Shown here piece after piece: positions 1-64,000 of a DNA stretch of 64,000 bases (positions are counted from its first letter, which is position 1; each line of letters begins with the position of its first letter). The DNA is from a virus (Duplodnaviria; Caudoviricetes). The stretch is from positions 96,001 to 160,000 of the IMG/VR virus record IMGVR_UViG_3300027804_002812. One strand, 5' to 3'. The notes beneath the pieces are model-generated. The model searched no databases. It was given only the letters and a program-made list of their open reading frames with translations, and was not told the origin of the DNA. The position numbers were made by a program, and so were the translations under genes.

Positions 1-895
1 TTCCATTTAGAACAACTGTAAAACTTATTGATGTATTACCCGTAACATTAACTTGTGGATTATTATTTGTAAGTCCGTGGTCGGCCGATAGAGTTTGACC
101 TGATGACACAGGGAAACTTCCTGTTGGATTAGTTAATGTGATAGATCCAACGTTATCGAAGAAGCTCGTAAATGCTGCGTTTGATGTCGTGTTATTTACA
201 AATCTTGTGTTATAAACTTTTGTTGCGGTCGGAGTTGGTGTTGGAGTTGTTGTTGTAGTGTTGGTAGGAGTAACAGTTGGAGTACTTGTTGGAGTTGATG
301 TTGCAGTTGGTGTAAGTCCCACACTCGCTGTTGGAGTTGCGGTTGGAGTTGCGGTAGATGTGTTAGTTGGTGTTGAAGTTGTTGTTTGGGTTAGAGTGGT
401 TGTTGTTGTTGGAGTTGGTGTTGAAGTGGTTGTTGCTGTTGGAGTTGCGGTTGGTGTTGCCGTAGATGTGTTAGTTGGTGTTGAAGTTGTTGTTTGAGTT
501 GGAGTTTGTGTGGTTGTAACACTTGGAGTTGGTGTAGAGGTTTCAGTATTCGTAGGCGTTGGAGTTGGAGTACCGGTTTGTGTGGTTGTAACACTTGGAG
601 TTGGAGTATTAGTCGCAGTATTAGTCGGTGTTACTGTTGGAGATGGTGTTAGAGTAGGAGATGGTGTTGGAGTGTTTGTTGCCGAAATAGGAGGAAACGC
701 TCCTTGATTGACCAATGATATGACTGACTTAAATGCCGGAGCAACAGTATAGGTACCATCAATAACCCATATATTTTTAGTTTGGTTTTGTAATAATTCA
801 ACTTGATAATCCCAAAGTGAATCGTCACATCTTCTGTAACTGAAGTTAACTATTGTTGAACCTGTGTTCGTGAGTATATATTTACTACATGCCAT
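1..895 (-). CDS. Thr/Pro-repeat (mucin-like) putative virion protein, partial (runs off left edge)
   Basis: Not in the ORF track because it has no stop in the window. ATG at 895 reads [38 protein letters not shown]..., then a long TPTPT/TATPT linker and a further domain. TATTTATA lies 18 nt upstream. Confidence 0.85.
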
Positions 896-913
896 TGTTT
901 TTCTTATTTATCT

Positions 914-921
914 TATAAATA
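914..921 (-). promoter_or_regulatory. TATTTATA motif (putative phage late promoter)
   Basis: 18 nt upstream of ATG 895. Confidence 0.6.
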
Positions 922-978
922 CTACAAAGTTGTACAATTTCCCATAGTTTATCATTAAAAAAAAAAATTGTTCAATTT

Positions 979-1542
979 TCAACAAATTCCTTTGTTTATT
1001 ATTAAAGTTCCACTTAATTGAACAAAAATCGCACCATCAGAAACCGTAAAGAAGTTACCGATTGGTGGGATAGTTAACTCTCTATTTCCATAAACTCTGT
1101 CGCCAACCTCAAGTTCATGAAAAGGTATTGTTGTAAATACCGTGACATTTGCAGGATTTGCGATTTGATTTACCGATTGACAAACATTTTGATACCATCC
1201 ACCGGCGCGTAAATTTCTTTCATATACCGCAGACGGAGTAACGGATGGTGTTGGAGAGTAAGTCGGTGTTGGAGTTTGTGTAATTGATGTTGGGGTTATA
1301 CTTACGGTTGGAGTTACTGATGGAGTGATAGACGGAGTTGGTGTAGCCGTTGGACATAATCCTATGTTTGTAATGTCCAACGGCCCACTATAACTTTCTT
1401 TTACCAAATCTTCTGCACAAACATACTCTGTGTTTAATGGAGATATGGTTCCGACACTTATAATACTAGTACAACCAGTATATCGATAATATCCATTTTC
1501 AACACTATTGTAGTTTATTATTTGGTAATAGTTACATGCCAT
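979..1542 (-). CDS. Cys-containing protein with central Thr/Pro linker, putative virion decoration/fibre protein
   Basis: 187 aa with a PTATPTPSITPSVTPT... linker. Starts MAC like the adjacent gene and is in the same operon. Confidence 0.75.
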   Translation of the reverse strand: MACNYYQIINYNSVENGYYRYTGCTSIISVGTISPLNTEYVCAEDLVKESYSGPLDITNIGLCPTATPTPSITPSVTPTVSITPTSITQTPTPTYSPTPSVTPSAVYERNLRAGGWYQNVCQSVNQIANPANVTVFTTIPFHELEVGDRVYGNRELTIPPIGNFFTVSDGAIFVQLSGTLIINKGIC

Positions 1543-1543
1543 A

Positions 1544-3928
1544 TTATACTTGTGATATTGTTACAATAACTGATGGTGTTGCAGGTTTTGCGTATGGTGT
1601 TGTTTGTACTGGTTCACCTAACAACTCATAGGTAATATCTGCAGAGGCCCAAACAATTTCAAGATAATCGTTAGCATTCATTGATTCCGCAATATTCCAA
1701 GCTGCAACAAGTTTACCGTAAGCACCTTGTTTTGCAACTTGCATTTCCGTATTTGAGTTTGCTAAATCAACACCATTCTTTCTAAACCAAATCGCCACTT
1801 CATCGGTATTACTTGAGGTTTTACTTAGTTGAGCTGAGAATTGAAGGTTATAAACCCCTGTGTTTAATACCACAAATCTTGTACTTGCACTTAATACAAC
1901 ACCGCTAGACAACGTAGTAGTGTTTGCACTCATAACTTGCGGTGTATTAACAGTGCTTAATGGTTGTGTTCCACTATCAAAAAACGCCCCGTAAGATTTT
2001 GTTGTTCCTGAAGGAGATACTCCTGAAGACCCACTAGTTCCTGAAGAACCTGATGTACCTGTAGAACCGCTAGTTCCTGATGAACCAGATGTGCCTGTAG
2101 AACCTGAACTTCCTGAAGAACCGCTAGTTCCTGATGTTCCAGAACTTCCTGAAGAACCGCTAGTTCCTGATGTTCCACTAGATCCAGAAGTCCCACTAGT
2201 TCCTGATGTTCCATTTGTTCCTGATGTTCCAGAACTTCCTGAAGAACCGCTAGTTCCTGATGTTCCAGAACTTCCTGAAGAACCGCTAGTTCCTGATGTT
2301 CCAGAAGTACCACTTGATCCGTCAGTTCCCGAACTACCGCTAGTTCCTGATGTGCCAGAAGAACCATCACCACCAGCGGCCCCCTCTAAATTCACTAACC
2401 ACGTAGAATAACTTCCGGATCCAATAATGCCAGTAACATTAACAACCATATTACCATTTGATGGATTGTAACTCACTACCGTACCAATCATATGGTTTGA
2501 AAGGTCATAGGCAATAATAACGTCTTGTGCAATACTATATCCTAAATTAGTTCCAACTACAAAAGTTCCAGTACTACCTGTTTGAATTGGTAATAAAGTT
2601 GACGATGTTGTTCGATATAAGTCTCCTGCGAGACCGCTAGAACCTGACGTTCCACTTGTACCAGAAGATCCATTAGAACCTGATGTTCCACTTGTTCCTG
2701 ATGAACCAGAAGTACCTGACGTTCCATTTGTACCTGAAGTACCAGAAGTTCCTGACGTTCCATTTGTACCGCTAGTTCCACTCGATCCTGCACCACCAAT
2801 CACTCCAATTGTTCCACCTGTTATTCCAATCGTAATATTATCTGGTCTTACACCTCCAATTTTTGATATAGTCGCGGTCCCAAGATATGCTGTTTCTTGA
2901 ATACTATTGTCACCAAATTTAATTGTAGACCCACTTTGTGGTATAGTTATTCCTGATGGATTTATTATGAAAGATAATGAACCTTGATATTCATTTGGTT
3001 TTGTAGCATAAAATCTGAATTCAGTTGGAGTACTTGTCGCACTGAAGGTACCTAAAGAATACATATCCATAAACGTGTGAGGTAAATCCCCTGGAATACC
3101 GAAACCTGATTCAGTTGTCCAACCTACACCAGCAAATCTTGCAATTGGCCCTACTTTGGTATTTGTTGGAAATTGCGCGGTACCTCCCGCATGTCGACCA
3201 CCAAATTGACTAAATCGTGTGTCTCCATAACTATCGTTAACAATTCTACTTACTTGGTTATCGTGACCAGTCACGTGAATCATTCCACCAGGATTCACAG
3301 GTGGAGCAGAATACCCCCCATCATTTCCTATAATTTCAAAAACCGAAGCATTATTTGGATTTTGGTACGAAGACGTGATAAAAACTTGTCCATTGGGATC
3401 AACTCTAAAAACACCGAGATCCACTGTCTGTCCACTTATTCCTTCGACAATCAAACCACCTGATTGAACCCTCAAAAAATTAAATAAATTACTCAAGGTT
3501 ACGGTATTACCTGAAGGAGAGTCAGGTAATAGTTTCAAACTGGCATTCCCTAAAATAACATCACTCCAAGGATGTTCAACTGAACCCAAAGAATTACCGC
3601 TAAAAAAAGGTAAGAAATTTCCATTAAGAAACATATCTCCATTTCCTGGAATTATGAGTAAATTTTCATTTGTTATACCTGAAATTGTGTTACCCGATAA
3701 AACTATTGCATTTGTATAAATAGATTTTAAGGAATTCAATAAGTCCCCTATTTGGTAAGTATTGTCAGTATCAGGAATCAAATTTTGAACCATAACCCCA
3801 AAAGGGGAACTTTTCCATAAATCCTGAATGTTCATATTATAGGTTACACCACTAGCAACAATTGGAATTAACGAAGTGTTGGTTGATGCTGTTAAGTTAG
3901 GTAATCCTGATATTGGTAAATTAGGCAT
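1544..3928 (-). CDS. Collagen-like (Gly-Thr/Ser-Ser) fibre protein with C-terminal C1q/BclA-like domain
   Basis: Two uninterrupted G-X-Y blocks (GTS/GSS/GTN). The C-terminus has YGAF...GVYNLQFSAQL...NDYLEIVW, typical of C1q/BclA_C beta-sandwich heads. The N-terminus has a PISGLP...IPIV motif seen in fibre proteins. Confidence 0.75.
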   Translation of the reverse strand: MPNLPISGLPNLTASTNTSLIPIVASGVTYNMNIQDLWKSSPFGVMVQNLIPDTDNTYQIGDLLNSLKSIYTNAIVLSGNTISGITNENLLIIPGNGDMFLNGNFLPFFSGNSLGSVEHPWSDVILGNASLKLLPDSPSGNTVTLSNLFNFLRVQSGGLIVEGISGQTVDLGVFRVDPNGQVFITSSYQNPNNASVFEIIGNDGGYSAPPVNPGGMIHVTGHDNQVSRIVNDSYGDTRFSQFGGRHAGGTAQFPTNTKVGPIARFAGVGWTTESGFGIPGDLPHTFMDMYSLGTFSATSTPTEFRFYATKPNEYQGSLSFIINPSGITIPQSGSTIKFGDNSIQETAYLGTATISKIGGVRPDNITIGITGGTIGVIGGAGSSGTSGTNGTSGTSGTSGTNGTSGTSGSSGTSGTSGSNGSSGTSGTSGSSGLAGDLYRTTSSTLLPIQTGSTGTFVVGTNLGYSIAQDVIIAYDLSNHMIGTVVSYNPSNGNMVVNVTGIIGSGSYSTWLVNLEGAAGGDGSSGTSGTSGSSGTDGSSGTSGTSGTSGSSGSSGTSGTSGSSGSSGTSGTNGTSGTSGTSGSSGTSGTSGSSGSSGTSGTSGSSGSSGSTGTSGSSGTSGSTGTSGSSGTSGSSGVSPSGTTKSYGAFFDSGTQPLSTVNTPQVMSANTTTLSSGVVLSASTRFVVLNTGVYNLQFSAQLSKTSSNTDEVAIWFRKNGVDLANSNTEMQVAKQGAYGKLVAAWNIAESMNANDYLEIVWASADITYELLGEPVQTTPYAKPATPSVIVTISQV
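2018..2383 (-). repeat. G-X-Y (GTS/GSS) coding repeat, about 40 triplets
   Basis: Tandem 9-bp-unit repeats such as GTTCCTGAT/GAACCGCTA on the plus strand, encoding GSSGTSGTS... Confidence 0.95.
2623..2796 (-). repeat. G-X-Y (GTS/GTN/GSS) coding repeat, about 18 triplets
   Basis: First collagen-like block of the 794-aa protein. Confidence 0.9.
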
Positions 3929-3941
3929 TTTCTTTTTATTT

Positions 3942-3949
3942 TATAAATA
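3942..3949 (-). promoter_or_regulatory. TATTTATA motif
   Basis: 13 nt upstream of ATG 3928. Confidence 0.6.
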
Positions 3950-3955
3950 TTGTTT

Positions 3956-6391
3956 TTATGTCACAATTATGTTGAACCCATCTTCTTGTTGTATTGTAAA
4001 ATAATCTTCTTGTGCTAAAAAGATAAATCCAGTTGGAGTTGGAGTTTGTGTAAATGTCGGTGTAGGAGTTGGTGTTCCAGTGTTAGTAGGTGTTACGGTT
4101 GGTGTTGGAGTTTTGGTTGCGGTTTGAGTATTAGTTTGGGTTACAGAAGGAGTATTAGTTGGAGTTGTAGTTGATGTTGGAGTTTTGGTTGCAGTTTGAG
4201 TATTAGTTGGGGTTTGGGTATTAGTTGGGGTTACAGAAGGAGTATTAGTTGGAGTTGGTGTAGATGTTTCAGTTGCGGTTGGAGTTTGTCCAACACTTGC
4301 TGTTGGGGTAACTGTTGACGTTTGAGTCACAGTTTGAGAAGGTGTCTGAGTTGGAGTTTCTGTATTTGTTGGAGTTACTGTTGGTGTTGGAGTTTGTGTT
4401 TCTGTAGCGGTCGGAGTTTGTCCAACACTAGCGGTTGGAGTCACACTTGCAGTTTGACTTGGAGTTTGTGTTGGAGTTTGTGTATTTGTTGGAGTTGGAG
4501 TTGTACTCGAAGTTGGGGTCGGACTCGGAAGAATAACAAAACAATCAGGACATTTTGGATCTAATAATCCATATCTTGTTTTTAACAATTTGAAATTATG
4601 CCAAACTTGTGACGCATTCAACGGTTCAACATACATTCTAAACGCACTGACATCACCAATCATACTACCACCAAAATATTCTTCTAACTTAATATGTGTG
4701 GTTAGTCCTGAGTATATTGTATTATCTAAATCGTCAGTTGTTAAACATTCGGGGTCTTGTTGATACGTAATCCCACTAATAGATTCTGGACATCCTCCCG
4801 AGAATGTTAAATTATCTTTAAGACCTTGAGTACCTCCACCCAAAGAAATATTATATCCAACACCAATTTGTTTTTCTCGTTCAACATCTAACAATCTTGG
4901 AATAATTTCTTCAAAGTTCTCGGCAACCATAAACAACTTGCCGTTTACGAATATTTTGAGAGTTCCTAATCTATATTTTTTTTCTTCGGTCCAATTATCA
5001 TTGAATGTAACAATTTCAGTTGTTGCCGGATCGTAAGGTAACTCATGAGTCAGTGGAGGTTCAATCAAACTAACACTATTGTTTGCTGGTGTTGCAGTAT
5101 AAATGGTATCAACAAGAAGACCCAACCCTCCCTTCTCATAAAGGTCACACGTATCTAACCATTGATTTCTTTGAAAGACAGCATCAATTTGAACCCAATG
5201 TTCCAACTGAATATATGGAGTATTTTTACAATCGTCAAAAATTCCTCGTGTTGAACACCATTCTGTAACTGATGTTCCTGTGTGATAAGTTAATCCTGTT
5301 TGACAAGTTCCTGTTGTTTCACAACCTCCAGTTATTGTATAGGTTTTTATACATAATCTCGGATTACCACTATCACCACTTAACCTTAATGAAAGTCCAT
5401 TTGATACTCCATCATATAAAGGATCTTTTTCAGCATATTTGGCGGTTACGCTACAATTACAAGGACAACCGCAATTACAATTCGTTGAAGTACCTCCTGA
5501 TATTTGATAAACTTCTAAACAAGTCGACGCAGTATTTGCTGAACTTGAACATCCACAAGTGTGCATACAAGTTAATCCTGACGTAACTCTTGTATATCCT
5601 GTATCTTGTTTAGGTGACCCATCGGCATAATGGTAGAATTTGTTTTCCGCTCTCGAACCCATATAAAAGAACGTACCTTTATTATTAGGGTATCGATTGT
5701 TCAGTCCTACACTTGTATCTCCTGTCCATCGGTATCTTAACATGAACTCCGCAGTCCATCCTAAAGGAACTCTCTGTGGAAAAATTTGATAATCATATCC
5801 AGGTATTTTATAAAACCCTTGAAAAAACCCACCATTTAGCCGAGCAAAATATCCTACCGCACCACCATCAGTTGCATAGTTCAAATCGTAACTATAAGAA
5901 TCATCATTCCATAGTCGGTTTTGTGTTGTAGTAAATCCTGTGATAGGATGAAGTTTCATTCTCCTATCGTATTTGTATCGACTATATTTGTCTGTATTGT
6001 TTGTGTAAAGCCCTGTAGTTATTTGTATTGTCTCACCTGACATTTTTTTAACCAAGCCATTATCAATACCGGTCAAACCAACATCACATAAGTCAGTAAC
6101 CTTTGGACAAAAGTTAGGGTCAATGTCATCAGGATTCCAATAATTTTCAGAAACAATTACGTCATTATCAAAAGTACATGAACCTGATTGGCATATCGTT
6201 GTACCCGTACTATTGAAATCAAATCTAAATGGCATTCTATTTCCATCGACTTCACCTATTAATAATGGTGAAAAAATTACCTCTTGGTCATAGTCCTTCT
6301 CGTCTGAAGCCAAACAGATATCGGTAATTTCGTTGACAGGTTTAATACCCCAACGTCTAAAATTATACTGATTAATATTTTGATATGCCAT
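3956..6391 (-). CDS. Cys-rich LamG/concanavalin-like domain protein with long C-terminal Thr/Pro repeat
   Basis: LamG-like segments ([36 protein letters not shown]...QVWHNF) and many Cys. The ~160-aa TPT linker includes a 132-bp duplication (near 4281 and 4413). Ends [14 protein letters not shown]. Confidence 0.7.
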
Positions 6392-6420
6392 AAACTAATG
6401 ATAAATACCTTATGTCATAG

Positions 6421-6428
6421 TATTTATA
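6421..6428 (+). promoter_or_regulatory. TATTTATA motif
   Basis: 15 nt upstream of ATG 6444. A TATTTAT copy on the minus strand (6401-6407) serves the divergent gene. Confidence 0.6.
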
Positions 6429-6443
6429 GATAAAAAATGCGCT

Positions 6444-7265
6444 ATGATTCCTGTAGATACTGAATTTTTTTCATCACCATATTATTTCTTGATGAGAGAC
6501 AAGGGAAATAAGTATTCGTTATATTTCTCTGTTGAGAATACTTTGACCGAAGCACGTAAAAAAGATGAGGTCATTCACTTCTCAAAAGAAAAAGGTGAAA
6601 AAGTAAAAAAACATTTGAAAAAAGTTGCAAAAGAAAAGAAAATCAAAGATACAAAAACTTTGAAGACTGACTTAGAGGAACTAGTAAATTCTGATGGAAG
6701 TATGTCAAACTCCAAAATTCCAATTTTGGACCCAAGATTACATCCAAGAAAAACTATGGACCAGACTGTTTCAGCAGCACGTATCACAAACGACCCAATT
6801 TCTCGTGGATATAGAACATACTACGGAGAAAGTGAAGTTAAGGAAATCGATATGTCTGGAGCTTTTGGATACGAAGAAACTGAAGACATGGACGGTAAAG
6901 AAACCTATGAATTTTTGGTTAAAGACATGGGTATGGAACCAGATGAAGCGAAGGAAAGAACAAAACAACAAGGAAAAGATCCGTCGGGTAAAAAAGATAA
7001 AAAGTCAGAATATTACGAAGACCCCAATTTCATAACAAGAGCAACTTTATCTGAAATTCAAAAACAGAAGGCAATTAAGGTGGTTGAAGATATGTTGGCA
7101 AAAAAGAAAGATTCTAATTCTGCTGACGTTGGAAAAAAGGATACCCCAAAAGATTTAGATAATTTATCTCCAGTATTGAAAAAAAATCTTCAGTCTTTAT
7201 TGAAACAAGCTGAGAAACACGGATTTTCTAAAAAAGATTTAATTAAAATAATTCAAGGTGAATAA
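6444..7265 (+). CDS. hypothetical phage protein
   Basis: 273-aa ORF, first in the plus-strand block, preceded by TATTTATA. Confidence 0.8.
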   Translation: MIPVDTEFFSSPYYFLMRDKGNKYSLYFSVENTLTEARKKDEVIHFSKEKGEKVKKHLKKVAKEKKIKDTKTLKTDLEELVNSDGSMSNSKIPILDPRLHPRKTMDQTVSAARITNDPISRGYRTYYGESEVKEIDMSGAFGYEETEDMDGKETYEFLVKDMGMEPDEAKERTKQQGKDPSGKKDKKSEYYEDPNFITRATLSEIQKQKAIKVVEDMLAKKKDSNSADVGKKDTPKDLDNLSPVLKKNLQSLLKQAEKHGFSKKDLIKIIQGE

Positions 7266-7734
7266 CGATTTATATAATTCGGCAAAAGGCGAAATTGAAT
7301 TTCCATCAACCATGAGGGACCATATGAAAAAATGTTTCCACATGGTTAAAGGTGCCGATGAGAATACAGAAGGATTTAACCGTAACAAAGAATTACAGGA
7401 TAAAAATTTTATAGAGTACAAACAATTAAAAAGAATAAAAAACTTTTTTGACAATTTTATAGGTAATCATAAGGAACCTTCATTCATTTTGAATGGTGGT
7501 GTTGAAATGAAAAATTGGGTTAATAATGAGTTACGGAAAATGAGGGATTATACCAAAATGACCAAAACAAATAAAATGGATGCAGGAATGCAGAATCAAT
7601 TTATTAAACCTCATGAGAAAAAAGATTTTACCAATGTTAGACCATCACAACAACACGCAAACACCTTTAACAAATATGATGCGGCGGTAACCGAAAGTCT
7701 TAAAAGAATAAACGAAATAATGAAACAATTATAA
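7258..7734 (+). CDS. hypothetical phage protein
   Basis: 158-aa ORF overlapping the upstream stop. Confidence 0.8.
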   Translation: MNNDLYNSAKGEIEFPSTMRDHMKKCFHMVKGADENTEGFNRNKELQDKNFIEYKQLKRIKNFFDNFIGNHKEPSFILNGGVEMKNWVNNELRKMRDYTKMTKTNKMDAGMQNQFIKPHEKKDFTNVRPSQQHANTFNKYDAAVTESLKRINEIMKQL

Positions 7735-7736
7735 TT

Positions 7737-8030
7737 ATGGCAAACGAACTTGCAATCGATTTATCACAAGATATACCAAATGCATTGACTGCAATTGGTG
7801 ATGTGGAAAGAGCTAAATTAATCCCTAAAAACGACTATAATGCAGTTGGTAATGAATATTCATCTGTAAACAGAGACGCTGTTGCTGATGGTGATTCTAT
7901 GGGTAGAGGTACGGGAACATTTTTGGATGTTTATAATGTCAACGCTGGAACTATCACAGACGTTGTTGAAAGAAAAAATGAAATAAAAATTAACAAATTT
8001 AATTCATCAAAAACTTATCCTAACTTTTAA
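7737..8030 (+). CDS. hypothetical phage protein
   Basis: 97-aa ORF tightly packed in the operon (TAATG coupling to the next gene). Confidence 0.75.
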   Translation: MANELAIDLSQDIPNALTAIGDVERAKLIPKNDYNAVGNEYSSVNRDAVADGDSMGRGTGTFLDVYNVNAGTITDVVERKNEIKINKFNSSKTYPNF

Positions 8031-8410
8031 TGAAATTACAAGAGACACTTAAAGGTTTAATTTGTGAAATCGCTTCTGTCGATAGCGTCGTTAACGCTAT
8101 TAAAAACAAACAGAAAGTGGTTATTTATTACGATGGTGATGAACCAGGTGGTAGAGGATTAAGAGAAATTGAACCTGTGTGTTTAGGTACAAGTAAAGCG
8201 GGAAACAAAGTATTACGAGCGTGGGATGAGGAAGGTTCATCTCACACAGCCTACAAAGGAGAACAACCTTTACCGGGATGGAGACTTTTTAGATTAGACA
8301 AAATTCTATCTCTTAAACCAACTGGAGAAAATTTCACAGAAATGAAACCAAATTTCAATCCAAATGGTGACAAAAGTATGACTTCGATTATTATTATAGC
8401 AAAATTCTAA
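8030..8410 (+). CDS. stand-alone WYL-domain protein
   Basis: AIKNKQKVVIYY...REIEPVCLG...VLRAWDE...WRLFRLDKI matches the WYL Sm-like fold. No HTH domain. Confidence 0.8.
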   Translation: MKLQETLKGLICEIASVDSVVNAIKNKQKVVIYYDGDEPGGRGLREIEPVCLGTSKAGNKVLRAWDEEGSSHTAYKGEQPLPGWRLFRLDKILSLKPTGENFTEMKPNFNPNGDKSMTSIIIIAKF

Positions 8411-8412
8411 TT

Positions 8413-9036
8413 ATGGACCAATTAATGCAAAAACTTATGATATCTAAAGCCATTATGGATAAGACTGATGGTATCAAAAGAACTGATAATAGAGAAATGA
8501 ATTCCCCATCAAACATGGTGGAAACATTCAATATGCCACAAGCAAAGTACAATATACCTCAAGAATTCTTACAGGAACAACCTTCGATGCAACAAATGAG
8601 CCAACCTTATTTGTCATCACTACCAGTAGAAAATACCAAACCAGTTGGAGTTCCTACCATAGATGCAATTAAGAACTCAAGGCTTCCTGACGAGATTAAA
8701 AAACTCATGATGGAACATCCAATATCTCAACCACAACAGGCAAACCCAACTTTGTCAAGCGACTTGGTAGAAAGAGCCTCAAGATTGATGAAAGAAAATC
8801 CAAGTGGATATGTTCCAGAATCCGCAAAACCAAAACAACAAACACAGACATCCCAACCAACAGGAAATATTGACTACAAGGTTTTACAGAAAATGATTAA
8901 TGAAGCGGTCAACAATGCTCTAAAAGAGAATGGATTGTTAATGGAATCATCAGAAAAGACCAATGAAGTTTTTAGTTTCAAAGTAGGTAAACATATATTT
9001 GAAGGTAAGGTAACCAAGATTAAAAAGTTATCCTAA
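8413..9036 (+). CDS. hypothetical phage protein
   Basis: 207-aa Q/P-rich ORF. Confidence 0.75.
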   Translation: MDQLMQKLMISKAIMDKTDGIKRTDNREMNSPSNMVETFNMPQAKYNIPQEFLQEQPSMQQMSQPYLSSLPVENTKPVGVPTIDAIKNSRLPDEIKKLMMEHPISQPQQANPTLSSDLVERASRLMKENPSGYVPESAKPKQQTQTSQPTGNIDYKVLQKMINEAVNNALKENGLLMESSEKTNEVFSFKVGKHIFEGKVTKIKKLS

Positions 9037-9089
9037 CCACTTTTCTTATTTGACATAAAAACTTATACTTTGGAGTATATTCTAAATTT

Positions 9090-10310
9090 ATGTCAAAAAT
9101 TAAAGTTTTAGTTGTCCCTTCTGACCGATCTGGTGTTGGTAAATTCCGTTCGGTCGATCCACACATTTTTCTTCAAAATCAATATCCCGATGAGTTTCAC
9201 GTAGACATTGTCTATGAACCACCATACGAGGATATGAATTTTTGGACTCAATACCAAATAGTTGCTTACCATAGAAGTATTGGATCTGATTTTGATAAGG
9301 CAAACAGGTTAATCCAAATGTTAAACTCTTTAGGAGTCGTAACCGTTTGCGATATTGACGATTATTGGATGCCAGGTAAAGAACATCCTATTCACGATAT
9401 CATTCGAGTTAATAAAATTAACGAAAAGATTGTTGCCAACCTTAAGGTCTCTAAATTTGTAACAACCACTACTGAAATATTCGCCGACGAAATACGGAAA
9501 TACAATAAAAACGTTATTGTATTTCCGAACGCCATTAATCCAAACGAAGCTCAATTCAAAGAGAAAACTGAAGAATCGGACAAAGTTAGAATTGGATGGT
9601 TAGGTGGTTCATCTCACTTACATGATATTCAATTATTAGATTCAGGGTTTTCCAAACTATTACATCTCAAAGATAAAGTACAATATGTATTGTGTGGGTT
9701 TGACACTAGAGGAACTGTAACTGAAATCAATGCCCAAACAGGTGAACAAACAAAAAGAAATATTTTGCCATCAGAGACTGTATGGGCAAGATATGAAGAA
9801 ATTTTCACACAAAATTATAAAATAGTTTCAGAAGGATACAAAAATCATCTTCTAAAATATAACCAAGAAGAATACCTTGGTGATAGTGGAGAATCGTATC
9901 TCCGAGTTTGGACAAAACCAGTTACAGGTTACGCTAAAAACTATTCTAAATTTGACGTTTCCTTGTCTCCTATCAAAAACACAATGTTCAATAGAATGAA
10001 ATCACAACTCAAAGTAATTGAGGCTGGTTTCTATAAAAAAGCATTAATTGCTTCAAACATCGGACCTTACACTATTGATTTGAAACATTGCTTGGATAAC
10101 GGAAATTTTGTAGATGGAAATGCGATTTTAGTTAATGAGGCTAGAAATCATGCGGATTGGGCAAAATTCATCGAAAAATTAGTTAAGAACCCAAATCTCA
10201 TTAAGGATATGGGTGAAAGGTTGTATGAAACAGTAAAAGACAAATATGACTTGAATAACGTCACTAAGGATAGAAAACAATTTTATATAGATATTGCCAA
10301 TAAATCATGA
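9090..10310 (+). CDS. glycosyltransferase (GT-B, GT4-like)
   Basis: DIDDYW, RIGWLGGSSHLHD, NRMKSQLKVIEAG, ALIAS motifs. Confidence 0.8.
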   Translation: MSKIKVLVVPSDRSGVGKFRSVDPHIFLQNQYPDEFHVDIVYEPPYEDMNFWTQYQIVAYHRSIGSDFDKANRLIQMLNSLGVVTVCDIDDYWMPGKEHPIHDIIRVNKINEKIVANLKVSKFVTTTTEIFADEIRKYNKNVIVFPNAINPNEAQFKEKTEESDKVRIGWLGGSSHLHDIQLLDSGFSKLLHLKDKVQYVLCGFDTRGTVTEINAQTGEQTKRNILPSETVWARYEEIFTQNYKIVSEGYKNHLLKYNQEEYLGDSGESYLRVWTKPVTGYAKNYSKFDVSLSPIKNTMFNRMKSQLKVIEAGFYKKALIASNIGPYTIDLKHCLDNGNFVDGNAILVNEARNHADWAKFIEKLVKNPNLIKDMGERLYETVKDKYDLNNVTKDRKQFYIDIANKS

Positions 10311-11008
10311 TAAACATACCTTTAGACAAACTACTTTTTATTGATATTGAAACAGTTGGAATTGAGTCCAATTGGGAAACATTGAGGAAAAACAGGCCTG
10401 AACTTTCATCTATTTTTATAAATTATCTTGATTGGTTTCAAAAAAGATTTCCTGAAGACTCAACATTATCTATTGATAGTATCTTCTATAACCGTTCTGC
10501 ATTAGTTCCCGAATTTGCAAAAATTGCTTGTGTAAGTGTTGCCTTTGTCACCGACAAAGGTGAGACAAAGATGCAATCATTTAGTAACGAAAATGAAAAA
10601 GATTTGTTACAAGAAGTTCAGAAACTTTTACGTAGGGTTGGAGAATTAGGATTTTTCCTTTGTGGTCACAATGTCAAAGGATTTGATATTCCTATGTTGG
10701 CAAAAAGAATGATTATTAATGGATTATTACCCCCCAAAATATTACCAGGTCATGACACTAAACCATGGGAAATTAAGGCATTAGATACCAAGGAACTTTG
10801 GCAATACGGTGGATATGGTACGATTGCATCATTAGAATTGATGTGCGTTTCTATGGGTGTCGAATCTTCAAAAAATATGGAGATAAAAGGAAATAAGGTA
10901 CATGAAGCGTATTGGATAAATAAAGACATCAAAGGTATAGTAGAATACTGTGAAAAAGATGTGTTGGTATTGATTGATGTCATAAAGAAAATTACAACAT
11001 TAGTATGA
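10307..11008 (+). CDS. PolB-like DEDDy 3'-5' exonuclease (stand-alone)
   Basis: ExoI FIDIET, ExoII GHNVKGFDIP, ExoIII YCEKDV. Confidence 0.85.
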   Translation: MINIPLDKLLFIDIETVGIESNWETLRKNRPELSSIFINYLDWFQKRFPEDSTLSIDSIFYNRSALVPEFAKIACVSVAFVTDKGETKMQSFSNENEKDLLQEVQKLLRRVGELGFFLCGHNVKGFDIPMLAKRMIINGLLPPKILPGHDTKPWEIKALDTKELWQYGGYGTIASLELMCVSMGVESSKNMEIKGNKVHEAYWINKDIKGIVEYCEKDVLVLIDVIKKITTLV

Positions 11009-11928
11009 AAGTTTTAGTTACTGGGTCTAATGGATTAGTTGGGTCACCATTCAAAGAATTATTAGGTGAAGGTCACATATATCATACTAGACAAGATGTT
11101 GATTTGACCGATGAAAAATTAACCAAAGAATATATTACCTATCATGTTAAAAATTCGGGAGTAGATACAATCATAAATTGTGCAGCAAAAGTTGGAGGGG
11201 TTCAAGCCAACATTATGGACAATGAAAACTTTTTTTTACAAAATTATATAATAAATAATAATGTTATAAATTCGGCATTCGAAAATAACATTAAAAATTT
11301 TGTAAATTTATCCTCCACTTGTATATTTCCTGATTCAGATGTAACATACCCTCTTACTCCAGACCAAATGGATTTAGGTGCCCCTCACCCATCAAATAGA
11401 GGATACGCATATTCTAAGAGGATTTCAGGTTATCAGACAAAAATATTCAGACAATTAACAGGAAATAATTGGTTTACCGTTGTTCCGGCTAATGTTTACG
11501 GACCACACGATAATTTCCATCCTGATTATAGCCATATAATTCCAGGAATTATTCAACGAGCATACAATTGTAAACACAAAAATGAAGAGTTCATTGTTTG
11601 GGGAGATGGGTCACCTTTAAGACAATTTATTCATTCTGAAGACCTTGCAAAAAATATTTTATGGGCAATCGATAATTGGAATAATGAAACTCCATTTATG
11701 GCAGTCAACGAACTCGAATATTCGGTTATGGACATTGTTAATATCGTTACAAAAAAATTTGAGATTTACACAGATAAAATAATTTTTGACGAAACAAAAC
11801 CAAGAGGACAATTCAAAAAAACTGCAACATCAGATGTCCCTAAAGATTATGAGTACATCAACATTGAACAAGGTATTAACGAAACCATTGATTGGTTTAT
11901 TAAAAATTATGAAATAGCAAGAAAATGA
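11005..11928 (+). CDS. fcl: GDP-L-fucose synthase-like epimerase/reductase (SDR)
   Basis: VTGSNGLVG, NCAAKVGG, SSTCIFP, GYAYSKR (YxxxK), NVYGPHDNF, WGDGSPLRQFIH. Confidence 0.85.
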   Translation: MKVLVTGSNGLVGSPFKELLGEGHIYHTRQDVDLTDEKLTKEYITYHVKNSGVDTIINCAAKVGGVQANIMDNENFFLQNYIINNNVINSAFENNIKNFVNLSSTCIFPDSDVTYPLTPDQMDLGAPHPSNRGYAYSKRISGYQTKIFRQLTGNNWFTVVPANVYGPHDNFHPDYSHIIPGIIQRAYNCKHKNEEFIVWGDGSPLRQFIHSEDLAKNILWAIDNWNNETPFMAVNELEYSVMDIVNIVTKKFEIYTDKIIFDETKPRGQFKKTATSDVPKDYEYINIEQGINETIDWFIKNYEIARK

Positions 11929-12539
11929 CAAACGAAAATTCAAATGATGCCGATATTTGGAAACAAATACAAGAAACATTTAACCAAATCAAACAAGACG
12001 CAGGAGTTGAACCTGAAGAAGACTACATGAAAGAATTGGAAAATATTTTGGGAATGTCTGTTGATGAAATGAATGAATCCCACATGATAATGATGAAAAC
12101 AAAATCATTAGGTGTAGAATTAGTTCATGAAGATGCAAAAGTTCCCTCATATGCGTATCCATCAGATTCAGGTTTTGATTTACGTTCAACTGTAGAAATA
12201 AACATACCTCCATTCGGTCGAGCACTAATTCCGACAGGTATTAAACTATCAATTCCTGAAGAGCATGAAATTCAAATTAGACCTAAAAGTGGACTAGCTA
12301 TCAATATGGGACTTACAGTCTTAAATACACCTGGTACAGTCGATTCAGGTTATGTCGGAGAAATTCAAGTTATTGTTTTCAACACCAACAATCATTCTGT
12401 TACAATTTCTAAAGGAATGAAAATTGCACAAGCGGTTTTATGTCCTGTAGTAAATGGTAAATACGTTGAGTTTGAATTGGTCGATAAAGTTGGTGATAAA
12501 GATAGGGGGAATAAAGGTTTTGGGAGTACTGGATTATGA
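11925..12539 (+). CDS. dut: trimeric dUTPase with N-terminal extension
   Basis: SGFDL, RPKSGLA, PGTVDSGYVGEI, RGNKGFGSTG motifs. Confidence 0.95.
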   Translation: MTNENSNDADIWKQIQETFNQIKQDAGVEPEEDYMKELENILGMSVDEMNESHMIMMKTKSLGVELVHEDAKVPSYAYPSDSGFDLRSTVEINIPPFGRALIPTGIKLSIPEEHEIQIRPKSGLAINMGLTVLNTPGTVDSGYVGEIQVIVFNTNNHSVTISKGMKIAQAVLCPVVNGKYVEFELVDKVGDKDRGNKGFGSTGL

Positions 12540-14161
12540 TAACCGTAGGATATTCAACTAGAGAAACTAAACCTGAATTTATTGAGTATCTCAAGAAAAG
12601 TTCAGGGTTCAAAAAACTTGAAGTTATTGAGAAAGTCAATAATGGGAAAAAATCCCTTGCCCAAGTTTATAACGAAATCTTATCTGAAGCAAAGACAGAT
12701 ATAGTTCTTCTTTGCCACGATGACATATATTTTGACACACCCGCTTGGTATAGCAAACTCCTTAAACATTTCGAAAAAACCGATTTCGGTATTATCGGAA
12801 TGGCGGGTACTACTTTAATGCCATCAGGAGGAATGTGGTGGGAGAATAGAAAAAGAATGGTTGGTATTGTTAATCATGAAAAAGATGGAAAAAAATGGGA
12901 ATCAAAATATGCCGATTCTTTAGGTAATACTGTTCATGAGACTGTTATTGTAGACGGATTATTTATTGCAGTACATAAGAAAAGAATAAAAAAACCATTC
13001 AATGAAGAGTTCAATGGGTTTCACTTTTATGACATTCCATTCTGTCTCGAAAATCATTTGGAAGGTGTAAAAGTTGGTGTTATCACTAATATTAGAATGA
13101 CTCACAAGTCAATTGGAGAAACTAATCAACAATGGGAAGAAAACCGTAAAATCTTTGAGGAAAAGTATAAATCACATCTACCACTTAAATTACTTCTCAA
13201 CCCAAATAAAAGACTTAAAGTTTTAATCAGTTGTTTGTTCTTTAGAACATTCACGGGTTCAGAATTATATGTTTATGAGTTAGCAAAGAACTTAATGAAA
13301 CTAAATTGTGAGGTCACAGTCTTATCTCAAATTGGTGGGCCATTAACGGAACTAGCAAAAAAACAAGGAATTAAATGTGTTCCATTCGAACAAGCACCAG
13401 GGTTCAAATTAGGTGATGGTAAGTGGGGAGTCCAAACTGAAAATGGGATACAGACATCACAACCAAACGTAATGTATCGTATAGGTACGGTAAATTTTGA
13501 TATTATTCATATGCAACATAAACCAGTTGCTGAAAGAATGGTTCAATTTTATCCTGAAATCGATAAGGTATATTCTATACACTCTGAAGTAATAGAATTG
13601 GAAGATCCAATCAAACACGAATCAATCAAAAAATACATTGCAATCAGGCCTGAAATTAAAGATCACATTGTTGATAAATTCGAAATCGACGAAAATATGA
13701 TTGAAGTAATATATAATCCAGTTGATAATGAAAAATTCAAATCCAAATCAGTAAAAGAAGAAAATTATGTATTATTTGTTGGGACGATAGATTATCTACG
13801 TAAAGAAACAATTATGGATTTGATTGACTATACTGCGGATAATGGTAAGGAACTTTGGTTAGTTGGAGAAGATAAATCAAATTATCTTCCGGCAATCTTA
13901 TCAAACTCCCATGTTAAACATTTTCCACCAACATGGAATGTGGAACCATATGTTCAAAAGTGTTCTGAAACTGCGGGTATTCAATTAGGCCGAACGACTA
14001 TAGAAGGATGGATGTGCGGAAAACCAAGTTGGATTTATAAGGTTGATTCGGGAGGGTTCATTCTCTCAAAAGAAAAATTTAATCCTCCAACAGACATAGA
14101 AAAATATTATTCAGTAAACGTCGCAACAAAAATAAAAGAAGAATATAAAAAAGTGTTATAA
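12536..14161 (+). CDS. bifunctional glycosyltransferase (N-terminal GT2-like, C-terminal GT4-like)
   Basis: LAQVYNE...LCHDDIYF...DGLFIAV...FHFYDIPF (Glyco_tranf_2_5-like), followed by a GT-B region (GSELYVYELAKNL...GRTTIEGWMCG). Confidence 0.8.
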   Translation: MITVGYSTRETKPEFIEYLKKSSGFKKLEVIEKVNNGKKSLAQVYNEILSEAKTDIVLLCHDDIYFDTPAWYSKLLKHFEKTDFGIIGMAGTTLMPSGGMWWENRKRMVGIVNHEKDGKKWESKYADSLGNTVHETVIVDGLFIAVHKKRIKKPFNEEFNGFHFYDIPFCLENHLEGVKVGVITNIRMTHKSIGETNQQWEENRKIFEEKYKSHLPLKLLLNPNKRLKVLISCLFFRTFTGSELYVYELAKNLMKLNCEVTVLSQIGGPLTELAKKQGIKCVPFEQAPGFKLGDGKWGVQTENGIQTSQPNVMYRIGTVNFDIIHMQHKPVAERMVQFYPEIDKVYSIHSEVIELEDPIKHESIKKYIAIRPEIKDHIVDKFEIDENMIEVIYNPVDNEKFKSKSVKEENYVLFVGTIDYLRKETIMDLIDYTADNGKELWLVGEDKSNYLPAILSNSHVKHFPPTWNVEPYVQKCSETAGIQLGRTTIEGWMCGKPSWIYKVDSGGFILSKEKFNPPTDIEKYYSVNVATKIKEEYKKVL

Positions 14162-14952
14162 TGGATAGAATTATTGATTACAAAAATTTATCAAGTAAAA
14201 TCCAAGAATGGATTTTATCCTATGTAGTTAAAAACAATATTACAACTTTAGTTGTGGGAGTTTCTGGTGGTATTGATTCTGCGGTTGTATCAACGTTATG
14301 TGCAGAAACAGGACTGCCTACTTTAGTTCTTAATTTACCATTAAACTCATCCCAAAAGAACACAGAATTATCTGACAAACATATTTCGTTCTTATGTTCA
14401 AAATATGATAATGTTCATGGTTATACTATAGATTTATCAAAAACATTTCAAGAATTCAAATCTAATGTACTTTTTGAAAAAGAATTCTATTCTGAATTAG
14501 GATTTGCAAACACTAAATCAAGATTACGTATGATGGCGTTGTATCAAATCGCATCCTCAAGAAATGGGATTGTTGTTGGTACTGGAAACAAAGTTGAAGA
14601 TTTTGGAGTCGGATTTTACACTAAGTATGGAGATGGTGGAGTTGATATCTCTCCTATCGCAGACTTATATAAAACTGAAGTTAGAAATTTAGGTCGACAT
14701 TTAGGGGTAATTACTGAAATCATCAATGCGGAGCCTACTGATGGATTATGGGAAGATAACCGAGTGGATGAAGTTCAAATTGGAGCAACCTATGAAGAAC
14801 TTGAATGGGCGATGGAAAGAGGTGTAGCTAAACAAAATTACAGTGAAAAAGAATACAAGATTATTGAAACTTTTTTAAGTTTTAATAAAAAAAATAAACA
14901 TAAAATGGTTTCTATACCAATTTTTGATTTGAAAGAAAACGAAATTATATGA
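14161..14952 (+). CDS. nadE: NH3-dependent NAD+ synthetase
   Basis: VSGGIDSAV (PP-loop), NTKSRLRM, GTGNKVE, YTKYGDGGVDISPIADLYKTEV, PTDGLW. Confidence 0.9.
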   Translation: MDRIIDYKNLSSKIQEWILSYVVKNNITTLVVGVSGGIDSAVVSTLCAETGLPTLVLNLPLNSSQKNTELSDKHISFLCSKYDNVHGYTIDLSKTFQEFKSNVLFEKEFYSELGFANTKSRLRMMALYQIASSRNGIVVGTGNKVEDFGVGFYTKYGDGGVDISPIADLYKTEVRNLGRHLGVITEIINAEPTDGLWEDNRVDEVQIGATYEELEWAMERGVAKQNYSEKEYKIIETFLSFNKKNKHKMVSIPIFDLKENEII

Positions 14953-16109
14953 AGATAGGTATCATAGGTGCCGGAAGATTAGGACTCACATTTGCACTAT
15001 TATGTGAAAAAGCAGGATATGATGTTATTGTATCAGATAAACGTGAGGATTATGTTTATAACTTAAATCATAGGATTTGTAACACTAATGAACCATTAAT
15101 TCAAAAAATGTTGTTTGAAGTTAATTACTTCAGTGCAACTACAAGTAATGTTGAAATTATTGAAAACTCTGATATTATATTTACCTTTGTCGCAACTCCA
15201 TCCACTACTGACGGAAGTTATAACACGTCAGCCGTTTTTGAGGTGGTAAATGATTTTTTTGCTGCGTCCAAATTAGAAATCCCTATTTTTAATAAAAAGT
15301 TTATTGTTGGTTGTACAACTAATCCTGGTGATGTGGAACAAATCCAAAATAAACTTTCAATGTTCAGCATTCAAGTTGCATATAATCCGGAATTTATTGC
15401 TCAAGGAGAAATTGTTAAAGGGATAGAACAATCAGATATAGTTTTAATTGGAACTGAATACCAAGAACTTGCAAATGAATTGATTCAAATATATGACAAA
15501 ATACAAACCACGCCAGTTAACGCACATGTCATGTCTCCAAAGGCTGCTGAAATTACAAAAATTGGTATTAATTGTTTTTTGACAACTAAAATTAGTTATG
15601 CCAATATGATGGGAGATATTTTGACAAAATCGAATTTGAGTAATGAAATTGATTCTGTATTAAATGCTGTTGGTGGTGATAGTCGTGTTGGAAAAAAATA
15701 TATGAAATATGGATTTGGATTTGGTGGGCCATGTTTACCAAGAGACAATCGAGCTTTGGGTCATTACGCCAATGAACTTGGGTTGAAATTAAATCTACCG
15801 CTTACAGTAGATGAATTTAACAAAGAGCATGCAGAATTTATTAAGAACTTTTACATGAATCAAAATCCAAACAAAAGTGTACCATTCGTTATGAACTACA
15901 TAACATACAAGAGAGGAACAGATATTTTGGAAGAATCACAACAATTCAAATTGTGTTTGGATTTATTAGAGGAAGGGTATTACGTTAATGTGATTGAAAT
16001 CGATCCAGTAATTAAACAACTTTCCGAGTTGAGTGAACAATTTGATAATAGATTAAAATTCTATAAACCGGGAACCTCTCCTGAAGGTTATGTAATCAAC
16101 TTACAATGA
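14949..16109 (+). CDS. ugd: UDP-glucose/GDP-mannose 6-dehydrogenase family
   Basis: IGIIGAGRLG, AYNPEFIAQG, AEITKIGIN, GFGGPCLPRD with the catalytic Cys. Confidence 0.85.
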   Translation: MKIGIIGAGRLGLTFALLCEKAGYDVIVSDKREDYVYNLNHRICNTNEPLIQKMLFEVNYFSATTSNVEIIENSDIIFTFVATPSTTDGSYNTSAVFEVVNDFFAASKLEIPIFNKKFIVGCTTNPGDVEQIQNKLSMFSIQVAYNPEFIAQGEIVKGIEQSDIVLIGTEYQELANELIQIYDKIQTTPVNAHVMSPKAAEITKIGINCFLTTKISYANMMGDILTKSNLSNEIDSVLNAVGGDSRVGKKYMKYGFGFGGPCLPRDNRALGHYANELGLKLNLPLTVDEFNKEHAEFIKNFYMNQNPNKSVPFVMNYITYKRGTDILEESQQFKLCLDLLEEGYYVNVIEIDPVIKQLSELSEQFDNRLKFYKPGTSPEGYVINLQ

Positions 16110-16834
16110 TAAATTTTGTCGTCTGTGTCTGGAACGCAGAAAAATATATAAAAAATTGTATCAGAACTTTGAAGTCCCAACAAGATAGGGATTTCAAAGT
16201 TTTTATCATTGATGATGTGTCTACAGACAATACTGTAGAAATAATTAAATCATTAATTATAGATGATAATAGATTCAATTTGGTGATTAATACGGAGAAA
16301 AAATTCAAACTAAAAAATTTAGATGAGATAATCCCAACATTTGATGATGATGACATTGTGATTGAATTGGATGGTGATGATTTTTTACTCAACTCAGACG
16401 TTGTTTCTGATATTCGTAAGATTTATTCTGAAGGGGATGTTTGGTTAACAAACGGTTCATTCATGTACTCTAGTGGTAACGAAGGTTTTTCAAGTAAATG
16501 TAATCCGGATACTATTCGTAAAGATGTTTTTAGATTTTCTCATTTAAGAACATGGAAAACATTCTTATGGAAAGCAATTCCAAAAGATTATCTCAGAGAT
16601 GATAATGGAGAATATTTCATATCGGCTGCCGATGTTGCTTACACATTCTCACTTTTAGAATTAGCGGGAGAAGAAAATTATAGATTTTTACCTAAACTAT
16701 ATTACGTTTATAATGAACAGTCTCCATATAATGACCACAAACCAGGAAGTGCGACTGGAGGGGGACATCGTGAACAGGAAAGATGTTCAAATATAATACG
16801 TAATAAACCAAAATTAAAAAAATTAATTAGATGA
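16106..16834 (+). CDS. glycosyltransferase family 2
   Basis: WNAEKYIKNCIRTL, IIDDVSTDNT, ELDGDDFL, HLRTWK. Confidence 0.85.
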   Translation: MINFVVCVWNAEKYIKNCIRTLKSQQDRDFKVFIIDDVSTDNTVEIIKSLIIDDNRFNLVINTEKKFKLKNLDEIIPTFDDDDIVIELDGDDFLLNSDVVSDIRKIYSEGDVWLTNGSFMYSSGNEGFSSKCNPDTIRKDVFRFSHLRTWKTFLWKAIPKDYLRDDNGEYFISAADVAYTFSLLELAGEENYRFLPKLYYVYNEQSPYNDHKPGSATGGGHREQERCSNIIRNKPKLKKLIR

Positions 16835-17640
16835 GTAATTTTATTTCATGTAATTTGATGGGAGGATTGGGAAACCAACTTTTTCAAGCCGCTCATGCGG
16901 TTGCCCAAGGAATTACACATAATAGAGAAGTGGTTTTCATTCCTAAATCTTGGACTCCAATGCAAGGAAGACAAACAGAAAACTATGTGAGTAATATTTT
17001 TCGTAATTTGAAATTTGTAGATAACATTGATGGATTTGAAAAAGTCAGTGAAGGACCTTGGGAATTCAGTGAAGTATTTGTGAAAGACCATGATACTGTG
17101 TTTGACGGTTATTTCCAAAGTTCAAAAAATTTTAACCCACACTTTGATAGTGTTCGTGATATTTTTTCACCAACAGAAGAATTTGTTGAAGAAATGTTAC
17201 AAAAGCATCCTGAATTAAATCAAGAAAATACCTTATCTGTTCATATTAGACGAGGTGATTGTTTCATGAATCCTGACATTCACCCAATTGCAACTGAAAA
17301 ATACATCGAAAGAGCATTAAAAGAAGTTGGAGAATATTCTCATGTTTTTGTTTTCAGTGATGATAAAGAATGGGTTAAAGAAAACCTCAAATTTGAAAAT
17401 GTTACTTACATCGAAGATGAGGATTATAAGGAAATGTGGTTAATGTCCTTATGTAAAAACAATATCATTGTAAATTCAAGTTTCTCATGGTGGGGAAGTT
17501 TTTTGAACAAGAACCCTAATAAAAAAGTAATTGCTCCATCGATTTGGTTTGGTCCAAGAGGGCCTAGAAATTATAGTGACATCTATGAACCATATTGGAC
17601 GGTGCTTGAAGTAAAATATGAAGACGGATGGTTAAATTAA
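16831..17640 (+). CDS. alpha-1,2-fucosyltransferase-like (GT11)
   Basis: GGLGNQLFQ, GYFQS, SVHIRRGD, LMSLCKNNIIVNSSFSWWG. Confidence 0.9.
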   Translation: MSNFISCNLMGGLGNQLFQAAHAVAQGITHNREVVFIPKSWTPMQGRQTENYVSNIFRNLKFVDNIDGFEKVSEGPWEFSEVFVKDHDTVFDGYFQSSKNFNPHFDSVRDIFSPTEEFVEEMLQKHPELNQENTLSVHIRRGDCFMNPDIHPIATEKYIERALKEVGEYSHVFVFSDDKEWVKENLKFENVTYIEDEDYKEMWLMSLCKNNIIVNSSFSWWGSFLNKNPNKKVIAPSIWFGPRGPRNYSDIYEPYWTVLEVKYEDGWLN

Positions 17641-18446
17641 ACATGTTGTCTAGAAACTTTGCACATGACAAAGGATCTACCGCAAACAAAGCCCCTCAAC
17701 TAGTTGAATGGTGTTTTAATAGTTACGACAACCCAATTTCCGTTTATTTGGATAATGATTTGTTCAAAGGTATCGAAGACCATAAAAATGACGGTGGGTC
17801 AAAAAAGAAATTCCTTTGGATTATTGAATCTCGGAAATTTGATGGTGGAGCGATTGAAAACATTAAAAATAATTTGGATAGTGTATTAAATACATTTGAA
17901 CAAATTTGGACACATAATGATGAACTATTATCATTAGATTCAAAATTCAAGTGGACACCAGCTTACGGTAGTTATATCAAAGAATTTGGGATTCATCCCA
18001 AAACAAAAATGGCATCAATGATTACATCTAATAAGAGATGGACTCATCAACATGAAATTCGTCACGACTTTGCCATGGCTAACATAGATAAAATTGATGT
18101 TTATGGTAGAGGAATTAATGAAATACCCAATAAAGAAATAGGATTAAAAGATTACAGGTTTTCATTTGCAGTTGAAAATGATACCTATGACACTTATTTC
18201 ACTGAAAAGATTTTGGATTGTTTCGCAACAGGGACTATCCCTGTTTATATGGGTACAAAAAAAGTTGTTGAATATTTCAACCCTGAGGGAATAATTTTCT
18301 TTGATGGTACTTTCGATTTATCGTTACTAACTGAAGAATTATACCAATCAAAAATGGACGCAATAAAAGACAACTATGACAGAGTACAAAAGTACAGTGT
18401 TTTGGATGATTGGATTTTTGAAAACTATTTAATAGAATATGTCTAA
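17628..18446 (+). CDS. alpha-1,3/4-fucosyltransferase-like (GT10)
   Basis: DVYGRG...YRFSFAVEN...YFTEKILDCFATGTIPVYMG. Confidence 0.8.
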   Translation: MVKLNMLSRNFAHDKGSTANKAPQLVEWCFNSYDNPISVYLDNDLFKGIEDHKNDGGSKKKFLWIIESRKFDGGAIENIKNNLDSVLNTFEQIWTHNDELLSLDSKFKWTPAYGSYIKEFGIHPKTKMASMITSNKRWTHQHEIRHDFAMANIDKIDVYGRGINEIPNKEIGLKDYRFSFAVENDTYDTYFTEKILDCFATGTIPVYMGTKKVVEYFNPEGIIFFDGTFDLSLLTEELYQSKMDAIKDNYDRVQKYSVLDDWIFENYLIEYV

Positions 18447-19143
18447 GATTTGTTTAATAAGACAACCAGCAGGAATCGGTGATATTTTTTTCACACAAAA
18501 AATTGCAAAGTATTACATATCTAAAGGGTATACTGTTATATGGCCTGTAATTCCTCAATTCGAATTTATTAAAGATTATATCAAAATCGATAACCTAATA
18601 TTTGTTAGTGAAAATGATGATTTTCAATATAAAAACATATATAATGAGGGATATTCCAAACCAGTTCTTCTTAATTTAGATGATGTTTATCTACCAATTC
18701 AACACTTTGATAGGCATTACAATGGACCTATTATGCATGCTAAGTACAAATTATTAGATCTTGATTTTGACGATTGGGTTGAACACTTTTCTTTCGAAAG
18801 AAACTTGGAGAGAGAACAAAAGTTAATCGACCATTTCGACGCAAATGATAGAGAGTTTGTCTTAGTTAATAGAATGTTCGGTTCTCCCCCAGATTCAAAA
18901 CCATGTCCACATATGGGTCAATATGATAATTCAATTGAAATGACATATCTTGGATGGGACAATCTTTTTGATTGGATTGGTCTATTGTTGAAAGCGAAAC
19001 ATATCTACACAGTCGAAACTTCGATTCTATATATAATTAATAAATTGGGATTAAAAAATGTTACAGTTTACTCAAGACATAACCCGCCGAGTTTTCACCA
19101 AGTAGAACATATGTTCGATAAAGATTTAACTTATATAAAATGA
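18439..19143 (+). CDS. putative glycosyltransferase (GT9-like)
   Basis: N-terminal LIRQPAGIGDIFF...VIWPV and C-terminal HIYTVETS. Located in the GT cluster. Confidence 0.5.
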   Translation: MSKICLIRQPAGIGDIFFTQKIAKYYISKGYTVIWPVIPQFEFIKDYIKIDNLIFVSENDDFQYKNIYNEGYSKPVLLNLDDVYLPIQHFDRHYNGPIMHAKYKLLDLDFDDWVEHFSFERNLEREQKLIDHFDANDREFVLVNRMFGSPPDSKPCPHMGQYDNSIEMTYLGWDNLFDWIGLLLKAKHIYTVETSILYIINKLGLKNVTVYSRHNPPSFHQVEHMFDKDLTYIK

Positions 19144-19541
19144 TACACGTACCAGTTAGTGTCGGAGAGTTGATTGACAAATTGTCAATCTTGCATGTCA
19201 AAAGAATCAAAATAATTAATGAAGAAAAATTAATACTAGTTAATAAAGAATTTGAATTACTGTATAATTTATCATCAGTTTATCTAAATTCTTCTGAAAT
19301 TGAATTATTATATCATCAATTGTGTGATATAAATGCAAAACTATGGGAAATTGAAGATGAATTAAGAATATTAGAAACAAGACAATCTTTTAATGTAGAA
19401 TTTATAGAACTTGCAAGAGGCGTTTATTATACAAATGATGAAAGATTTAGATTGAAAAATGAAATAAACCAAATCACCGATTCAGAAATAAGAGAGGTGA
19501 AAGAATATGTAAATTACAAACAAAATGATACAAAACATTAA
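19140..19541 (+). CDS. DUF6165-like protein
   Basis: VSVGELIDKLSIL...LWEIED..R...ELARGVYYTNDERFRLK..IN....EVKEY. Confidence 0.7.
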   Translation: MIHVPVSVGELIDKLSILHVKRIKIINEEKLILVNKEFELLYNLSSVYLNSSEIELLYHQLCDINAKLWEIEDELRILETRQSFNVEFIELARGVYYTNDERFRLKNEINQITDSEIREVKEYVNYKQNDTKH

Positions 19542-20169
19542 AGAATCTCTTAAAAATTATTTTGAAAACGAAACAAGCATCGCTCCCAATTTGGATGTTG
19601 AAAAAGGATACTCAGAACGAGATATAGATTGGATGAAATCAAATTTAATACCTCGAATCAAAAATTTGGTGGTTGAAGGCATTTCAAAAAATTGTTTAGA
19701 TGTAGGTTGTGCTTACGGATATTTTACAAAAGTTTTAAGTGAAAATTTCGAACAAACTTATGGAATTGATTTATCCTCCAATAGGATTGAATATGCTAAA
19801 AAATACGAAACAGACACTATGAAGTTTGTTCAGTCCGATTTAACTGAGAGTTTTGTAAATAAATTTCCAGTTAAGTTTGATTTTATGTTTACCAATGCGG
19901 TTTTACCTCACATCCCATTAAGATTCAAATCAGATGTTTTCAGAAACTTAGCGGAGGTCGCAAACACAGGATGTATCTTTGTCATGTACGATGGGTTATT
20001 GTCTAACGACAATGACCAATGTGGGTTTGAAAGTTGGGATGGTAATCAAATGATTAAAGTAGTACTTGTTAGTGAAAATTGGATACGGGAAAATGCCCCT
20101 GATTGGGAAATTGTACAAATAAATAATGTCTCGTCAGGGACAGAAGAAATTATATTAAGAAAAAAATAA
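19525..20169 (+). CDS. class I SAM-dependent methyltransferase
   Basis: CLDVGCAYGYF, YGIDLS, FDFMFTNAVLPH. Confidence 0.85.
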   Translation: MIQNIKESLKNYFENETSIAPNLDVEKGYSERDIDWMKSNLIPRIKNLVVEGISKNCLDVGCAYGYFTKVLSENFEQTYGIDLSSNRIEYAKKYETDTMKFVQSDLTESFVNKFPVKFDFMFTNAVLPHIPLRFKSDVFRNLAEVANTGCIFVMYDGLLSNDNDQCGFESWDGNQMIKVVLVSENWIRENAPDWEIVQINNVSSGTEEIILRKK

Positions 20170-20823
20170 ATGAGTTTATTTGGAGCATTTTGGGACAAAG
20201 ACCCTAATCCTGTAGGGGAGAGTCAATTTGGTAATAATAAAGGATTATTTTTTAATCTAAATTGGTACCCGAAAGGGGTTTTACATATTGGAGCATGGGA
20301 TGCTTGGGAAGCAAAACAATACGCGCATTATTGTGGAGATAACTCCATATTTTTAGAAGCAAATCCAAATTCATATGAACGGTTCAAAAGTGAAATTGAG
20401 CAGTTCGGCCAAAAAATTTATAATTTAGCGGCATGGAATCAAGATGATTTAGAATTGAATCTTTATTGTCCTCCTCATAACCAAGATTCAAGTTCTTTAA
20501 TGGAACAAAATGGTGATGTACTGAAAACGAAAACAATCACAATTAAAACTTTATTTGAAAGAGAAGGTTTAGATTTTTCTAATTATGATTTATTGAATAT
20601 TGATACTGAAGGTGCTGAATTACAAGTACTTGAAGGGATTGGAGAAAATCTGAAAAACTTTGAATATATAATTATTGAAGTTACGGATTTAGGGTCAGAA
20701 TTTGATTCGAAAGTGAATGATGCAATTACGTCTCAAGGTTTTACACATGTTAGAGATAGTCATCATCATAGAAGTTCCGTAAATGGGAAAATGTTCTGTG
20801 ATAAATTATATAAAAAAATTTAA
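20170..20823 (+). CDS. FkbM-family methyltransferase
   Basis: VLHIGAW, FLEANP, LLNIDTEGAELQVLEG. Confidence 0.85.
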   Translation: MSLFGAFWDKDPNPVGESQFGNNKGLFFNLNWYPKGVLHIGAWDAWEAKQYAHYCGDNSIFLEANPNSYERFKSEIEQFGQKIYNLAAWNQDDLELNLYCPPHNQDSSSLMEQNGDVLKTKTITIKTLFEREGLDFSNYDLLNIDTEGAELQVLEGIGENLKNFEYIIIEVTDLGSEFDSKVNDAITSQGFTHVRDSHHHRSSVNGKMFCDKLYKKI

Positions 20824-21653
20824 TGAAAAGTTCGGTTATATTATCATCCAGAAACGACAATTATGGGGGTAATCTTCATAAAAGAACGACAATGGCGTTA
20901 ACATCTCTAATTGAAAATCATGATGAGGTCGTTTTTGTGGATTGGAAAACCGTTAATGGAGAAGGTGTTATATCCAATATTAAAAATAATTTACCTCACT
21001 CCAAAAAGTTAAAATGGGTACAAGTTCCTAAGGGGTTATTGAAATCCAAATATCCTGACATTGCGAATTACAATATGATAGAATCAATTGGGAGGAATGT
21101 TGGTATCAGAAGAACTGAACACGAAGTTATAGTTTCAACGAATATTGATATCATATCTACACCTTTAGATTTCAGTGTATTAGATATGAATTCATTCTAT
21201 ACAGTAGCAAGAAGAGATGTGGATGAATCATTTCATTTATCTTTTGACAACTATCAATCATTATATTCTCATCTTAGTTCTAATAAAGATTCTTTTAGGC
21301 CAAAAGAAAGGATTGGGAGTGAAGATGATAGATGGTCATTGATTAATTGTTGTGGGGACTATCAAATCGGTCATCGGGACATTTGGTTCAAAATGAAAGG
21401 GTTTGAAGAATCTGTTTTATTTGGTTGCGGAATTGATACTAATGTTATGAAGAAGGCATCATTCTATTCCGAAATAAAAGTTTTAGACCATTATATTTTT
21501 CACCTCAATCATGGTAAAAATGCTGATAGAGATGAAGATGAATCAGTGCCACCTATGTCAGACCAAAAATCAATAATAAAAAATTTTACCGAAACAACAA
21601 ATCCCGATGATTGGGGGATGTTTAATGAAGATTTACCTATAGAAATTATATGA
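20823..21653 (+). CDS. putative GT-A glycosyltransferase
   Basis: SRNDNYGG, GRNVGIRR, STNIDI, GDYQI, FHLNH. Confidence 0.6.
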   Translation: MKSSVILSSRNDNYGGNLHKRTTMALTSLIENHDEVVFVDWKTVNGEGVISNIKNNLPHSKKLKWVQVPKGLLKSKYPDIANYNMIESIGRNVGIRRTEHEVIVSTNIDIISTPLDFSVLDMNSFYTVARRDVDESFHLSFDNYQSLYSHLSSNKDSFRPKERIGSEDDRWSLINCCGDYQIGHRDIWFKMKGFEESVLFGCGIDTNVMKKASFYSEIKVLDHYIFHLNHGKNADRDEDESVPPMSDQKSIIKNFTETTNPDDWGMFNEDLPIEII

Positions 21654-22282
21654 GTACTTCCAAATCAATATTAATAGTTGGAGGTTCCGCAGGAGCTAAA
21701 ATTGCAACTAACATATTCAGGATGACACATCCTCATCATATCTTATATTATGTTGAGTGTTATGCTGATGAAATACAACTTAATAGATTATATTCCTCAG
21801 TTGAAAAATCATTAGAACATATCAATCTCCCAAATGTTGATTATTTCATTGCAACAGGAGATAACGAAATGAGAAAAACACATTATGAATTGATTAAAGG
21901 TTATACTAAAAAAGAACCGATTAATTGTATTCATCCTACATCAGTTGTTGAAACCAAATGGATAGGACATGGAAATTTAATTTGTGCTAACTCTGTAATT
22001 CACGTTGATTCGGTTATCGGTAACTGTACTATAATTAACACAAGTTCTGTAGTAGAACACGATTGTAATGTTGGGGATTTTACCCAAATTTCACCTAATA
22101 CAACTCTATGTGGTTACGTAAAGATTGGTGAAAATTGTTTTATAAGTGCCGGAAGTACAATCATCCCAAAGATAGAAATTGGGGATAACTCAATTGTAGC
22201 GGCAGGATCTGTTGTAATAAATCACGTACCACCTAATGTAATGGTTGCTGGAGTTCCATCAAAAATTAAGAAAACATTATAA
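21650..22282 (+). CDS. sugar N/O-acetyltransferase (PglD/NeuD-like, left-handed beta helix)
   Basis: FIATGDN..R, INCIHPTSVV, VEHDCNVG, hexapeptide repeats, AGVPSK. Confidence 0.9.
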   Translation: MSTSKSILIVGGSAGAKIATNIFRMTHPHHILYYVECYADEIQLNRLYSSVEKSLEHINLPNVDYFIATGDNEMRKTHYELIKGYTKKEPINCIHPTSVVETKWIGHGNLICANSVIHVDSVIGNCTIINTSSVVEHDCNVGDFTQISPNTTLCGYVKIGENCFISAGSTIIPKIEIGDNSIVAAGSVVINHVPPNVMVAGVPSKIKKTL

Positions 22283-22283
22283 T

Positions 22284-23447
22284 ATGAAAAAATTTAACAT
22301 TCCAATTTTTAGATTAAAATTTGACTTCAAATCAAAATTAAAATTCCTTAAAGGTTCATGGGACATTTTATCTTCAGATAGACCATTGGGAGAATCAAAA
22401 TATACGAAAGAATTTGAAGAACGATTTGCTAAAATGAGTGATTCGAAATTTGCATTAGCATGTTCCAATGGCACCACTGCGATTGAATTAGCACTCAAAG
22501 CAATAGATGTAAAAGGAAAAAAAGTATTAATACCCTCTAACACCTTTTTTGCAACAAGTGTTGCGGTGACAAATGCTGGGGGTATAATCGAATTATTGGA
22601 TATGGAACCAGATTCATTTTCAATTGATTTGAAAGATTTGGAAAATAAAATCACTACAGAAATAGGAGCAGTTATTATTGTACACATCGGTGGGATTATC
22701 AGTCATGACATTACTAAAATTGCAAAAATTTGTAAGAAAAATCGAGTATCTTTAATTGAAGATGCGGCACATGCCCACTTTTCGTCAAAAGGTTCACATC
22801 GAGCCGGAACTATAGGTGATATTGGAACATTTTCTTTTTTCCCCACAAAAGTTATGACAACTGGTGAGGGAGGTATGATTACCACCAACAACAAAAAATA
22901 CTATGAAAAAATGAAGTCCTTAAAAAACTTCGGTAGAGATATTAATGATGGTGGAATTATTGTTAACCCCGAAGGTAATAATTTCAAAATTAATGAGTTT
23001 ACTTCATTATTGGGTTGTATCGAACTTGATAGAGTTTATGAAAGAATAGAACAAAGGTCTCAACTTTTAAGCCGATACCAAAAAAATTTAGAAAATACGA
23101 AATACAAAGTCCTTAAACAGAATGGTGAAGGTACTTGTGCGAATTATAAAGCAATTGTAATTACCCCAATGGATGGAGATTGGCTGAAAAAATATTGCAA
23201 AGAAAAAAATATAACATTGACTGGAGAAGTATATAAAATACCTGTTCATCACCAATCTCTATATAAAGCACAATTTACCTCTGTAAATTTGCCAAATACT
23301 GATTATTATTGTAAACATCACATATGTCCACCATTATATCCTGAATTAACAATGGATGAAGTAGATTATGTCTGTGATGTATTAAAACAAGCTTTAATTG
23401 ATTATGAAGAACAGAGTCGCAAAATTAACTCAAATACGAAAAATTGA
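22284..23447 (+). CDS. DegT/DnrJ/EryC1/StrS PLP-dependent aminotransferase
   Basis: SNGTTAIELAL, EDAAHA, SFFPTKVMTTGEGG (PLP Lys). Start taken at ATG 22284, right after the upstream stop. Confidence 0.92.
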   Translation: MKKFNIPIFRLKFDFKSKLKFLKGSWDILSSDRPLGESKYTKEFEERFAKMSDSKFALACSNGTTAIELALKAIDVKGKKVLIPSNTFFATSVAVTNAGGIIELLDMEPDSFSIDLKDLENKITTEIGAVIIVHIGGIISHDITKIAKICKKNRVSLIEDAAHAHFSSKGSHRAGTIGDIGTFSFFPTKVMTTGEGGMITTNNKKYYEKMKSLKNFGRDINDGGIIVNPEGNNFKINEFTSLLGCIELDRVYERIEQRSQLLSRYQKNLENTKYKVLKQNGEGTCANYKAIVITPMDGDWLKKYCKEKNITLTGEVYKIPVHHQSLYKAQFTSVNLPNTDYYCKHHICPPLYPELTMDEVDYVCDVLKQALIDYEEQSRKINSNTKN

Positions 23448-24432
23448 AATTTTTGAGGAAGAAATTCCTAAATTAAAAGAGGGTCAATTACTCGTAGCAA
23501 TGAAATCCGTCGGAATTTGTGGTTCTGACATGCATTATTTTAAGGAAGGAGGACTCGGATCTTTCAAAAATCCATTACCTATGTATATGGGGCACGAACC
23601 ATCAGGTGTTGTTGTAGATGCCAACGGGTCAAATAAATTTAGTGATGGAGATAGGGTTGCCGTCGAGCCAGGTATGCCATGTATAACTTCTTATTGGTCA
23701 TTAAAAGGAAAACATAATTTATGTGAAAAAGGAACTTTTATGGGGGCAAATTCTCAAGGAGCTTTCGCAGATTATGTTGTCGTTGAAGAATTACAACTTG
23801 TAAAAATTCCTGATTCTATGTCTTTTAATTTAGCGAGTTTACTTGAACCACTTGGAGTTTGTCTTCACACCGCAAATTTAATTGAACCAAAATTCACAGA
23901 ATCAGCAGCCATATTTGGTGCGGGGCCAATCGGATTATGTATGTTTTCTATTTTGAAAAAAATGGGTCTTAAAGATATATACATGATTGACAAACTACCT
24001 TATAGAGTAGATTTTGCTAAAAAATTCGGTGCAAAAGAATCTTTTTTATTGGCGGAGGATTACAATAAAAAAATTAAAGAATTAACGCACGGTATGGGGG
24101 CAACTTTAACTATCGATACTGGTGGCACAACAGAATCTATTGATGGATGTATCAATGTTGCTGCGGTAAATGGTAGGGTCGCTTTAATCGGAATACCTGA
24201 AGCAGATTTTGTTTCCTATAATCCACACAGAATGAGAACAAAAGAATTAACCATAAAGAACGTACGTAGATCTAACCAAACATTGGACGATTGTGTTGTA
24301 AATTATACTGGAGATAAAGAAATAGAAAAAATAATATCACATGAGTTTGATTTTGAAAACATTCAAAAAGCTTTTGATACTGTAGCGGATTACAAAGACG
24401 AGATTCTTAAATGTATTATAACAAATAACTAA
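23404..24432 (+). CDS. Zn-dependent (sorbitol/threonine-type) alcohol dehydrogenase
   Basis: GICGSDMH, GHEPSG, GDRV, FGAGPIG. The structural-Zn site has only two Cys (PCITSYWSLKGKHNLC). Confidence 0.88.
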   Translation: MKNRVAKLTQIRKIEIFEEEIPKLKEGQLLVAMKSVGICGSDMHYFKEGGLGSFKNPLPMYMGHEPSGVVVDANGSNKFSDGDRVAVEPGMPCITSYWSLKGKHNLCEKGTFMGANSQGAFADYVVVEELQLVKIPDSMSFNLASLLEPLGVCLHTANLIEPKFTESAAIFGAGPIGLCMFSILKKMGLKDIYMIDKLPYRVDFAKKFGAKESFLLAEDYNKKIKELTHGMGATLTIDTGGTTESIDGCINVAAVNGRVALIGIPEADFVSYNPHRMRTKELTIKNVRRSNQTLDDCVVNYTGDKEIEKIISHEFDFENIQKAFDTVADYKDEILKCIITNN

Positions 24433-24435
24433 TTT

Positions 24436-25158
24436 ATGAGAAAAATATTAAGCATAGATGGTTTTAGATATAAAACTGTCGATAGATTAAATGAAATAAA
24501 AAATACTTTGAGATGGAACTCAAAGTATTTTGATGTAATTCATGTTTGGTGCCAAGAGCCTGCTGATTATGAGGCGTTCGTAGAATTTGATTCTGAAAAA
24601 ATTATTATCCATAATCTTAATCGTTCACATGGGATTTCAATGAAGGATCTTTATGATTTTACAAATGAAGTTTCTTCTGATGAAGATTATAAGTTTTTTG
24701 CAAATTCGGATACAACATTTGGTGATGAAATTTCAAATTATAACTGTGAAGAGAATTGGTTTGTATTGTTTACTAATCGATCGATGAGAGATCCAAAAAT
24801 TGGACAAAATCCCCAAGCATATCAATTATCTGAAAATGATGGATTAGTGTTATTCAACAGAGACGGAATTCTTGACCCGAGTTGGTTTCAAGATGATGAG
24901 AGTATAAAGAGTTATGCAATCAATGCTTATTGTGGTTGGTCATGGAAAACTAAGAAACCCATACAAGAAGGAGATTGTTATTTAGGAACTCAAGGAGGAG
25001 AAAATTGTTTCCTTACCAAAATTTTTGAGGCGAATTTCGATCCTAAAGCTGCAGTACTCAAATACCCAACATACCATAATCATAGGACCAGTGAAAAAAC
25101 CGATAGATTTAATACTCGGGTTGGAGGTTCATCATTATCTTATTCAAACTACTTATGA
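24436..25158 (+). CDS. hypothetical protein, possibly GT-A fold
   Basis: FFANSDTT and YHNH motifs within the glycosylation cluster. Confidence 0.45.
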   Translation: MRKILSIDGFRYKTVDRLNEIKNTLRWNSKYFDVIHVWCQEPADYEAFVEFDSEKIIIHNLNRSHGISMKDLYDFTNEVSSDEDYKFFANSDTTFGDEISNYNCEENWFVLFTNRSMRDPKIGQNPQAYQLSENDGLVLFNRDGILDPSWFQDDESIKSYAINAYCGWSWKTKKPIQEGDCYLGTQGGENCFLTKIFEANFDPKAAVLKYPTYHNHRTSEKTDRFNTRVGGSSLSYSNYL

Positions 25159-26090
25159 AAAAATTTATAATCACAACAACAATCAATAGTCCAACAGAAG
25201 CGACTATAAAATTCTGTAAAATTGCAGATAAAAAAGATTTTCAATTTGTTATCGTAGGAGATACTAAAACTCCACATGATGAATATCATAATTTGGAACA
25301 ACAATACGAGAATGTAATTTATCTCACACCAGAAATACAATCTGAATTGTATCCTGAGTTGTCCGAAATTATCGGATGGAAGACCATTCAAAGACGTAAT
25401 ATTGGTTTTGTCTACGCATATGAAAATGGTGCTGAAATTGTAGCCACCGTGGATGACGATAATATACCTTATGAATTCTGGGGTGACAACATATTACTGG
25501 ACCAAGAAATTGAAGTGGATGAATATGAAAACTTGTCATGTCCTTACTTTGATGCAATTTCAACCACAGAACATAATGACTTATGGCATAGAGGATTTCC
25601 AATTGAATATCTACAAGTAAAAAATGACATCGAATATAAAGGAAAAACTAAAATCACACCTTTAGTTCAAGCTGAGTTTTGGGATGGAGATCCTGATATA
25701 GATGCAATTTGTAGACTAAGTAAAAAACCTATCGTCAAATTCAAATCTTTTGACCCTTTCACAACAAAACAATTAACACCATTCAACTCACAGAATACAT
25801 TCCTACACAGAAGTATCCTTAAGTATTATTCAGTATTTCCATATACCGGAAGAATGGATGACATTTGGGGGGCATATGTAATGCAACACTATTTTCCAAA
25901 TTCAGTAATTTTTACAAAAGCTTCTGTTTATCAAGCAAGAAATCCACAAGATCTTGTAAAAAATTTGGAGAACGAAGTGATTGGATACAGAGGTACATTA
26001 AACCTTATTGACAACATCAAGAATTTTAGGGATTTACTTCCTGCTAAAACTGTCGAATATTTTGACATATATCAAAAATACTTTAACTAA
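25155..26090 (+). CDS. STELLO/RGP-like (DUF288/GT75-related) protein
   Basis: IITTTINSPT, VIVGDTKTP, RRNIGFVYAY...TVDDDN, DPDIDAI, RMDDIWGAY. Confidence 0.75.
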   Translation: MKKFIITTTINSPTEATIKFCKIADKKDFQFVIVGDTKTPHDEYHNLEQQYENVIYLTPEIQSELYPELSEIIGWKTIQRRNIGFVYAYENGAEIVATVDDDNIPYEFWGDNILLDQEIEVDEYENLSCPYFDAISTTEHNDLWHRGFPIEYLQVKNDIEYKGKTKITPLVQAEFWDGDPDIDAICRLSKKPIVKFKSFDPFTTKQLTPFNSQNTFLHRSILKYYSVFPYTGRMDDIWGAYVMQHYFPNSVIFTKASVYQARNPQDLVKNLENEVIGYRGTLNLIDNIKNFRDLLPAKTVEYFDIYQKYFN

Positions 26091-27184
26091 TGAAAAAAAT
26101 TGTAGTATTAGGTGGAGGAGGGTTCATAGGTGGACACCTTGCCAAAAGATTAAAAGAAGAAGGAAATCATGTACGAGTATGTGATATCAAGAAACATGAA
26201 TACTTCTTTCAAGACGAGTTTTGTCATGAATTTATTTTAGGAGATTTAACTGACCCCAAAGTTGTAGAATTAGTAATCGAAGAGGGTGTTGATGAAGTTT
26301 ATCAACTCGCGGCAGATATGGGTGGTGCTTTGTATATTTTCACAGGTGAACACGATGCGGATGTTATGTACAATTCCGCAACTATCAATCTTAATGTCGC
26401 TCGTGAAGCAGTTAAGAAAAAGGTAGGCAAACTATTTTACTCATCTTCGGCATGTATGTATCCTGAACACAATCAGTTGGATCCTGAAAATCCAAACTGT
26501 GAAGAATCTTCGGCGTATCCTGCTAATCCTGATTCAGAGTATGGTTGGGAAAAATTATTCTCTGAAAGATTATATTTGGCGTTTAGTAGAAACTATAAAT
26601 TGAATGTTAGAATTGCAAGATTCCACAACATATTCGGACCTCAGGGAACGTGGAATGGAGGTAGAGAGAAATCACCAGCGGCAATGTGTAGAAAGGCTGT
26701 CGAAACTGAAAATGGTGGGGAAATCGAAGTTTGGGGTAATGGATTACAAACTCGTTCATTTTTGTATGTTGACGAGTGTGTTGAAGCTGTTCTTAAATTA
26801 ATGGAATCTGATTTCGAAGGTCCTGTAAACATTGGTAGTGAAGAAATGGTAACAATTAACCAATTGGCTAAAATGGCAATAGAAATTGCAGAAAAAGATA
26901 TAACTATTAAAAATATTGAGGGAGAGGAATTTGTGCAGAAGTACGGTTTCAAATGTCCTTTAGGTGTTAAAGGGAGAAACTCTGATAATAAGCTATATCG
27001 AGAAAAAATTGGATGGGAGGTAAGTCAACCTCTATCAGTAGGATTACGGAAAACCTATCAATGGATTAAGTCTCAAGTTGATAAAAAACAAAATGAAACC
27101 GTATGGATTTATGAAAGTCCTGATGGGGGAGATACAGTTTATAAAAGAGAGTTAGGAAATACAGATAGACATAAAGTTAAATAA
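26090..27184 (+). CDS. GDP-mannose 3,5-epimerase-like SDR
   Basis: GGGGFIG, QLAADMGG, YSSSACMYP, YGWEK, RFHNIFGPQGTWNGGREKSPAAMCRK, closely matching GME. Confidence 0.85.
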   Translation: MKKIVVLGGGGFIGGHLAKRLKEEGNHVRVCDIKKHEYFFQDEFCHEFILGDLTDPKVVELVIEEGVDEVYQLAADMGGALYIFTGEHDADVMYNSATINLNVAREAVKKKVGKLFYSSSACMYPEHNQLDPENPNCEESSAYPANPDSEYGWEKLFSERLYLAFSRNYKLNVRIARFHNIFGPQGTWNGGREKSPAAMCRKAVETENGGEIEVWGNGLQTRSFLYVDECVEAVLKLMESDFEGPVNIGSEEMVTINQLAKMAIEIAEKDITIKNIEGEEFVQKYGFKCPLGVKGRNSDNKLYREKIGWEVSQPLSVGLRKTYQWIKSQVDKKQNETVWIYESPDGGDTVYKRELGNTDRHKVK

Positions 27185-27190
27185 CTAAAC

Positions 27191-27925
27191 ATGGGTAGAT
27201 TAACAAAACCAAAACCAACGGCAACTTTACCTAGTGAAGAGGCTCCGATTAAAAATAAAAAACAACAAATCTGTTCAATAATTAAACGAAAAACTAAAGA
27301 AAAGTTTTTATCCGAAAGTCAAAAAGAATATTACGAAAAGTTAGTTAATAACCAAATTAGTATTTGTTCAGGACCTGCTGGTGTAGGAAAAAGTTATATT
27401 GCAATGAAATGTGCAGTTGATTTATTATCCGACCCAAATACTCCTTACGAAAAAATTATCATTGTAAGACCTGCCGTTGAAGCTGAAGAAAAATTAGGTA
27501 GTTTACCAGGCGGTGTTGAAGAAAAACTTGACCCATATATTTTTCCTTCATACTATCTATTAAATAAAATAATCGGTAAAGATACTAGAGAAAAATTAAA
27601 AGAAATCGAGGCAATAGAAGTATTCGCTTTAGCATATATGAGAGGAATGAATATTGATAATTCGATTTTGATTTTTGAAGAAGCTCAAAACTCAACCCCA
27701 AGTCAAATGAAATTGTTACTAACTAGAATTGGGTTCAACTCTAAGTTTTTTATATCAGGCGATTTAGAACAATTTGATAGACACAAAGATAAAACACAAA
27801 CAGGTCTTTGGGATGCTTTGAAAAAATTTCAAAATATGGGGGACATCGGTGTTTTTGAATTCAAATCTACAGATATTGTTAGAAATCCATTAATATCTAA
27901 AATATTAGAAAAGTACGAAGAATGA
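27191..27925 (+). CDS. phoH: PhoH-like ATPase
   Basis: GPAGVGKS, RPAVEAEEKLGSLPG, AYMRG, FEEAQN, SGDLEQ.D, DIVRNPL. Confidence 0.95.
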   Translation: MGRLTKPKPTATLPSEEAPIKNKKQQICSIIKRKTKEKFLSESQKEYYEKLVNNQISICSGPAGVGKSYIAMKCAVDLLSDPNTPYEKIIIVRPAVEAEEKLGSLPGGVEEKLDPYIFPSYYLLNKIIGKDTREKLKEIEAIEVFALAYMRGMNIDNSILIFEEAQNSTPSQMKLLLTRIGFNSKFFISGDLEQFDRHKDKTQTGLWDALKKFQNMGDIGVFEFKSTDIVRNPLISKILEKYEE

Positions 27926-28521
27926 GAATAGGGATTGAACTGAATGGGGTATTAAGAGACACTCTAAAAAAAATACAACAAGAATACGAAAAATGGTACC
28001 TAAATAATCCATTCAAAGAAGAAAATGAAGAAGATAACTTTGAATACGAAGTTTTATCTGATTTAACTTCATTAGACATTTTGAAACACTTGAAATTCAA
28101 AAATGAGGAGGAATTGTACGATTTCCTTTATAAAGAACATACGATGGAAATTTTTGGGCATGCCGGATCTGTAGAACCTTCAGGTCTTTTAGACTTGAAT
28201 GAATTTTACTTGGATATGAGAGAGTCACACGATATTATCATTGTCTCAGATGAGATTGGTAAATCAAAACCCGCATCGTTATTTTTTATTTCGAAATTCG
28301 GATGCTTAGTTGAATCCGTTAAATTTTATAGCGAAAGTACAATTAATTCTCTGTGGGATTCCGTAGACATTTTACTTACCGCAAATCCTAAACTATTATT
28401 AAACCACCCACAAAACAAAATTGTAATTAAATTCAACACGAGTTATAATAATGATGTTGAATCTAATTTTCATATTTCAAGTCTTAAGGAGTTAAAAACA
28501 AAAATACAAGAAATAATATGA
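27922..28521 (+). CDS. HAD/5'(3')-deoxyribonucleotidase-like protein with degenerate motif I
   Basis: MRIGIELNGVLRD in place of IGIDxDGVL, plus FNTSYN near the C-terminus. Confidence 0.6.
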   Translation: MRIGIELNGVLRDTLKKIQQEYEKWYLNNPFKEENEEDNFEYEVLSDLTSLDILKHLKFKNEEELYDFLYKEHTMEIFGHAGSVEPSGLLDLNEFYLDMRESHDIIIVSDEIGKSKPASLFFISKFGCLVESVKFYSESTINSLWDSVDILLTANPKLLLNHPQNKIVIKFNTSYNNDVESNFHISSLKELKTKIQEII

Positions 28522-28802
28522 TACAGATATTTGGCGAAAATTATTTTATCGACTTAGATGAAATTGAAAACTATCTCGATATGAATCAAACTGACGACAG
28601 TGAAGATTCAGAGTCAGGAGTAACAGAAACAAAAATTAATATTATAAAATTCGAAATGGTCAAAATGTTATTAGACACTATTTTGAACGAACAAGAAATT
28701 GTTGACGAAAAACTTGGAATGAAATCTAATGCACAAGTAAGTATCCCATTTAGATTAGCATTCAATAGTTTATTAAATAAAAAACTTATCAATCATTATT
28801 AA
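28518..28802 (+). CDS. hypothetical phage protein
   Basis: 94-aa ORF coupled to its neighbours. Confidence 0.75.
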   Translation: MIQIFGENYFIDLDEIENYLDMNQTDDSEDSESGVTETKINIIKFEMVKMLLDTILNEQEIVDEKLGMKSNAQVSIPFRLAFNSLLNKKLINHY

Positions 28803-28803
28803 T

Positions 28804-29856
28804 ATGGAAAACCAATTTCAAGAAAAAGTAAAACAGTCCATTAAGATTTTAAGAGACAAAGAAGCCAGAATATATTTTTTAGTCCAAGATACTAAAGGTA
28901 ACGCTAAGGCTTCAGTAAGGCTCATATATCAAATGGCAAAAACATTAAAAGATAATGGATTTAATCCAATTATACTTCATGAAAAGGCTGATTATGCAGG
29001 TGTTGTTGCATGGTTAGATGAAGAGTACATGTCAATACCTCACAGAGCAATTGAAGGACAAAATTTAGAAATCTCACCAGAAGATTTTTTAGTTATTCCT
29101 GAAATTTTTGGATATGTAATGGACCAAGTAAAACAACTTCCTTGTGCCAAAATTGTTTTGACACAACAATATGCCCACATGTTAGAAACTTTACAACCAG
29201 GTCAAACATGGAACCAATTTGGGTTTTTGAAATGTATCACAACCTCAAGTAAACAGAAAGAATATATTGAAAGGGTCATGAGACAAATTTCTTTCGACAT
29301 CATTGACCCACTCATTAGTGAAGAGTTTACTCCTAAATCAAGTCCGGCAATGCCCATCATAGGAGTTCATGCAAAAGAACAGAGTGATGCGATTAATTTA
29401 ATTAAGACCTTCTATTTGAAATTTCCACAATATAGATGGTTCACGTTTAGAGACTTAAGAGGGTTGTCAGAAAAGGAATTTGCGAATTCTTTGAGAGATT
29501 GTTTTTTGAGTGTTTGGATTGACGACCATAGTGGTTTTGGTACGTTCCCACTTGAATCTATGAAATCAAATGTTCCTGTGATTGGAAAAGTTCCAAACTT
29601 GTCACCTGATTGGATGAGTGAAGAAAATGGTATTTGGGTTACAGACCAAACTTTATTACCTGATTTGGTTGCAGACTATGCTCAAAATTGGTTAGAAGAC
29701 AATATTGACCCACAAATTTTTGAAAAAATGAAGGAGACCGTTGAAAGATATACGGATAAACAAAAGTTTGAATCAACAGTAGTTTCTTTATTCGAAGGGT
29801 ATTTGACTACAAGAGCAGATTCATTCGAAAACCAAATTTCCAAAACAGAAGAATAA
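28804..29856 (+). CDS. putative glycosyltransferase (GT-B)
   Basis: GFGTFPLESMKSNVPVIG resembles the GT4 donor-binding motif. Also DFLVIPE. Confidence 0.7.
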   Translation: MENQFQEKVKQSIKILRDKEARIYFLVQDTKGNAKASVRLIYQMAKTLKDNGFNPIILHEKADYAGVVAWLDEEYMSIPHRAIEGQNLEISPEDFLVIPEIFGYVMDQVKQLPCAKIVLTQQYAHMLETLQPGQTWNQFGFLKCITTSSKQKEYIERVMRQISFDIIDPLISEEFTPKSSPAMPIIGVHAKEQSDAINLIKTFYLKFPQYRWFTFRDLRGLSEKEFANSLRDCFLSVWIDDHSGFGTFPLESMKSNVPVIGKVPNLSPDWMSEENGIWVTDQTLLPDLVADYAQNWLEDNIDPQIFEKMKETVERYTDKQKFESTVVSLFEGYLTTRADSFENQISKTEE

Positions 29857-29857
29857 T

Positions 29858-30664
29858 ATGAATAATACATTATCACTATCAGTAATACTACCTATAAAAT
29901 CCTCTAAAGCAAAAGATTTCGATGAGTATTTCGAAAAGGCAATTTTATCTCTTAAAAATCAACAAGTAGGATTTGAAGAATTAGTAATTGTTCATTCACA
30001 AGAACAATCCCTTATTGACTTATTGAACTCATATGATTTTGGGGACTTGAATGTAACAAAATTATTGTGGGACAAAGAACCAAATTACGCTAGTCAAGTA
30101 AACTTTGGTATTAAGAATGCAAAAGGGACTTGGATTTCTCTTTTTGAATTTGATGATGAATATTCATCAATATGGTTCAAAAATGTTAAGAAATATGTTG
30201 AATCATTTCCTGATGTTCAAATGTTCTTACCTGTTGTGGTAGAAACGGATGAGAAGGGATTGTTTGCAGGTTTCACAAATGAAGCAACATTCGCAGCTAA
30301 TTTCTCTCAAGAAATGGGTATCTTGACAAATGATACTTTACAAGAATATCAAAACTTCCAAACCGCAGGTTCTGTAATCAAAAAATCTGTTATCGAAGAT
30401 TTCGGAGGTTTCAAACCATCAATCAAACTAACTTTCATTTATGAGTTTTTATTAAGATTGACTTATAACTCCGTTACAGTTATGACAATCCCAAGACTTG
30501 GTTACAAACACGTAAATCTTAGAGAAGGTTCTATTTTTTGGAACTACAAATTCGGTGATAGTAAAATGATTGAGGATGAAGTAAAGTTTTGGATTCAAAC
30601 CGCAAAAAGAGAATATTTTTTCACGGACGACAGATCCATAAAATATCAATCTGAAAATGCTTAA
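29858..30664 (+). CDS. glycosyltransferase family 2-like
   Basis: LSVILPI, NFGIKNAKGTWISLFEFDDEY, YEFLLRL. Confidence 0.75.
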   Translation: MNNTLSLSVILPIKSSKAKDFDEYFEKAILSLKNQQVGFEELVIVHSQEQSLIDLLNSYDFGDLNVTKLLWDKEPNYASQVNFGIKNAKGTWISLFEFDDEYSSIWFKNVKKYVESFPDVQMFLPVVVETDEKGLFAGFTNEATFAANFSQEMGILTNDTLQEYQNFQTAGSVIKKSVIEDFGGFKPSIKLTFIYEFLLRLTYNSVTVMTIPRLGYKHVNLREGSIFWNYKFGDSKMIEDEVKFWIQTAKREYFFTDDRSIKYQSENA

Positions 30665-31410
30665 TGCAAGATTCACTCTCTGCCACAACAGAGGATGTTT
30701 TATCAAAAAAAAGAGGTAGAAAGGCAGTTAAAGAAAATTATTTTGATGTAAGAGAAGAAGAGGCGGTTAGGAAATTCCTGATTGCCGAATCTTCATACGA
30801 AAAAAATAAAATCTATAATCAATTTTTAAGGTCCCCTTTAGATAAAATGATTTCCTCAATCATTAGACGATATAAGTTATATCGTAAAGATATGGATTTT
30901 GAGGAAATTCATACAGATACACATTCCTTTCTTATGACGAAAGTCGATAAGTTTAAGCCAGATAAAAATAAAAAGGCCTATTCTTATTTTGGGACTATCT
31001 GTAAAAATTATCTGATGGGCCAAATTATAAAGGACCAAAAAGAAACTAACCGAAAAATATCATACGAAGATATTTCATCAAGTCTCGAAGAAAGACCTGA
31101 TATGTCTTATAGAATTGATGATGATGTAATCGAAACTGATTATGTTATTAATGAATATTTGACAGAATTAAAAAATTATATTGAATCCGAACAGTTAAAT
31201 GATAACGAAAAAAAATTGGGTTATGCGTTAATTGATTTGTTTGATAATTATGAAACAATTTTTTCAGGGGCAGATAATAACAAGTTCAACAAGAATGTAA
31301 TATTATTATCACTCAGAGAGATGACTAACTTAAGTACTAAAGAAATACGTAGTTCAATTAAGAGATTCAAAAAATTATATGTAGTAATTCAATCAAGAAT
31401 CAAAAACTAA
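30664..31410 (+). CDS. phage RNA polymerase sigma factor (gp55-like, late)
   Basis: KVDKFKPDKNKKAYSYFGTICKNYL resembles sigma region 2 and the gp55 NPFAYFTQI-type motif. No clear region 4. Confidence 0.65.
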   Translation: MQDSLSATTEDVLSKKRGRKAVKENYFDVREEEAVRKFLIAESSYEKNKIYNQFLRSPLDKMISSIIRRYKLYRKDMDFEEIHTDTHSFLMTKVDKFKPDKNKKAYSYFGTICKNYLMGQIIKDQKETNRKISYEDISSSLEERPDMSYRIDDDVIETDYVINEYLTELKNYIESEQLNDNEKKLGYALIDLFDNYETIFSGADNNKFNKNVILLSLREMTNLSTKEIRSSIKRFKKLYVVIQSRIKN

Positions 31411-31418
31411 TAAAAAAG

Positions 31419-31426
31419 TATTTATA
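31419..31426 (+). promoter_or_regulatory. TATTTATA motif
   Basis: 3 nt upstream of ATG 31430. Confidence 0.55.
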
Positions 31427-31429
31427 GAT

Positions 31430-31798
31430 ATGCCGAGACCTCAAAGAAAAGAAATCAATTTCACCAAAGATTCTATATTATCACTCATGCAAGAAATCTA
31501 TAACGAACTTGTTGAGCAAAGACAAACTGCAATTAGGATTCAGAATAAGATGTTAGCGATGCTAAAGGACCCATCCGATATGACTACTATTGGACCCGTA
31601 ATTGAAAAACAACAAAAAATCGTAAATGATTGTGTTGAGAAAAAACTCAATCTATCAAAATTACAGTCAAGTATTTGGGAAAAATCTAACAACAATAAAG
31701 AGGAATCGTTTTCTCTTGCAGATTTAGACGATGATTTGATACAAAATCTTATTGAGAAAGACGTTTCCAAAGATGAGGAATCTTACAAAATGAGATAA
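31430..31798 (+). CDS. hypothetical coiled-coil phage protein
   Basis: 122-aa ORF preceded by TATTTATA. Confidence 0.75.
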   Translation: MPRPQRKEINFTKDSILSLMQEIYNELVEQRQTAIRIQNKMLAMLKDPSDMTTIGPVIEKQQKIVNDCVEKKLNLSKLQSSIWEKSNNNKEESFSLADLDDDLIQNLIEKDVSKDEESYKMR

Positions 31799-31801
31799 AT
31801 T

Positions 31802-33892
31802 ATGCCATTAGATATAAATTCAGCTCAACAATCAATTCAAAGTAAAATTGACGCCTACAAAACTTACAGAGAGGTTTCACAATCAGAAAAAAGTCTTTTA
31901 GGTAAGTTGGGTAACTCCGCCACTGAGGCGACCTCCAAAATTTCAAGTCAATTAGATAAGGTTAGTGAATTTCAAAAAAGATTTCAAAGAGACCCTCCGA
32001 ATTCGATGGATCAATTGTTGGGATTTTTGGGACAAACACAAGGGAATGGTAGTGCGACACTAAAATATTTAAGATCCAAAATATTACAAGCGGCGGCACA
32101 AATCGAGCCCAAAATGGCGGATATTCTGAAAAAAGAGACGATAAATGCTCTTGGATGTTCAGTTGAACAAACATATAATGGAGTAACCTCAGAAAGTTTA
32201 TCTTTACAACCAATCCCATTAAGGCCACAACAAGAAGGTATATACATTCCTGTTAATTCAGTTGATTTTTTTTCAAATCTAAAACAATCTCCTCAAACCG
32301 GTTTCGGTAAAATTTATTACGAAAGTGAAGACCCATCTGCGGATTCAACATTTCGTCCTTACGGGGGTGCAATACCATTTCCAATGAATAAGCAATTATT
32401 CAACTTAATGACATCAGATAACAAAGATAGGTCATATAGTCAAATAAATGGAAAAAATTATGATGGTAAATCTGGTCAACCTTTGTTTGATTTACAATAT
32501 ACAAATACTAATAGTTTCGGAGTCACTGGTGATTACTACCGAGTTTTTTTAATTGACCGTGAGGATGGCCAAGGTAATATCACAAATAATGTTGGTGAAT
32601 TTATTTCTGACTATTATAGTACTATTAAAATAGTAGACTCTGTCGATATTGGTGCTCAAATTGTAAATTTAATTTCAGGGGCCATGAACACTAACGCACA
32701 AGTTGGTTTTGGAGAATTAAATAATCAAAGTAGATTTAACTTAATTGCATCAAGAATCCTTGGGTTGTGCTTTGATGAAAGAAGAGAAATTGATGTAAGT
32801 GGTGTTGCAAAAGTTGGTGAATTAGATGGAGTTGACGATTCTTTTTTTGAACTTAATGAAATTGATTTACGAAATATTGAAGTTGAAATTTCAAATGTTC
32901 AAAATGGAATTATGGAATTCGAGGATTGTGATAATATCCAATTACCTGTTGATTCTGAGGTGTTAATTGCTCAATTGATAGAGTTTAGAAATAACTTGAG
33001 TGGGGAAACCGTTGAAAGACAAGCTGAAAATATCGGTGAAATTATTGATACAATATCAGATAATCCTGCTTGGTCTTTAACGGCGCCTTCAAACTTAAAC
33101 GTTAAACTATCAATAGATAAGAATGTAATTAAAAAAATACCGTTGGCCGTTGCTGCTGGAGTGTTAACACCAAAAAATCTTCTTCCACTTTATACTTTAT
33201 TATCTGTGGTAGAATCTGGCGCGACATACACTTATAATCAAGCAGTCACTGAAATCAATCAAACTACTGCACCAATTACTGATTTCGGAAATCAAGCGGC
33301 TAATATTGGAACTCAAGGAAGTAATATTGTTAATAGTGGGGAAGATTTCTTAAAAAAATTCAAGACATTTTCAATCCAAGTTATTTCTCAAATTAATGCG
33401 GAGTTTCTTCAAGTTCTTTATGAAATATTAAAAAAAGATATTATAAATTTAGTATCTATTATAATTACTGATGTTGCGAACTCGGCTAAATTGAAACAAT
33501 ATACCATGATAATTAGATTAGCACAAATTGCGTTAGTTGTGTCTCAGTTGGTAAATGATTATCGAAAATGTAAAAGCCTTTTAGACAATATATTACTTTT
33601 ACTGAATTTAATTGGTCAAACAGCACGTATCACAATACCACAACCGTTATTGGCCTTGGCAGATTTATTACCGGGAACTTCACCTGAAAGAGCGTCAATA
33701 AATGTTATCGAAGGTCTACAAAAGGTAGGGATACCAACAGGAACTTTACCCGATGGTTCACCAAACTTAATGGGATTATACGATTTAATAAGTAAAAGGG
33801 GAAGTGAAAAAGAAGAAGCGGAAAACGGAAAAATTTTAACAACAATAAAACCTCAATCTGGAGGATTTTTGATGGTAGGTAAAAAATTTTAA
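31802..33892 (+). CDS. large hypothetical (probable tail/baseplate) protein
   Basis: 696 aa, in an operon with the spike-like gene. Confidence 0.6.
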   Translation: MPLDINSAQQSIQSKIDAYKTYREVSQSEKSLLGKLGNSATEATSKISSQLDKVSEFQKRFQRDPPNSMDQLLGFLGQTQGNGSATLKYLRSKILQAAAQIEPKMADILKKETINALGCSVEQTYNGVTSESLSLQPIPLRPQQEGIYIPVNSVDFFSNLKQSPQTGFGKIYYESEDPSADSTFRPYGGAIPFPMNKQLFNLMTSDNKDRSYSQINGKNYDGKSGQPLFDLQYTNTNSFGVTGDYYRVFLIDREDGQGNITNNVGEFISDYYSTIKIVDSVDIGAQIVNLISGAMNTNAQVGFGELNNQSRFNLIASRILGLCFDERREIDVSGVAKVGELDGVDDSFFELNEIDLRNIEVEISNVQNGIMEFEDCDNIQLPVDSEVLIAQLIEFRNNLSGETVERQAENIGEIIDTISDNPAWSLTAPSNLNVKLSIDKNVIKKIPLAVAAGVLTPKNLLPLYTLLSVVESGATYTYNQAVTEINQTTAPITDFGNQAANIGTQGSNIVNSGEDFLKKFKTFSIQVISQINAEFLQVLYEILKKDIINLVSIIITDVANSAKLKQYTMIIRLAQIALVVSQLVNDYRKCKSLLDNILLLLNLIGQTARITIPQPLLALADLLPGTSPERASINVIEGLQKVGIPTGTLPDGSPNLMGLYDLISKRGSEKEEAENGKILTTIKPQSGGFLMVGKKF

Positions 33893-33894
33893 TA

Positions 33895-34107
33895 ATGAAA
33901 GACGAAAAATTTAAGGAAATATTAGATAGTCAACTAAATCTCAAAGATTTACCAAATACAAAGTTGGTGGAATATATGGATTTATTATCATCGGATTTCG
34001 AATCAACAAAAGAATCTATAATAAAAAGCACTCTATACTTAGACAAAGTAGAAGAATTATACGACAGAGTATTAAAAGTTTATCAAGAAAGAAATAATGG
34101 AAAATAA
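33895..34107 (+). CDS. hypothetical phage protein
   Basis: 70-aa ORF coupled to the next gene. Confidence 0.7.
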   Translation: MKDEKFKEILDSQLNLKDLPNTKLVEYMDLLSSDFESTKESIIKSTLYLDKVEELYDRVLKVYQERNNGK

Positions 34108-35632
34108 CTCAATATTTTTTCAGTGTAGGGTATTAAATACTGAAGACCCAATGATGTTGGGTAGAATCAGAGGTGTTAGACTTATCGACAATTATGACGA
34201 TATCTTGAAAAGTATTAGTGACCCTCCGTGGAATGAAGAAAAAGATATATGGACATCAAGAGACCCATTTGTATTCAACGCGCTACTTCCCTATTTCGTA
34301 TATTCTGTACCTAAAGTAGACGAATTAGTTCAGGTTATTTACGTAAACAAAGATTTCCAATATCAAAATCAGTACTACGTTCAAAACACTTTTTCAAGCC
34401 CAACTGCAACGTTCAAAGAATTTTATTTCGGTGGAAATAAATTCACGGGTACGGGTATGCAAATTAAGAATCCGAAACCACTCAAAAATCAAGATGGAAC
34501 GTTTACGGACCAATCGGTTCACAAGGGAGTATTCCCACAGCCAGGAGATAATGCTCTTTTAGGTAGAGGTAGTGCTGACGTTGTTGTAAAACAAGACGAA
34601 GTATTAATAAGAGCAGGTAAATTCAAAGGAGAACAACTACAACCTAACGTCATACCTGTTGCTAATCAACAAAGAGGGTTTTTACAACTATCAAAGTTCC
34701 AAAGTACATTACAGAATTTAGAACCTAAAACGTATTTTGAACTTCAAGAAGATGTTTTACTTACAAAATATTTAATCGAATGGACTTTGGTTAATCCTGA
34801 AAACGCTCACGATAAATTTACAGGAGCCGTCTATTTGTACCAATTAAAACCTGACGTTACTATAAATTCCAAAAATATAACAGTAGATAGTGAAATCTCA
34901 GAAAATCTTAAGAAATTAGTTGCGACTGAATCATTTACGATGTTATCAAAAACACAAACTATTGAATTTATAAATAACTTCATTAATACCTGTAATCAAA
35001 GTAATGTAACCAAAAGTGGTGTAAAATTATTTACTGATAACAACGATTCAAGTAAATTTCCAATTTTTTATCGACCTAATACAATAATGTATTCAAAGTT
35101 GATCCCATCCACACCTTTAGGGTCAACAGCAACACCAATAGAAGTAAGTAACATCAGTGACATTTATAAGGGAGTAAAATTGAATCCATCACTAAAAGGT
35201 GGATATGGTTTAATTTACGCAAAAGGGAAGGTTGGAAATCCAAGAACACCGGTAAAAAAGGTGGTTAAACAACAAAAATACATTAACCAAGAGTCTTCTT
35301 ATGGGGCTTTAGGTAGCGATGTACTATTTTTAGTTTCACACAATTCACAAGTACCAGGAAAAGGTAAAATCAATTTTGATGACACTTTATATGGTATTAC
35401 TCCTGAAAAATTTGCTAATGAATTTCTTCCAAAAACTTCGAGTATGGTTAGAGGTGAGGAACTTTTGGAATTAATTAACTTGATTGTAAAATTCTTGATA
35501 ACTCATACTCACGCATATCCAGGTCTCCCTCCGATACCCGTAACTCAAGACGGAACAAACGCTCAAACAATTTTAGTCGAGCTCAATAATGCTGTTAACA
35601 AAATTCTAAGCAAAAATATTCGACTTAATTGA
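34097..35632 (+). CDS. gp5/VgrG-like baseplate hub-spike protein
   Basis: N-terminal OB-fold motif CRVLNTEDPMMLGRIRG, a GRGSADV...EVLIRAGK beta-strand repeat, and a C-terminal VRGEEL...THTH spike-tip motif. Confidence 0.65.
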   Translation: MENNSIFFQCRVLNTEDPMMLGRIRGVRLIDNYDDILKSISDPPWNEEKDIWTSRDPFVFNALLPYFVYSVPKVDELVQVIYVNKDFQYQNQYYVQNTFSSPTATFKEFYFGGNKFTGTGMQIKNPKPLKNQDGTFTDQSVHKGVFPQPGDNALLGRGSADVVVKQDEVLIRAGKFKGEQLQPNVIPVANQQRGFLQLSKFQSTLQNLEPKTYFELQEDVLLTKYLIEWTLVNPENAHDKFTGAVYLYQLKPDVTINSKNITVDSEISENLKKLVATESFTMLSKTQTIEFINNFINTCNQSNVTKSGVKLFTDNNDSSKFPIFYRPNTIMYSKLIPSTPLGSTATPIEVSNISDIYKGVKLNPSLKGGYGLIYAKGKVGNPRTPVKKVVKQQKYINQESSYGALGSDVLFLVSHNSQVPGKGKINFDDTLYGITPEKFANEFLPKTSSMVRGEELLELINLIVKFLITHTHAYPGLPPIPVTQDGTNAQTILVELNNAVNKILSKNIRLN

Positions 35633-35640
35633 TATTTATA
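35633..35640 (+). promoter_or_regulatory. TATTTATA motif
   Basis: 13 nt upstream of ATG 35654. Confidence 0.6.
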
Positions 35641-35653
35641 AGATAAAAGATAA

Positions 35654-37156
35654 ATGTCGATCTTAAGGTCTTATATAAATAAAAACAATACCATCATTTC
35701 AAACTCATATGTTAATACGGGAAGAAACCCTGTAATTGAGTTGAATTTTGGTGCTTCGGATTTAATTGTCCCAAACTTTGGTTACACAAGATTTATCTTC
35801 GATTTAGATTTATCTTTATTAGAAGAAAACATTGCGTCAGGTGTTATATCAACAGGTTGTACTTCTGCAATGACACACACCCTGAAAATGACCAACACAT
35901 CTTCATTTGACAATGAATTATTAAATTCATTTATGTCCAATGAAAGACGAAGAGCAACTTCATTTGACTTAATATTATGGAGAATCCCTAAGTTTTCAGG
36001 AACTACAGGTCAACCTCAATATTGGGATGAAGGTGTCGGTTATGACTACAACGATTTCAATATTGCACAAAATAGTGCGAATGGTGGAATTTCCCCTTTA
36101 ACGTACGTTGACAGTCGAGCATATTCCACACGACCATCTAACTGGTATCAGACGACAACTCTCTCTGGATGGTCTCAAAATGGTATTTACAACAATAAGA
36201 ATGAAGGGTCTGTAAACTATTCAGGTTTGACCATCGTTGCGAGACAACATTTCGAACTCGGAAACGAAGATTTGAATATGGATATGACCGCAGAAATTAA
36301 TGGTATTCTGAATGGTTCAATTACTGGAGTCACAGGTTGGGGTATATCATACCTTCCTCAAATAGAAAATATTACAGGTCTAACAGAAAGTTATAGTGTT
36401 GCTTTCTTTTCAAGACACACTCAAACATTTTATCAGCCATATCTATTAACAAATTACAATGACTTAATTACGGATGATAGAAATCTATTCTTAAAAAATC
36501 AGGAAAATAAGTTATTCTTATATGTTTACCAAAATGGTGATTTTGTGAATCTCGATTCAGACCCTTTTGTAAGAATTGAAGATAGAAATGGAACTGCTGT
36601 GGCGGGTATGGCTTCCTTAACAACTTGCCTAAAAACCAAAGGCGTTTATGAAGTAACCGTTCCAAATGGGTTTTCCAACTATCCAACTCCATGTATTTTT
36701 TATGATGTATGGTCAGGTCTTACAATCAATGGGCAATCTATTCCTAACGTAACAAATCAATTTACCTTACAACCATATACCTCAGGTATCCAAATCGGTT
36801 CAGTATCTAAAGAACCAGAAATATTTGGATTTGATTTCTACGGTATTCTCCAAAATGAAAAGATTCTTAATACAGATATTCGTAAGGTTGGTGTTACAAT
36901 CAAAAAGGCTTACACAGGGCAAGTACTTCTATTGGATGTTTCAGGATTCTACAGAGTTTATGTGATGGAAGGGACAACTGAAGTATTAGTACAAGATTGG
37001 ACTCCATTGAACCGAACACCAAATGAGTATTACTTCATATTCGATATGAGAGATAAAATCCCAAATCAATATTTTGTTGATATTCAAGTGAACACTTCAG
37101 GTGAAAAAGATACTTATAAGAGACAATTAACATTTTCAATCGTAAATACAAAATGA
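35654..37156 (+). CDS. probable virion structural protein
   Basis: 500-aa beta-rich N/T/S/G-rich ORF with a TATTTATA promoter. Confidence 0.55.
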   Translation: MSILRSYINKNNTIISNSYVNTGRNPVIELNFGASDLIVPNFGYTRFIFDLDLSLLEENIASGVISTGCTSAMTHTLKMTNTSSFDNELLNSFMSNERRRATSFDLILWRIPKFSGTTGQPQYWDEGVGYDYNDFNIAQNSANGGISPLTYVDSRAYSTRPSNWYQTTTLSGWSQNGIYNNKNEGSVNYSGLTIVARQHFELGNEDLNMDMTAEINGILNGSITGVTGWGISYLPQIENITGLTESYSVAFFSRHTQTFYQPYLLTNYNDLITDDRNLFLKNQENKLFLYVYQNGDFVNLDSDPFVRIEDRNGTAVAGMASLTTCLKTKGVYEVTVPNGFSNYPTPCIFYDVWSGLTINGQSIPNVTNQFTLQPYTSGIQIGSVSKEPEIFGFDFYGILQNEKILNTDIRKVGVTIKKAYTGQVLLLDVSGFYRVYVMEGTTEVLVQDWTPLNRTPNEYYFIFDMRDKIPNQYFVDIQVNTSGEKDTYKRQLTFSIVNTK

Positions 37157-37620
37157 ATAAAGTAGTAAAATTAACAGAAAAGGATTTATCACATTTAGTC
37201 AAAAGAGTTTTGAGTGAACAACAAGAATCCGAAAATTATATGTTCTTCAGTAATCTAAAACAAATTGCAAGACAATGTCAAATGTTGTTAGAAATGGACG
37301 AAGAGATGATTGACCAAATTCTACAAGATGGACATGATTGGGCTGACGACCACGTTTCAGAAGCAAAGACAAACATGGACCAAGTTTTTGACTTCATAAT
37401 GAATGAGAAGAGAAAAATGGGCCAATATGTCGATTATGAAGAAATGACCGAAGGGAGAAAGAAAACCGGAACCAAACTTTGTGCTAGAGGTTTAGCTGCC
37501 GCTAAGGGAAAGTTTAAGGTTCACCCCTCAGCTTATAGTAACGGCTACGGAGTCCAAGTATGTAAAGGTAAGATGCCGGGTTTAGACGGTAAAAAACATT
37601 GTTCAGGGGCTTATTGTTAA
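37153..37620 (+). CDS. hypothetical protein with LTExDL leader and C-terminal Cys motif (HPSAYSN)
   Basis: MNKVVKLTEKDLSHLVKRVLSE...; LCARG...KFKVHPSAYSNGYGVQVCKG. Confidence 0.75.
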   Translation: MNKVVKLTEKDLSHLVKRVLSEQQESENYMFFSNLKQIARQCQMLLEMDEEMIDQILQDGHDWADDHVSEAKTNMDQVFDFIMNEKRKMGQYVDYEEMTEGRKKTGTKLCARGLAAAKGKFKVHPSAYSNGYGVQVCKGKMPGLDGKKHCSGAYC

Positions 37621-37625
37621 AAATA

Positions 37626-37656
37626 AAAAGAAGAATTTAGGTTCTTCTTTTTTTTT
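37626..37656 (+). terminator. intrinsic terminator
   Basis: AAAGAAGAA-tttagg-TTCTTCTTT followed by a T tract. Confidence 0.75.
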
Positions 37657-37671
37657 ACCCAACAATTTTTA

Positions 37672-37679
37672 TATCTTTG
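37672..37679 (+). promoter_or_regulatory. Bacteroidota-type -7 promoter element (TATCTTTG)
   Basis: Matches TAnnTTTG. Lies after a terminator and 26 nt before ATG 37706. Confidence 0.55.
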
Positions 37680-37705
37680 TGTAGTTATTATATCTCACGA
37701 AAGAC

Positions 37706-38101
37706 ATGAAAAAATTCTTCAGAAAATTATGGTTAAAATTTTTAATAAGGATGAATCGAAAAATTCAACCAAAAGTCAATTTTGATGATAATGAAAAAAC
37801 TTCATCATCAATTTGTCGAAAATTAATAAATCATGAGGATTCCAAATTTTTGATTGCTCCTCTTTCTCAAAAAAGATACATCAAGAATGAAACTCTACAA
37901 ATGTTTGTGATAATTCAAGGAGATAGAATAAACATTACAAACCACATTTACAATTATGATATCACAATTTCATTACAAATGGGGGAAAAACTTGGGAGGT
38001 TGTTCGATAACAAAGTGGAAGAAGCAAGAATGAAATTTGAAAAGGAAATGCATAGCCAAGTACAACACTCATTGAAAAAAATTTTAGAAAAACTTATCTA
38101 A
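37706..38101 (+). CDS. hypothetical phage protein
   Basis: 131-aa ORF with its own host-type promoter. Confidence 0.75.
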   Translation: MKKFFRKLWLKFLIRMNRKIQPKVNFDDNEKTSSSICRKLINHEDSKFLIAPLSQKRYIKNETLQMFVIIQGDRINITNHIYNYDITISLQMGEKLGRLFDNKVEEARMKFEKEMHSQVQHSLKKILEKLI

Positions 38102-38789
38102 TGTTTTCTTTCAAAATTTTAACAATTAAATCCCTTAATGATTCATTTTGGGATTTTTTTGGTTTATAAGATGTCATAGTTGGTTTATTACCAGTACCAA
38201 CTTTTGGGTCTGATTTTTCTGCTCTTCTTTTCTGTGAACATGCTGATTTCTTTTGAGAGTCAGTCATGTTTGCCGCGACTCCTTTAGCACGACATTTAGG
38301 GTATCCCTTACTATCCGCTTCAGGCCTACCACAAGGGGGATGTCCTCCTCCTTCTTTCTTTCTACAAATATTAACCCATGGTCCTGAAGGTTGTTTTGAA
38401 CCTTTAGGTTTTTTCTTAGTACCAAACCAAACTGCCAAATCTTCTTTTACTATCTTTTCTTTCAAGGGTTCACCACTCATAGTTGGATTTATTGCCGACC
38501 CATCCTCATCATTTTGACCCATATAAGATTTTTTCTTTTGCATGTTAATTTTACTCATTAATTTGGTTCTTTTTTCAATTTTTTCCCTTTCTTCAGGGGA
38601 TTCAGTAAAATCTCCATCCGCCTCTTGATAGGCAAGTTGGGCATTCGTATATTTGTAAACTGGCTCTGTGAAAGGGCCAAGTTGGTCATCTTTCCATGTT
38701 TGTGGCCCGAGTACAAGTGGGCCTGAATAAGATCCGGCTAAACCTGCCCCACTTACCTCTTTGATTATTTTTCTTATAATATCTTTCAC
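38094..38789 (-). CDS. hypothetical protein with Cys motif (WVNIC...PPCGR...YPKCR...AC)
   Basis: 231 aa, GTG start, EDLAVWFG motif, IIKE and ILKE termini. Confidence 0.75.
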   Translation of the reverse strand: MKDIIRKIIKEVSGAGLAGSYSGPLVLGPQTWKDDQLGPFTEPVYKYTNAQLAYQEADGDFTESPEEREKIEKRTKLMSKINMQKKKSYMGQNDEDGSAINPTMSGEPLKEKIVKEDLAVWFGTKKKPKGSKQPSGPWVNICRKKEGGGHPPCGRPEADSKGYPKCRAKGVAANMTDSQKKSACSQKRRAEKSDPKVGTGNKPTMTSYKPKKSQNESLRDLIVKILKENIR

Positions 38790-38818
38790 AATAATAAATA
38801 TACAGTTAAATCAAAATT

Positions 38819-39043
38819 ATGGAACAAAGACAACCTATTGGATTACTATTTGGAAGTGTCGGGTATTACAGTCCTGATGACATAAATTCTATCTGTGATG
38901 ACATGAACTTAGAACAAGCATATTTTATGATAATAAAGGCTTTGGAATATTCTCACAATTCTAATATCTTTACACTTCAAGAATCCGAATTAGTTTCAAA
39001 ATCACTCAGAATATTAAACAATCATTTCACTCAAGAAAAATAA
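38819..39043 (+). CDS. hypothetical phage protein
   Basis: 74-aa ORF. Confidence 0.7.
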   Translation: MEQRQPIGLLFGSVGYYSPDDINSICDDMNLEQAYFMIIKALEYSHNSNIFTLQESELVSKSLRILNNHFTQEK

Positions 39044-39052
39044 TATAAAAAC

Positions 39053-39469
39053 ATGAAAACATTCAAAATATTTATCCTGTTAATTTTCTTTTCGTTAGGT
39101 CTTAATGCACAAGGAACTGCAATAAAAACTAAAAGATTTTTTTGGGCAGATTCTGAAGTAAATTTTAATCAACAGCTAACTGAATCAGGTAAAGAATTAT
39201 TGAATTCTACCTTAAAAATGTCCAATGTCGATTTAACCGATTGTATTGGAATAACATCTGATGAGGAATTACAATACACAAGTAGTGAATACTTAAGAAA
39301 CCGCAAGTACCAATTCATTACAATGTCTAAATATGATGATATAGTATCGTTTAATATCTACAATAATAAATCAAATGAGATATCGAATGAAAAAAAGAAA
39401 GTAATATTAACATATTCCAAAGATAATAACAACAAAATTGATGTAATTACACTACACGTAATTGAATAA
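39053..39469 (+). CDS. secreted protein with Sec signal peptide
   Basis: MKTFKIFILLIFFSLGLNA|QG has n-, h- and c-regions with Gln at +1. Confidence 0.7.
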   Translation: MKTFKIFILLIFFSLGLNAQGTAIKTKRFFWADSEVNFNQQLTESGKELLNSTLKMSNVDLTDCIGITSDEELQYTSSEYLRNRKYQFITMSKYDDIVSFNIYNNKSNEISNEKKKVILTYSKDNNNKIDVITLHVIE

Positions 39470-39471
39470 TT

Positions 39472-40584
39472 CTATTTTTTTTCTTTGGTTATAGTTGGCA
39501 TTTTGATAATCAAACGTCTGTTTGGGGCAGTTTTATTTACGTCTTTGACTTCAGGGTACTTCATCCCTTTTGCAAATTGGTCAGTTTGTCCAATACCTTT
39601 AGGGATGAAGTTCAATGTAGATATACCTGTTTCAGTTTTCAACCTATTAGCGATTGTACTTGCTCTATTATCAGATAGTTTTTGATTATAGTCTCTTTTC
39701 TGATTTTCATCACCATCAATCGACGCTGATGCAATAACTTCAACATTACCACTTACTCCTTGGTAGTTTGATTTAACTTTCTCGACAAATTTTTTGAATT
39801 CAATTTCAGCATCGGGGGTCAAAGTTGTTTTATCAAATTCAAATGGGCTTTGAATGTCCAATTTAATTTCCTCAAACTCTGGTCTTGTTGATGGTGGAGT
39901 TTCAGGTTTTATTGGTTCCACTTTGTCCCCAGCAAACGCGTATCCTATTCCTAAAACATGTTTTGGGGTATAACTTTTAGCGTATTGTATGACAACACCT
40001 TTCCTATTTTTAAGTTCTTTAAGTATCGGTTTAGACTCCGATCCGTAAGTACCATTCCAAGTCAAAATACTATAAACTGGTGTAGGTTCATCAAAATATC
40101 GTCCTAAATCATCAATAAATACAAACCAACTACCACCCACACCTTTGAAAATCTTTGTGGGGTCATATTGTGCTGGTGTAACTCTATTACAAGGACCCGC
40201 AATTGGACCATTATATTTTTCCTCTGTATCATCAATATATCCAGCAGCGTATTTCATATATAGACCGTATTTCATACCTGTCATCACATCCTCTGGAAAG
40301 TATAACCCTTGTCCCTTTGTGGGATCTATTGTTGCGGTAATTTGACTGGCGAGAGGTAATTTACGTAATTCTCCTTTATTAGTTTGAATGTAATAATCCG
40401 CTCCTTTTTTTATGATTGTGTAACTACATAATCTCCAAGTGTCTTCTCCACTTTCTTGAGCATGCATAAGGTCGGGATCGCCATATTGTTCAGACATTAA
40501 ATAAAAATTCTTTGTTGCTGATTCGTGAAGAGATAAAATTCTATTTCTTTCTTCGTTAGATATTTCCCAAGTTTGCTTAATCAT
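39472..40584 (-). CDS. OmpA-like peptidoglycan-binding domain protein (no signal peptide)
   Basis: FEFDKTTL...VEVIASASIDG...YNQKLSDNRA..IANRL...KGIGQ...NRRLII. Start reassigned to ATG 40584 because the longer start overlaps the MCP terminator and TATTTATA lies 14 nt upstream. Confidence 0.8.
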   Translation of the reverse strand: MIKQTWEISNEERNRILSLHESATKNFYLMSEQYGDPDLMHAQESGEDTWRLCSYTIIKKGADYYIQTNKGELRKLPLASQITATIDPTKGQGLYFPEDVMTGMKYGLYMKYAAGYIDDTEEKYNGPIAGPCNRVTPAQYDPTKIFKGVGGSWFVFIDDLGRYFDEPTPVYSILTWNGTYGSESKPILKELKNRKGVVIQYAKSYTPKHVLGIGYAFAGDKVEPIKPETPPSTRPEFEEIKLDIQSPFEFDKTTLTPDAEIEFKKFVEKVKSNYQGVSGNVEVIASASIDGDENQKRDYNQKLSDNRASTIANRLKTETGISTLNFIPKGIGQTDQFAKGMKYPEVKDVNKTAPNRRLIIKMPTITKEKK

Positions 40585-40598
40585 AATATACAATTTAT

Positions 40599-40606
40599 TA
40601 TAAATA
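40599..40606 (-). promoter_or_regulatory. TATTTATA motif
   Basis: 14 nt upstream of ATG 40584, just after the MCP terminator. Confidence 0.6.
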
Positions 40607-40613
40607 TCAGGAT

Positions 40614-40645
40614 AAAAAAAAAGGGACAATTTCTTGTCCCTTTTT
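40614..40645 (-). terminator. intrinsic terminator after major capsid gene
   Basis: AAAAAGGGACAA-tttc-TTGTCCCTTTTT. Confidence 0.85.
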
Positions 40646-40663
40646 ACCATATCGAAATTTCGA

Positions 40664-42454
40664 TTATCTCAATTCTCTCAAGTCGAATGTTCTAACTCCA
40701 TCAACTGTGATTCTACCGTAGAATCTGTTATTAACCATTTTCTTAGCGTATCTAGTCATGATACCTTTGATTGGTGTAAAGTTGAATGGATTGTACATTG
40801 TAGGAGTTAATTGTAGAGGTACATACGGTGCGTAGATGTAACCTGTGTCCAATAGAGAAGTTCCTTTGTGACCCATCAATACTTGGTTTGGTGGGAAGTA
40901 AGGGTCTCTATACACTTGGTAACGACCTGCTAATGTACCAACTCTTTCAATACCCATGTTGTACTGGTCCTGCTCAGGAGCCGCGTTTGATACGTGGAAG
41001 TATTCCAAGTCATCAAAGATAGCACTGATTTCAGAAGAAACAACGATCCAGTTAGCTCCACCTCTTAATGTAGATTTGTGGATTTGTGCTGAAATTTGGT
41101 TGATTGCAGTGATAAGAGTTTGGTTCCAATCTTTCTGAGTATAAGGAACTGCACTAGATCCTAATCTCTTCCATCCATTGTAATCCCATCTTAAGTTCCA
41201 AGCTGCTCCTTTTCTAAGGTCTCTCAAGATTTCTCTATCAATTTCAGCCGCAACTTGCTCAGATAACAATGCAGTTAATTCAGCTTCAGCGTCGATGTTG
41301 TGGAATGCCGCAACGTCCTGAGCCATTTCTGGAGACCACTGAGCTCTTAATTTTCTTTCAGTTACAGAAACTGTTACTGACATAAGGTCGAATGAAACTT
41401 CACCAATCTTATCTTCGAATTCCAAGTTCTTATAGATTCTATAAGTAGCTGTGAATGCGTTGTCTGCTGCAGTTGTTGAAGAGAATGTTGAACCTGTGTA
41501 ACCGTCTAATGAACCACCACAAGTAACACATACTGGTACTTGTAAATCAACTTCCAAGTAGATTTTACCTTCAGCGTCACATAAGTTGTCATACTGACCA
41601 CCATCTGTCTTACTGTTAGGGAATACCAACGTAGCGTTGTTGTTACCATACTGTACAATTCCTTTACCATATCTCTGAGTTACAACTCTGAATAAGTAAG
41701 GGTTTGAAGTGTTAGCAGAAGTGTAAACGTTTCCTGCTGCACCATAAACTGTCAAATCAGATAAGAATGCTTCGTTATCCATTGGTTGACCATCAGGACC
41801 GATTAATTTACCTGCTCCGTCAGATGCGAAACCTGACATAACTACTAATACTTTTCTGTAATCAGAAAGAGTATACGCTGAAGGAACCAATTGGTCGGCT
41901 AACCATGCAACAGTTCCAACTTGTGCTGTGATAGCAGAATATTGTCCTTTAGAGTAATCGAACAACCCAGGAGGATCCAAAGCTGGTTCGTTACCTTCGT
42001 AGAATCTATCGTAAAGATCCTTAGTGTTATTATAGTCATAACCACTGTTTGGAGTTTGACCAGCCGCAGCGTTTGGAGAACCATAAGGTGCGTAGTGCTC
42101 AGAAGTACCTGGTTGGTAAGACTGAATGTTAGGTACGAAGTAGAATAATTTACCGATAGGTAAGTTCATAGCTTGTACAGAAACGATATCGTTTGCTAAT
42201 AATTTAGAGAAAACTCTTCTTACGATAGGGAAAACAACTGTTTCAAATGCACCTGTGTCAGATGTAGATGATGCTTCGTTAATTAAGTGAGAAGCTTGGT
42301 TTTCATAAAGTTGAGCTACGTTCTCTCTCATGTGACCTTTAAGACCCTCAAGGAATCCTAATTTGTCCCATTTGTTGATTGTGTCTTCTTTAATAACTTT
42401 AAGGTGCTTAAGACCAATGTTACCAACAAGACCTGATTCTAATAATGCTCCCAT
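40664..42454 (-). CDS. gp23: T4-like major capsid protein
   Basis: VSVQAMNLPIGKLFY, RKLRAQWSPEMAQDVAAFHNIDAEAELTALLSEQVAAEIDREIL, YAPYVPL, GIMTRYA. Confidence 0.97.
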   Translation of the reverse strand: MGALLESGLVGNIGLKHLKVIKEDTINKWDKLGFLEGLKGHMRENVAQLYENQASHLINEASSTSDTGAFETVVFPIVRRVFSKLLANDIVSVQAMNLPIGKLFYFVPNIQSYQPGTSEHYAPYGSPNAAAGQTPNSGYDYNNTKDLYDRFYEGNEPALDPPGLFDYSKGQYSAITAQVGTVAWLADQLVPSAYTLSDYRKVLVVMSGFASDGAGKLIGPDGQPMDNEAFLSDLTVYGAAGNVYTSANTSNPYLFRVVTQRYGKGIVQYGNNNATLVFPNSKTDGGQYDNLCDAEGKIYLEVDLQVPVCVTCGGSLDGYTGSTFSSTTAADNAFTATYRIYKNLEFEDKIGEVSFDLMSVTVSVTERKLRAQWSPEMAQDVAAFHNIDAEAELTALLSEQVAAEIDREILRDLRKGAAWNLRWDYNGWKRLGSSAVPYTQKDWNQTLITAINQISAQIHKSTLRGGANWIVVSSEISAIFDDLEYFHVSNAAPEQDQYNMGIERVGTLAGRYQVYRDPYFPPNQVLMGHKGTSLLDTGYIYAPYVPLQLTPTMYNPFNFTPIKGIMTRYAKKMVNNRFYGRITVDGVRTFDLRELR

Positions 42455-42500
42455 TTTTAGTATTTTGTTTTGTTTGTTTTATTTGTTTATTTAATTTTGA

Positions 42501-44072
42501 TTACCCAATTTTACTCATCAAATCTTTCATTCTTAAGAATTGAGGATTCTCATAAGTTTTTGATTCAATTAGGGTAGTTGATGAACCTGTAGAAACACTC
42601 TTGTTTAATTTAGTTTCCACTGATTCGTTAATTGGTGTACTTTCAGTTTTAGACAATTCGTCTTTAATCGACTTATAAAGATTTTTAGATTCTTTCAAAG
42701 TATCTACATTATCAAATCTTCTAAGAATGTTAATTTTTTCTTTTTTAGTAGTCGAATGTTCAGTGAATAATCTTGTAGCATATGCCAAGTTTGAATTGAA
42801 GATAGCAACCTCATTAAGTTTTTCTCTGAAAACATTTAATGCTTTTCTGTATTCTTCATTTTTCTCTCTTAACGTTGCAACTTCTGATTCTGAGGATTCA
42901 ACTTTTACTCCGTTTTTACCATAAACATAATTTCTGTTGTTAGTAATACCTTTTCTAAGTCCTCTTCCTTCTTTTGAACCCATTCCATAAGTTCTAGCAG
43001 CTTCTTTGGTTTCTCTTTTTTCAAAACCTGCGTCATCTCTACGAGCCTTAGTAGTTTTAAGATCTTTTGAAGCAATTTTGCCATGTTTCATTGCCAATCT
43101 TTCATCCTCTTTGTCTTTGTATCCTTGACCTTCTTTTGTTTCTGCCTTAACAACTTTGGATTTTTGTTCCATATTTTCGCCTTTCTTGTATTCGAATTTA
43201 GCCTTTCCTGTTCCCATTGTCTTAGGACCTTCTTTTTTGTCCTCTTTGAACCCACCTGCAGCTTTATCTTTGTAAGTGAATTTAGGTCCAGAACCAATTC
43301 CAACACCTTTAGGTTTTACTGTCGATTTTGCCTCTCTAACAGCTCTTCTATGGTTGTAAGATTCGTCCAAATCTTCTTCTTCGTCTTCATCTTCGTCTTC
43401 TTCCATCATGTCTTCATCTCCTTCCATCATGTCTTCATCTTCTTCCATCATGTCTTCATCTCCTTCCATCATGTCGTCTTCCGAATCAAACTCGATTTCG
43501 TACATAACTTCTTCGTCTTGGTCCATGTCGATATCTTCAACATCTCCGTCTTTTGAGAAAATAGCATTGATTACATCTTCTGTATCAACATCCATTTCAT
43601 CGATTTCATCTACGTTCATAGTTTCATCTAATTCTTCCTCTTCCTCGGACTCACCAAGCTTAACTAAATATTCTGAATCAGTGTCAGCATCGGTTAAGTG
43701 AATGTCTTCACCGTCTTTTTTAACGATAATACCATCTTCTTCACCCATAGCTTTGAACACCTTAAGAATTTCTTCGTCTGAAGCGTCAGTTAAATCTATT
43801 GGACTTTCTTCTGAATCCATATCCATGTCCATATCAAATTCCATGTCCATTTCCATATCATCATCATTATCAACAGGCATATCGGTATCGATATCTGTAT
43901 CTAATTCAATCTCATCTTCCATGTCTTGTTCTGACAGAGATTCTTTTACTAATTGGTTGATTTCTTCCTTCATAGTTGAAGCAAGTATTCCTTTTGCGTT
44001 TTGGGCGATTGCTTCTTCAACATTTCTCATTTGAATCAACGCCTCCTGTACTAAGTTTTTATTTTCTTGCAT
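42501..44072 (-). CDS. gp22: prohead core scaffolding protein
   Basis: Highly acidic, between protease and MCP. C-terminal LNEVAIFNSNLAYATRLF...KINILRRFD..TLKE.K.LY. Confidence 0.8.
   Translation of the reverse strand: MQENKNLVQEALIQMRNVEEAIAQNAKGILASTMKEEINQLVKESLSEQDMEDEIELDTDIDTDMPVDNDDDMEMDMEFDMDMDMDSEESPIDLTDASDEEILKVFKAMGEEDGIIVKKDGEDIHLTDADTDSEYLVKLGESEEEEELDETMNVDEIDEMDVDTEDVINAIFSKDGDVEDIDMDQDEEVMYEIEFDSEDDMMEGDEDMMEEDEDMMEGDEDMMEEDEDEDEEEDLDESYNHRRAVREAKSTVKPKGVGIGSGPKFTYKDKAAGGFKEDKKEGPKTMGTGKAKFEYKKGENMEQKSKVVKAETKEGQGYKDKEDERLAMKHGKIASKDLKTTKARRDDAGFEKRETKEAARTYGMGSKEGRGLRKGITNNRNYVYGKNGVKVESSESEVATLREKNEEYRKALNVFREKLNEVAIFNSNLAYATRLFTEHSTTKKEKINILRRFDNVDTLKESKNLYKSIKDELSKTESTPINESVETKLNKSVSTGSSTTLIESKTYENPQFLRMKDLMSKIG
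43400..43475 (-). repeat. 21-bp tandem repeat (~3.6 copies) encoding EDMMEG/ED in scaffold
   Basis: CTTCCATCATGTCTTCATCT(C/T) repeated. Confidence 0.9.
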
Positions 44073-44096
44073 AGAAAAAAATTGTTTAATTTATCA

Positions 44097-44104
44097 TATA
44101 AATA
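44097..44104 (-). promoter_or_regulatory. TATTTATA motif
   Basis: 24 nt upstream of the scaffold ATG 44072. Confidence 0.6.
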
Positions 44105-44145
44105 GTACCAAAACTAAAAAAATTCATTTTACGATAGCCCCAAAA

Positions 44146-44176
44146 TAAAAAAAGTGGCCGATTGACCACTTTCTTT
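44146..44176 (-). terminator. intrinsic terminator
   Basis: AAAGTGG-ccgattga-CCACTTT with an A tract on the plus strand. Confidence 0.7.
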
Positions 44177-44195
44177 GTTTCAGTTTGATTATTGA

Positions 44196-44405
44196 TTACT
44201 CAATTACTTCGTCGATTTTACTTTCAGATACTGCAGTGATTCTCCAATCATGAGTGAATCCTTCATATTTTTTAGTCACCTTAGCTTCCACATCTGTGAC
44301 AGAGTAACCTTTAACCAGTTTCTCTTCTCTAACTTTTTTAATCTTACCTGTGTTTTCATCAGGGAAATCATACTGAATTTTTGCTACAAAATATTTTTCG
44401 TCCAT
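44196..44405 (-). CDS. DUF4494-like small protein
   Basis: YFVAKIQY...ENTGKIKKVREEKLVKGYSVTDVEAKV resembles the Bacteroidota DUF4494 N-terminal domain (from recall). Confidence 0.55.
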   Translation of the reverse strand: MDEKYFVAKIQYDFPDENTGKIKKVREEKLVKGYSVTDVEAKVTKKYEGFTHDWRITAVSESKIDEVIE

Positions 44406-44409
44406 AATT

Positions 44410-45126
44410 TTATTTTCCTAAAAAATCGTCTAATTTTCTCATTAAGTCAACCGACTTTCCAACATAGTCGTTATTTTGTTTAGATTTTATTTCTTCTTCT
44501 AAGTTTTCTTCGTACTTACTTCTATCGTCGGGATTAGAAAATAAATATGCTCCTGGTGTTGATGGAGAAGATACCAAGTCAAAACATATCAGTTCAAAAT
44601 CATCTTGTACTTCATTTCTTTCTCCAACTTTTTTTAATGAACCGACACCTCTTGATGAAATACCTAAGGTCACTCCTTGTCTCATTAAGTTAGCCGCTTG
44701 GTCTCCTTTAGTTGAAACAATACCTCTTTCATGAAACCCTGGAGATGTCAATAATTTGAGTTTTCCCATTAGTATATTTTTATCCCACCATATGTCTGTG
44801 ATGATGTGAGATACTCTGTCTAAGTCTATTAATGATGACTCAGGGTGGTTTAATTCTGATGTGGATAATCCCTTAGAAATTGCTTGCTTATATCTTTCAG
44901 ATTCTCTTTTCAAAATCCTTTCAGGATACGTTCTACCATTTCTATTTGGTGTGTCGTATTTTTGAAGAACCGCATAAAACTCAAATGGATTTCTATAATC
45001 TAAATTGGCGGCCTCTTTCAGAACATCAATATTATGGGTATCTTTTGGAGAAACCCAACCTGCATCCATTTCAATCAATATACCATGGCCAAGTTCGCTT
45101 GCCTCTAAAATTCTTAAATTTTTCAT
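44410..45126 (-). CDS. gp21: T4-like prohead core protease
   Basis: NRNGRTYP, ELNHP, RVSHII, GISSRGVGS, DFELICFDLVSSPSTPGAY. Confidence 0.93.
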   Translation of the reverse strand: MKNLRILEASELGHGILIEMDAGWVSPKDTHNIDVLKEAANLDYRNPFEFYAVLQKYDTPNRNGRTYPERILKRESERYKQAISKGLSTSELNHPESSLIDLDRVSHIITDIWWDKNILMGKLKLLTSPGFHERGIVSTKGDQAANLMRQGVTLGISSRGVGSLKKVGERNEVQDDFELICFDLVSSPSTPGAYLFSNPDDRSKYEENLEEEIKSKQNNDYVGKSVDLMRKLDDFLGK

Positions 45127-45165
45127 CTAATCTTTTAAGATAAATATACGGATTTGAATAGTTTG

Positions 45166-45603
45166 TTAGTTTTCGTCTTTTTTAGAAATTGAAAATTCAA
45201 AATATTTGTTTTGAACTACGTTATTTTTGTAGATGGATTTGACTATAGTTTTTATTGATTCTTTTAGTTCATCACACTTGAAATCCATATCACGTAGGGT
45301 ATATAGATTGATTTCCAAATTAAAAAATGATTTTTTCCCTTTAGATATTCCACTTGTCCGAAGGTCCAAATCAACAATATTTTTTTCTTGAAAAATTTTG
45401 CAATCTATTGATTCATAAACGGAATTTTTTATTTCTCGTCCCAAACCTGAGACAACTCGGTTCCAATTATCTAACTCTTCTTTTGGTGTGACCCACGATT
45501 GGATGTTTATGTAAACTGATTTTAAGTTTTTGGAATCTACTGTCCCATACTGTGACTTTATAGGATTGAACAGGTTAAGTTTGACACTTTTTCCTTTTTT
45601 CAT
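45166..45603 (-). CDS. hypothetical phage protein
   Basis: 145-aa ORF in the head module. Confidence 0.8.
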   Translation of the reverse strand: MKKGKSVKLNLFNPIKSQYGTVDSKNLKSVYINIQSWVTPKEELDNWNRVVSGLGREIKNSVYESIDCKIFQEKNIVDLDLRTSGISKGKKSFFNLEINLYTLRDMDFKCDELKESIKTIVKSIYKNNVVQNKYFEFSISKKDEN

Positions 45604-45635
45604 TAATAATGATATTATGTATGTTTATTGATGAA

Positions 45636-45664
45636 ATAATATACATAATATGTATGATTGTCAA
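45636..45664 (-). promoter_or_regulatory. sigma70-consensus-like promoter (TTGACA-17-TATTAT) with palindromic spacer
   Basis: The minus strand reads TTGACA atcatacatattatgta TATTAT. The spacer region holds ATACATA-A-TATGTAT (45641-45655). Confidence 0.4.
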
Positions 45665-45674
45665 AATTTTTTTA

Positions 45675-45682
45675 TATTTATA
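45675..45682 (+). promoter_or_regulatory. TATTTATA motif
   Basis: 14 nt upstream of the bS21 ATG. Confidence 0.6.
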
Positions 45683-45696
45683 GATATTTCTAATAT

Positions 45697-45888
45697 ATGA
45701 TAATAATAAAAATCACCCAGGGTAATCCTCTTGAGAAAGCTCTCAAGACCCTAAAGTCAAAAGTAATTAAAACAAAACAAAATCAGATTTTATTTGATAG
45801 AAAGCAATATACAAAAAAATCTGTACTTAGAAGAGCACAGATTCTGAAGGCAAAACATATTCAAAGTCTCAAAGACCAATCAAATTGA
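45697..45888 (+). CDS. rpsU: 30S ribosomal protein bS21
   Basis: MIIIKITQGNPLEKALKTLKSKVIKTKQ..L..RK.YTKKSVLRRAQILKA..IQ aligns gap-free with Bacteroidota bS21. Its position inside the head module matches known bS21 phages. Confidence 0.9.
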   Translation: MIIIKITQGNPLEKALKTLKSKVIKTKQNQILFDRKQYTKKSVLRRAQILKAKHIQSLKDQSN

Positions 45889-46578
45889 TTCTTCCAAATT
45901 TTTTAACTTCAAAAAGTTTAATTGGTCGAATTTCTCAGATTTAATTTTGTTAATCGTTTCTGAAATTTTTGTTTTCATGTCCTGAGAATCTTCGTTGTTT
46001 TGAATCTCGGTTAGTTTGGATATCGTACTTTCTCTTAATGTTTCAAATTTAGTTTCCAAAGTTTTAGTGTCTTCAGAAACTATTTGAAAAAATTCTTTTT
46101 TAGAATTTTCATCTAAATTAAGTATATAGTTATTGACGGTTTGGTTTGCCACCGCAACCATAGAACTAATTGGGATATTTATACTTTCCTTAATAGATTC
46201 TTTTGTAGAAGTAATAACTTTCAAAATATTTTTCTTTGCTTTAACTCTTTCGAGTAAATCCACTCCTTGTGTGTAAACTAAGGTATCAATATCGGAATAA
46301 CTGTTTTCAGTTTTTTCGGAAAGTGTGATTGGAAGTTTAATACTTGGCAAAACTTTGTTTAATAGATTAATCCCTTCTTCAATAAAATATTTTGCATCCT
46401 GTTCACTTAACCCTTGGGGTGAACTCAGTTGATCATATATCGCATATGCTTTAGACATAGCTTTATTATTCAAAACGTTGTGTTTGAATTCTCGTAAAGT
46501 CTTCTTGAATTCTATTTCATTTTTGTAGGATTCCAAGAGATTTTTTTCAATTAGGGATTTTACTGTTCCGAAGGTCAT
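45880..46578 (-). CDS. hypothetical protein (possible prohead core component)
   Basis: 232-aa helical ORF between portal and protease. Confidence 0.7.
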   Translation of the reverse strand: MTFGTVKSLIEKNLLESYKNEIEFKKTLREFKHNVLNNKAMSKAYAIYDQLSSPQGLSEQDAKYFIEEGINLLNKVLPSIKLPITLSEKTENSYSDIDTLVYTQGVDLLERVKAKKNILKVITSTKESIKESINIPISSMVAVANQTVNNYILNLDENSKKEFFQIVSEDTKTLETKFETLRESTISKLTEIQNNEDSQDMKTKISETINKIKSEKFDQLNFLKLKNLEESI

Positions 46579-46599
46579 TGTGTCTTTTTCAAATAAATA

Positions 46600-48453
46600 T
46601 TATGAATTTAATAACTTATTCAACTCTTTTGAAATTTCTACCAAAGAATCTTGTGCCTGACCCAAATTTATTATCTGTGACCCTTCGATTAAATTATTTT
46701 CTACTAAAATGTTAAGGTCTTTTTTTGTTGATTCAGGTGTTACTTCTGCGGGTGGAGCTTCTTCTGCTCCTCCTCCTGCCGGTGGAGTTTCCGTTCCTAA
46801 ATCGAGACCCGACGGTTCTGACCCGAATGATGGTGGTGACGCCAATTCTTCTCCTCCATCCATAGTTGTTTCCGCCCCAGCAGTTGGAGTTGAACCTGTT
46901 TGACTACCATACAATTTGTCGATATTATCAAACAAACCTGTTTTGGTTATCACAGTTGGAGTTGCTTTAAGTTCTTCTCCAACCGCTCTTTCGATTCTTT
47001 GTTGTTGTAGGTCTAAACGAACTTCATCATCAGACCAACCAAATATGTGTTTCTTAGCCCATGTAGATGAAGTTGCCTGTATTCCATTTCCTGGATCGGC
47101 AACCAAATCCTTGTATAATAATACCTTTTCTTTCCAAACATCAATCTTCAGCAAATCTGCTTGAGTTGATGGGTTTGTTAATCCAAGTGTAAAATTGGAT
47201 AATTCATCTTCGAATCCTAATAAAAATAAATGTACAATGGCAATTTTATTAAGTTCTGCCAACATACTTTTTTGGATTCTATTAATTGTACGAGCAAATC
47301 TAATGTCTTGTAACGCCAAGTTTTTACCATCGCCTACCACTTCTTCAAAACCCAAGAATGCTTTTGGTACTCGTAGAGCAGTTAACAATTTCTTCTGAAT
47401 GTATTCAATGTCGGCAATTTCAGATAAGTTAGTTGCACCTGGCAAAGTATCGATAGGTGTTGGTGCTGCAGGATCTCTTACAGGTATGAAATAATCTTGG
47501 TCAACCGCCATTTGATTGAATCTCATGTCGACATTACCTGTTTTACTATCAACAACTTGCTCTCTTTTGAATTTGTTTGCAACACGTTGTACATATGCTT
47601 CGACATCATCGTCGTTCATGTTACCCACAAAAACTTTGAATATTCTTCTCTCAGGTGCTCTCGAAGTTCTATATATTAACATAGCATCTTCACAAAGGAG
47701 TAATTGTTTCCAAATACGTCTTGCTTTTTCCAACATTGATGTTCCATAAGGAAGTTTTCTATCATCACCCAATAATCTGAAGTGAGCCATCTCCCAAGAT
47801 TGAAACTCCATGTTTTTATTTTTCCATGTAAAGTGTAATGCTTTTCTGTCTTTATCAACTTCATTTTTAACATCAACAGATATTTTACCACTGGCACCAA
47901 CTTCATGTCTTTCAATTTCTATGGTTGGTAATTGTTGACATCCAACAATTCCTTTCTCAGGGTCTAATTTAAGATACACGAAATTGTCTCCATATTTACA
48001 GGTATTCCGTGTCCACATTGGAAGATTGGTATTAACATCTAAAGCATTGTTAAACAAATCGGCTAATACCCCCTTTATTCTTTTTGATTCAGAATAAATT
48101 TGTAATATGAATCCATCTTCATTTGTTGTAGTGGATTCTTCAGCATAAATGTCTAATGCCGCAGAAATCTCAGGAGTGTATTCCATTGATTCATAATCAT
48201 ATTGGGCAGATAATCTTGTTGGTTCATAATAAATTGCTTGAGAATAAAGATTATTCTCAACTTTAGCCCATTGATTGGTAAGATAATATGTTTGTTGTGC
48301 TTGGAGTTTTTCTTTCTCGTATTCCTCTCTACTTTTGGTTCGCAGGAGTTCCTTTTTATCAAACTTGAATGTTGGATAATCTTGATTGAGAAGTGAATTC
48401 GGTCCAAATGTTTGTGACAATCTTTGCCAAACTGTCATATTTTGTTCTGCCAT
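46600..48453 (-). CDS. gp20: T4-like portal protein
   Basis: PEISAALDIYAEE, KARRIWKQL.LCEDAMLIYR..RAPERRIF.V.VGN, DYFIPVR..., IDTLPG. Confidence 0.96.
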   Translation of the reverse strand: MAEQNMTVWQRLSQTFGPNSLLNQDYPTFKFDKKELLRTKSREEYEKEKLQAQQTYYLTNQWAKVENNLYSQAIYYEPTRLSAQYDYESMEYTPEISAALDIYAEESTTTNEDGFILQIYSESKRIKGVLADLFNNALDVNTNLPMWTRNTCKYGDNFVYLKLDPEKGIVGCQQLPTIEIERHEVGASGKISVDVKNEVDKDRKALHFTWKNKNMEFQSWEMAHFRLLGDDRKLPYGTSMLEKARRIWKQLLLCEDAMLIYRTSRAPERRIFKVFVGNMNDDDVEAYVQRVANKFKREQVVDSKTGNVDMRFNQMAVDQDYFIPVRDPAAPTPIDTLPGATNLSEIADIEYIQKKLLTALRVPKAFLGFEEVVGDGKNLALQDIRFARTINRIQKSMLAELNKIAIVHLFLLGFEDELSNFTLGLTNPSTQADLLKIDVWKEKVLLYKDLVADPGNGIQATSSTWAKKHIFGWSDDEVRLDLQQQRIERAVGEELKATPTVITKTGLFDNIDKLYGSQTGSTPTAGAETTMDGGEELASPPSFGSEPSGLDLGTETPPAGGGAEEAPPAEVTPESTKKDLNILVENNLIEGSQIINLGQAQDSLVEISKELNKLLNS

Positions 48454-48480
48454 ACGTAATGTTACTATTTACCCTGATAA

Positions 48481-48488
48481 TATAAATA
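48481..48488 (-). promoter_or_regulatory. TATTTATA motif
   Basis: 27 nt upstream of the portal ATG. Confidence 0.55.
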
Positions 48489-48489
48489 G

Positions 48490-50250
48490 TTATTTAGCAC
48501 CAAATAACCAACCATATTTTTGATAATCTGCTTTACTAGCACCATTATTATTTAGGTTTGGGTCTCTACCCATTTGAGGTACCATTGGATTAAAAAATTC
48601 TGAAGTATTTTTATTCTCATTCACAACTGATGCCCATGAATTTAACATTGCCTTAGTATGGTTAACAACTTTTGTTAATGATTGAAATGATTTTTCTGCA
48701 ATATAAATTGCCATTGATAATCCCATAATACAGTCATCATGTTGACCTTTTTGGTGATCAGGTCTTCCATTTATATAGACGAAGGTATTCATCTCGTTAT
48801 ATGTCCTATGAGAATATATTTTGAATCCATGTCTAACACCTTCTTCAAATGCGGCAATAATTTGAACTCTTTTAGTATTGAAGTTAATTCCAGGAATTCT
48901 GTCATTTATCTTTGGATCCCACTTCCACTTATTAGATGTGTCAACCCCATCAACATAAAGTCCTGGTTGGTATTGTAATTCTTGCATTTTTCTTGCAGTC
49001 GAAACTCCCATACCACCAGTTATATCAATTACACAAAATGCATTGTACATTGTTCCCCATTTATATGCAATCTCAGCTAATACATCTGGAGGAATTTTTC
49101 CAACGTATTCTAATACTTGTTCTCGTTCATTAAAGTCAATAATTTGTATGGATGAAAAATCTTCTGAATCACCACGAGAAACGTCAACACCCATTACATA
49201 CTTGTGACCATTTACAGGTTCCTTGAAAATCCATAAAGCATTACCCATAAGTTTTGCTTGGGGTGTTTGTAATTGATTTTTAGCAATGTTCTGCATCAAA
49301 TCAGAATCGAATACGTTATCACCCGACCCCAAGAAATTACATTCCAATTCTTGAGCAACTTTACGTCGGTCATACTTAAGTTTCTTTACCATCCCCTCGA
49401 ACCATGATGAACAAGGTTTGTAACCCTTTTCAATATAATCCGTAACTATGCCATGGTCTCTTTCGTATGGACTATCTGTACTTAAATCAATAACGGTATC
49501 TATTGGATAATCTTCTCTGTTGAGTAAATAATGAACCAAATCATTTGTTTTGACCATATACAAATCCTTTGTATATCTAGGGTCTCTGTACCAAAACATT
49601 TCTGAGATTTTGAAATCATTCATACCTCTTAATGCTTGGTCGTAGATTTCATAATAGATTGGGTCGTATCCGTTTGGAGTTGATACCACAATAACTTTAC
49701 CACCTGTAGATAGTGATGCCATACAAGCTGACCAGAAGTCACCATCAGCCTCGATAAATGCCGCTTCATCAAAAATAAGAATAGTAGGAGTATAACCTCT
49801 CAACGCATCTTTAGATGTTGCAACAGATTTTACTTCACATCCATTATTGAGTTTGAAATGTCTTTGAGAATTTTTTTCAGCAGAAAATGCTATCCCCACC
49901 CAAGCAGGCCACTGTTCAATGAATCCCCTAATCTTATTTGCCATTTCAACTGAGGTATCCAATTTGTTGGCAATGATTAGAATCTTTTCAGGTTTTTCCT
50001 TTCTAGCAAAGGCGAGTTTTTTTGAAGACCAAGCGGCGGTCACGGTTGACACACCTGCTTGTCTATATTTTAAGGCAATATTTTCGTTGTATTTTTCGTA
50101 GTCCTCGAGTAGTGAAACTTGGTCGGGAAAAAGTTCTAACGGAACATACTTTGAAACTGTATTATCGTATGTCTGTAAATAAGTACGAAGTGCATAAGGG
50201 GTATTCCTCATACACTTCGTATATTCTATAATTAATTGTTCTTTATTCAC
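48490..50250 (-). CDS. gp17: terminase large subunit
   Basis: LKYRQAGVST, LRGYTPTILIFDEAAF, VSTPNG, QELECNF, MGVDVSRG, HDDCIM. Confidence 0.95.
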   Translation of the reverse strand: MNKEQLIIEYTKCMRNTPYALRTYLQTYDNTVSKYVPLELFPDQVSLLEDYEKYNENIALKYRQAGVSTVTAAWSSKKLAFARKEKPEKILIIANKLDTSVEMANKIRGFIEQWPAWVGIAFSAEKNSQRHFKLNNGCEVKSVATSKDALRGYTPTILIFDEAAFIEADGDFWSACMASLSTGGKVIVVSTPNGYDPIYYEIYDQALRGMNDFKISEMFWYRDPRYTKDLYMVKTNDLVHYLLNREDYPIDTVIDLSTDSPYERDHGIVTDYIEKGYKPCSSWFEGMVKKLKYDRRKVAQELECNFLGSGDNVFDSDLMQNIAKNQLQTPQAKLMGNALWIFKEPVNGHKYVMGVDVSRGDSEDFSSIQIIDFNEREQVLEYVGKIPPDVLAEIAYKWGTMYNAFCVIDITGGMGVSTARKMQELQYQPGLYVDGVDTSNKWKWDPKINDRIPGINFNTKRVQIIAAFEEGVRHGFKIYSHRTYNEMNTFVYINGRPDHQKGQHDDCIMGLSMAIYIAEKSFQSLTKVVNHTKAMLNSWASVVNENKNTSEFFNPMVPQMGRDPNLNNNGASKADYQKYGWLFGAK

Positions 50251-50273
50251 AAAATAAAATCATATTCTGATTT

Positions 50274-51548
50274 TTATGGTCTTGGGATTCCCAAATCTCT
50301 ATAAAGTTGGTCTAAATCATCATCTTCATCTTCAGATCCTTCTTCTCCTTTGAAATCATCATACTCACTCTTCGACTGTTGAGCTTGTTTCATAATTTCT
50401 TTGAATTTTGCAGTCGCCTTCCTTACTTTTGATTCATCTTCCGAAATTGCATTACCAATGATATCTAAAAATTCTTTAGCTTCTGTCTTGTAAAGAATTG
50501 AATAAAACCAAGGTACCAATCCTTTGTTCACATCGTCAAACATTTCGTCAGGTAATGCAAACCTTAATTTTTCAACAATTTCAGGACCAATTCTAAGTTG
50601 CATCGGTTCGTTTGATAAAACATCCGTTACTCCTCTAACTTGTTGAGACATTTCCGGATCTTCAGGTAATCCGTGTCTTGCAATAGATTCCTCTAACCCT
50701 TTGATTATTTCATGACACAAAATTGGGAATATTAAACCTTCCGCAACAATTTTTGTATCTGGTTCATCTTCACCGTCGCCACCTTCTTCTTCGTCTTCAT
50801 CTTTATTTTCTAACTTAACTTTTCCAGCAACACCATTTCCTGTTTGAGACATCATTTCAATCATTTGTTCCATAGAAAAATACATGAAGTCATTGATTGA
50901 CATAATTTTCAAATACGCGGGATATAATTGTGGATCAATTTCATCCAACCTTTCTTTAATTTCAGGTTTTTGAAAAATATAATGTCCCTTTTTTGCGGCT
51001 CCTTGAACAAGAGCGTTAATCATATTTCTTTTATGAATCTCCAGTTCCATCACTTCTTCGTCAGTTAGGTTTTCAACGTCAAAAGAAGGAATTTCAGGTG
51101 TCTCTTTATCTTCCTTTTTCTTTGGTTTAGTAGCTTGCATTCTGAAATCCGAAATATTGATAGGAGCTCTATTCAATAATGCCTCAATCGTAAACCAATC
51201 TGCAGGAACTTGAGTTTCTTCTAAACATGCATCAATTGCAAGTTGTTCTAATTCTTCTCTATGTCTTCCTTCAATTCTTGTTATTCCTGGAACTTTGCTC
51301 ATCATTTCTTGAAAAAGCATTCCTTGAACTTGTTGAGAGCTAATATCCTGTACTCCAGTCACTTGTTTTAACTTATCGGCAACTTTTCCGAATCTTGAAC
51401 TTACCAATCTTTGAACATCCGCAGCCCCCTTTCTCATTGCAGGATTTTTTGCATACAAACTTTCAGGACTTCCCAATTTTCGTTCTAATCTTGGGTCCAT
51501 TCTTTCGGGTCTATCCCCGTAATTTATTTGTTCTTTAATCTTCGCCAT
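50274..51548 (-). CDS. hypothetical phage protein
   Basis: 424-aa ORF upstream of the terminase. Confidence 0.8.
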   Translation of the reverse strand: MAKIKEQINYGDRPERMDPRLERKLGSPESLYAKNPAMRKGAADVQRLVSSRFGKVADKLKQVTGVQDISSQQVQGMLFQEMMSKVPGITRIEGRHREELEQLAIDACLEETQVPADWFTIEALLNRAPINISDFRMQATKPKKKEDKETPEIPSFDVENLTDEEVMELEIHKRNMINALVQGAAKKGHYIFQKPEIKERLDEIDPQLYPAYLKIMSINDFMYFSMEQMIEMMSQTGNGVAGKVKLENKDEDEEEGGDGEDEPDTKIVAEGLIFPILCHEIIKGLEESIARHGLPEDPEMSQQVRGVTDVLSNEPMQLRIGPEIVEKLRFALPDEMFDDVNKGLVPWFYSILYKTEAKEFLDIIGNAISEDESKVRKATAKFKEIMKQAQQSKSEYDDFKGEEGSEDEDDDLDQLYRDLGIPRP

Positions 51549-51552
51549 TTTA

Positions 51553-52467
51553 TTATTTCAATAAATTTAAGATAACATCAATTACTTCTTGTTTTGCATC
51601 TTCAGGAGATATTCTTCCTGCTTTAGGATCAATTTGTTCTCCTGGTCTCGGATTTTTTCCGGGATGAGAAGGTCTTGTTCTTGGTTTCGTGTCAGGTTTA
51701 GTAATTGGTTTAGTTGGTGCTGTAGTTGGTTCACCAGCTTTTGGGTCAATTTGTTCTCCCGGTCTTGGATTTTTGCCAGGGTGTGATGGTCTTGTCCGAG
51801 GTTTTGTGTCGGGTTTAGTAGTAGGTTTGACAGGTGCGGTCAATGGTGCGTTTGCTTCTGAAAGGTATTTCAATAAGTCACCCTTAGTAATTCTCGGAGG
51901 TAAGTTTCTTTCCACAATTTTTGTAATTTCTGATTCAATAAACAAAGATACAGGATTTTTTCCTTCTTCCAATTGTTTTTTTACAGATTTTACGCATCTT
52001 TCGAATTTTCTTGTTTTTTTAGGACCAACCTGTGCATGGCATATTGCCCATGGATTTGGTTGACCTGGCTTAAGGTCTGCTTCACTTTCAAACATCCCCA
52101 TACCATCAGTTTCATCACCAAATCCATCATCTGATGAAGGACCCACTTGTTTTGGGTCTTGAGTTTCAATTTCTTTATTTGGGTCGGTAGTTACTTCTAC
52201 ATCTTCATCCATTTCTCCTTCAGTAGTAACTGATATACTTCCATCAGCATTAACTTTAACCGCTTTACCTCCAGGAATAGATTGTCCTTTGGCTTTCATT
52301 GTTTGTACTTCACTTGAAGAATAAGTTCTTTGTTTAGTAATCGTATCAGTTGCTTCAGATATTAATCTACTATGTAGAATATTAATTTGGGATTCTGTCA
52401 ATTTACCAACCGTTTTTGCAGATAATCCTTTTTCAATTAATTCGAGTGCCTTATTATTAATTTTCAT
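51553..52467 (-). CDS. hypothetical protein with duplicated 39-aa Pro/Lys/Thr repeat
   Basis: LTESQI..LHSRLISE leader-like segment, NPWAICHAQ...FERCV motif, and two copies of TAPxKPxTKPDTKPRTRPSHPGKNPRPGEQIDPKAG. Confidence 0.8.
   Translation of the reverse strand: MKINNKALELIEKGLSAKTVGKLTESQINILHSRLISEATDTITKQRTYSSSEVQTMKAKGQSIPGGKAVKVNADGSISVTTEGEMDEDVEVTTDPNKEIETQDPKQVGPSSDDGFGDETDGMGMFESEADLKPGQPNPWAICHAQVGPKKTRKFERCVKSVKKQLEEGKNPVSLFIESEITKIVERNLPPRITKGDLLKYLSEANAPLTAPVKPTTKPDTKPRTRPSHPGKNPRPGEQIDPKAGEPTTAPTKPITKPDTKPRTRPSHPGKNPRPGEQIDPKAGRISPEDAKQEVIDVILNLLK
51617..51840 (-). repeat. 117-bp direct duplication (2 copies)
   Basis: Units start at 51617 and 51734. Near-identical in protein, with synonymous DNA differences. 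Confidence 0.9.
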
Positions 52468-52852
52468 AAACTACTTTTTTTTCGAATTCTAATATCAAAT
52501 CTCTTTCGTAGAGTTTGTCTTTTATTTGTTGTTCGGACATTCCAAATCTAAAAACCATTCTTTTGTGATTTTCATACTCGTCTGTTTCCCAGGCTAATGC
52601 GACCACATCATCGATTGCATCTTCCATAGAAAAAAAATCGGAGTTCTGAATCAATTCCAATTTTACATCAGTATTTCTCAGAACTCCTACTTTTTTAATA
52701 TGATGTAATTCGGGAGGACTTGGATAACCGTTAGCCGGTCTACTTTCCCAAGAATCTCCCCAAACATCAAGACTATCAGAGAAAATGAATTCGTAAAGAT
52801 TGTCTCCCTTATAATTGGGTCCTAAACCATTTACGTATATCAAATAACTCAT
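52457..52852 (-). CDS. hypothetical phage protein
   Basis: 131-aa ORF coupled to its neighbours. Confidence 0.8.
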   Translation of the reverse strand: MSYLIYVNGLGPNYKGDNLYEFIFSDSLDVWGDSWESRPANGYPSPPELHHIKKVGVLRNTDVKLELIQNSDFFSMEDAIDDVVALAWETDEYENHKRMVFRFGMSEQQIKDKLYERDLILEFEKKVVYEN

Positions 52853-54057
52853 ACTAATAATCCTTCAGGTGATATTTTTACTTGTTTTCCTTTATTTTCA
52901 AACACTAAGTTTTTCTTATTTGTTACTCCAACAATTTTTGATGAAGAATTTTCTTCTAAGAATTTTTTTGCGGATAATTCTTGTTCGATAGTTTCACTTA
53001 ATCTTACAACTTCTTTCATTTGTTTTTTAACTTCAGAAACTTTCGTGGTTTTCCCCTTGCTTTCAAGAATTTCCTTTTTTGTAATTTCAAAGTACTTAGA
53101 AATAACTTTGTCTACGGTGGATTCTCCGAAAATGCTATCGATGATTGCTCCATTTCCATATCCTTCTTCTTCCATTTCACTTTCTACAGGAATGTCCATG
53201 TCAGCTTGAATGTCTTCAACTTCACTATCATCAGTCAAATCTAATCCATTCATATCATCTCCACCCAAATCTTCAGATTCTTCATCAAATTTAGATAGTA
53301 TGTCTTCTCTATCCTCTTCAGATAATTCGTTCAAATCAAATGAAGATAATACCATGTTGATTACATACTTAATGTCCTCAGAAGTCATTCCTTGGTCAGT
53401 ATCCAAAGTTCTAATTTTTTGGGTCAATTTTCCCGTAAGTTTTTGAATAGTTTTGAACGTAACTTGTTCTTCTTCTCCAGTTGCTGGAGTTTCAATATCC
53501 ATAGATACATCTGCATCAACTTCTCCTTCAGGACCCATGTCTTCCATACCCATATCAATGTTCAACTCATCTTCTCCCGCTGGCATTTCATCATTTGGAG
53601 ATGGTGGTAAAGATGGAGCAGGAACTGCGGGTGGAGCGGCAGGTACCTCGGCAGCTGGCATTGGTTCTGCCGCTGGTTTAGGAGTTTTTAACGTAAACTT
53701 TTTTTGTTCACCGAAAAAAGAAACACCTTCCTCATTTTCATTAATTCTGTTTAACTCACCTGCAACTAAGTTTAATCTTTTGAAGGCTTGAGAATATGAA
53801 GAATAGTATTTTCTATTTTTCATTGGCTCAATATAATCTGTTTCAGATTCAGAAATGGTTTTTTTAATGATATAACCCTGTCTTTCTTTAACTATTTCAT
53901 ATTGATTACCATCTGCCAAAGAAATAGAATATTCGCTTCTTGCAGTTTCATTAATATTTGATGGAATCACCTCGTTAAAACGAGCGATTTCCATGATTCT
54001 TTTTATTTTATCTTGTCCAGTTAATTTTTCACTGCCAAGTGGTTTCAAATCTCCCAT
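52849..54057 (-). CDS. hypothetical acidic phage protein
   Basis: 402 aa with an Ala/Pro linker and acidic tracts. Confidence 0.8.
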   Translation of the reverse strand: MGDLKPLGSEKLTGQDKIKRIMEIARFNEVIPSNINETARSEYSISLADGNQYEIVKERQGYIIKKTISESETDYIEPMKNRKYYSSYSQAFKRLNLVAGELNRINENEEGVSFFGEQKKFTLKTPKPAAEPMPAAEVPAAPPAVPAPSLPPSPNDEMPAGEDELNIDMGMEDMGPEGEVDADVSMDIETPATGEEEQVTFKTIQKLTGKLTQKIRTLDTDQGMTSEDIKYVINMVLSSFDLNELSEEDREDILSKFDEESEDLGGDDMNGLDLTDDSEVEDIQADMDIPVESEMEEEGYGNGAIIDSIFGESTVDKVISKYFEITKKEILESKGKTTKVSEVKKQMKEVVRLSETIEQELSAKKFLEENSSSKIVGVTNKKNLVFENKGKQVKISPEGLLV

Positions 54058-54090
54058 ATTATGATTTATTTATATTTTTTTGTTTTTTTT

Positions 54091-55338
54091 TTAATTATTC
54101 AATCCTTGGAATCCTCCTAGTGATATTGCGTTTAGTTGAACAATAACTTCATCCCCATCTTCACTCGTCATAACAGAATAAGGCACAGTTGATCCGGATG
54201 GTGCAGTACCTCCACTAAATGAACCTAACATACCGATAGTATATTCATATTGTTGGTTTACTTCAATCACAAATCCAAGAGTTACACTTGGGGTAGGTGT
54301 GGAAGTTGGAGTTGACGCTGGAGTTCCTGTTGGTGTTGGTGTAACAGGTGCAGTTGCACTTGGTGATGCAGTGATACTTGGTGTTGGTGTTCTCGTAGCA
54401 GTATTTGTCGGTGTTGCGGTCTGTGTATTCGTAACAGTCGGTGTTGGAGTGTTAGTAGATGTGGAGGTGTTTGTAGGTGTTTGAGTTTGTGTTGCAGTAT
54501 TTGTAGGTGTTTGGGTTGTGGTTGGAGTTGGAGTTACCGCAGCAGTTCCAGTTTGAGTTGGTGTAGGTGTTTGAGTTGAGGTTGTGGTTGGAGTTGGAGT
54601 GTTTGATGCAGTAGGTGTTGGCGTAATGTCTCCAAGACATTCAACACAAGTATTCCACGGTCCGTTAAAAATTGTAACAGTTGCAGCTAATGGAGTTTCA
54701 AATCCATCACCAACTGTAAAACACTGATGACTTCCATCCGGTAATGATAAGTCATATATTTTATTATTAATTAAACTACCAATGAATTTGGCGTAAAATG
54801 CTTCTCCTCCCGCACATGGAGTTATAATATAATATGTAAACGGTAGTGGGGATTTTGTTGGTGTAACAGTATTAGTTGGGGTTACCGTAGGAGTTGACGT
54901 ATTTGTTGAAGTTACAGTTGGTGTTGGAGTTTTAGTCGCAGTATTTGTTGGTGTTGCAGTATTTGTTGGTGTTACAGTTGGTGTTGGGGTTTTAGTTGTC
55001 GTCTGAGTATTAGTAACAGTTTGAGTATTAGTTGGCGTTGCGGTATTCGTTGGAGTCTGTGTGTTGGTTGGAGTCTGTGTAGGAGTTGCAGTATTAGACG
55101 CAGTTGGTGTTGGCGTAACATCTCCAAGACATTCAACACAACTATTCCATGGCCCATTAAATATTGTTGCAGTCGCAGCTAAAGGAGTATCGATACCAGG
55201 TTCAATTGTATAACATCCGTTAGAACCCCCTCCGATGATTAAGTCGTAGATATCACCTACAATAAGATTTTCTTCTGACTTTATGTATAAAGTATTAGAA
55301 GAATTACAAGAAGACGCAATATAATAATTAAAAGCCAT
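54091..55338 (-). CDS. Thr/Pro-repeat (mucin-like) protein with duplicated Cys-containing domain
   Basis: Two copies of YYI..C...IYDL....C.T...TPLAAT.TIFNGPWN.CVECLGD, each followed by a long TPTPT linker. Confidence 0.85.
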   Translation of the reverse strand: MAFNYYIASSCNSSNTLYIKSEENLIVGDIYDLIIGGGSNGCYTIEPGIDTPLAATATIFNGPWNSCVECLGDVTPTPTASNTATPTQTPTNTQTPTNTATPTNTQTVTNTQTTTKTPTPTVTPTNTATPTNTATKTPTPTVTSTNTSTPTVTPTNTVTPTKSPLPFTYYIITPCAGGEAFYAKFIGSLINNKIYDLSLPDGSHQCFTVGDGFETPLAATVTIFNGPWNTCVECLGDITPTPTASNTPTPTTTSTQTPTPTQTGTAAVTPTPTTTQTPTNTATQTQTPTNTSTSTNTPTPTVTNTQTATPTNTATRTPTPSITASPSATAPVTPTPTGTPASTPTSTPTPSVTLGFVIEVNQQYEYTIGMLGSFSGGTAPSGSTVPYSVMTSEDGDEVIVQLNAISLGGFQGLNN

Positions 55339-55351
55339 TTAATTTTTTCTT

Positions 55352-55359
55352 TATAAATA
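55352..55359 (-). promoter_or_regulatory. TATTTATA motif
   Basis: 13 nt upstream of ATG 55338. Confidence 0.6.
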
Positions 55360-55391
55360 TATGGTTATTCACATTTATTAAGGTGTAAGTA

Positions 55392-56135
55392 TCAGTCTTC
55401 CAATTTTCTCTCAATAGAAAGTTCTTTATCGAGAGCTTTATTTGACATATCAAACAATTTTTCAATGTGTCCCGACCTTCTCAAAAACTTAAAAACCAAG
55501 TTTTCATACGAAAGTTCACCTTCTTTTTCCAAACCTGATTTTCTATAATTTTTTAATTTTTCTTTGATTGAATCTATCAATTTGATATCATCTTCCGAAC
55601 TTTCGGATTCAATTACCTTATCAATTTTTTCAGTCCAGTTTTTGATTTTCTTTTCCAAAACTGATTTATCAATCTCGTTTTCTAACTGTTTAGGTTTTGT
55701 CACCCATTCATCATTCATTACTGAATAAACACCTGTTGCGAAATGTGGCTCTTCATTATCTTGTGCATATAATTCGACATCATACCCAAATATTTTAATA
55801 TCGTGTTTGTCGTTGAATACTTGTTTCTTTAGATTATACAATTCTTTATATAAAGGAGCTTCATCTTCGAATTGTTGTAAATCTACAAGAATGTGTAAAT
55901 CAAAATCAGAATATTCCGACCAATTAAAATTAGCTAATGATCCAGTTAAAACAATATCTTCAACAAAAACATCTTCACCAAGATAATCGATGAATTTTTC
56001 GGCAATCTTCAATAAAGCGTTTTTCACCTTCGGAACCATCTTTGCTTTCTGTGGGTTCTCAGGGTTCTCCCAAATTTTTGGATTGAGAGTTTCTTGTACT
56101 GAAAAACTATTAAGGATTTTTTGAAAATTATTCAT
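55392..56135 (-). CDS. Pol-beta superfamily nucleotidyltransferase
   Basis: IVLTGSLANFNWSEYSDFDLHILVD (GS...DxD), third acidic residue in DVELY, ENLVFKFLRR. Confidence 0.8.
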   Translation of the reverse strand: MNNFQKILNSFSVQETLNPKIWENPENPQKAKMVPKVKNALLKIAEKFIDYLGEDVFVEDIVLTGSLANFNWSEYSDFDLHILVDLQQFEDEAPLYKELYNLKKQVFNDKHDIKIFGYDVELYAQDNEEPHFATGVYSVMNDEWVTKPKQLENEIDKSVLEKKIKNWTEKIDKVIESESSEDDIKLIDSIKEKLKNYRKSGLEKEGELSYENLVFKFLRRSGHIEKLFDMSNKALDKELSIERKLED

Positions 56136-56146
56136 CTAGATAAATA

Positions 56147-56389
56147 CTATAACTTCTTATACTTGAACGTCTTTGATATGTCCGTAGTAAAAAACTTTCC
56201 TTGCGACTCCGACATTCTGAATTTTGTATACACTTGGTGAGGTACATCTTCGTACTCATATTTGAATCCATTATTAAATTCTACTACAAGTTTTTTTGTT
56301 TCCGTGTCGTATTCTGTTTTTTTAATGTTGGAAGATTTTATTTCATTAATAATCTTCGTCCCCTGAATCTCTTCTTTCAGTATCGCCAT
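56147..56389 (-). CDS. KTSC domain protein
   Basis: SSNIKKTEYD...LVVEFNNG..YEY.DVP..VY..F..SESQGKFF. Confidence 0.9.
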   Translation of the reverse strand: MAILKEEIQGTKIINEIKSSNIKKTEYDTETKKLVVEFNNGFKYEYEDVPHQVYTKFRMSESQGKFFTTDISKTFKYKKL

Positions 56390-56678
56390 CTCTAAGTGGT
56401 GTTAATTCGTTTATTTTTAATAGTTGAGGCATGATAAAATCCGAAACTTCATCTTTGGTCACTTCAAATCCGTAATTCTGAAGAAACCTAACCACGTTAT
56501 TAAATTCATTATTGAATTTTTCTTGTAAACTCATCATCTTAAAAGTATATGTCGGAGGATTATCTAGTTCTGATTCACTGAATCCCATCTCCTGTAAATG
56601 TTGTCTTAATCTCAAATAAATGTCCAAGAGATCTCTTAAATGAGAAGAATATGTTAAATATTTTTCAAAAGGTTTCAT
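56346..56678 (-). CDS. hypothetical phage protein
   Basis: 110-aa ORF with TATTTATA 3 nt upstream. Confidence 0.7.
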   Translation of the reverse strand: MKPFEKYLTYSSHLRDLLDIYLRLRQHLQEMGFSESELDNPPTYTFKMMSLQEKFNNEFNNVVRFLQNYGFEVTKDEVSDFIMPQLLKINELTPLRDGDTERRDSGDEDY

Positions 56679-56720
56679 AAATATAAATATTATAAAAACT
56701 TTTTGTATCTAAAGTACCAC

Positions 56721-56755
56721 AAAAATAAAAAAACCCACCTTTGTGGGGTGGGTTA
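56721..56755 (-). terminator. intrinsic terminator
   Basis: AACCCACC-tttgtgg-GGTGGGTT with an A tract. Confidence 0.75.
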
Positions 56756-56790
56756 AATTTTAGTTACGACGTGGAGGTTGTAAAGTTTTT

Positions 56791-57309
56791 TCAAACTGCG
56801 AATCTGTCGTAAGAAACTCGTAATTTAGGGTTTCTCAAAAGTGTTTTAATTCGTTCAATGTTAGATGCTAAGTCTCCCTCAATCCATTTCAGGACTAAAG
56901 TATTTGGATTACCTTCAAAAGGTACAAATCCATTATCCTCTGCAATTTTTTTCATTTCAGGGGTTTTATATGTAAAATACACGCCTCCATTATTCCGAAT
57001 CGACAAATTATATGTCTCAATCGCAACTTTTTTTGCCGTATCATAAAATTTATCCGTATAATCAATGTGACTATACGGTCTACCGTTAAATGTTCCAAAG
57101 TTATCTCTCGAAGGTTTTTTGAATGACACCAATGAGCTTTTAACCTTTCCGAAAGATTCTTCGTTTTCTAAAGATTTAGGTTCATCTTCTTTCTTTGGTT
57201 CAACTTTTTTTGTAGGGTCGAATTCGATGTTCAAATCACTTTGTTCCTTAATAACCCGTTTTACCAATCTAACCAAATCGGATTCGGTTAATCTTATTGT
57301 TTTTTTCAT
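56791..57309 (-). CDS. hypothetical protein with LTESDL leader
   Basis: MKKTIRLTESDLVRLVKRVIKEQ. Confidence 0.8.
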   Translation of the reverse strand: MKKTIRLTESDLVRLVKRVIKEQSDLNIEFDPTKKVEPKKEDEPKSLENEESFGKVKSSLVSFKKPSRDNFGTFNGRPYSHIDYTDKFYDTAKKVAIETYNLSIRNNGGVYFTYKTPEMKKIAEDNGFVPFEGNPNTLVLKWIEGDLASNIERIKTLLRNPKLRVSYDRFAV

Positions 57310-57314
57310 TTTAT

Positions 57315-57602
57315 TTATAACTTATGGTTTACAGTACAAAAAACTTTTTTAGTTGCACCTCTCAATAATCCATCAATCTTAAGGAGAGGAGTTTTTATTT
57401 GATTATGTACTTCTTGATATTCTTCAACTTCGGAATCTTTTGGAACGAGTTTTCCGGCCTTACAAACATCATTGTAATATTTTTCTTTAAGTTTTCTATC
57501 CAATTTTAAGAATCTTACTTTGGAGTCGGTTCCTGTTTCGGCGATTACTTTTTTAACCAATCTTGTTAAATCAGATTCGGTTAATCTTATAATTTTTTTC
57601 AT
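57315..57602 (-). CDS. hypothetical protein with LTESDL leader
   Basis: MKKIIRLTESDLTRLVKKVIAE, plus IDGLLRGAT, which resembles a PG-binding-1 'DG..G..T' remnant. Confidence 0.8.
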   Translation of the reverse strand: MKKIIRLTESDLTRLVKKVIAETGTDSKVRFLKLDRKLKEKYYNDVCKAGKLVPKDSEVEEYQEVHNQIKTPLLKIDGLLRGATKKVFCTVNHKL

Positions 57603-57606
57603 ATGT

Positions 57607-57614
57607 TATAAATA
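57607..57614 (-). promoter_or_regulatory. TATTTATA motif
   Basis: 4 nt upstream of ATG 57602, just after a terminator. Confidence 0.55.
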
Positions 57615-57624
57615 TCCACAGAAT

Positions 57625-57663
57625 AAAAAAAAATCCCCACCTTTTGAGTGGGGATTTTTTTTT
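57625..57663. terminator. bidirectional-type intrinsic terminator
   Basis: AAAAAATCCCCAC-cttttga-GTGGGGATTTTTT. Confidence 0.85.
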
Positions 57664-58033
57664 ACTTTAGTTTTTTGAGTTGGTCTCGAATCTCGATTGA
57701 TTTTTCAAAATTTTGTTCTTCGATTGACTTTTTAAGTTCCTCTTCAAGTTTATCGATTTCCTTTTGGTTTGATTCCAACTTTTTAATTTGGTCTCTCAAT
57801 TCAACCGCTTTTTCAAAATCCTCATTTTCAATTGCGATTTCAAGTTGTTGTTTCAGATTTTTTGAAGTTGGGTTTGTTTTAGTGTTGTCGTAGTAATACG
57901 TAGTTATTTTCATTGTTCCATCTTCTGAAACTTTAGTTTGAGTTTTCCACTCACCGTTAGATGGGGTTAATTGATTGAACATTTCGTCGAATGTTCTAAA
58001 GATGTCGTTATAAGATCTTCTGTTACCAAACAT
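57662..58033 (-). CDS. tandem UVR (UvrB/UvrC motif) protein, McsA-like adaptor candidate
   Basis: LKQQLEIAIENEDFEKAVELRDQIKKLE and LEEELKKSIEEQNFEKSIEIRDQLKKLK. Confidence 0.85.
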   Translation of the reverse strand: MFGNRRSYNDIFRTFDEMFNQLTPSNGEWKTQTKVSEDGTMKITTYYYDNTKTNPTSKNLKQQLEIAIENEDFEKAVELRDQIKKLESNQKEIDKLEEELKKSIEEQNFEKSIEIRDQLKKLK

Positions 58034-58101
58034 AATTTTAGTTTTTTGTTTTAAGTTTATTTGTTATCTTTGTTCCAAGATTTATGCCGGTAGTGGTTCT
58101 A

Positions 58102-58114
58102 TGACAATATGTCA
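58102..58114. promoter_or_regulatory. palindromic operator TGACA-ATA-TGTCA
   Basis: Perfect 5-3-5 inverted repeat in the UVR/clpC divergent intergenic region. Confidence 0.6.
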
Positions 58115-58144
58115 GAAAAAGATATAATAAAAATAAATATTTCC

Positions 58145-58157
58145 TGACAATTTGTCA
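58145..58157. promoter_or_regulatory. palindromic operator TGACA-ATT-TGTCA
   Basis: Second copy, 43 bp from the first. Confidence 0.6.
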
Positions 58158-58212
58158 AATCATTTGGATAAGAATAAAAATTGTTATTACTTTGTAAAAA
58201 TTAAAAAACATT

Positions 58213-60225
58213 ATGAACGACTTAATGGACGACGAAGACAAAATGATGAGTAAAAAACAGAAGTCAGGAGATACCTCGACACCTGTTCTAGACAATTTCA
58301 GTAGAGATTTGAATAAACTTGCAGAGGCGGGTAAGTTGGACCCTGTCATCGGAAGAGACCGAGAGATTCTACGAATCGCACAAATTCTTTCCCGAAGAAA
58401 GAAAAATAATCCAATTATTCTTGGTGAACCTGGTTGTGGTAAAACTGCAATTGTTGAAGGTTTGGCGATGAAAATTGTCAATGGTGATTGTCCTCGTAAT
58501 CTTTTGGATAAAAGATTGGTTAACCTTGACCTAACTTCAGTTGTTGCTGGTACAAAGTATCGTGGACAATTTGAAGAAAGAATGAAGGTTATCATCGAAG
58601 AACTTCAGGCTAATCCTAACATCATCGTATTCATTGATGAAATTCATACTTTGGTTGGCTCAGGTAATTCTTCAGGTTCGATGGATGGTTCCAACATTTT
58701 CAAACCAGCACTATCTCGTGGTGAACTACAAGTAATCGGTGCAACCACTTTGGATGAGTTCAGAAAGAACATCGAAAAAGATGGGGCATTGGAACGTAGA
58801 TTCCAAAAAGTTATTGTTGACCCATCTACAGTGACTGAGACAATCCAAATTTTGAAGAATGTTCGGGACAAATACGAAACATATCACAAAGTGACTTATT
58901 CCGATGAAGTCATTGAAACTTGTGTTAAGTTGGCGGATAGATATATCACCGACCGTGAATTCCCTGACAAAGCATTCGACATCTTGGATGAAGTTGGTGC
59001 TAGAATGCAGACCGAACTTAAGGTTCCTGAGGCTATCGAAGAGTTGAAGCGTAAAGCTGCAGAACTTAAACAACAGAAGTTGGATGTAGTTAAAAAACAG
59101 AATTACGAACAAGCCGCACAACTCAGAGACAAAGAGAAAAAGTTGTTGGACAAATTGGACCAAGAAAAACAAAAATTCGAGGAACAAATGTCCAAAGACA
59201 AACAAAAGGTCGGAATGGATGATGTTTATGATGTTGTTTCAAACATGACTAAAATCCCTGTTAACAAAATGTCTACGGATGATACCAAAGCGTTGTTGAA
59301 CTTGGACAAACACATTGTTGGAACTGTCATTGGTCAGGATGCCGCGGTTATCAAGGTTGCAAAATCTATCAAGAGAAACCGACTAGGTATCAAAGATCCA
59401 AATCGTCCGATTGGTTCATTCGTTTTCTTGGGTTCAACAGGTGTTGGTAAAACTCACTTAGCAAAACAACTTGCAAAGGAAATGTTTGGAAGTGAGGACG
59501 CGCTAATCCGTGTGGATATGTCTGAGTACCAAGAGAAACATACCGTATCCAAATTGGTTGGAGCACCTCCAGGCTATGTTGGATACGAAGAAGGTGGATT
59601 GTTGACTGAGAAAGTTAAGAACAAGCCTTACTCTGTTATCTTGTTTGATGAGGTTGAGAAAGCTCACAAAGATGTATTCACCGTATTACTTCAAATCTTG
59701 GACGATGGTCACGTTACGGATAGTTTGGGTAGAAAGATTAACTTCAAGAATACCCTAATTATCTTAACATCAAATCTCGGAGTTAAAAAACTACAAGACT
59801 TCGGAACTGGTATTGGATTCTCATCAAGTACCTATGGTAACGAAGAGGCGAAGAAAGAAATCTTGATGAAAGAAATGAAGAATTTCTTTTCTCCTGAGTT
59901 TATCAACCGTATCGATGACACCATTGTTTTCAATTCTCTATCTCAAGAGGATATCAAGAAAATCACCGACATCGAACTTAAGAAGTTGATGAAGCGTCTT
60001 GACGAAATGAAGTATAAGATTACTTATGATGAATCACTTTTGAATTACCTCTCAAAAATCGGATATGATGAGGTATACGGTGCAAGACCACTCAAGAGAG
60101 CGATTCAGGATAAAGTTGAAGACTTATTATCTGAAGAAGTTCTGACCGACAAAATTATAGTAGGAAAAACCTACGTGATTAAAGTCGAAGATGAAGTAGT
60201 CAAAGTAGTCAAGAAAGGTCGGTAA
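58213..60225 (+). CDS. clpC: ClpC-type AAA+ ATPase lacking the N-terminal Clp-repeat domain
   Basis: [24 protein letters not shown]-type M domain, [30 protein letters not shown] ClpP-docking loop, YGARPL. Confidence 0.92.
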
Positions 60226-60228
60226 ATT

Positions 60229-60255
60229 AAAAAGGGGATAATTCCCCTTTTTTTT
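60229..60255 (+). terminator. intrinsic terminator after clpC
   Basis: AAAAGGGG-ataatt-CCCCTTTT plus a T tract. Confidence 0.8.
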
Positions 60256-60256
60256 A

Positions 60257-60264
60257 TATTTATA
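60257..60264 (+). promoter_or_regulatory. TATTTATA motif
   Basis: 3 nt upstream of ATG 60268, just after the clpC terminator. Confidence 0.55.
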
Positions 60265-60267
60265 GAC

Positions 60268-60876
60268 ATGAGTAATTTTTCCCGACTATTAGACAAATTC
60301 AAAAATTCATTCCCAAAAGACTTACAATCAAAAGTTGATGTAATTGAAAATTTTGTTGTGGGATATATTCAAGAAAATGACCTCAATGTAAAGTTCTTGA
60401 ATTCATGTTCCGCAGGGTTCAAAGGAGTTAGGACAAGAGACCAAATTATTATTTGTTCTCCAATCAGTATGGAAACCATAGGAGACTTTTTATATACCAT
60501 ATTTCACGAAATCAGGCATGAGCAACAGATTAGAGATTTGAAAATGTTAAATCCTTTAACGGATTTTGATTTAGAGGATTTCGAGGCTCTTTACGAACAA
60601 TACTGGAATATGGAGTTGGATGCCGATAAATTCGCAAAAGAAATGGTGGCAAAACTGGTAATCAAATTGGGGATTCCAATCGATATTGCAAAAAAATTAT
60701 TTTCGTTGTCACCATACGTTCAGCAATATCCAACCATGTCAAACATGGTTCGTGGAGGTATTCAACAAATTATTAATGACATTAAGAGAATAAAAAAATC
60801 GGGTGGAGAATATACTGATATTCAAGACCACCCGGTAGTACAAAGACACATCGATAAGTTAGAGGATTTTATTTAA
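60268..60876 (+). CDS. putative zincin metallopeptidase (HExxH)
   Basis: TIFHEIRHEQQ and downstream ELDADKFA (ImmA/IrrE-like pattern). Confidence 0.6.
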   Translation: MSNFSRLLDKFKNSFPKDLQSKVDVIENFVVGYIQENDLNVKFLNSCSAGFKGVRTRDQIIICSPISMETIGDFLYTIFHEIRHEQQIRDLKMLNPLTDFDLEDFEALYEQYWNMELDADKFAKEMVAKLVIKLGIPIDIAKKLFSLSPYVQQYPTMSNMVRGGIQQIINDIKRIKKSGGEYTDIQDHPVVQRHIDKLEDFI

Positions 60877-61508
60877 TCTATCAACTTCAATATTATCGTA
60901 TAAAAAGTTGATTTACCTTCCCACCCGTAAGAATCATAATCGACTGATTCAACTGAAAAATGTTGATTAGATAACACACGAATATCTTCTTCGGTTACAC
61001 CATCGCAGTTTTCAATTAATACAATTTTCCCATTTGGGTTTAGGTATCTATGTACAGATTCGAAAAACTTTTTATGAAATTGCATGTCATAGTCCAAAGA
61101 GATTAATTTTTCTTCACTACTTCTATAACCATTAGGTCTTTCAGTTTTGAAATGTGGGGGGTTTGATACGATAGTGTCAAACTTATTGGAGTCCTCCATT
61201 GAATCAAAACAATCGGACTGAATAAACTCAACTTTCAGATTATTAAATCGATTTGTTGTTTCTATACTATCTCGAACCTCGGGATTAATATCTGACAAAA
61301 CTAATCTATTTGCTTTATTATATTTCAATAAAGTGTAACCGATGAATCCAGGCCCTGAACATATTTCCAATACGTCCCCTTGGTCTTGAATTTTATTTAT
61401 AATATCGGATTTGGTAATGGCATTAAATCCAAAAGTAGTGCCACCTCCGTCAAACCTTTTTTCGTAGAATACTGAAAGATCGATGATATTGAATAATTCC
61501 ATAATCAA
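60873..61508 (-). CDS. class I SAM methyltransferase (HemK/MTS-like, NPPH)
   Basis: VLEICSGPGFIG, LSDINP, SDCF, DTIVSNPPHF. Confidence 0.8.
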   Translation of the reverse strand: MIMELFNIIDLSVFYEKRFDGGGTTFGFNAITKSDIINKIQDQGDVLEICSGPGFIGYTLLKYNKANRLVLSDINPEVRDSIETTNRFNNLKVEFIQSDCFDSMEDSNKFDTIVSNPPHFKTERPNGYRSSEEKLISLDYDMQFHKKFFESVHRYLNPNGKIVLIENCDGVTEEDIRVLSNQHFSVESVDYDSYGWEGKSTFYTIILKLID

Positions 61509-62338
61509 AAGGGATGAAATTGTCCTCTTGGCACCGACTTTTTGAAATGTAATTTATACCCTAACTCGTCAATCATTTTTCTTCCCATTTCTATCCCATT
61601 GAATACGTCCTCAATAACGACATATTCTTCTGGCGTATGATAATCATAATATCCAATAGAAAAATTAATACAAGAAAAATCAAATTTACTTCTCAAGGCA
61701 TAAACGTCTGTATATGGGTGAACCATATATTGCATTTGTTCATTAATCATTCCTTCAGTCAAAACCTTATCAATTTTTTCGAAGAACTCGGTACCTCTGT
61801 CAAATAACATCTGTCCAAAACATTTTTCAGTAATCATCCAATTTTCGGGGGCATCGAACTGAATACCATATCCAACATTTTCAAAAAATTTGGAATCGGC
61901 AGCTTTTGAGCCATGACATCCAGTTTCTTCTGAAACGAAGAATGCCGCTTTAAGGTATGGTAATTCTTTAAGTAAAGTTAAACAGGCAAACACACCACAT
62001 TTGTCGTCTCCTCCAATGCCTGTCGGTCTCTCGTTATCATTAAATGCTTTCAATGCTGGCTTCAATTCACCTTGGGCATTTTTCAACATCATTTCTTTTA
62101 CGTTGATTGTATCGATATGGTGAACTGTATCTGTATGTGATATTACACAAGGAAAATAAAAATCTTCAGGAAGGTCTGTTGTTCCTTGTTTGGTTGCATA
62201 GATATTCATTGTGTCATCGACATAATGTTCTATATTGTTTTCGGTTAACCAATTAACCAAAAATTCAACCATACGATGTTCTTGGTAAGTTTTTGTGGGT
62301 ACGCTCAGAACTTCTTTGAGCAAAGTTATATCTTTCAT
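61505..62338 (-). CDS. M28/M20/M42-type Zn peptidase
   Basis: SHTDTV, GGDDKCG, SEETGCHGS, QFDA, YHTPEE metal-ligand motifs. Confidence 0.8.
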   Translation of the reverse strand: MKDITLLKEVLSVPTKTYQEHRMVEFLVNWLTENNIEHYVDDTMNIYATKQGTTDLPEDFYFPCVISHTDTVHHIDTINVKEMMLKNAQGELKPALKAFNDNERPTGIGGDDKCGVFACLTLLKELPYLKAAFFVSEETGCHGSKAADSKFFENVGYGIQFDAPENWMITEKCFGQMLFDRGTEFFEKIDKVLTEGMINEQMQYMVHPYTDVYALRSKFDFSCINFSIGYYDYHTPEEYVVIEDVFNGIEMGRKMIDELGYKLHFKKSVPRGQFHPF

Positions 62339-62358
62339 TCTATAAAGATATAAATAAA

Positions 62359-63402
62359 TTAGATTTCATCCAAACTAAATAATGAAGGTTGGTATAATAA
62401 ATTGTAAAAATTTTGTTCACTTAAAGATACTGTCTTTTGTTTTAATCCTTTCGACAATGTCACTATTATTTTCATTTCAGGAAACTTAAATCCTTCAATT
62501 TTGAACCTTATTTCTTTTTTGGGGTCTTTTGGTAAAAAGTAATATTCTTCTTGTCTAAATTTTTTCAAAATTCTCGAAGTCATATCAGTGAAATCTTTGA
62601 AACTAACTCCCTCTTCTTCTCCCTCTTCTTGAATCGTATCCAAAATTTCAGTAAAAATTGTGTTTGCGACTCTGTTGAAGCCTAAAGAGTCAAACTCATT
62701 GGGGTCTTCATAAGCATAATAATCTTCTTCCCAACCGCCTGGTGCTTCTTTTCTACTAAAAATCCTTTCTAATAATTCTTTCAAAGAAATATGGAGTTCA
62801 CCTTCTTCAATATACAACGCTATCAAGTCTGCTACCGTAATTCTGAAACCTTCACTATATGCGTCAATACCCAACTCAGCAAAATACTCATCCATTTCTT
62901 TATTTATCTCTCTTGCAAGTGATGTCTTGAATGCATGATTTTTTTCGTCTACGTAATCTTCAATAACGTATTTTATTTTTTTTCCGAAATTTTCCATTAA
63001 TTTTTCAGATAACTCCTTTCTGTATTCGTCATCTTCAAAGTTGACTTTCATAGGAAGTATGGCGTTGGAAATTTCAGACAATAGCTCCTTATTTTCTTCG
63101 TCCAAAGTGTAGTAAAACCCATACCCCACCATAAAATCTTCTACTGCGGAATAGTGATCCAAAAATTCATACTCAGAATAAGGTGCATTCACCATTTGAT
63201 AAAACCAAACATCATCATCCCGCATTCCCAACATTTCTAAAAAATCTTGTTGATTGCGAAATTCAACATCAATAACACTCTGACCAGGCGTACTTCTGTC
63301 TTCTCTCATGTACGAGAATAGCTTATCAGAGGCTAAAAGTTCATCTTTGGTTATTTTGTGTTTAGCGTAATTTCTTAATGACCTGAAAGTTTCATAATTC
63401 AT
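62359..63402 (-). CDS. hypothetical acidic phage protein
   Basis: 347-aa ORF from ATG 63402 (MNYETF), with TATTTAT 7 nt upstream. Confidence 0.75.
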   Translation of the reverse strand: MNYETFRSLRNYAKHKITKDELLASDKLFSYMREDRSTPGQSVIDVEFRNQQDFLEMLGMRDDDVWFYQMVNAPYSEYEFLDHYSAVEDFMVGYGFYYTLDEENKELLSEISNAILPMKVNFEDDEYRKELSEKLMENFGKKIKYVIEDYVDEKNHAFKTSLAREINKEMDEYFAELGIDAYSEGFRITVADLIALYIEEGELHISLKELLERIFSRKEAPGGWEEDYYAYEDPNEFDSLGFNRVANTIFTEILDTIQEEGEEEGVSFKDFTDMTSRILKKFRQEEYYFLPKDPKKEIRFKIEGFKFPEMKIIVTLSKGLKQKTVSLSEQNFYNLLYQPSLFSLDEI

Positions 63403-63438
63403 ACTACAAATAAATATCAATTTAGTTGGATTCGGAAA

Positions 63439-63446
63439 TATTTATA
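63439..63446 (+). promoter_or_regulatory. TATTTATA motif
   Basis: Upstream of the tmRNA, a non-coding gene. Confidence 0.55.
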
Positions 63447-63448
63447 CT

Positions 63449-63456
63449 TACATTTG
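63449..63456 (+). promoter_or_regulatory. Bacteroidota-type -7 element (TACATTTG) for tmRNA
   Basis: TAnnTTTG 9 nt before the mature 5' end, with a TTG element ~19 nt upstream. Confidence 0.55.
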
Positions 63457-63465
63457 TACAACAAT

Positions 63466-63882
63466 GGGGGTGAAATAGAATTGATTAACGTTTGTATAAT
63501 CAATGGGCACGTAGTCAGAATTCATCTATGACTTGAATCTACGGTGAAGAAAGTAAACGGCAATACTCTTGCTAAGATGTCTGCTTTAGGTTTAACTAGA
63601 GAAGCATCTGTTGTAACTGCTTAAGAAGTAGATACAACGTCAGGTCGAATGGGCATATAACCTAGGAACAGAAGCCCTCCAAGGTGTGATACCACCCGAA
63701 GCGTATCAAAAGGTCACGTTCAGAGGACTACCTTAGTAAAAGTGAACTCGACACAGTTGTTGGTAACGATGTCAAAATAGGAACCATCTATTTCGGAAGG
63801 TATCACAAACCTTGGCCTAAACGTGTAGTCCATTTTTGATATGGCGGGTAAGACTGGGAGGCGGTATCCCACACCTCCACCA
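63466..63882 (+). ncRNA. ssrA: tmRNA (one-piece), tag GNTLAKMSALGLTREASVVTA*
   Basis: Acceptor stem GGGGGTG/CACCTCC with G3:U70, discriminator A and encoded CCA. T-stem TGGGA/TCCCA, helix CACGT/ACGTG, and an internal ORF at 63559-63624 ending in Ala-stop. Confidence 0.9.
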
Positions 63883-63884
63883 TT

Positions 63885-63920
63885 AAATAAAAAAGGGAGT
63901 CATTGACTCCCTTTTTTTTT
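63885..63920. terminator. bidirectional intrinsic terminator after tmRNA
   Basis: AAAAGGGAGTCA-t-TGACTCCCTTTT. Confidence 0.85.
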
Positions 63921-64000
63921 AGTTTCCTTTTGACGGAAATCTTGTCCATCCATTGACCCATATAGGTTTGTCTAATTCCGGTATTACCACGTCAACTTCT
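63919..64000 (-). CDS. 3' end of a gene entering from the right edge (partial)
   Basis: Reads ...EVDVVIPELDKPIWVNGWTRFPSKGN* and converges on the tmRNA terminator. Confidence 0.55.
   Translation of the reverse strand, partial: EVDVVIPELDKPIWVNGWTRFPSKGN

Follow-up and report, generated by a model that had tools for sequence, protein, structure and literature searches.

Introduction

ClpC unfoldases are normally controlled via the N domain, be it by MecA, by McsB and phospho-arginine, or by cyclic-peptide antibiotics. In S. aureus, the N domain steadies the resting state by anchoring to the M domains, so that it keeps the enzyme off jointly with the M-domain tip, and excess ClpC activity is toxic (PMC12583610). 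Both M-M and MecA contacts of ClpC are mediated by its Uvr motif and F436 (PMC6274998), and a ClpC engineered to lack the N domain degrades proteins proficiently, SsrA-tagged GFP among them, once the F436 contacts between M domains are broken (PMC12583610). MecA itself joins a client-binding N-terminal part to a ClpC-binding C-terminal part that touches F436.

Here we describe a phage locus, contained in a 64,000-nucleotide stretch of DNA (the window), that encodes a ClpC-type unfoldase and, divergently, a small protein with two UVR motifs. The unfoldase resembles S. aureus and Bacillus ClpC in its two AAA+ rings, its short Uvr-motif M domain with an aromatic residue at the tip, and its ClpP-docking loop. 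Unlike in ClpC-MecA systems, its N domain is missing naturally and clade-wide, and the genome lacks MecA, ClpS and McsB. The small protein is not related to MecA, and the M domain would be its sole point of action on ClpC; the layout that we propose for it is that of MecA.

Proteins with UVR motifs are known from other Clp systems. Chloroplast CLPC1 of plants, which bears a UVR motif itself, traps several proteins (CLPF, UVR2-4, EXE1/2) that have such a motif in common (PMC8889267). Unlike the phage protein, these partners have one UVR motif plus other domains, for example DUF151; none has tandem UVR motifs behind an N terminus akin to small heat-shock proteins (sHSPs), and a UVR-UVR contact is unproven for plants as well. 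McsA, the activator of the McsB arginine kinase, has a C-terminal coiled-coil/UVR region that is the best NCBIfam match of the phage protein, which lacks the zinc-binding domains of McsA. sHSPs, finally, work with Hsp100/Hsp70 disaggregases, and in 20 relatives of the phage an Hsp20 gene occupies the same position and shares the control region; the protein studied here differs from sHSPs in that most of the alpha-crystallin domain is missing and two UVR hairpins form its end.

Phage Clp systems are already known, and the present locus is a variant among them. Phages have been reported to carry Clp proteases, adaptors, sHSPs and tmRNAs (PMC12484599; PMC7824862; PMC6873191), including ClpXP and tmRNA in phage G, scattered ClpP, ClpS, ClpA, ClpX and Hsp20 in jumbo phages, and Gp53 of SPO1. 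These known parts are of the ClpX or ClpA type or are adaptors of host ClpC, unlike the N-less ClpC considered here.

Results

An N-domain-less ClpC in a jumbo phage

The unfoldase gene (58213-60225, plus strand) encodes 670 amino acids and is assigned to the ClpC-type Hsp100 proteins by Pfam, PHROG and alignment to S. aureus ClpC. Pfam recognises AAA (69-196), AAA_lid_9, UVR, AAA_2 (398-569, 1e-68) and ClpB_D2-small domains. Clp_N (PF02861) is matched neither in this protein nor anywhere in the 326-kb genome, so that the protein is ClpC-derived rather than a canonical ClpC. Residues 14-656 align in one stretch with residues 151-794 of S. aureus ClpC (6em8), which places the start of the phage gene within the linker that follows the N domain. 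The match to the phage family phrog_4871 does not begin before position 157 of the 764 in the profile. Among proteins of solved structure, the ClpCs of S. aureus and B. subtilis score best (733 bits). Identity as a ClpB disaggregase was considered and rejected, because alignments to ClpB structures break into two stretches at the M domain, the ClpP loop is present, and the TIGR03346 score of 840 lies below the cut-off of 1232.

Both AAA+ modules carry Walker A/B and pore-loop motifs (GYVGY among the motifs read in translation), and the short M domain contains a Uvr motif at residues 280-311 (PF02151, 22.1 bits versus a cut-off of 21.5), its tip residue Tyr298 aligning with S. aureus F436. The motif is kept in all 80 relatives, with Y or F always at the tip. 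The counterpart of the AGF ClpP loop of S. aureus ClpC is GIGF at residues 533-536, and a G[IVL]GF loop is found in 79 out of 79 relatives whose sequence extends to it.

ClpC proteins of the phage clade all measure 664-691 amino acids and lack the N domain throughout. Their closest cellular relatives are Bacteroidota ClpCs (55-60% identity), which span about 840-880 amino acids wherever the contig covers the whole gene, and 78 of the 80 nearest of these carry an FGxG[VI]GF loop. The DNA belongs to a 326-kb IMG/VR virus record from freshwater with a CheckV completeness of 100%, hence a phage genome, and the host is probably a Bacteroidota bacterium.

A tandem-UVR protein across a shared control region

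Divergently from clpC, the minus strand of 57662-58033 encodes a protein of 123 amino acids that matches PF02151 in two stretches (1.3e-15). It begins with a helix and a beta-hairpin, behind which come two UVR hairpins (about 58-92 and 93-123); an AlphaFold2 model with a mean pLDDT of 68 places helices at 9-21, 57-69, 73-105 and 109-122 and strands at 28-35 and 42-49. The UVR motifs resemble the tip of the ClpC M domain, aligning with M-domain residues 282-325 at 39% identity over 51 residues. The original prediction had described the locus correctly: a phage ClpC that starts at AAA-1 without Clp-N repeats, with a UVR-type M domain and a GIGF loop, facing across 179 bp a 123-residue protein in which two UVR motifs follow a short N-terminal segment. 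Its observations are confirmed, and its interpretation is partly supported, as detailed below.

The family comprises 242 cluster representatives at E<=1e-10, and viral sequences make up 100% of each of its three nearest Atlas clusters; a tblastn search of phage records returned a single weak match. Automatic annotation at JGI names relatives of the protein 'McsA'. NCBIfam returns weak UvrB, UvrC and McsA C-terminal matches, the best being McsA (47.9 bits) with UvrB at 30.2 bits. An McsA identity is rejected on the cut-off of 210 bits, on the lack of McsB (PF00217) in the genome, and on the lack of any cysteine in the 123 residues, which implies that zinc-binding domains are missing. Fold searches with the model (PDB, AlphaFold DB clusters) gave weak matches only; most were to other proteins with a UVR domain, and McsA/McsB came up at E 1.1. 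A search of the genome for MecA (PF05389), ClpS (PF02617), McsB, Hsp20 and Hsp70 found none of them.

The N-terminal 45 or so residues of the family appear to resemble the N terminus of sHSPs. Aligned with a phage sHSP profile, the family profile scores 25.1, versus 9.4 +/- 1.9 for 200 column shuffles; the match is confined to the N-terminal ~45 columns and, with an hhalign probability of 20-27%, is weak in absolute terms. The alpha-crystallin domain (PF00011) is not matched by Pfam in the UVR protein, most of the domain being missing, and an Hsp20 identity is rejected on this ground.

The two genes are separated by a divergent control region of 179 bp (58034-58212). It contains two 13-bp palindromes, TGACAATATGTCA at 58102-58114 and TGACAATTTGTCA at 58145-58157, as well as a TTACTTTG element ahead of clpC (58187-58194). 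Palindromes of the form TGACA-N3-TGTCA occur four times in the genome, versus 0.34 expected, the other two lying inside genes. Among related loci the palindrome is present in 35 of 39 with a UVR gene, in 11 of 20 with an sHSP gene and in none of 19 others, and never elsewhere in those loci; it travels with the occupancy of the position beside clpC. Its identity as a host clpC operator was discarded, since the 570 kb of DNA surrounding 74 clpC genes of Bacteroidota contain no copy. Both genes are represented in RNA libraries: contigs span 58217-60234 for clpC and, with zero mismatches, 57722-58021 for the UVR gene. Contigs from four libraries lie over the two genes and leave the spacer uncovered; being assembled contigs, they may include DNA carry-over.

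The divergent position is exchanged between candidate cofactor genes

Co-occurrence across phages had been put forward as a check on a dedicated unfoldase-adaptor pair. We surveyed the divergent position beside clpC (the slot) in 78 related phage loci with clpC and found a tandem-UVR gene in 39, Hsp20 in 20, DnaK in one and no occupant in 18, with at least 13 switches of state on the ClpC tree. The predicted linkage therefore stands for half of the loci, in which the divergent arrangement is kept at UVR protein identities down to 34%, more than chance would explain; in the other loci the gene is replaced or the slot is empty, and the pair is not a dedicated one. Three sister slot proteins were tested for Hsp20 identity and gave 4.6e-14, 3.2e-14 and 2.2e-12. 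For two remote members of this UVR family, P0234 and P0270, the available flanking DNA contains no ClpC.

The exchange can be followed at the level of DNA. In two of five pairs of UVR and sHSP loci, the alignment extends from clpC to the start codon of the slot gene; beyond the slot gene, homology clearly resumes in one of these pairs, and the second shows a short weak match. This pattern indicates a clean swap of one open reading frame for another under one control region. Since the UVR gene can be exchanged for Hsp20 or DnaK or be absent altogether, ClpC is not dependent on it. Loci with an empty slot or an sHSP gene conserve ClpC and its M-domain motif just as well, which implies that the slot cofactor is dispensable. 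The M domain hardly varies, and no covariation with slot content can be seen.

The phage encodes its own ClpP

The original prediction noted that the window holds no clpP, and supposed that the phage borrows host ClpP, with defence factors or virion assembly intermediates as conceivable substrates. The former is literally so but misleading: a clpP gene lies 13.8 kb past the window end and 17.6 kb downstream of clpC (G000:173781-174479 in the coordinates of the full genome), so that borrowing is not needed. Its product matches PF00574 with 188 bits over positions 5-181 of 182 and the NCBIfam ClpP model with 236 bits over 2-220 of 221, versus 64 bits for the head-maturation model. Ser-His-Asp triad motifs (GMAASMG, LHQ and RD) are read in the translation of what is a full-length ClpP fold, and both family scores and neighbours speak against a prohead protease. 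A search of five other related genome records found clpP in 3 of them, and 11 of 18 related fragments have it too, which amounts to most relatives in the clade. The complete sister genome G003 has no clpP and keeps the ClpP loop of its ClpC, which makes the use of host ClpP plausible in that lineage.

A tmRNA-like gene, divergent in sequence, lies 3.2 kb downstream of clpC (63466-63882, plus strand). An E-value scan matches RF00023 over its full length with 38.4 bits (gathering score 47; E 8e-14); ARAGORN and an Rfam scan at the gathering threshold do not call it. In four related genomes (G001-G004), a tmRNA scoring 50.6-90.3 bits is found a few kb downstream of clpC, and the arrangement is thus syntenic.

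Closer to clpC, 42 bp downstream on the same strand, a gene at 60268-60876 (plus strand) encodes a 202-residue protein with an HExxH motif (HEIRH). It is found downstream of clpC in 34 relatives, closer ones only, and is a possible operon partner. The protein has only a weak match to DUF3920 (0.009) and none in NCBIfam and PHROG searches, and its nearest Atlas clusters are viral and unnamed.

Discussion

From an evolutionary perspective, the phage clade represents a natural experiment in which the N domain of ClpC has been deleted whereas the ClpP loop and the M-domain tip have been retained, and in which the sole candidate regulator is a small protein made of M-domain-tip look-alikes. We envision that the locus forms part of a phage Clp proteolysis and proteostasis module, composed of the N-less ClpC, the phage ClpP, the tmRNA and a divergent, co-regulated cofactor slot, here filled by a chimeric UVR protein that acts via the M domain. 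The ClpC would have been captured from Bacteroidota and have lost its N domain since. Taken as a whole, we regard this account as standing an even chance of being correct. The gene-for-gene exchange with sHSPs argues that the UVR protein is probably an optional new helper of ClpC and not a device for borrowing a host protease. Judging from sequence, we infer that this optional cofactor combines an sHSP-like client arm with two hairpins that mimic the tip of the ClpC M domain.

How might such a cofactor work? Conceivably, a ClpC without N domain is restrained solely by head-to-head contacts of its M domains via the tip residue Tyr298. The two UVR hairpins might dock on the M-domain tip, compete with M-M contacts and thereby free active hexamers that engage ClpP, while the N-terminal arm would deliver misfolded or aggregated clients. 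Chains tagged by tmRNA, whose handling requires no N domain, would be a likely second class of substrates. Of this account, the domain anatomy, the phage ClpP, the cassette exchange with sHSP genes, the common control region and the representation of both genes in RNA libraries are shown, whereas docking on the M domain, an activating effect and the nature of the clients are inferences. A prediction of the complex between ClpC residues 1-400 and the UVR protein (family alignments A3 and A1) scored 0.14, the mark being 0.32, and weighs neither for nor against a contact. If the UVR protein does bind, it would be the first adaptor to act on ClpC via the M domain alone.

Alternatively, the UVR protein may be a stress-induced, holdase-like protein that acts alone or with host chaperones and never contacts ClpC, the position beside clpC being merely an insertion site for stress genes with a shared regulator. 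Its exchange with sHSPs, and once with DnaK, would fit, as both act without ClpC in cells, and so would the unchanged ClpC at empty-slot loci and the two distant family members without ClpC nearby. However, the only recognisable domain of the protein is the motif of the ClpC M-domain tip, and it lacks most of the alpha-crystallin domain that sHSPs require for assembly. Moreover, all 60 occupied slots beside the Hsp100 gene carry Hsp20, DnaK or the UVR protein, which argues for functional coupling, and we consider an independent holdase rather unlikely. A contact of the opposite sign is also conceivable: having two motifs, the protein would be bivalent and might bridge M domains and steady the resting state, standing in in trans for the lost N domain until a stress or late-infection signal arrives. 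This would accord with the anchoring of the S. aureus N domain to M domains and the toxicity of over-active ClpC (PMC12583610), and with the retained aromatic residue at the tip. Yet an sHSP, for which the UVR protein is interchanged, is a deliverer or holder of clients rather than an unfoldase repressor, and 18 relatives combine an N-less ClpC with an empty slot; repression thus seems improbable to us.

The remaining alternatives direct the protein, or the protease, at the host. As a decoy, it might cap the UVR domains of UvrB or UvrC and so block excision repair, or those of the full-length host ClpC. The UVR domains of UvrB and UvrC pair together (cited in PMC6274998), the NCBIfam matches to UvrB, UvrC and the McsA C terminus point the same way, if weakly, and SPO1 Gp53 is an adaptor-like phage protein for host ClpC (PMC6873191). 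The UVR motif is, however, nearer to the ClpC/McsA type than to UvrB in its bit scores, the gene shares its control region with the phage's own clpC, and the genes that alternate with it in the slot encode chaperones and not DNA-repair proteins. We therefore judge a decoy very improbable. Least credible of all is the original prediction taken to the letter, in which unfoldase and adaptor form an obligate pair and employ host ClpP to degrade selected defence proteins of the host: it could draw on the ClpP loop kept in G003, but the genome at hand encodes ClpP, the pairing with the UVR gene is not obligate, and nothing indicates defence factors as substrates.

Returning to an optional cofactor that acts on the M domain, the boldest version is also the more tentative one. 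The protein would then found a new class of Hsp100 cofactors, in which an sHSP arm joined to two M-domain tips switches on an N-less ClpC purely by M-domain competition, within a self-contained tmRNA-ClpC-ClpP system that tags, unfolds and degrades proteins and whose specificity module is swapped as a cassette between UVR chimera, sHSP and DnaK. We hold this to be possible, if on the doubtful side; it would provide an example of an sHSP rebuilt into an unfoldase adaptor. More generally, the findings indicate that jumbo phages of Bacteroidota bring a full proteolysis set of tmRNA, unfoldase and peptidase and do not rely on the host. Among the published phage Clp systems that we compared, we found no N-less ClpC that combines a ClpP loop with a UVR/sHSP cofactor slot. 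The uncultured 642-kb phage LR756502 encodes an N-less ClpC with no UVR neighbour, together with two full and one partial ClpP matches.

A truncated ClpC opposite a tandem-UVR protein

The clpC gene (58213-60225, + strand; 670 aa) belongs to a 326,291-bp IMG/VR virus record (G000; G+C ~33%, CheckV completeness 100%), of which the window covers bases 96001-160000, and freshwater metagenomes of several studies contain DNA near-identical to this source. Its product comprises, by Pfam, AAA, AAA_lid_9, a UVR motif at 280-311, AAA_2 and ClpB_D2-small; Clp_N was detected neither in this protein nor anywhere in the genome, and the match to the phage family phrog_4871 begins only at profile position 157 of 764. 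Its top relatives of solved structure are S. aureus ClpC (733 bits) and B. subtilis ClpC (723 bits). Because residues 14-656 align with 151-794 of the S. aureus protein, the phage gene begins in the linker past the N domain. Tyr298 aligns with F436 at the M-domain tip, and GIGF (533-536) with the AGF ClpP loop. The anatomy read in the original prediction, namely a ClpC without Clp_N and with a UVR-type M domain and a GIGF loop, is present throughout, as are the divergent 123-aa protein with two UVR motifs (57662-58033, - strand; PF02151, 1.3e-15) and the 179-bp spacer (58034-58212).

The 80 nearest cellular ClpC relatives all derive from Bacteroidota-type genomes (55-60% identity), and 78 of them carry an FGxG[VI]GF loop; a small tandem-UVR ORF was found within 3 kb of clpC in none of the 80. 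Where the contig contains the entire gene they measure ~840-880 aa; among the 80 phage relatives every complete protein measures 664-691 aa, so the phage clade shares a derived loss of the N domain. An N-less ClpC of 707 aa with a GVGF loop is also encoded by a 642-kb uncultured phage (LR756502.1, locus L088, 2926-5049), whose genome gives ClpP matches, two of them full and one partial; no UVR motifs were seen among the neighbours of this ClpC.

Downstream of clpC, 42 bp past its end, lies a gene for a 202-aa HExxH (HEIRH) protein (60268-60876, + strand), which has no family assignment, finds viral clusters nearest in the Atlas and is conserved at this place only among closer relatives. Possibly it is a metallopeptidase that shares an operon with clpC.

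Exchange of chaperone-type genes beside clpC

From a pool of no fewer than 598 viral loci we compared the best 80 (ClpC identity 68-99%) and could classify the gene divergently adjoining clpC in the 78 that include upstream DNA. In 39 loci this slot is occupied by a tandem-UVR protein whose gene invariably runs on the opposite strand and lies 43-212 bp away from where clpC is predicted to start; its identity falls as low as 34%. Hsp20 small heat-shock proteins (sHSPs) take its place in 20 loci (PF00011 4.6e-14, 3.2e-14 and 2.2e-12 in the three tested) and DnaK in one (861 bits); in the remaining 18 the slot is empty, and the next backbone gene (110-aa family, KTSC protein, others) directly follows. 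The slot state changed at least 13 times on the ClpC tree, whose starred branches require at least seven changes for UVR and at least seven for sHSP, and sister pairs differ in their occupants: L048 (UVR) and L049 (sHSP), L075 (UVR) and L068 (sHSP), L080 (UVR) and L078 (DnaK). Chaperone-type genes thus repeatedly fill one place adjoining an Hsp100 gene. In the complete sHSP-type sister genome G001 no tandem-UVR gene is found elsewhere, and Hsp20 is absent from the UVR-type genomes G000 and G002. The proposal of a dedicated unfoldase-adaptor pair therefore holds for linkage and is too strong for dedication: given the varied occupants, UVR gene and clpC are linked yet not obligate partners.

DNA alignments of five UVR/sHSP locus pairs indicate that the two genes replace each other as cassettes behind a common control region. 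In two pairs the alignment runs from clpC across the entire spacer up to the start codon of the slot gene (L075 4-318 with L068 4-317, slot genes starting at 312 and 311; L035 4-320 with L012 4-316, both starting at 320); in the other three it stops 65-140 bases before that codon. Past the slot gene homology clearly returns in L075/L068, and a short, weaker match only is seen in L035/L012. The spacer of the window holds two copies of the 13-bp palindrome TGACA-N3-TGTCA (58102-58114 and 58145-58157), which recurs in 35 of 39 UVR loci, 11 of 20 sHSP loci and none of 19 others, and nowhere outside the spacer in those 6-14 kb loci. The whole genome has four copies versus 0.34 expected, the two non-spacer copies lying inside genes; the 570 kb surrounding 74 clpC genes of Bacteroidota contain none.

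Metatranscriptome contigs from four freshwater libraries cover the UVR gene (57722-58041, with zero mismatch in one contig over 57722-58021) and clpC (58217-60234), and none from these libraries covers spacer positions 58070-58183. This fits two separate transcripts, although such contigs are compatible with DNA carry-over and give no expression levels.

The phage encodes its own ClpP

It had been suggested that the phage borrows host ClpP, which is wrong here: its own genome carries a gene for a 232-aa ClpP (G000:C1:173781-174479; locus L001, 1348-2046) outside the window, 13.8 kb beyond its end and 17.6 kb from clpC on the downstream side, so that borrowing would be unnecessary for this phage. 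PF00574 matches over the full length (188 bits), NCBIfam gives 236 bits with its ClpP model versus 64 with the ClpP-related head-maturation model, and Ser, His and Asp motifs can all be recognised. The neighbouring ORF shows, read by eye, HNH-endonuclease motifs, and is not a head gene. The protein is a true ClpP. The element TAACTTTG, which resembles the Bacteroidota -7 promoter consensus, precedes clpP, and clpC has TTACTTTG at equal distance.

The sister genomes G001, G002 and G004 likewise encode ClpP, as do 11 of 18 additional related fragments; it was found in no fragment of the second ClpC clade (L051-L084). The complete 321-kb sister genome G003 (locus L065), with direct terminal repeats, encodes an N-less ClpC with an intact G[IV]GF loop and a tmRNA, and lacks clpP, Hsp20 and the UVR protein. 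Use of host ClpP is plausible for the G003 lineage only. In the window, a divergent tmRNA-like gene (63466-63882, + strand) lies 3.2 kb downstream of clpC; it matches RF00023 over its full length at 38.4 bits (E 8e-14), below the gathering score, and ARAGORN makes no call there. Syntenic tmRNAs above the threshold (50.6-90.3 bits) follow clpC within a few kb in four sister genomes, the ClpP-less G003 among them.

How might the UVR protein act on ClpC?

Residues 57-107 of the UVR protein share 39% identity with ClpC M-domain residues 282-325, and both of its UVR motifs match one segment of the M-domain tip, [DN]-F-E-x-[AS]-x-x-[LI]-R-D. An AlphaFold2 model built with the family alignment (mean pLDDT 68, ~80 in the helical half) predicts a helix at 9-21, a beta-hairpin (28-35 and 42-49) and C-terminal helices at 57-69, 73-105 and 109-122. 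Matching the UVR family profile (28 sequences) to that of the phage sHSPs (19 sequences) aligned the N-terminal 44 columns only, scoring 25.1 versus 9.4 +/- 1.9 for 200 column-shuffled controls (maximum 16.8) and 13.3 for the reversed profile, with an hhalign probability of only 20-27%; the two N-terminal arms probably share a common origin.

In S. aureus ClpC, the N domain and head-to-head M-M contacts through F436 jointly keep the resting state; deleting the N domain alone leaves the enzyme inactive, and adding F436A to this deletion yields an enzyme that, together with ClpP, proficiently degrades SsrA-tagged GFP (PMC12583610; PMC6274998). The phage ClpC matches the delta-N form with its tip intact. 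We envision that the UVR protein, carrying two tip look-alikes, would compete with the ClpC M-M contacts, and that its sHSP-like arm could hold clients. Possibly the sign is opposite and the UVR protein clamps the resting state of ClpC. A role as ClpC cofactor is plausible and better grounded now than when first proposed; plant CLPC1, which traps UVR-domain proteins, offers a loose precedent (PMC8889267).

Phage-borne ClpP, ClpX, ClpA, ClpS, Hsp20 and tmRNA are already known (PMC7824862; PMC12484599), as is an adaptor-like phage protein directed at host ClpC (PMC6873191). An N-less ClpC with a ClpP loop and a UVR/sHSP cofactor slot was not found in the literature compared. The genome encodes neither MecA nor ClpS. 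The automatic JGI name McsA was rejected for the UVR protein, since it is cysteine-free, reaches 47.9 bits where the cut-off is 210 and occurs in a genome lacking McsB.

The UVR family numbers 242 cluster representatives (E<=1e-10), and the three nearest ESM Atlas clusters among those listed are 100% viral. For two distant members, P0234 and P0270, the available flanking DNA holds no ClpC. The genome of G002 (locus L021) has two more small frames with single UVR motifs (14388-14477 and 42254-42310), far away from clpC; the slot is thus not the only site of UVR-motif proteins. Beyond the UVR gene, two adjacent genes (56791-57309 and 57315-57602, - strand) share the N-terminal motif MKK-IRLTESDL-VKRVI; they suggest a family of small genes that is mobile or expanding, with members at varying places in the related loci L067, L076 and L081. 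Further along, a 415-aa protein (54091-55338, - strand) contains a Cys-containing module twice, with long Thr-Pro-rich linkers between.

Follow-up and report, generated by a model that had tools for sequence, protein, structure and literature searches.

The window analysed here, a 64,000-nucleotide stretch (positions 96,001 to 160,000) of virus record IMGVR_UViG_3300027804_002812, derives from a freshwater phage of 326 kb whose host is probably a member of the Bacteroidota. Towards its end lie genes that the original prediction had read as one coordinated system of protein tagging, unfolding and cleavage, and every feature that it named was found in place. The locus comprises the following, with its listed genes, which alternate between the strands, falling into four or more transcription units:

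57662-58033, minus strand: UVR mini-protein of 123 aa with two UVR motifs (Pfam)
58213-60225, plus strand: ClpC-type unfoldase of 670 aa, by its Pfam domains
60268-60876, plus strand: HExxH protein of 202 aa with an FHE-x-RHE motif
60873-61508, minus strand: putative methyltransferase with NPPH (Pfam MTS)
61505-62338, minus strand: predicted clan MH metallopeptidase of 277 aa (phrog_4191)
62359-63402, minus strand: g353, 347 aa from the ATG at 63402, without a family match
63449-63456, plus strand: promoter element TACATTTG (TAnnTTTG, Bacteroidota-type -7)
63466-63882, plus strand: one-piece tmRNA of 417 nt, matching RF00023 over its full length
63559-63624, plus strand: tag reading frame in the tmRNA (GGC resume codon, 21 codons, TAA)
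63889-63917, plus strand: intrinsic terminator hairpin and T-run (terminator scan)

The ClpC-type protein carries the Pfam domains AAA, AAA_lid_9, a UVR M-domain, AAA_2 and ClpB_D2-small, and its alignment with phrog_4871 begins at profile position 157; no Clp_N domain was found in it or anywhere else in the genome. Homologues are of uniform length (664-686 aa in 74 of 74), and the ClpP-docking loop, G-x-G-I/V-G-F, is invariant, including G533, G535 and F536. No other AAA_2 module occurs in the genome, and the protein is the sole Clp-type unfoldase of the phage; ClpX is not encoded, nor does the genome contain a ClpX zinc finger. A phage ClpP is encoded at genome position 173934-174461, 20 kb from the block, and is absent from one complete relative genome. 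RNA-library contigs cover the ClpC gene. An engineered ClpC without the N-domain (deltaN-ClpC) binds ClpP yet stays inactive through M-domain contacts of F436, and its F436A variant degrades GFP-SsrA with no adaptor, the SsrA tag being read by the pore (PMC12583610); similarly, deltaNTD-ClpC1 unfolds an SsrA-tagged protein (PMC6274998). By analogy with this deltaN-ClpC work, reading of the phage tag by phage ClpC is plausible. Tyr298 of the phage protein aligns with F436 of Bacillus subtilis ClpC, and because this aromatic residue is kept, the phage enzyme is probably still restrained through its M-domain and may need a factor to release those contacts.

Comparative evidence establishes the tmRNA as genuine, although ARAGORN and Rfam at its gathering score (47) both miss it; a permissive Rfam search aligns it to RF00023 along its entire length with 38.4 bits. 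ARAGORN calls tmRNAs in 12 relatives, and an nhmmer search recovers homologues from 62 of 80 loci, with one in every eligible locus. Across 44 distinct versions, G1:C, G2:C, G3:U70 and the discriminator A are invariant, while the pairs at acceptor positions 4-7 and those of the T stem change in a compensatory manner; the CCA is encoded. TAnnTTTG, the -7 consensus of Bacteroides promoters, occurs in the 70 nt preceding the tmRNA in 48 of 58 distinct upstream sequences (background 5.3%), and in the window stands 9 nt before the mature 5′ end. The terminator has a 13-pair stem (one site found against 0.4 expected in the terminator scan); weak Rfam matches to ‘sraA’ correspond to this hairpin 3′ of the tmRNA. 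No SmpB was found among the phage-encoded proteins. That the window carries a mere relic of a tmRNA, decaying or without function, as its rejection by both search tools and a variant T-loop (GGCGGUA, without U54, U55 and A58) that departs from the universal T-psi-C loop might suggest, is very unlikely: GGCRGNN loops recur in at least four further diverged relatives whose stems are intact and co-vary, the window's copy retains an intact acceptor stem, G3:U70, CCA, tag frame, promoter and terminator, and RNA-library contigs from four runs are 98-99% identical to it.

The encoded tag is GNTLAKMSALGLTREASVVTA (21 residues, then TAA). Its frame is open in all 61 family members examined, at 21-22 codons, whereas the other frames of the region hold stops in 40 of 42. 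Entropy by codon position (0.82/0.64/1.23) shows a third-position excess, and the median dN/dS is 0.46, patterns that point to selection at the peptide level. Conservation extends over the whole length of the peptide, from an N-terminal half of the form G-N-x-x-x-K-M/L-x-x-x-G-L, with its invariant internal G-L, to the V-x-A with which the tags end. The tag is peculiar to this phage lineage, which, with the selection on its peptide, speaks in favour of the original prediction.

The peptidase had been predicted to belong to family M28, an assignment that did not hold. It matches phrog_4191 (E 8e-33), marginally exceeds the Pfam cut-off for M42 (23.8 bits, cut-off 23.2) and falls below that for M20 (20.9, cut-off 24.6). 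In the PDB it matches Peptidase T (3gb0, E 1.7e-6) over residues 8-163 and 222-259, and it lacks the lid domain. Its metal-binding and catalytic residues (H68, D70, D111, E137, E138, D162 and H234) are invariant among 35 homologues, and by sequence it is best classed as a lid-less, M20/PepT-like zinc exopeptidase of clan MH. The neighbouring g353 is read in the same direction as the peptidase and away from the tmRNA. It belongs to no Pfam, PHROG or NCBIfam family, and though its AF2 model is confident (pLDDT 89.9), the fold has no match in the PDB or the Atlas (Foldseek E > 0.05, VIA Z ≤ 5.0, Atlas TM ≤ 0.31; the Atlas entry starts at residue 7).

Upstream of ClpC and divergent from it, the UVR protein matches PF02151 in two stretches (E 1.3e-15), and RNA-library contigs cover its gene. 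The NCBIfam McsA model aligns with its UVR tail alone (47.9 bits, cut-off 210). Both repeats resemble the M-domain motif of ClpC (39% identity over 51 aa, E 2e-5). This is an optional partner-slot gene: the UVR protein is found in 36 of 72 related loci, and an Hsp20 fills the slot in 17 of the 72, never together with it.

Two further genes lie within the region. The HExxH gene, between ClpC and the peptidase, encodes invariant FHE-x-RHE, E-x-D-A-D and DIQDHP motifs, and its AF2 model (pLDDT 79) yields weak zincin fold matches (ArdC, Z 7.0; PprI, 5.5; ImmA-like, CapP and BlaR1) and Atlas leads to ImmA/IrrE-type clusters with scores below 0.9; we regard the product as possibly zincin-like. The methyltransferase matches Pfam MTS (E 5.6e-15) but scores below the NCBIfam cut-offs for PrmC (67.4 bits versus 199) and HemK2/MTQ2 (57.4 versus 87), and appears to be a class I SAM enzyme with NPPH, HemK/PrmC-like but sub-threshold. 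The former occurs in 23 of 71 related loci, all close relatives, and the latter in 1 of 80 (L005); both genes are recent insertions and do not belong to the conserved block.

Co-conservation of all six listed genes had been proposed, and this stood for ClpC, the peptidase and the tmRNA but not for the methyltransferase, HExxH or UVR genes. The conserved block instead consists of ClpC, the peptidase, g353 and the tmRNA, whose order and orientation are kept in nearly all related loci long enough to judge: the peptidase is found in 69 of 71, g353 (by HMM) in 55 of 55 eligible loci and the tmRNA in 42 of 42. These four parts persist together even where as much as 3.6 kb has been inserted within the block, and the flank past the tmRNA is variable. 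However, conservation is just as high in the portal/terminase block next to it (30-32 of 32), so the synteny cannot prove coupling and may be plain core-genome collinearity. The idea of a coordinated system is therefore partly supported: the four parts form a real lineage-specific proteostasis neighbourhood, while a single coordinated system is unproven.

Our preferred explanation, which we hold to be somewhat better than an even bet, is a lineage-specific proteostasis neighbourhood at the edge of a conserved structural core, rather than one six-gene, operon-like system, carried by a clade of roughly 300-330 kb freshwater jumbo phages whose hosts are probably Bacteroidota. The analysis shows what each part is, how it is conserved and how it is built, and every functional connection between the parts is one that we infer; with portal and terminase just as conserved, even ‘neighbourhood’ may overstate the relation. 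The four parts, g353 being the fourth, would be separately transcribed. The tmRNA, from its own host-type promoter and terminator, would be functional, take alanine from host AlaRS, need host SmpB, and append a tag of 21-22 residues ending V-x-A. The N-domain-less ClpC would dock through its IGF loop onto phage or host ClpP, and could be modulated by the occupant of the divergent upstream slot, here the tandem-UVR protein, whose repeats may mimic the M-domain, and in other relatives Hsp20. The lid-less exopeptidase would trim peptides to amino acids. Jointly, the parts would most likely let the phage run a protein quality control of its own and recycle amino acids over a long infection, with the tmRNA tag one plausible, unproven input to ClpC-ClpP.

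A more tightly coupled arrangement, to which we give little better than a one-in-four chance, is a dedicated circuit in which the tmRNA writes a private degron for phage ClpC-ClpP: an adaptor (g353 or the UVR protein) would hold the N-terminal half of the tag while V-x-A is drawn into the pore of N-less ClpC; ClpP would degrade the product and the M20-like peptidase would finish the peptides. Whole-length tag conservation with the internal G-L is as expected of such a two-part degron, and strict co-conservation across insertions beside a variable flank, the position of ClpC as sole phage Clp ATPase in the absence of ClpX, and the processing of SsrA substrates through the pore by deltaN-ClpC variants (PMC12583610, PMC6274998) all fit. 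In the unrelated phage G009, moreover, a different tmRNA directly follows ClpP on the same strand. Against this, the transcription units are separate and on alternating strands, neighbouring structural genes show equal synteny, the UVR protein is missing from half of the relatives, and ClpP is encoded away from the block and, in one complete genome, not at all. A tmRNA lies within 10 kb of ClpC in only 1 of 80 sister-clade phage loci, three of five large sister genomes have ClpC and no tmRNA, and in phages G009 and G010 family-type tmRNAs with similar long tags lie ~190 kb from ClpC. It is less probable still that these are unconnected functions that happen to lie side by side, the tmRNA only freeing stalled ribosomes, with a tag meant for host proteases or not a ClpC degron at all, and the N-less ClpC acting with sHsp/UVR partners as a chaperone or unfoldase for morphogenesis or host-protein removal. 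The block does abut portal and terminase genes, the tmRNA is flanked by a promoter and a terminator of its own, N-less ClpC is widespread among huge phages that have no tmRNA near it, and alternation of the Hsp20 holdase with the UVR protein fits a chaperone or disaggregase better than a tag reader; but the invariant IGF loop argues for ClpP proteolysis over pure chaperoning, selection on the tag peptide implies a reader, and the four-part block has outlasted repeated insertions.

The arrangement resembles bacterial trans-translation (tmRNA-SmpB, ssrA tag) in its one-piece, alanine-identity tmRNA with a resume codon and an Ala-ending tag, and in the presence within one genome of ClpP and a Clp unfoldase with a ClpP-docking loop. 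In bacteria the ssrA tag is read by ClpXP or by ClpAP with SspB, and by ClpC/ClpC1 in Firmicutes and Actinobacteria. Bacterial tags typically end L-A-A, whereas the phage tag ends V-x-A and, at 21-22 aa, is about twice the usual length; the phage also has neither SmpB nor ClpX, its unfoldase lacks the N-domain, and all the parts are virus-borne. McsA, with a UVR-like motif, and MecA, which contacts the M-domain, are likewise small proteins acting on ClpC, but the phage UVR protein consists of two UVR motifs without zinc fingers or a MecA fold, and the N-domain that both require is missing from phage ClpC. In lacking that domain while keeping the M-domain and ClpP loop, phage ClpC is like S. 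aureus deltaN-ClpC and deltaN-ClpC-F436A (PMC12583610) and M. tuberculosis deltaNTD-ClpC1 (PMC6274998), engineered forms that assemble hexamers, bind ClpP and process SsrA through the pore; unlike these it is a natural, conserved form of predicted activity, and unlike deltaN-ClpC-F436A it has an aromatic residue (Tyr) at the F436 position. Huge phages and Bacillus megaphage G also carry a tmRNA and, separately, ClpP and a Clp ATPase (in phage G, a 13-residue tag and ClpX-ClpP), and the reports list these genes without drawing a link between them (PMC7162821; PMC12484599). Here, by contrast, the ClpC is N-less, the tag is longer, and the order ClpC-peptidase-g353-tmRNA is fixed across a large uncultured clade.

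All features that the original prediction placed between positions 57662 and 63882 were found, the tmRNA included, and the parts are real, each well supported individually. The dedicated six-gene system for rescue and degradation that it proposed is unsupported; only a conserved neighbourhood of four parts remains. Gene content was compared by HMM searches across 80 related loci around the phage ClpC (ClpC identity 68–99%), with counts taken among loci long enough to judge.

Genes of the stretch and their occurrence in eligible related loci
57662–58033, minus strand: UVR protein, 123 aa; 36/72 loci
58213–60225, plus strand: ClpC, 670 aa; reference gene of the loci
60268–60876, plus strand: HExxH protein; 23/71 loci
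60873–61508, minus strand: methyltransferase; 1/80 loci (L005), plus the window
61505–62338, minus strand: peptidase; 69/71 loci
62359–63402, minus strand: g353, a 347-aa protein of no recognised fold; 55/55 loci
63466–63882, plus strand: tmRNA, 417 nt; 42/42 loci

Co-conservation, the original prediction's own check, holds for ClpC, the peptidase and the tmRNA and fails for the methyltransferase (1/80), the HExxH protein (23/71) and the UVR protein (36/72). Because the counts are high for g353, the tmRNA and the peptidase and low for the rest, we treat four parts as the actual block: judged by gene content, the conserved block is ClpC (+), peptidase (−), g353 (−) and tmRNA (+), and the HExxH and methyltransferase genes are, on the same comparison, insertions within it. 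The block keeps its order and orientation despite internal insertions of up to ~3.6 kb, and its parts are spread over at least four transcription units.

Immediately before the ClpC stretch lies a conserved block of structural genes, among them a T4-type portal (46600–48453) and the large terminase (48490–50250). These adjoining genes are equally conserved, in 30–32 of the 32 loci with full flanks, so that within the clade synteny does not tell functional coupling apart from core-genome collinearity; the flank past the tmRNA is variable. A nucleotidyltransferase and a KTSC protein, kept in 32/32 full-flank loci, separate the structural genes from the ClpC block. Several otherwise unrelated small proteins have in common an N-terminal module, MKK-x-IRLTESDL-x-RLVKRVI, and are poorly kept among relatives (3–4/32 loci). 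A bS21 gene is found in the window at about 45706.

Genes upstream of the ClpC block
55392–56135, minus strand: minimal nucleotidyltransferase (weak Pol-beta/NTP_transf_2, phrog_36119)
56147–56389, minus strand: KTSC-domain protein
56791–57309 and 57315–57602, minus strand: small proteins with the N-terminal module; a further one at 9435–9872, minus strand, of the related locus L073

The source genome (326,291 bp, rated complete by CheckV; the window is its positions 96001–160000) is that of a freshwater jumbo phage, and 77–99% of the stretch was recovered in DNA runs from freshwater metagenomes; megablast found no match to the region among GenBank phages. The tmRNA gene is flanked by a promoter motif and an intrinsic terminator of its own. 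The element TAnnTTTG, the Bacteroides-type −7 box, precedes the tmRNA in 48 of the 58 distinct relatives (background ~5%), and a Bacteroidota host is supported by this promoter signature.

Outside the clade, we examined 80 loci around ClpCs of sister-clade phages, 52–62% identical and also without an N-domain. A tmRNA within 10 kb, the peptidase and the UVR protein occur in one locus each, and g353, the HExxH protein and Hsp20, a small heat-shock protein of the related loci, in 0/80. A true tmRNA is present in two of five large sister genomes and ClpP in four; in two of the five, tmRNAs of the window's family with similar long tags lie ~190 kb from ClpC. The same absence of linkage is seen in the GenBank huge phages LR756502 and LR756508. 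The large phage genome G009 provides a counter-example, with ClpP, then a 133-aa ORF and then a different tmRNA all on one strand:

L289 5337–6989 (G009:C1:81336–82988), one strand: ClpP, 133-aa ORF and tmRNA (26-residue tag), head to tail

G009 belongs to an unrelated 380-kb phage, which carries, at another site, a further tmRNA that belongs to the window's family.

From its predicted structure and its conservation, the tmRNA is real. ARAGORN, and Rfam at the gathering score, reported no tmRNA in the window or the whole genome; absence of the gene was considered and rejected, since the detectors failed on account of the variant T-loop GGCGGUA. A permissive Rfam search aligned the full RF00023 model (1–374) with 38.4 bits, below the gathering threshold of 47 bits, and an nhmmer profile found homologues in 62 of the 80 related loci, those without one all ending too early to hold it. 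The acceptor stem comprises seven pairs (GGGGGUG / CACCUCC, followed by ACCA), including G3:U70, with discriminator A and a 3′ CCA. Across 44 distinct versions of the tmRNA, G1:C72, G2:C71, G3:U70 and the discriminator A are invariant, and compensatory changes occur at acceptor positions 4–7 and in the T stem; such a pattern of fixed and co-varying positions is the signature of a selected, putatively alanine-accepting tRNA-like domain. Only 29 of 57 family members encode the 3′ CCA; the rest would need the host CCA-adding enzyme.

The T-loop itself (63859–63865, GGCGGUA, on a 5-bp stem) departs from the canonical T-psi-C form UUCRANY. Most relatives have TTCGANT, and a GGCRGNN variant is common to five distinct relatives, which have diverged while their stems remain intact and co-varying. 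Because several diverged members with such stems share it, the variant seems to be tolerated or selected rather than a one-off defect. Non-canonical loops elsewhere read GGCAGAG, GGCGGAA, GGCGGCA, GGCAGUA and GUCGGAG (L020, L022, L044, L053 and L072). The 326-kb genome encodes no SmpB (PF01668), and the tmRNA would therefore have to use SmpB, AlaRS and EF-Tu of the host. A motif scan (GGTCG-N(8-18)-ACCYWGSAACAGRAG) of bacterial genomes returned scattered chance matches only, and none of 80 motif-match loci examined fitted the tmRNA family profile or ARAGORN, a result that is uninformative on the occurrence of this tmRNA type in bacteria.

The tag reading frame (63559–63624), with its resume codon and stop, specifies 21 residues in the window and is open in 61/61 full-length copies, which encode ~46 distinct peptides of the pattern G-N-[TV]-[FLI]-x-K-[ML]-x-x-[LIV]-G-L-x-[RK]-E-x-x-V-V-x-A. 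Variability is highest at third codon positions, the median dN/dS is 0.46, and stops interrupt the two alternative frames in 40 of 42 sequences.

ClpC has two AAA+ modules and a D2-small domain (Pfam AAA 69–196; AAA_2 398–569, E 1e-68; ClpB_D2-small). Its M-domain carries a UVR motif (280–311), in which Tyr298, kept by at least 90% of relatives, aligns exactly with F436 of B. subtilis and S. aureus. The ClpP-docking loop G-T-G-I-G-F (531–536; family form G-x-G-I/V-G-F) has G533, G535 and F536 invariant in 38 sequences. The N-terminal Clp_N repeat domain (PF02861), to which MecA, McsB and phospho-arginine bind, is absent from the protein and from the whole genome; ClpC starts ~40 residues before Walker A, and all 74 homologues (664–686 aa) likewise lack the domain. 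Near-identical metagenomic copies filled the matches listed in the homologue search, with no cellular relatives among them. ClpP is encoded 20 kb from ClpC in the window's genome and 22–32 kb away in four relatives. As no ClpX zinc finger was found in the phage genome and ClpC is its sole AAA_2 module, the phage ClpP has no phage-encoded partner other than ClpC. One complete 321-kb relative is without ClpP, yet keeps ClpC (IGF loop included), the peptidase and the tmRNA.

Two different proteins fill the slot 5′ of ClpC, never both in one locus: a tandem-UVR protein (36/72 loci) and a small heat-shock protein of the Hsp20/alpha-crystallin type (17/72 loci; Pfam E 1e-12 to 1e-14).

Related loci bearing Hsp20
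L008–L011, L019, L022, L026, L027, L029–L031, L035, L043, L044, L046, L047, L065: minus strand, ~150–630 bp upstream of ClpC, 115–157 aa with an I-x-I/L tail at the end

The two are not homologous by hhalign (probability 6%), their common part being only a 13-residue N-terminal motif, and tblastn found no Hsp20 homologue in the window's own genome. The UVR protein is encoded divergently from ClpC, and both of its UVR motifs resemble the ClpC M-domain segment (39% identity over 51 residues, with a conserved Phe falling on Tyr298). From this resemblance, it may be an M-domain mimic that modulates ClpC; a predicted complex with ClpC residues 30–400 scored 0.15 against a mark of 0.32, a value that counts neither for nor against this idea. 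Unlike McsA, the ClpC/McsB activator, it has neither the zinc-finger N-terminal half nor a full-length family score, as only profile positions 126–175 match, with 47.9 bits against a cut-off of 210.

The peptidase had been called M28; it comes closest to PepT-like M20 enzymes, which belong to the same clan (MH), and it has lost their lid domain. At E <= 0.01 Pfam lists no M28 family, the best matches being M42 (23.8 bits; cut-off 23.2) and M20 (20.9; cut-off 24.6), and the protein aligns to Peptidase T 3gb0 (E 1.7e-6). The M20 lid/dimerisation domain is missing: residues of 3gb0 jump from 168 to 334 while the query passes from 163 to 222 (277 aa versus 373). Metal and catalytic residues H68, D70, D111, E137, E138, D162 and H234, with roles assigned by motif analogy, are invariant in 35 homologues. 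The methyltransferase is HemK/PrmC-like with NPPH in place of NPPY, and scores below the family cut-offs (TIGR03534, 67.4 bits versus 199; HemK2/MTQ2, 57.4 versus 87). In the HExxH protein the motif is invariant and lies on a helix (71–89), and the fold matches zincins weakly, best the ArdC protease domain (Z 7.0, rmsd 5.3, 117 aligned), then PprI/IrrE (Z 5.5), with further weak matches to ImmA-like proteins, CapP and BlaR1 (Foldseek E > 0.2). Members of these families mostly act as site-specific regulators and not as bulk proteases. Some homologues (L011, L017, L021, L023, L027, L028, L033) have an N-terminal extension of ~50 residues with a CxxC...CxxC zinc-ribbon pattern, which the window copy lacks. 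For g353, fold searches with Foldseek against the PDB, with VIA wide and in the ESM Atlas (by shape and by features), which took the C-terminal beta domain as part of the whole protein, gave nothing usable, and we do not call its fold new.

The tmRNA, ClpC and the UVR gene are all covered by RNA-library contigs, which come from four freshwater metatranscriptomes and, being contigs, attest presence only, not expression levels. Positions 60554–63296 (methyltransferase, peptidase and g353) are almost without RNA contigs, which in contig data is not evidence of silence. Some contigs join across 64–271 nt within the tmRNA pseudoknot region (63541–63818); most likely these joints come from relatives with different variable central domains, as also seen in the family alignment.

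Work with engineered homologues bears on how ClpC and the tag might be connected. S. aureus ClpC without its N-domain forms hexamers that bind ClpP yet are inactive, since M-domain contacts through F436 keep the rings paired head to head; removing both the N-domain and the F436 contact yields an adaptor-independent protease that degrades GFP-SsrA, a degron read by the pore and not by the N-domain (PMC12583610). M. tuberculosis ClpC1 without its NTD likewise unfolds an SsrA-tagged protein (PMC6274998). By analogy, reading of the tag by the phage ClpC is mechanistically plausible. One could go further and imagine a degradation code private to the phage: the long tag would be a two-part degron, with a phage adaptor (either g353 or the UVR protein) binding its conserved front half and the N-less ClpC threading its V-x-A end, while the tandem-UVR M-domain mimic would free the head-to-head ring dimers that otherwise lock this ClpC, so that the phage would turn on a deregulated, host-independent protease in infected cells only. 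We consider this full scheme unlikely. The alternation of an Hsp20 holdase with the UVR protein next to ClpC favours a general quality-control role of ClpC over that of a dedicated tag reader.

Phage tmRNAs and phage Clp genes have so far each been listed in surveys of huge phages. The present lineage is abundant in lakes, with >598 viral contigs carrying ClpC and the phage present in runs of 14 studies, and three features make it a clean test case: a long tag evolving under peptide-level selection, a natural counterpart of the N-less ClpC that biochemists engineered to learn how ClpC is controlled, and two alternative small partners, M-domain-like UVR or Hsp20, in one slot. Should the phage ClpC read the tag, the virus would own a degradation code; otherwise, the N-less ClpC is still documented as a natural, conserved design, with a concrete hypothesis for its regulation.

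What the first reader, a model, noticed from the sequence alone, without database searches (positions are those of the whole stretch)
63466..63882. Phage tmRNA with non-canonical T-loop (GGCGGUA) and a 21-residue tag ending VVTA
Seen: a 417-nt one-piece tmRNA with an intact Ala identity (G3:U70, A73, CCA). Its T-loop is GGCGGTA rather than TTCRANY. The predicted tag GNTLAKMSALGLTREASVVTA* is about twice the usual length and lacks the standard YALAA/LAA end. Both host-type (TACATTTG) and phage-type (TATTTATA) promoter motifs lie upstream. From recall, GGCRGUA T-loops typify alphaproteobacterial tmRNAs, so one in a likely Bacteroidota phage is odd. Inference: an orthogonal tag that redirects or spares rescued proteins, and a T-arm that may evade host anti-phage nucleases or modification enzymes. 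The resume codon is inferred.
Basis: partly seen in the sequence, partly recalled or inferred. Interest (0 to 1): 0.75.

Follow-up and report, generated by a model that had tools for sequence, protein, structure and literature searches.

The report
Jumbo-phage tmRNA with variant elbow
This is a real, transcribed ribosome-rescue RNA (tmRNA) gene of a 326-kb freshwater giant phage; its build is ordinary, but it has a rare alternative T-loop/D-loop "elbow" otherwise typical of alphaproteobacteria, and a conserved double-length degradation tag unlike the tags of its likely Bacteroidota hosts.

Summary
Window 63466-63882 (+) is a one-piece tmRNA with a 7-bp acceptor stem, G3:U70, A73, encoded CCA, T-loop GGCGGUA, its own promoter and a terminator. 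ARAGORN and Rfam's gathering threshold miss it, but RF00023 aligns end to end (38.4 bits). At least 60 related phage contigs carry a homologue downstream of a ClpC-like gene, and 32 of 38 predicted pairs show compensatory changes. Metatranscriptome contigs from four studies cover only the gene, one starting exactly at G1.

The 21-codon tag (GNTLAKMSALGLTREASVVTA) is conserved across the family (21-22 codons) and shows a coding substitution pattern. None of 54 sampled Bacteroidota tmRNAs has this tag or this T-loop.

- The GGCRG loop always comes with a D-loop G-to-A change, as in alphaproteobacterial-type two-piece tmRNAs. It is a coherent alternative elbow, not damage.
- It is a minority, swappable module. 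The closest relatives have an identical tag and a 95-96% identical body but a canonical UUCGA loop.
- The family shares the AACAGAA pseudoknot-loop motif with alpha-type tmRNAs.

The proposed purposes (an orthogonal tag, nuclease evasion) remain untested. First readers of this scan noted the same long-tag phage tmRNA family in other genomes.

The parts
63426..63428 (+). -33-like TTG of a Bacteroidota-type promoter, 20 nt upstream of the -7 element
   Evidence: Read from the sequence. A TTG at this spacing occurs in 32 of 40 family members.
63439..63446 (+). TATTTATA motif (candidate phage promoter element) lying in the spacer of the host-type promoter
   Evidence: 22 copies in the window against 8.3 expected, with 0 of 100 shuffles reaching 22. 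Many copies sit just upstream of ATG starts. Function not shown.
63449..63456 (+). -7 element TAcaTTTG (Bacteroidota sigma-A consensus TAnnTTTG, from established knowledge), ending 9 nt before G1
   Evidence: TAnnTTTG lies within 60 nt upstream of G1 in 35 of 40 family members.
63466..63882 (+). One-piece tmRNA (ssrA) gene, 417 nt
   Evidence: RF00023 full-length match at 38.4 bits. Homologues in 63 of 80 ClpC-anchored phage loci. 32 of 38 consensus pairs show compensatory changes. RNA contigs cover only this interval.
63466..63472 (+). Acceptor stem 5' strand GGGGGTG, with G3 of the G3:U70 alanine identity pair
   Evidence: G:U is present in 40 of 40 aligned members, and stem positions 5-7 covary.
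63477..63484 (+). D-loop AGAATTGA: A replaces the first G of the canonical GGNNUYGA
   Evidence: AG in 5 of 5 GGC-loop family members against GG in 31-32 of 35 UUC-loop members. AG in 106 of 110 permuted GGCRGUA tmRNAs. GG in Bacteroidota hosts.
63485..63512 (+). Helix 2, 5' strand (pairs with 63821-63851)
   Evidence: RNAalifold pairs at alignment columns 23-51 with 417-447, with abundant compensatory changes.
63559..63624 (+). Tag reading frame: 21 codons (GNTLAKMSALGLTREASVVTA) plus TAA. The resume codon GGC at 63559 is inferred.
   Evidence: ARAGORN makes the same call in relatives.
63642..63677 (+). Pseudoknot after the tag (PK2): stems 63642-63645/63660-63663 and 63651-63654/63674-63677, with AACAGAA in the large loop at 63667-63673
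   Evidence: Stems pair in 35-40 of 40 members with GC/AU exchanges. The motif is in 39 of 40 family members, 101 of 110 alpha-type coding pieces and 3 of 54 Bacteroidota hosts.
63821..63851 (+). Helix 2, 3' strand
63855..63871 (+). T-arm: 5-bp stem TGGGA/TCCCA and 7-nt loop GGCGGTA (63860-63866)
   Evidence: Stem pairs covary in the family. Loop types are tabulated.
63872..63882 (+). Acceptor 3' strand CACCTCC, discriminator A73 and encoded CCA
   Evidence: An RNA contig ends at 63879.
63889..63917 (+). Intrinsic terminator (13-pair hairpin followed by a T run)
   Evidence: Similar hairpins follow the gene in relatives.
58213..60225 (+). Context: phage ClpC-like AAA+ unfoldase without the N-terminal domain but with an IGF ClpP-docking loop (residues 534-536). 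The tmRNA lies 3.2 kb downstream.
   Evidence: Pfam, NCBIfam and PHROG hits, the IGF loop, and conserved synteny with the tmRNA.

Best explanation
The locus is a functional, phage-encoded, one-piece tmRNA of a 326-kb freshwater jumbo phage whose promoter type points to a Bacteroidota host. It is transcribed from its own promoter to an intrinsic terminator and matured to G1...CCA. The following steps are inferred from family knowledge: host AlaRS charges it with alanine through G3:U70; host SmpB and EF-Tu deliver it to stalled ribosomes, because the phage encodes no SmpB, AlaRS or CCA-adding enzyme; translation resumes at GGC and appends (A)GNTLAKMSALGLTREASVVTA. This tag is specific to the phage family, 21-22 residues long, unrelated to the 9-10-residue ...YALAA tags of Bacteroidota, and still ends in a small hydrophobic C-terminus. 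Its tRNA-like domain uses an alternative elbow. T-loop UUCRA becomes GGCRG (positions 54, 55 and 58), together with D-loop GG becoming AG. By analogy with tRNA, the G18:Psi55 contact becomes A:G55 while G19:C56 is kept. This is the same solution seen in alphaproteobacterial-type two-piece tmRNAs, and it cannot carry the m5U54/Psi55 modifications. In this phage family the elbow variant behaves as an exchangeable TLD/helix-2 module placed on an otherwise unchanged body. The most likely role is to keep ribosomes free during infection and mark the products for proteolysis. The phage's own N-domain-less ClpC-ClpP is a plausible but unproven reader of the tag.
For: Gene reality:
- RF00023 matches over its full length at the exact coordinates, with a promoter and terminator.
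- Homologues occur in 63 of 80 ClpC-anchored phage loci.
- RNAalifold on 40 unique members gives 38 pairs, 32 with compensatory changes, and G3:U70 in 40 of 40. The PK2 stems covary.

Expression:
- Metatranscriptome contigs from 4 studies cover only 63466-63879 and nothing on about 550 nt of upstream flank or on the downstream flank.
- One contig begins exactly at 63466 and one ends at 63879. Both are identical to the window across the AG D-loop and the GGCGGTA T-loop.

Tag:
- It is conserved across the family at 21-22 codons.
- Third-position variability is 0.49 against 0.33 and 0.26. The synonymous share is 33% against 19% and 7% in the other frames.
- ARAGORN starts the tag at the same G in 8 of 10 detected relatives.

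Not host-like:
- All 54 sampled Bacteroidota tmRNAs have UUC-type loops, GG D-loops and short ...[LM]AA tags.
- The tag pattern was not found in 185,579 species genomes.

Elbow covariation:
- AG goes with GGC in 5 of 5 family members, in 2 of 2 other one-piece cases (L083, L468) and in 106 of 110 permuted cases.

Module swap:
- The body is 95-96% identical to L123, L129 and L122, while both TLD/helix-2 ends are 49-59% identical. The 3' end is 84% identical to L144.

Dependence on the host:
- The complete phage record has no SmpB, AlaRS or CCA-adding enzyme.
- It has one Clp ATPase with an IGF loop and one ClpP.
Against: - The Rfam score is below the gathering threshold and ARAGORN finds nothing.
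- No aminoacylation, SmpB binding or tagged peptide has been shown.
- RNA support for the window's own TLD rests on two low-depth contigs of one run. The deep RNA signal lies in the body shared with canonical relatives.
- The resume codon is inferred. ARAGORN proposes a shorter tag in 2 relatives.
- The A:G55 tertiary contact is an analogy with tRNA, not a structure.
- The host phylum rests on the promoter type and on intron and tag affinities, not on a host genome match.
Confidence: 0.8

Rival explanations
1. Private quality-control loop. The long conserved tag is an orthogonal degron read by the phage's own N-domain-less ClpC-ClpP (perhaps with the neighbouring McsA-like UVR protein) rather than by host ClpXP. 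Rescued products are then degraded, or spared, on the phage's terms.
For: - Internal tag residues (K6, G11-L12, often R-E) are conserved beyond a C-terminal degron.
- The tmRNA is syntenic with a ClpC-like gene carrying an IGF loop in 63 of 80 loci.
- The phage has ClpP, and ClpC is its only Clp ATPase.
- There is a precedent for co-evolution of a tag and a protease: the longer Mesoplasma florum SsrA tag is read by Lon (PMC9382460).
Against: - Synteny among related phages can be inheritance alone.
- The tail ...VV[TA]A resembles ordinary ClpX/ClpA-type hydrophobic ends, so host proteases may read it.
- No binding or degradation data exist.
Confidence: 0.3
2. The GGCRG/AG elbow is an adaptive escape allele rather than a neutral isosteric variant. 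It could make the T-loop refractory to the group I intron that invades UU|C in relatives. It could free the RNA from TrmA/TruB modification, or evade a host factor that targets canonical T-loops.
For: - Relatives L190, L164 and L150 carry group I introns inserted after the UU of the T-loop. Such introns need a U at position -1 (PMC11915505), which the GG loop lacks at that site.
- The variant occurs on at least three different tmRNA bodies and in two acceptor-stem lineages, which suggests repeated spread.
Against: - Only 5 of 40 members carry it, and canonical and variant forms coexist in near-identical phages.
- No nuclease or defence system aimed at tmRNA T-loops was identified here.
- The same elbow is fixed in alpha-type tmRNAs without any known arms race.
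Confidence: 0.2
3. The tag starts further downstream or in another frame, giving a shorter, more conventional tag. ARAGORN calls AEEATVVA-type tags in two relatives.
For: ARAGORN picks an internal start in L133 and L157. The resume codon cannot be read from sequence alone.
Against: - Conservation begins exactly at G-N, while the codon before it is variable and stops lie 3-4 codons upstream in several members.
- Length from G is fixed at 21-22 codons.
- Bacteroidota tags also begin G-E or G-N, including GNTSYALAA and GNTQYAMAA.
- The coding signature covers the whole 21 codons.
Confidence: 0.08
4. The RNA is a decoy or inhibitor of host trans-translation (like the CDS-less mycobacteriophage DS6A tmRNA) or a decaying pseudogene, and its odd T-loop is damage.
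For: - Such a phage form is on record (PMC11915505).
- The Rfam score is below threshold.
Against: - The tag frame is intact, conserved and evolving as coding sequence.
- All helices are kept by compensatory changes.
- The T-loop change is matched by a D-loop change shared with working alpha-type tmRNAs.
- The RNA is present in metatranscriptomes.
Confidence: 0.04

Closest known systems
Standard one-piece tmRNA (SsrA, Rfam RF00023) of Bacteroidota
   Same: One-piece order; 7-bp acceptor with G3:U70; long helix 2; a pseudoknot before the tag and pseudoknots after it; tags beginning G-N or G-E; a TAnnTTTG promoter; frequent absence of encoded CCA in relatives; group I introns at the UU|C T-loop site, reported for class Bacteroidia (PMC11915505).
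   Different: T-loop GGCGGUA and D-loop AG, against UUCGANU and GG in 54 of 54 hosts. The tag is 21 residues ending VVTA, against 9-10 residues ending [LM]AA. AACAGAA sits in the PK2 loop. It scores 38 bits against 93-198 bits for host genes.
Alphaproteobacterial-type two-piece (permuted) tmRNA (Rfam RF01849 / RF04321)
   Same: T-loop GGCRGUA, D-loop AGNNUYGA, and the CCUWGNAACAGAA motif in the large loop of the pseudoknot after the tag.
   Different: The gene is not circularly permuted: the 5' acceptor strand lies 417 nt upstream of CCA, not downstream. PK1 is present. The tag start is G-N, not A-N-D. RF04321 matches only weakly (14 bits).
tmRNAs of huge/jumbo phages and mycobacteriophages (Al-Shayeb et al. 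2020, PMC7162821; tmRNA database, PMC11915505)
   Same: A phage-borne ssrA in a genome rich in translation genes. SmpB is variably co-encoded: one 309-kb relative has it and this phage does not.
   Different: Those surveys relied on ARAGORN, which misses this gene and 30 of 40 family members. The elbow variant, its modular exchange and the conserved long tag are not described in the papers I could search.
Mesoplasma/Mycoplasma SsrA tag read by Lon
   Same: A tag longer than usual with a non-LAA end that co-evolved with a different protease (PMC9382460).
   Different: This is a functional analogy only. No protease partner has been shown here, and the sequences are unrelated.

Membership tests
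tmRNA (SsrA, RF00023) | 7-bp acceptor stem with G3:U70, discriminator A73 and a CCA end | tested here: met
   Read from the sequence. G:U in 40 of 40 relatives and covariation at stem positions 5-7.
tmRNA (SsrA, RF00023) | T-arm with a 5-bp stem and 7-nt loop directly 5' of the acceptor 3' strand | tested here: met
   Stem 63855-63859/63867-63871; all five pairs covary in the family.
tmRNA (SsrA, RF00023) | T-loop consensus U-U-C-R-A-N-Y and D-loop GG | tested here: not met
   The loop is GGCGGUA and the D-loop is AG. The same paired departure occurs in accepted alpha-type tmRNAs, so this is a sub-type feature and does not exclude membership.
tmRNA (SsrA, RF00023) | Long helix 2 joining the 5' and 3' parts | tested here: met
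   Alignment columns 23-51 pair with 417-447, with many double changes.
tmRNA (SsrA, RF00023) | Internal short reading frame ending in a stop codon, encoding a tag with a hydrophobic Ala-rich C-terminus | tested here: met
   Frame of 21-22 codons with a coding signature; 38 of 40 end in Ala; the stop is TAA in 36 of 40. The resume codon is inferred.
tmRNA (SsrA, RF00023) | Pseudoknots flanking the tag frame | tested here: inconclusive
   PK2 is supported by covariation. The Rfam alignment spans all model helices. PK1, PK3 and PK4 were not tested separately.
tmRNA (SsrA, RF00023) | Score at or above Rfam's gathering threshold (47 bits) | tested here: not met
   38.4 bits. Relatives L190 and L083 pass at 67.7 and 63.5 bits.
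tmRNA (SsrA, RF00023) | Alanylation, SmpB binding and trans-translation activity | not testable with these tools
   The phage has no SmpB or AlaRS, so host factors are assumed.
Alphaproteobacterial two-piece tmRNA (RF01849) | Circularly permuted gene with the acceptor/T-arm piece upstream of the coding piece | tested here: not met
   The 5' acceptor strand lies 417 nt upstream of CCA and no downstream partner exists. The 110 permuted controls show the opposite order.
Alphaproteobacterial two-piece tmRNA (RF01849) | Signature sequences: GGCRGUA T-loop and AACAGAA in a pseudoknot loop | tested here: met
   Both are present (63860-63866 and 63667-63673). That these are the signatures comes from recall, checked here on 110 permuted genes.

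The most novel reading that the evidence does not exclude
This jumbo-phage clade runs a semi-private ribosome-rescue and degradation circuit. A phage tmRNA writes a clade-specific 21-22-residue degron that is read by the phage's own N-domain-less ClpC-ClpP. The tRNA-like domain exists as interchangeable elbow alleles (UUCRA/GG or GGCRG/AG) that spread by recombination because they change susceptibility to T-loop-targeting agents: the group I intron seen in relatives, or host nucleases or modification enzymes. The shared GGCRG/AG elbow and the AACAGAA pseudoknot loop would then mark either common descent with, or convergence on, the alphaproteobacterial tmRNA design.
Probability: 0.2. Interest if true: 0.75.

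Novelty: new variant of a known kind. Interest (0 to 1): 0.5.

Why it matters
Phage tmRNAs are known, but their biology is almost untouched. This family adds four things.

1. It is a natural experiment on the tmRNA elbow. Near-isogenic phage genes differ only in the TLD/helix-2 module. The strict T-loop (54, 55, 58) and D-loop covariation, shared with alphaproteobacteria, predicts a specific A:G55 tertiary contact. It also predicts a T-loop that needs no m5U/Psi modification. Both predictions can be tested by mutagenesis, SmpB binding or cryo-EM.

2. It provides a conserved long tag next to a phage ClpC-ClpP. This is a concrete candidate for an orthogonal degron-protease pair and a useful synthetic-biology part if it holds.

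3. It exposes an annotation blind spot. ARAGORN finds 10 of 40 family members and none of the variant-elbow ones, so surveys of phage translation genes under-count tmRNAs.

4. RNA of the family is abundant in freshwater metatranscriptomes, so these RNAs are active in nature.

Tried and rejected
- ARAGORN on the window and on the whole phage genome, Rfam at the gathering threshold, and a genome search scan of the phage's own genome with RF00023 all found no tmRNA. Only the permissive local scan did.
- blastn of the locus against 50,697 deposited phage genomes gave no match. An exact 27-mer of the T-arm found no other viral contig.
- The 22-row tag alignment was too divergent for the search for related loci. 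The 7-row version found 31 pattern hits in bacterial genomes, none confirmed. That pattern covers only the GNT[FL]AK... subgroup.
It returned mostly Bacteroidota records, as their titles show.
- The pattern GGCRGNA-N8-CTCCACCA hit 36 of 401 Bacteroidota genomes. None of the hits has a T-stem, and none lies at the tmRNA gene in the 13 genomes where both coordinates are known. I rejected these as chance.
- The string 'GGCRGUA' occurs in no searchable paper.
- I considered and rejected a host gene on a chimeric contig or a prophage attachment-site remnant: synteny is conserved in phage contigs, the promoter and terminator are intact, and host tmRNAs differ. I also rejected a two-piece gene, because there is no downstream 5' strand.
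- Complex prediction was not used. The tag is shorter than the 30-residue minimum, so tag-ClpC binding could not be assessed.
- RNA contigs left parts of the gene thinly covered and the flanks uncovered. I draw no conclusion about transcript level from this.

Full report
**1. What is at the coordinates.**
The window is bases 96001-160000 of a 326,291-bp IMG/VR virus record, 33.7% G+C, with a CheckV completeness of 100%. At 63466-63882 (+) the sequence shows the following:
- a 7-bp acceptor stem (63466-63472 with 63872-63878) containing G3:U70;
- discriminator A at 63879 and an encoded CCA at 63880-63882;
- a 5-bp T-stem (63855-63859 with 63867-63871) closing the 7-nt loop GGCGGTA.

ARAGORN finds 12 tRNAs elsewhere in the phage but no tmRNA. 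Rfam at its gathering score is silent. A permissive scan aligns RF00023 over all 374 model positions at exactly these coordinates, at 38.4 bits (threshold 47) and E 8e-14. A 13-pair intrinsic terminator follows at 63889-63917. Upstream lies TTG-N20-TAcaTTTG, ending 9 nt before G1, which fits the Bacteroidota promoter consensus known from the literature. TAnnTTTG is present within 60 nt of G1 in 35 of 40 family members.

**2. It is a conserved, structured, transcribed gene.**
A ClpC-like gene lies 3.2 kb upstream and has relatives on at least 598 viral stretches. In 63 of the 80 fetched loci, nhmmer finds a homologue of the RNA a few kb downstream of it. Forty unique full-length sequences were aligned (alignment A3). 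RNAalifold predicts 38 pairs covering the acceptor stem, a long helix 2 and the T-arm. Of these, 32 show compensatory double changes, and G3:U70 is present in all 40. The pseudoknot after the tag also covaries.

DNA of the locus occurs in freshwater and wastewater metagenomes of many studies, and six metatranscriptome runs hold parts of it. I laid RNA contigs from four studies on window 62900-64000. They cover only 63466-63879, with nothing on the upstream coding gene or beyond the terminator. One contig starts exactly at G1 and another ends at A73. Neither shows any difference from the window across the D-loop and T-loop. The deep coverage lies in the central part shared with relatives. Support for this particular allele is thin but real.

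**3. The tag.**
Frame 63559-63621 plus TAA encodes GNTLAKMSALGLTREASVVTA. Every family member has a 21-codon (33 members) or 22-codon (7 members) frame starting at a conserved G-N. K6, G11-L12 and a terminal Ala are invariant or nearly invariant. Codon third positions vary most (0.49 against 0.33 and 0.26). The share of synonymous codon differences is 33%, against 19% and 7% in the other frames. The peptide itself is therefore under selection. In 8 of the 10 relatives that ARAGORN detects, it calls the same start.

Sampled Bacteroidota tmRNAs (144 of 151 genomes have one; 54 were extracted) encode 9-10-residue tags such as GENNYALAA, GNTSYALAA and ANYNYALAA. The phage tag shares only its G-N(-T) start with them. 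No bacterial species genome encodes the tag's first ten residues. The commonest tag length in the tmRNA database is 10 aa (PMC11915505), so 'about twice the usual length' is correct. The end ...VV[TA]A is still small and hydrophobic.

**4. The T-loop is one half of an alternative elbow.**
In the family, 35 of 40 members have UUCRANN loops. Five have GGCRGNN: the window, L144, L146, L177 and L168. All five, and only these, have AG where the others have GG in the D-loop motif GGNNUYGA.

The same pairing holds elsewhere:
- 106 of 110 permuted, alphaproteobacterial-type tmRNAs found with the GGCRGUA pattern in viral contigs;
- two unrelated one-piece tmRNAs, L083 (63.5 bits to RF00023) and L468.

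Bacteroidota hosts are UUC-type in all 54, and 53 of them match the GG D-loop motif. By analogy with the tRNA contacts G18:Psi55 and G19:C56 and the T54:A58 pair, the variant replaces U54:A58 by G:G and G18:Psi55 by A:G, and keeps G19:C56. This is an inference, not a structure. Burks et al. 2005 recorded G replacing U in the T-loops of Caulobacter (one U) and the Reclinomonas mitochondrion (both) (PMC1168896). I found no paper describing the D-loop partner or the variant in one-piece phage tmRNAs, but the library is incomplete.

**5. The elbow is a swappable module, independent of the tag.**
The window's body (63507-63826, including the tag) is 95-96% identical to L123, L129 and L122, whose tags are identical to the window's. 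The upstream promoter is nearly the same as theirs (identical to L122's over the 50 nt compared), and the terminator is close to L122's. By contrast, both ends of the RNA (TLD plus helix 2) are only 49-59% identical to them and most resemble L144 and L146 (84% at the 3' end). L144 and L146 in turn sit on two different bodies, and L177 and L168 use another acceptor stem. So the variant elbow has moved between, or arisen on, several backgrounds.

**6. Other affinities.**
AACAG[AG]A sits in the large loop of the pseudoknot after the tag. It is found in 39 of 40 family members, within a shared CCUWGNAACAGAA context, and in 101 of 110 alpha-type coding pieces, but in only 3 of 54 Bacteroidota tmRNAs. 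The family thus carries, wholly or in part, both sequence signatures I recall for alphaproteobacterial tmRNAs. At the same time it keeps Bacteroidota-like traits: the promoter, a tag starting with G, frequent lack of encoded CCA, and a group I intron at the UU|C subsite that PMC11915505 reports for class Bacteroidia. I cannot tell whether this reflects descent or convergence.

**7. Context and mechanism.**
The complete phage record lacks SmpB, AlaRS and a CCA-adding enzyme, so charging and delivery must use host factors. One 309-kb relative does encode SmpB, and another complete relative does not.

The neighbourhood holds these genes:
- a small UVR-motif, McsA-like protein;
- the ClpC-like unfoldase, which lacks the N-terminal domain, has a ClpC-type UVR middle motif and carries an IGF ClpP-docking loop;
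- a HemK/PrmC-like methyltransferase;
- an M20/M42-type peptidase.

ClpP lies 14 kb further on, and ClpC is the only Clp ATPase. A phage ClpC-ClpP reading the phage tag is attractive and has a precedent in the Mesoplasma SsrA-Lon pair (PMC9382460). Nothing here tests it.

**8. Verdict.**
This is a member of a known class (phage tmRNA; PMC7162821) with a new combination of features: a one-piece gene with the alpha-type elbow, modular exchange of that elbow, and a clade-specific long tag. First readers of this scan flagged long-tag tmRNAs of the same family in several other genomes. Those notes were leads only.

Noticed in passing
L190:13113-13340, L164:13130-13346, L150:12753-12969: Three relatives of this tmRNA carry a group I intron (RF00028 at 72-98 bits, above threshold) inserted in the T-loop right after the two U's. 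This is the subsite that the tmRNA database paper reports only for class Bacteroidia. A GG T-loop lacks the U that such introns need at position -1.
   Followed up: partly
window 63667-63673; alignment A3: AACAGAA within a CCUWGNAACAGAA context in the large loop of the pseudoknot after the tag. It is nearly invariant in the phage family (39 of 40), present in 101 of 110 alpha-type permuted tmRNAs and rare in Bacteroidota tmRNAs (3 of 54).
   Followed up: partly
window 58213-60225 (+) and 57662-58033 (-): The phage ClpC-like unfoldase lacks the N-terminal Clp_N domain but keeps a UVR middle motif and an IGF ClpP-docking loop. Just before it lies a 123-aa protein with two UVR motifs that weakly resembles the McsA C-terminus.
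   Followed up: partly
window 60873-61508 (-) and 61505-62338 (-): A HemK/PrmC-like N5-glutamine methyltransferase (below family cut-offs) and an M20/M42-type peptidase lie between ClpC and the tmRNA. Together they form a possible translation-termination and proteostasis cluster.
   Followed up: no
window, 22 sites, e.g. 60257-60264, 57607-57614, 56682-56689: TATTTATA is enriched (22 copies against 8.3 expected). It often sits 3-30 nt before ATG start codons and after terminators, so it is a candidate phage promoter or leader motif.
   Followed up: partly
L126, L124, L161, L184, L135, L179 and others (3' ends listed): Many family members do not encode the CCA end (ACCT, ACTA, ACTT or ACAA follow the acceptor stem), as in many Bacteroidota tmRNA genes. 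The window's gene encodes CCA.
   Followed up: no
L083:9058-9419 (-) and L468: Two unrelated one-piece tmRNAs in viral contigs also combine a GGCAGUA T-loop with an AG D-loop. L083 is G+C-rich and its tag starts ANDN.
   Followed up: partly
L032 and L041: Two hits to the GGCAGTA T-loop pattern have the matching 5' acceptor strand only 71-81 nt upstream. These are tRNA-sized genes with an alpha-type T-loop.
   Followed up: no
L469 (record of L142, 309 kb): A complete relative of this phage encodes SmpB (161 bits), whereas this phage and another complete relative (the record of L134) do not.
   Followed up: partly
upstream of G1 in most relatives: Most family members have a conserved leader of about 19 nt (...GTTCTTTGAAAATAT) between the -7 element and G1. 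The window's subgroup has only 9 nt.
   Followed up: no
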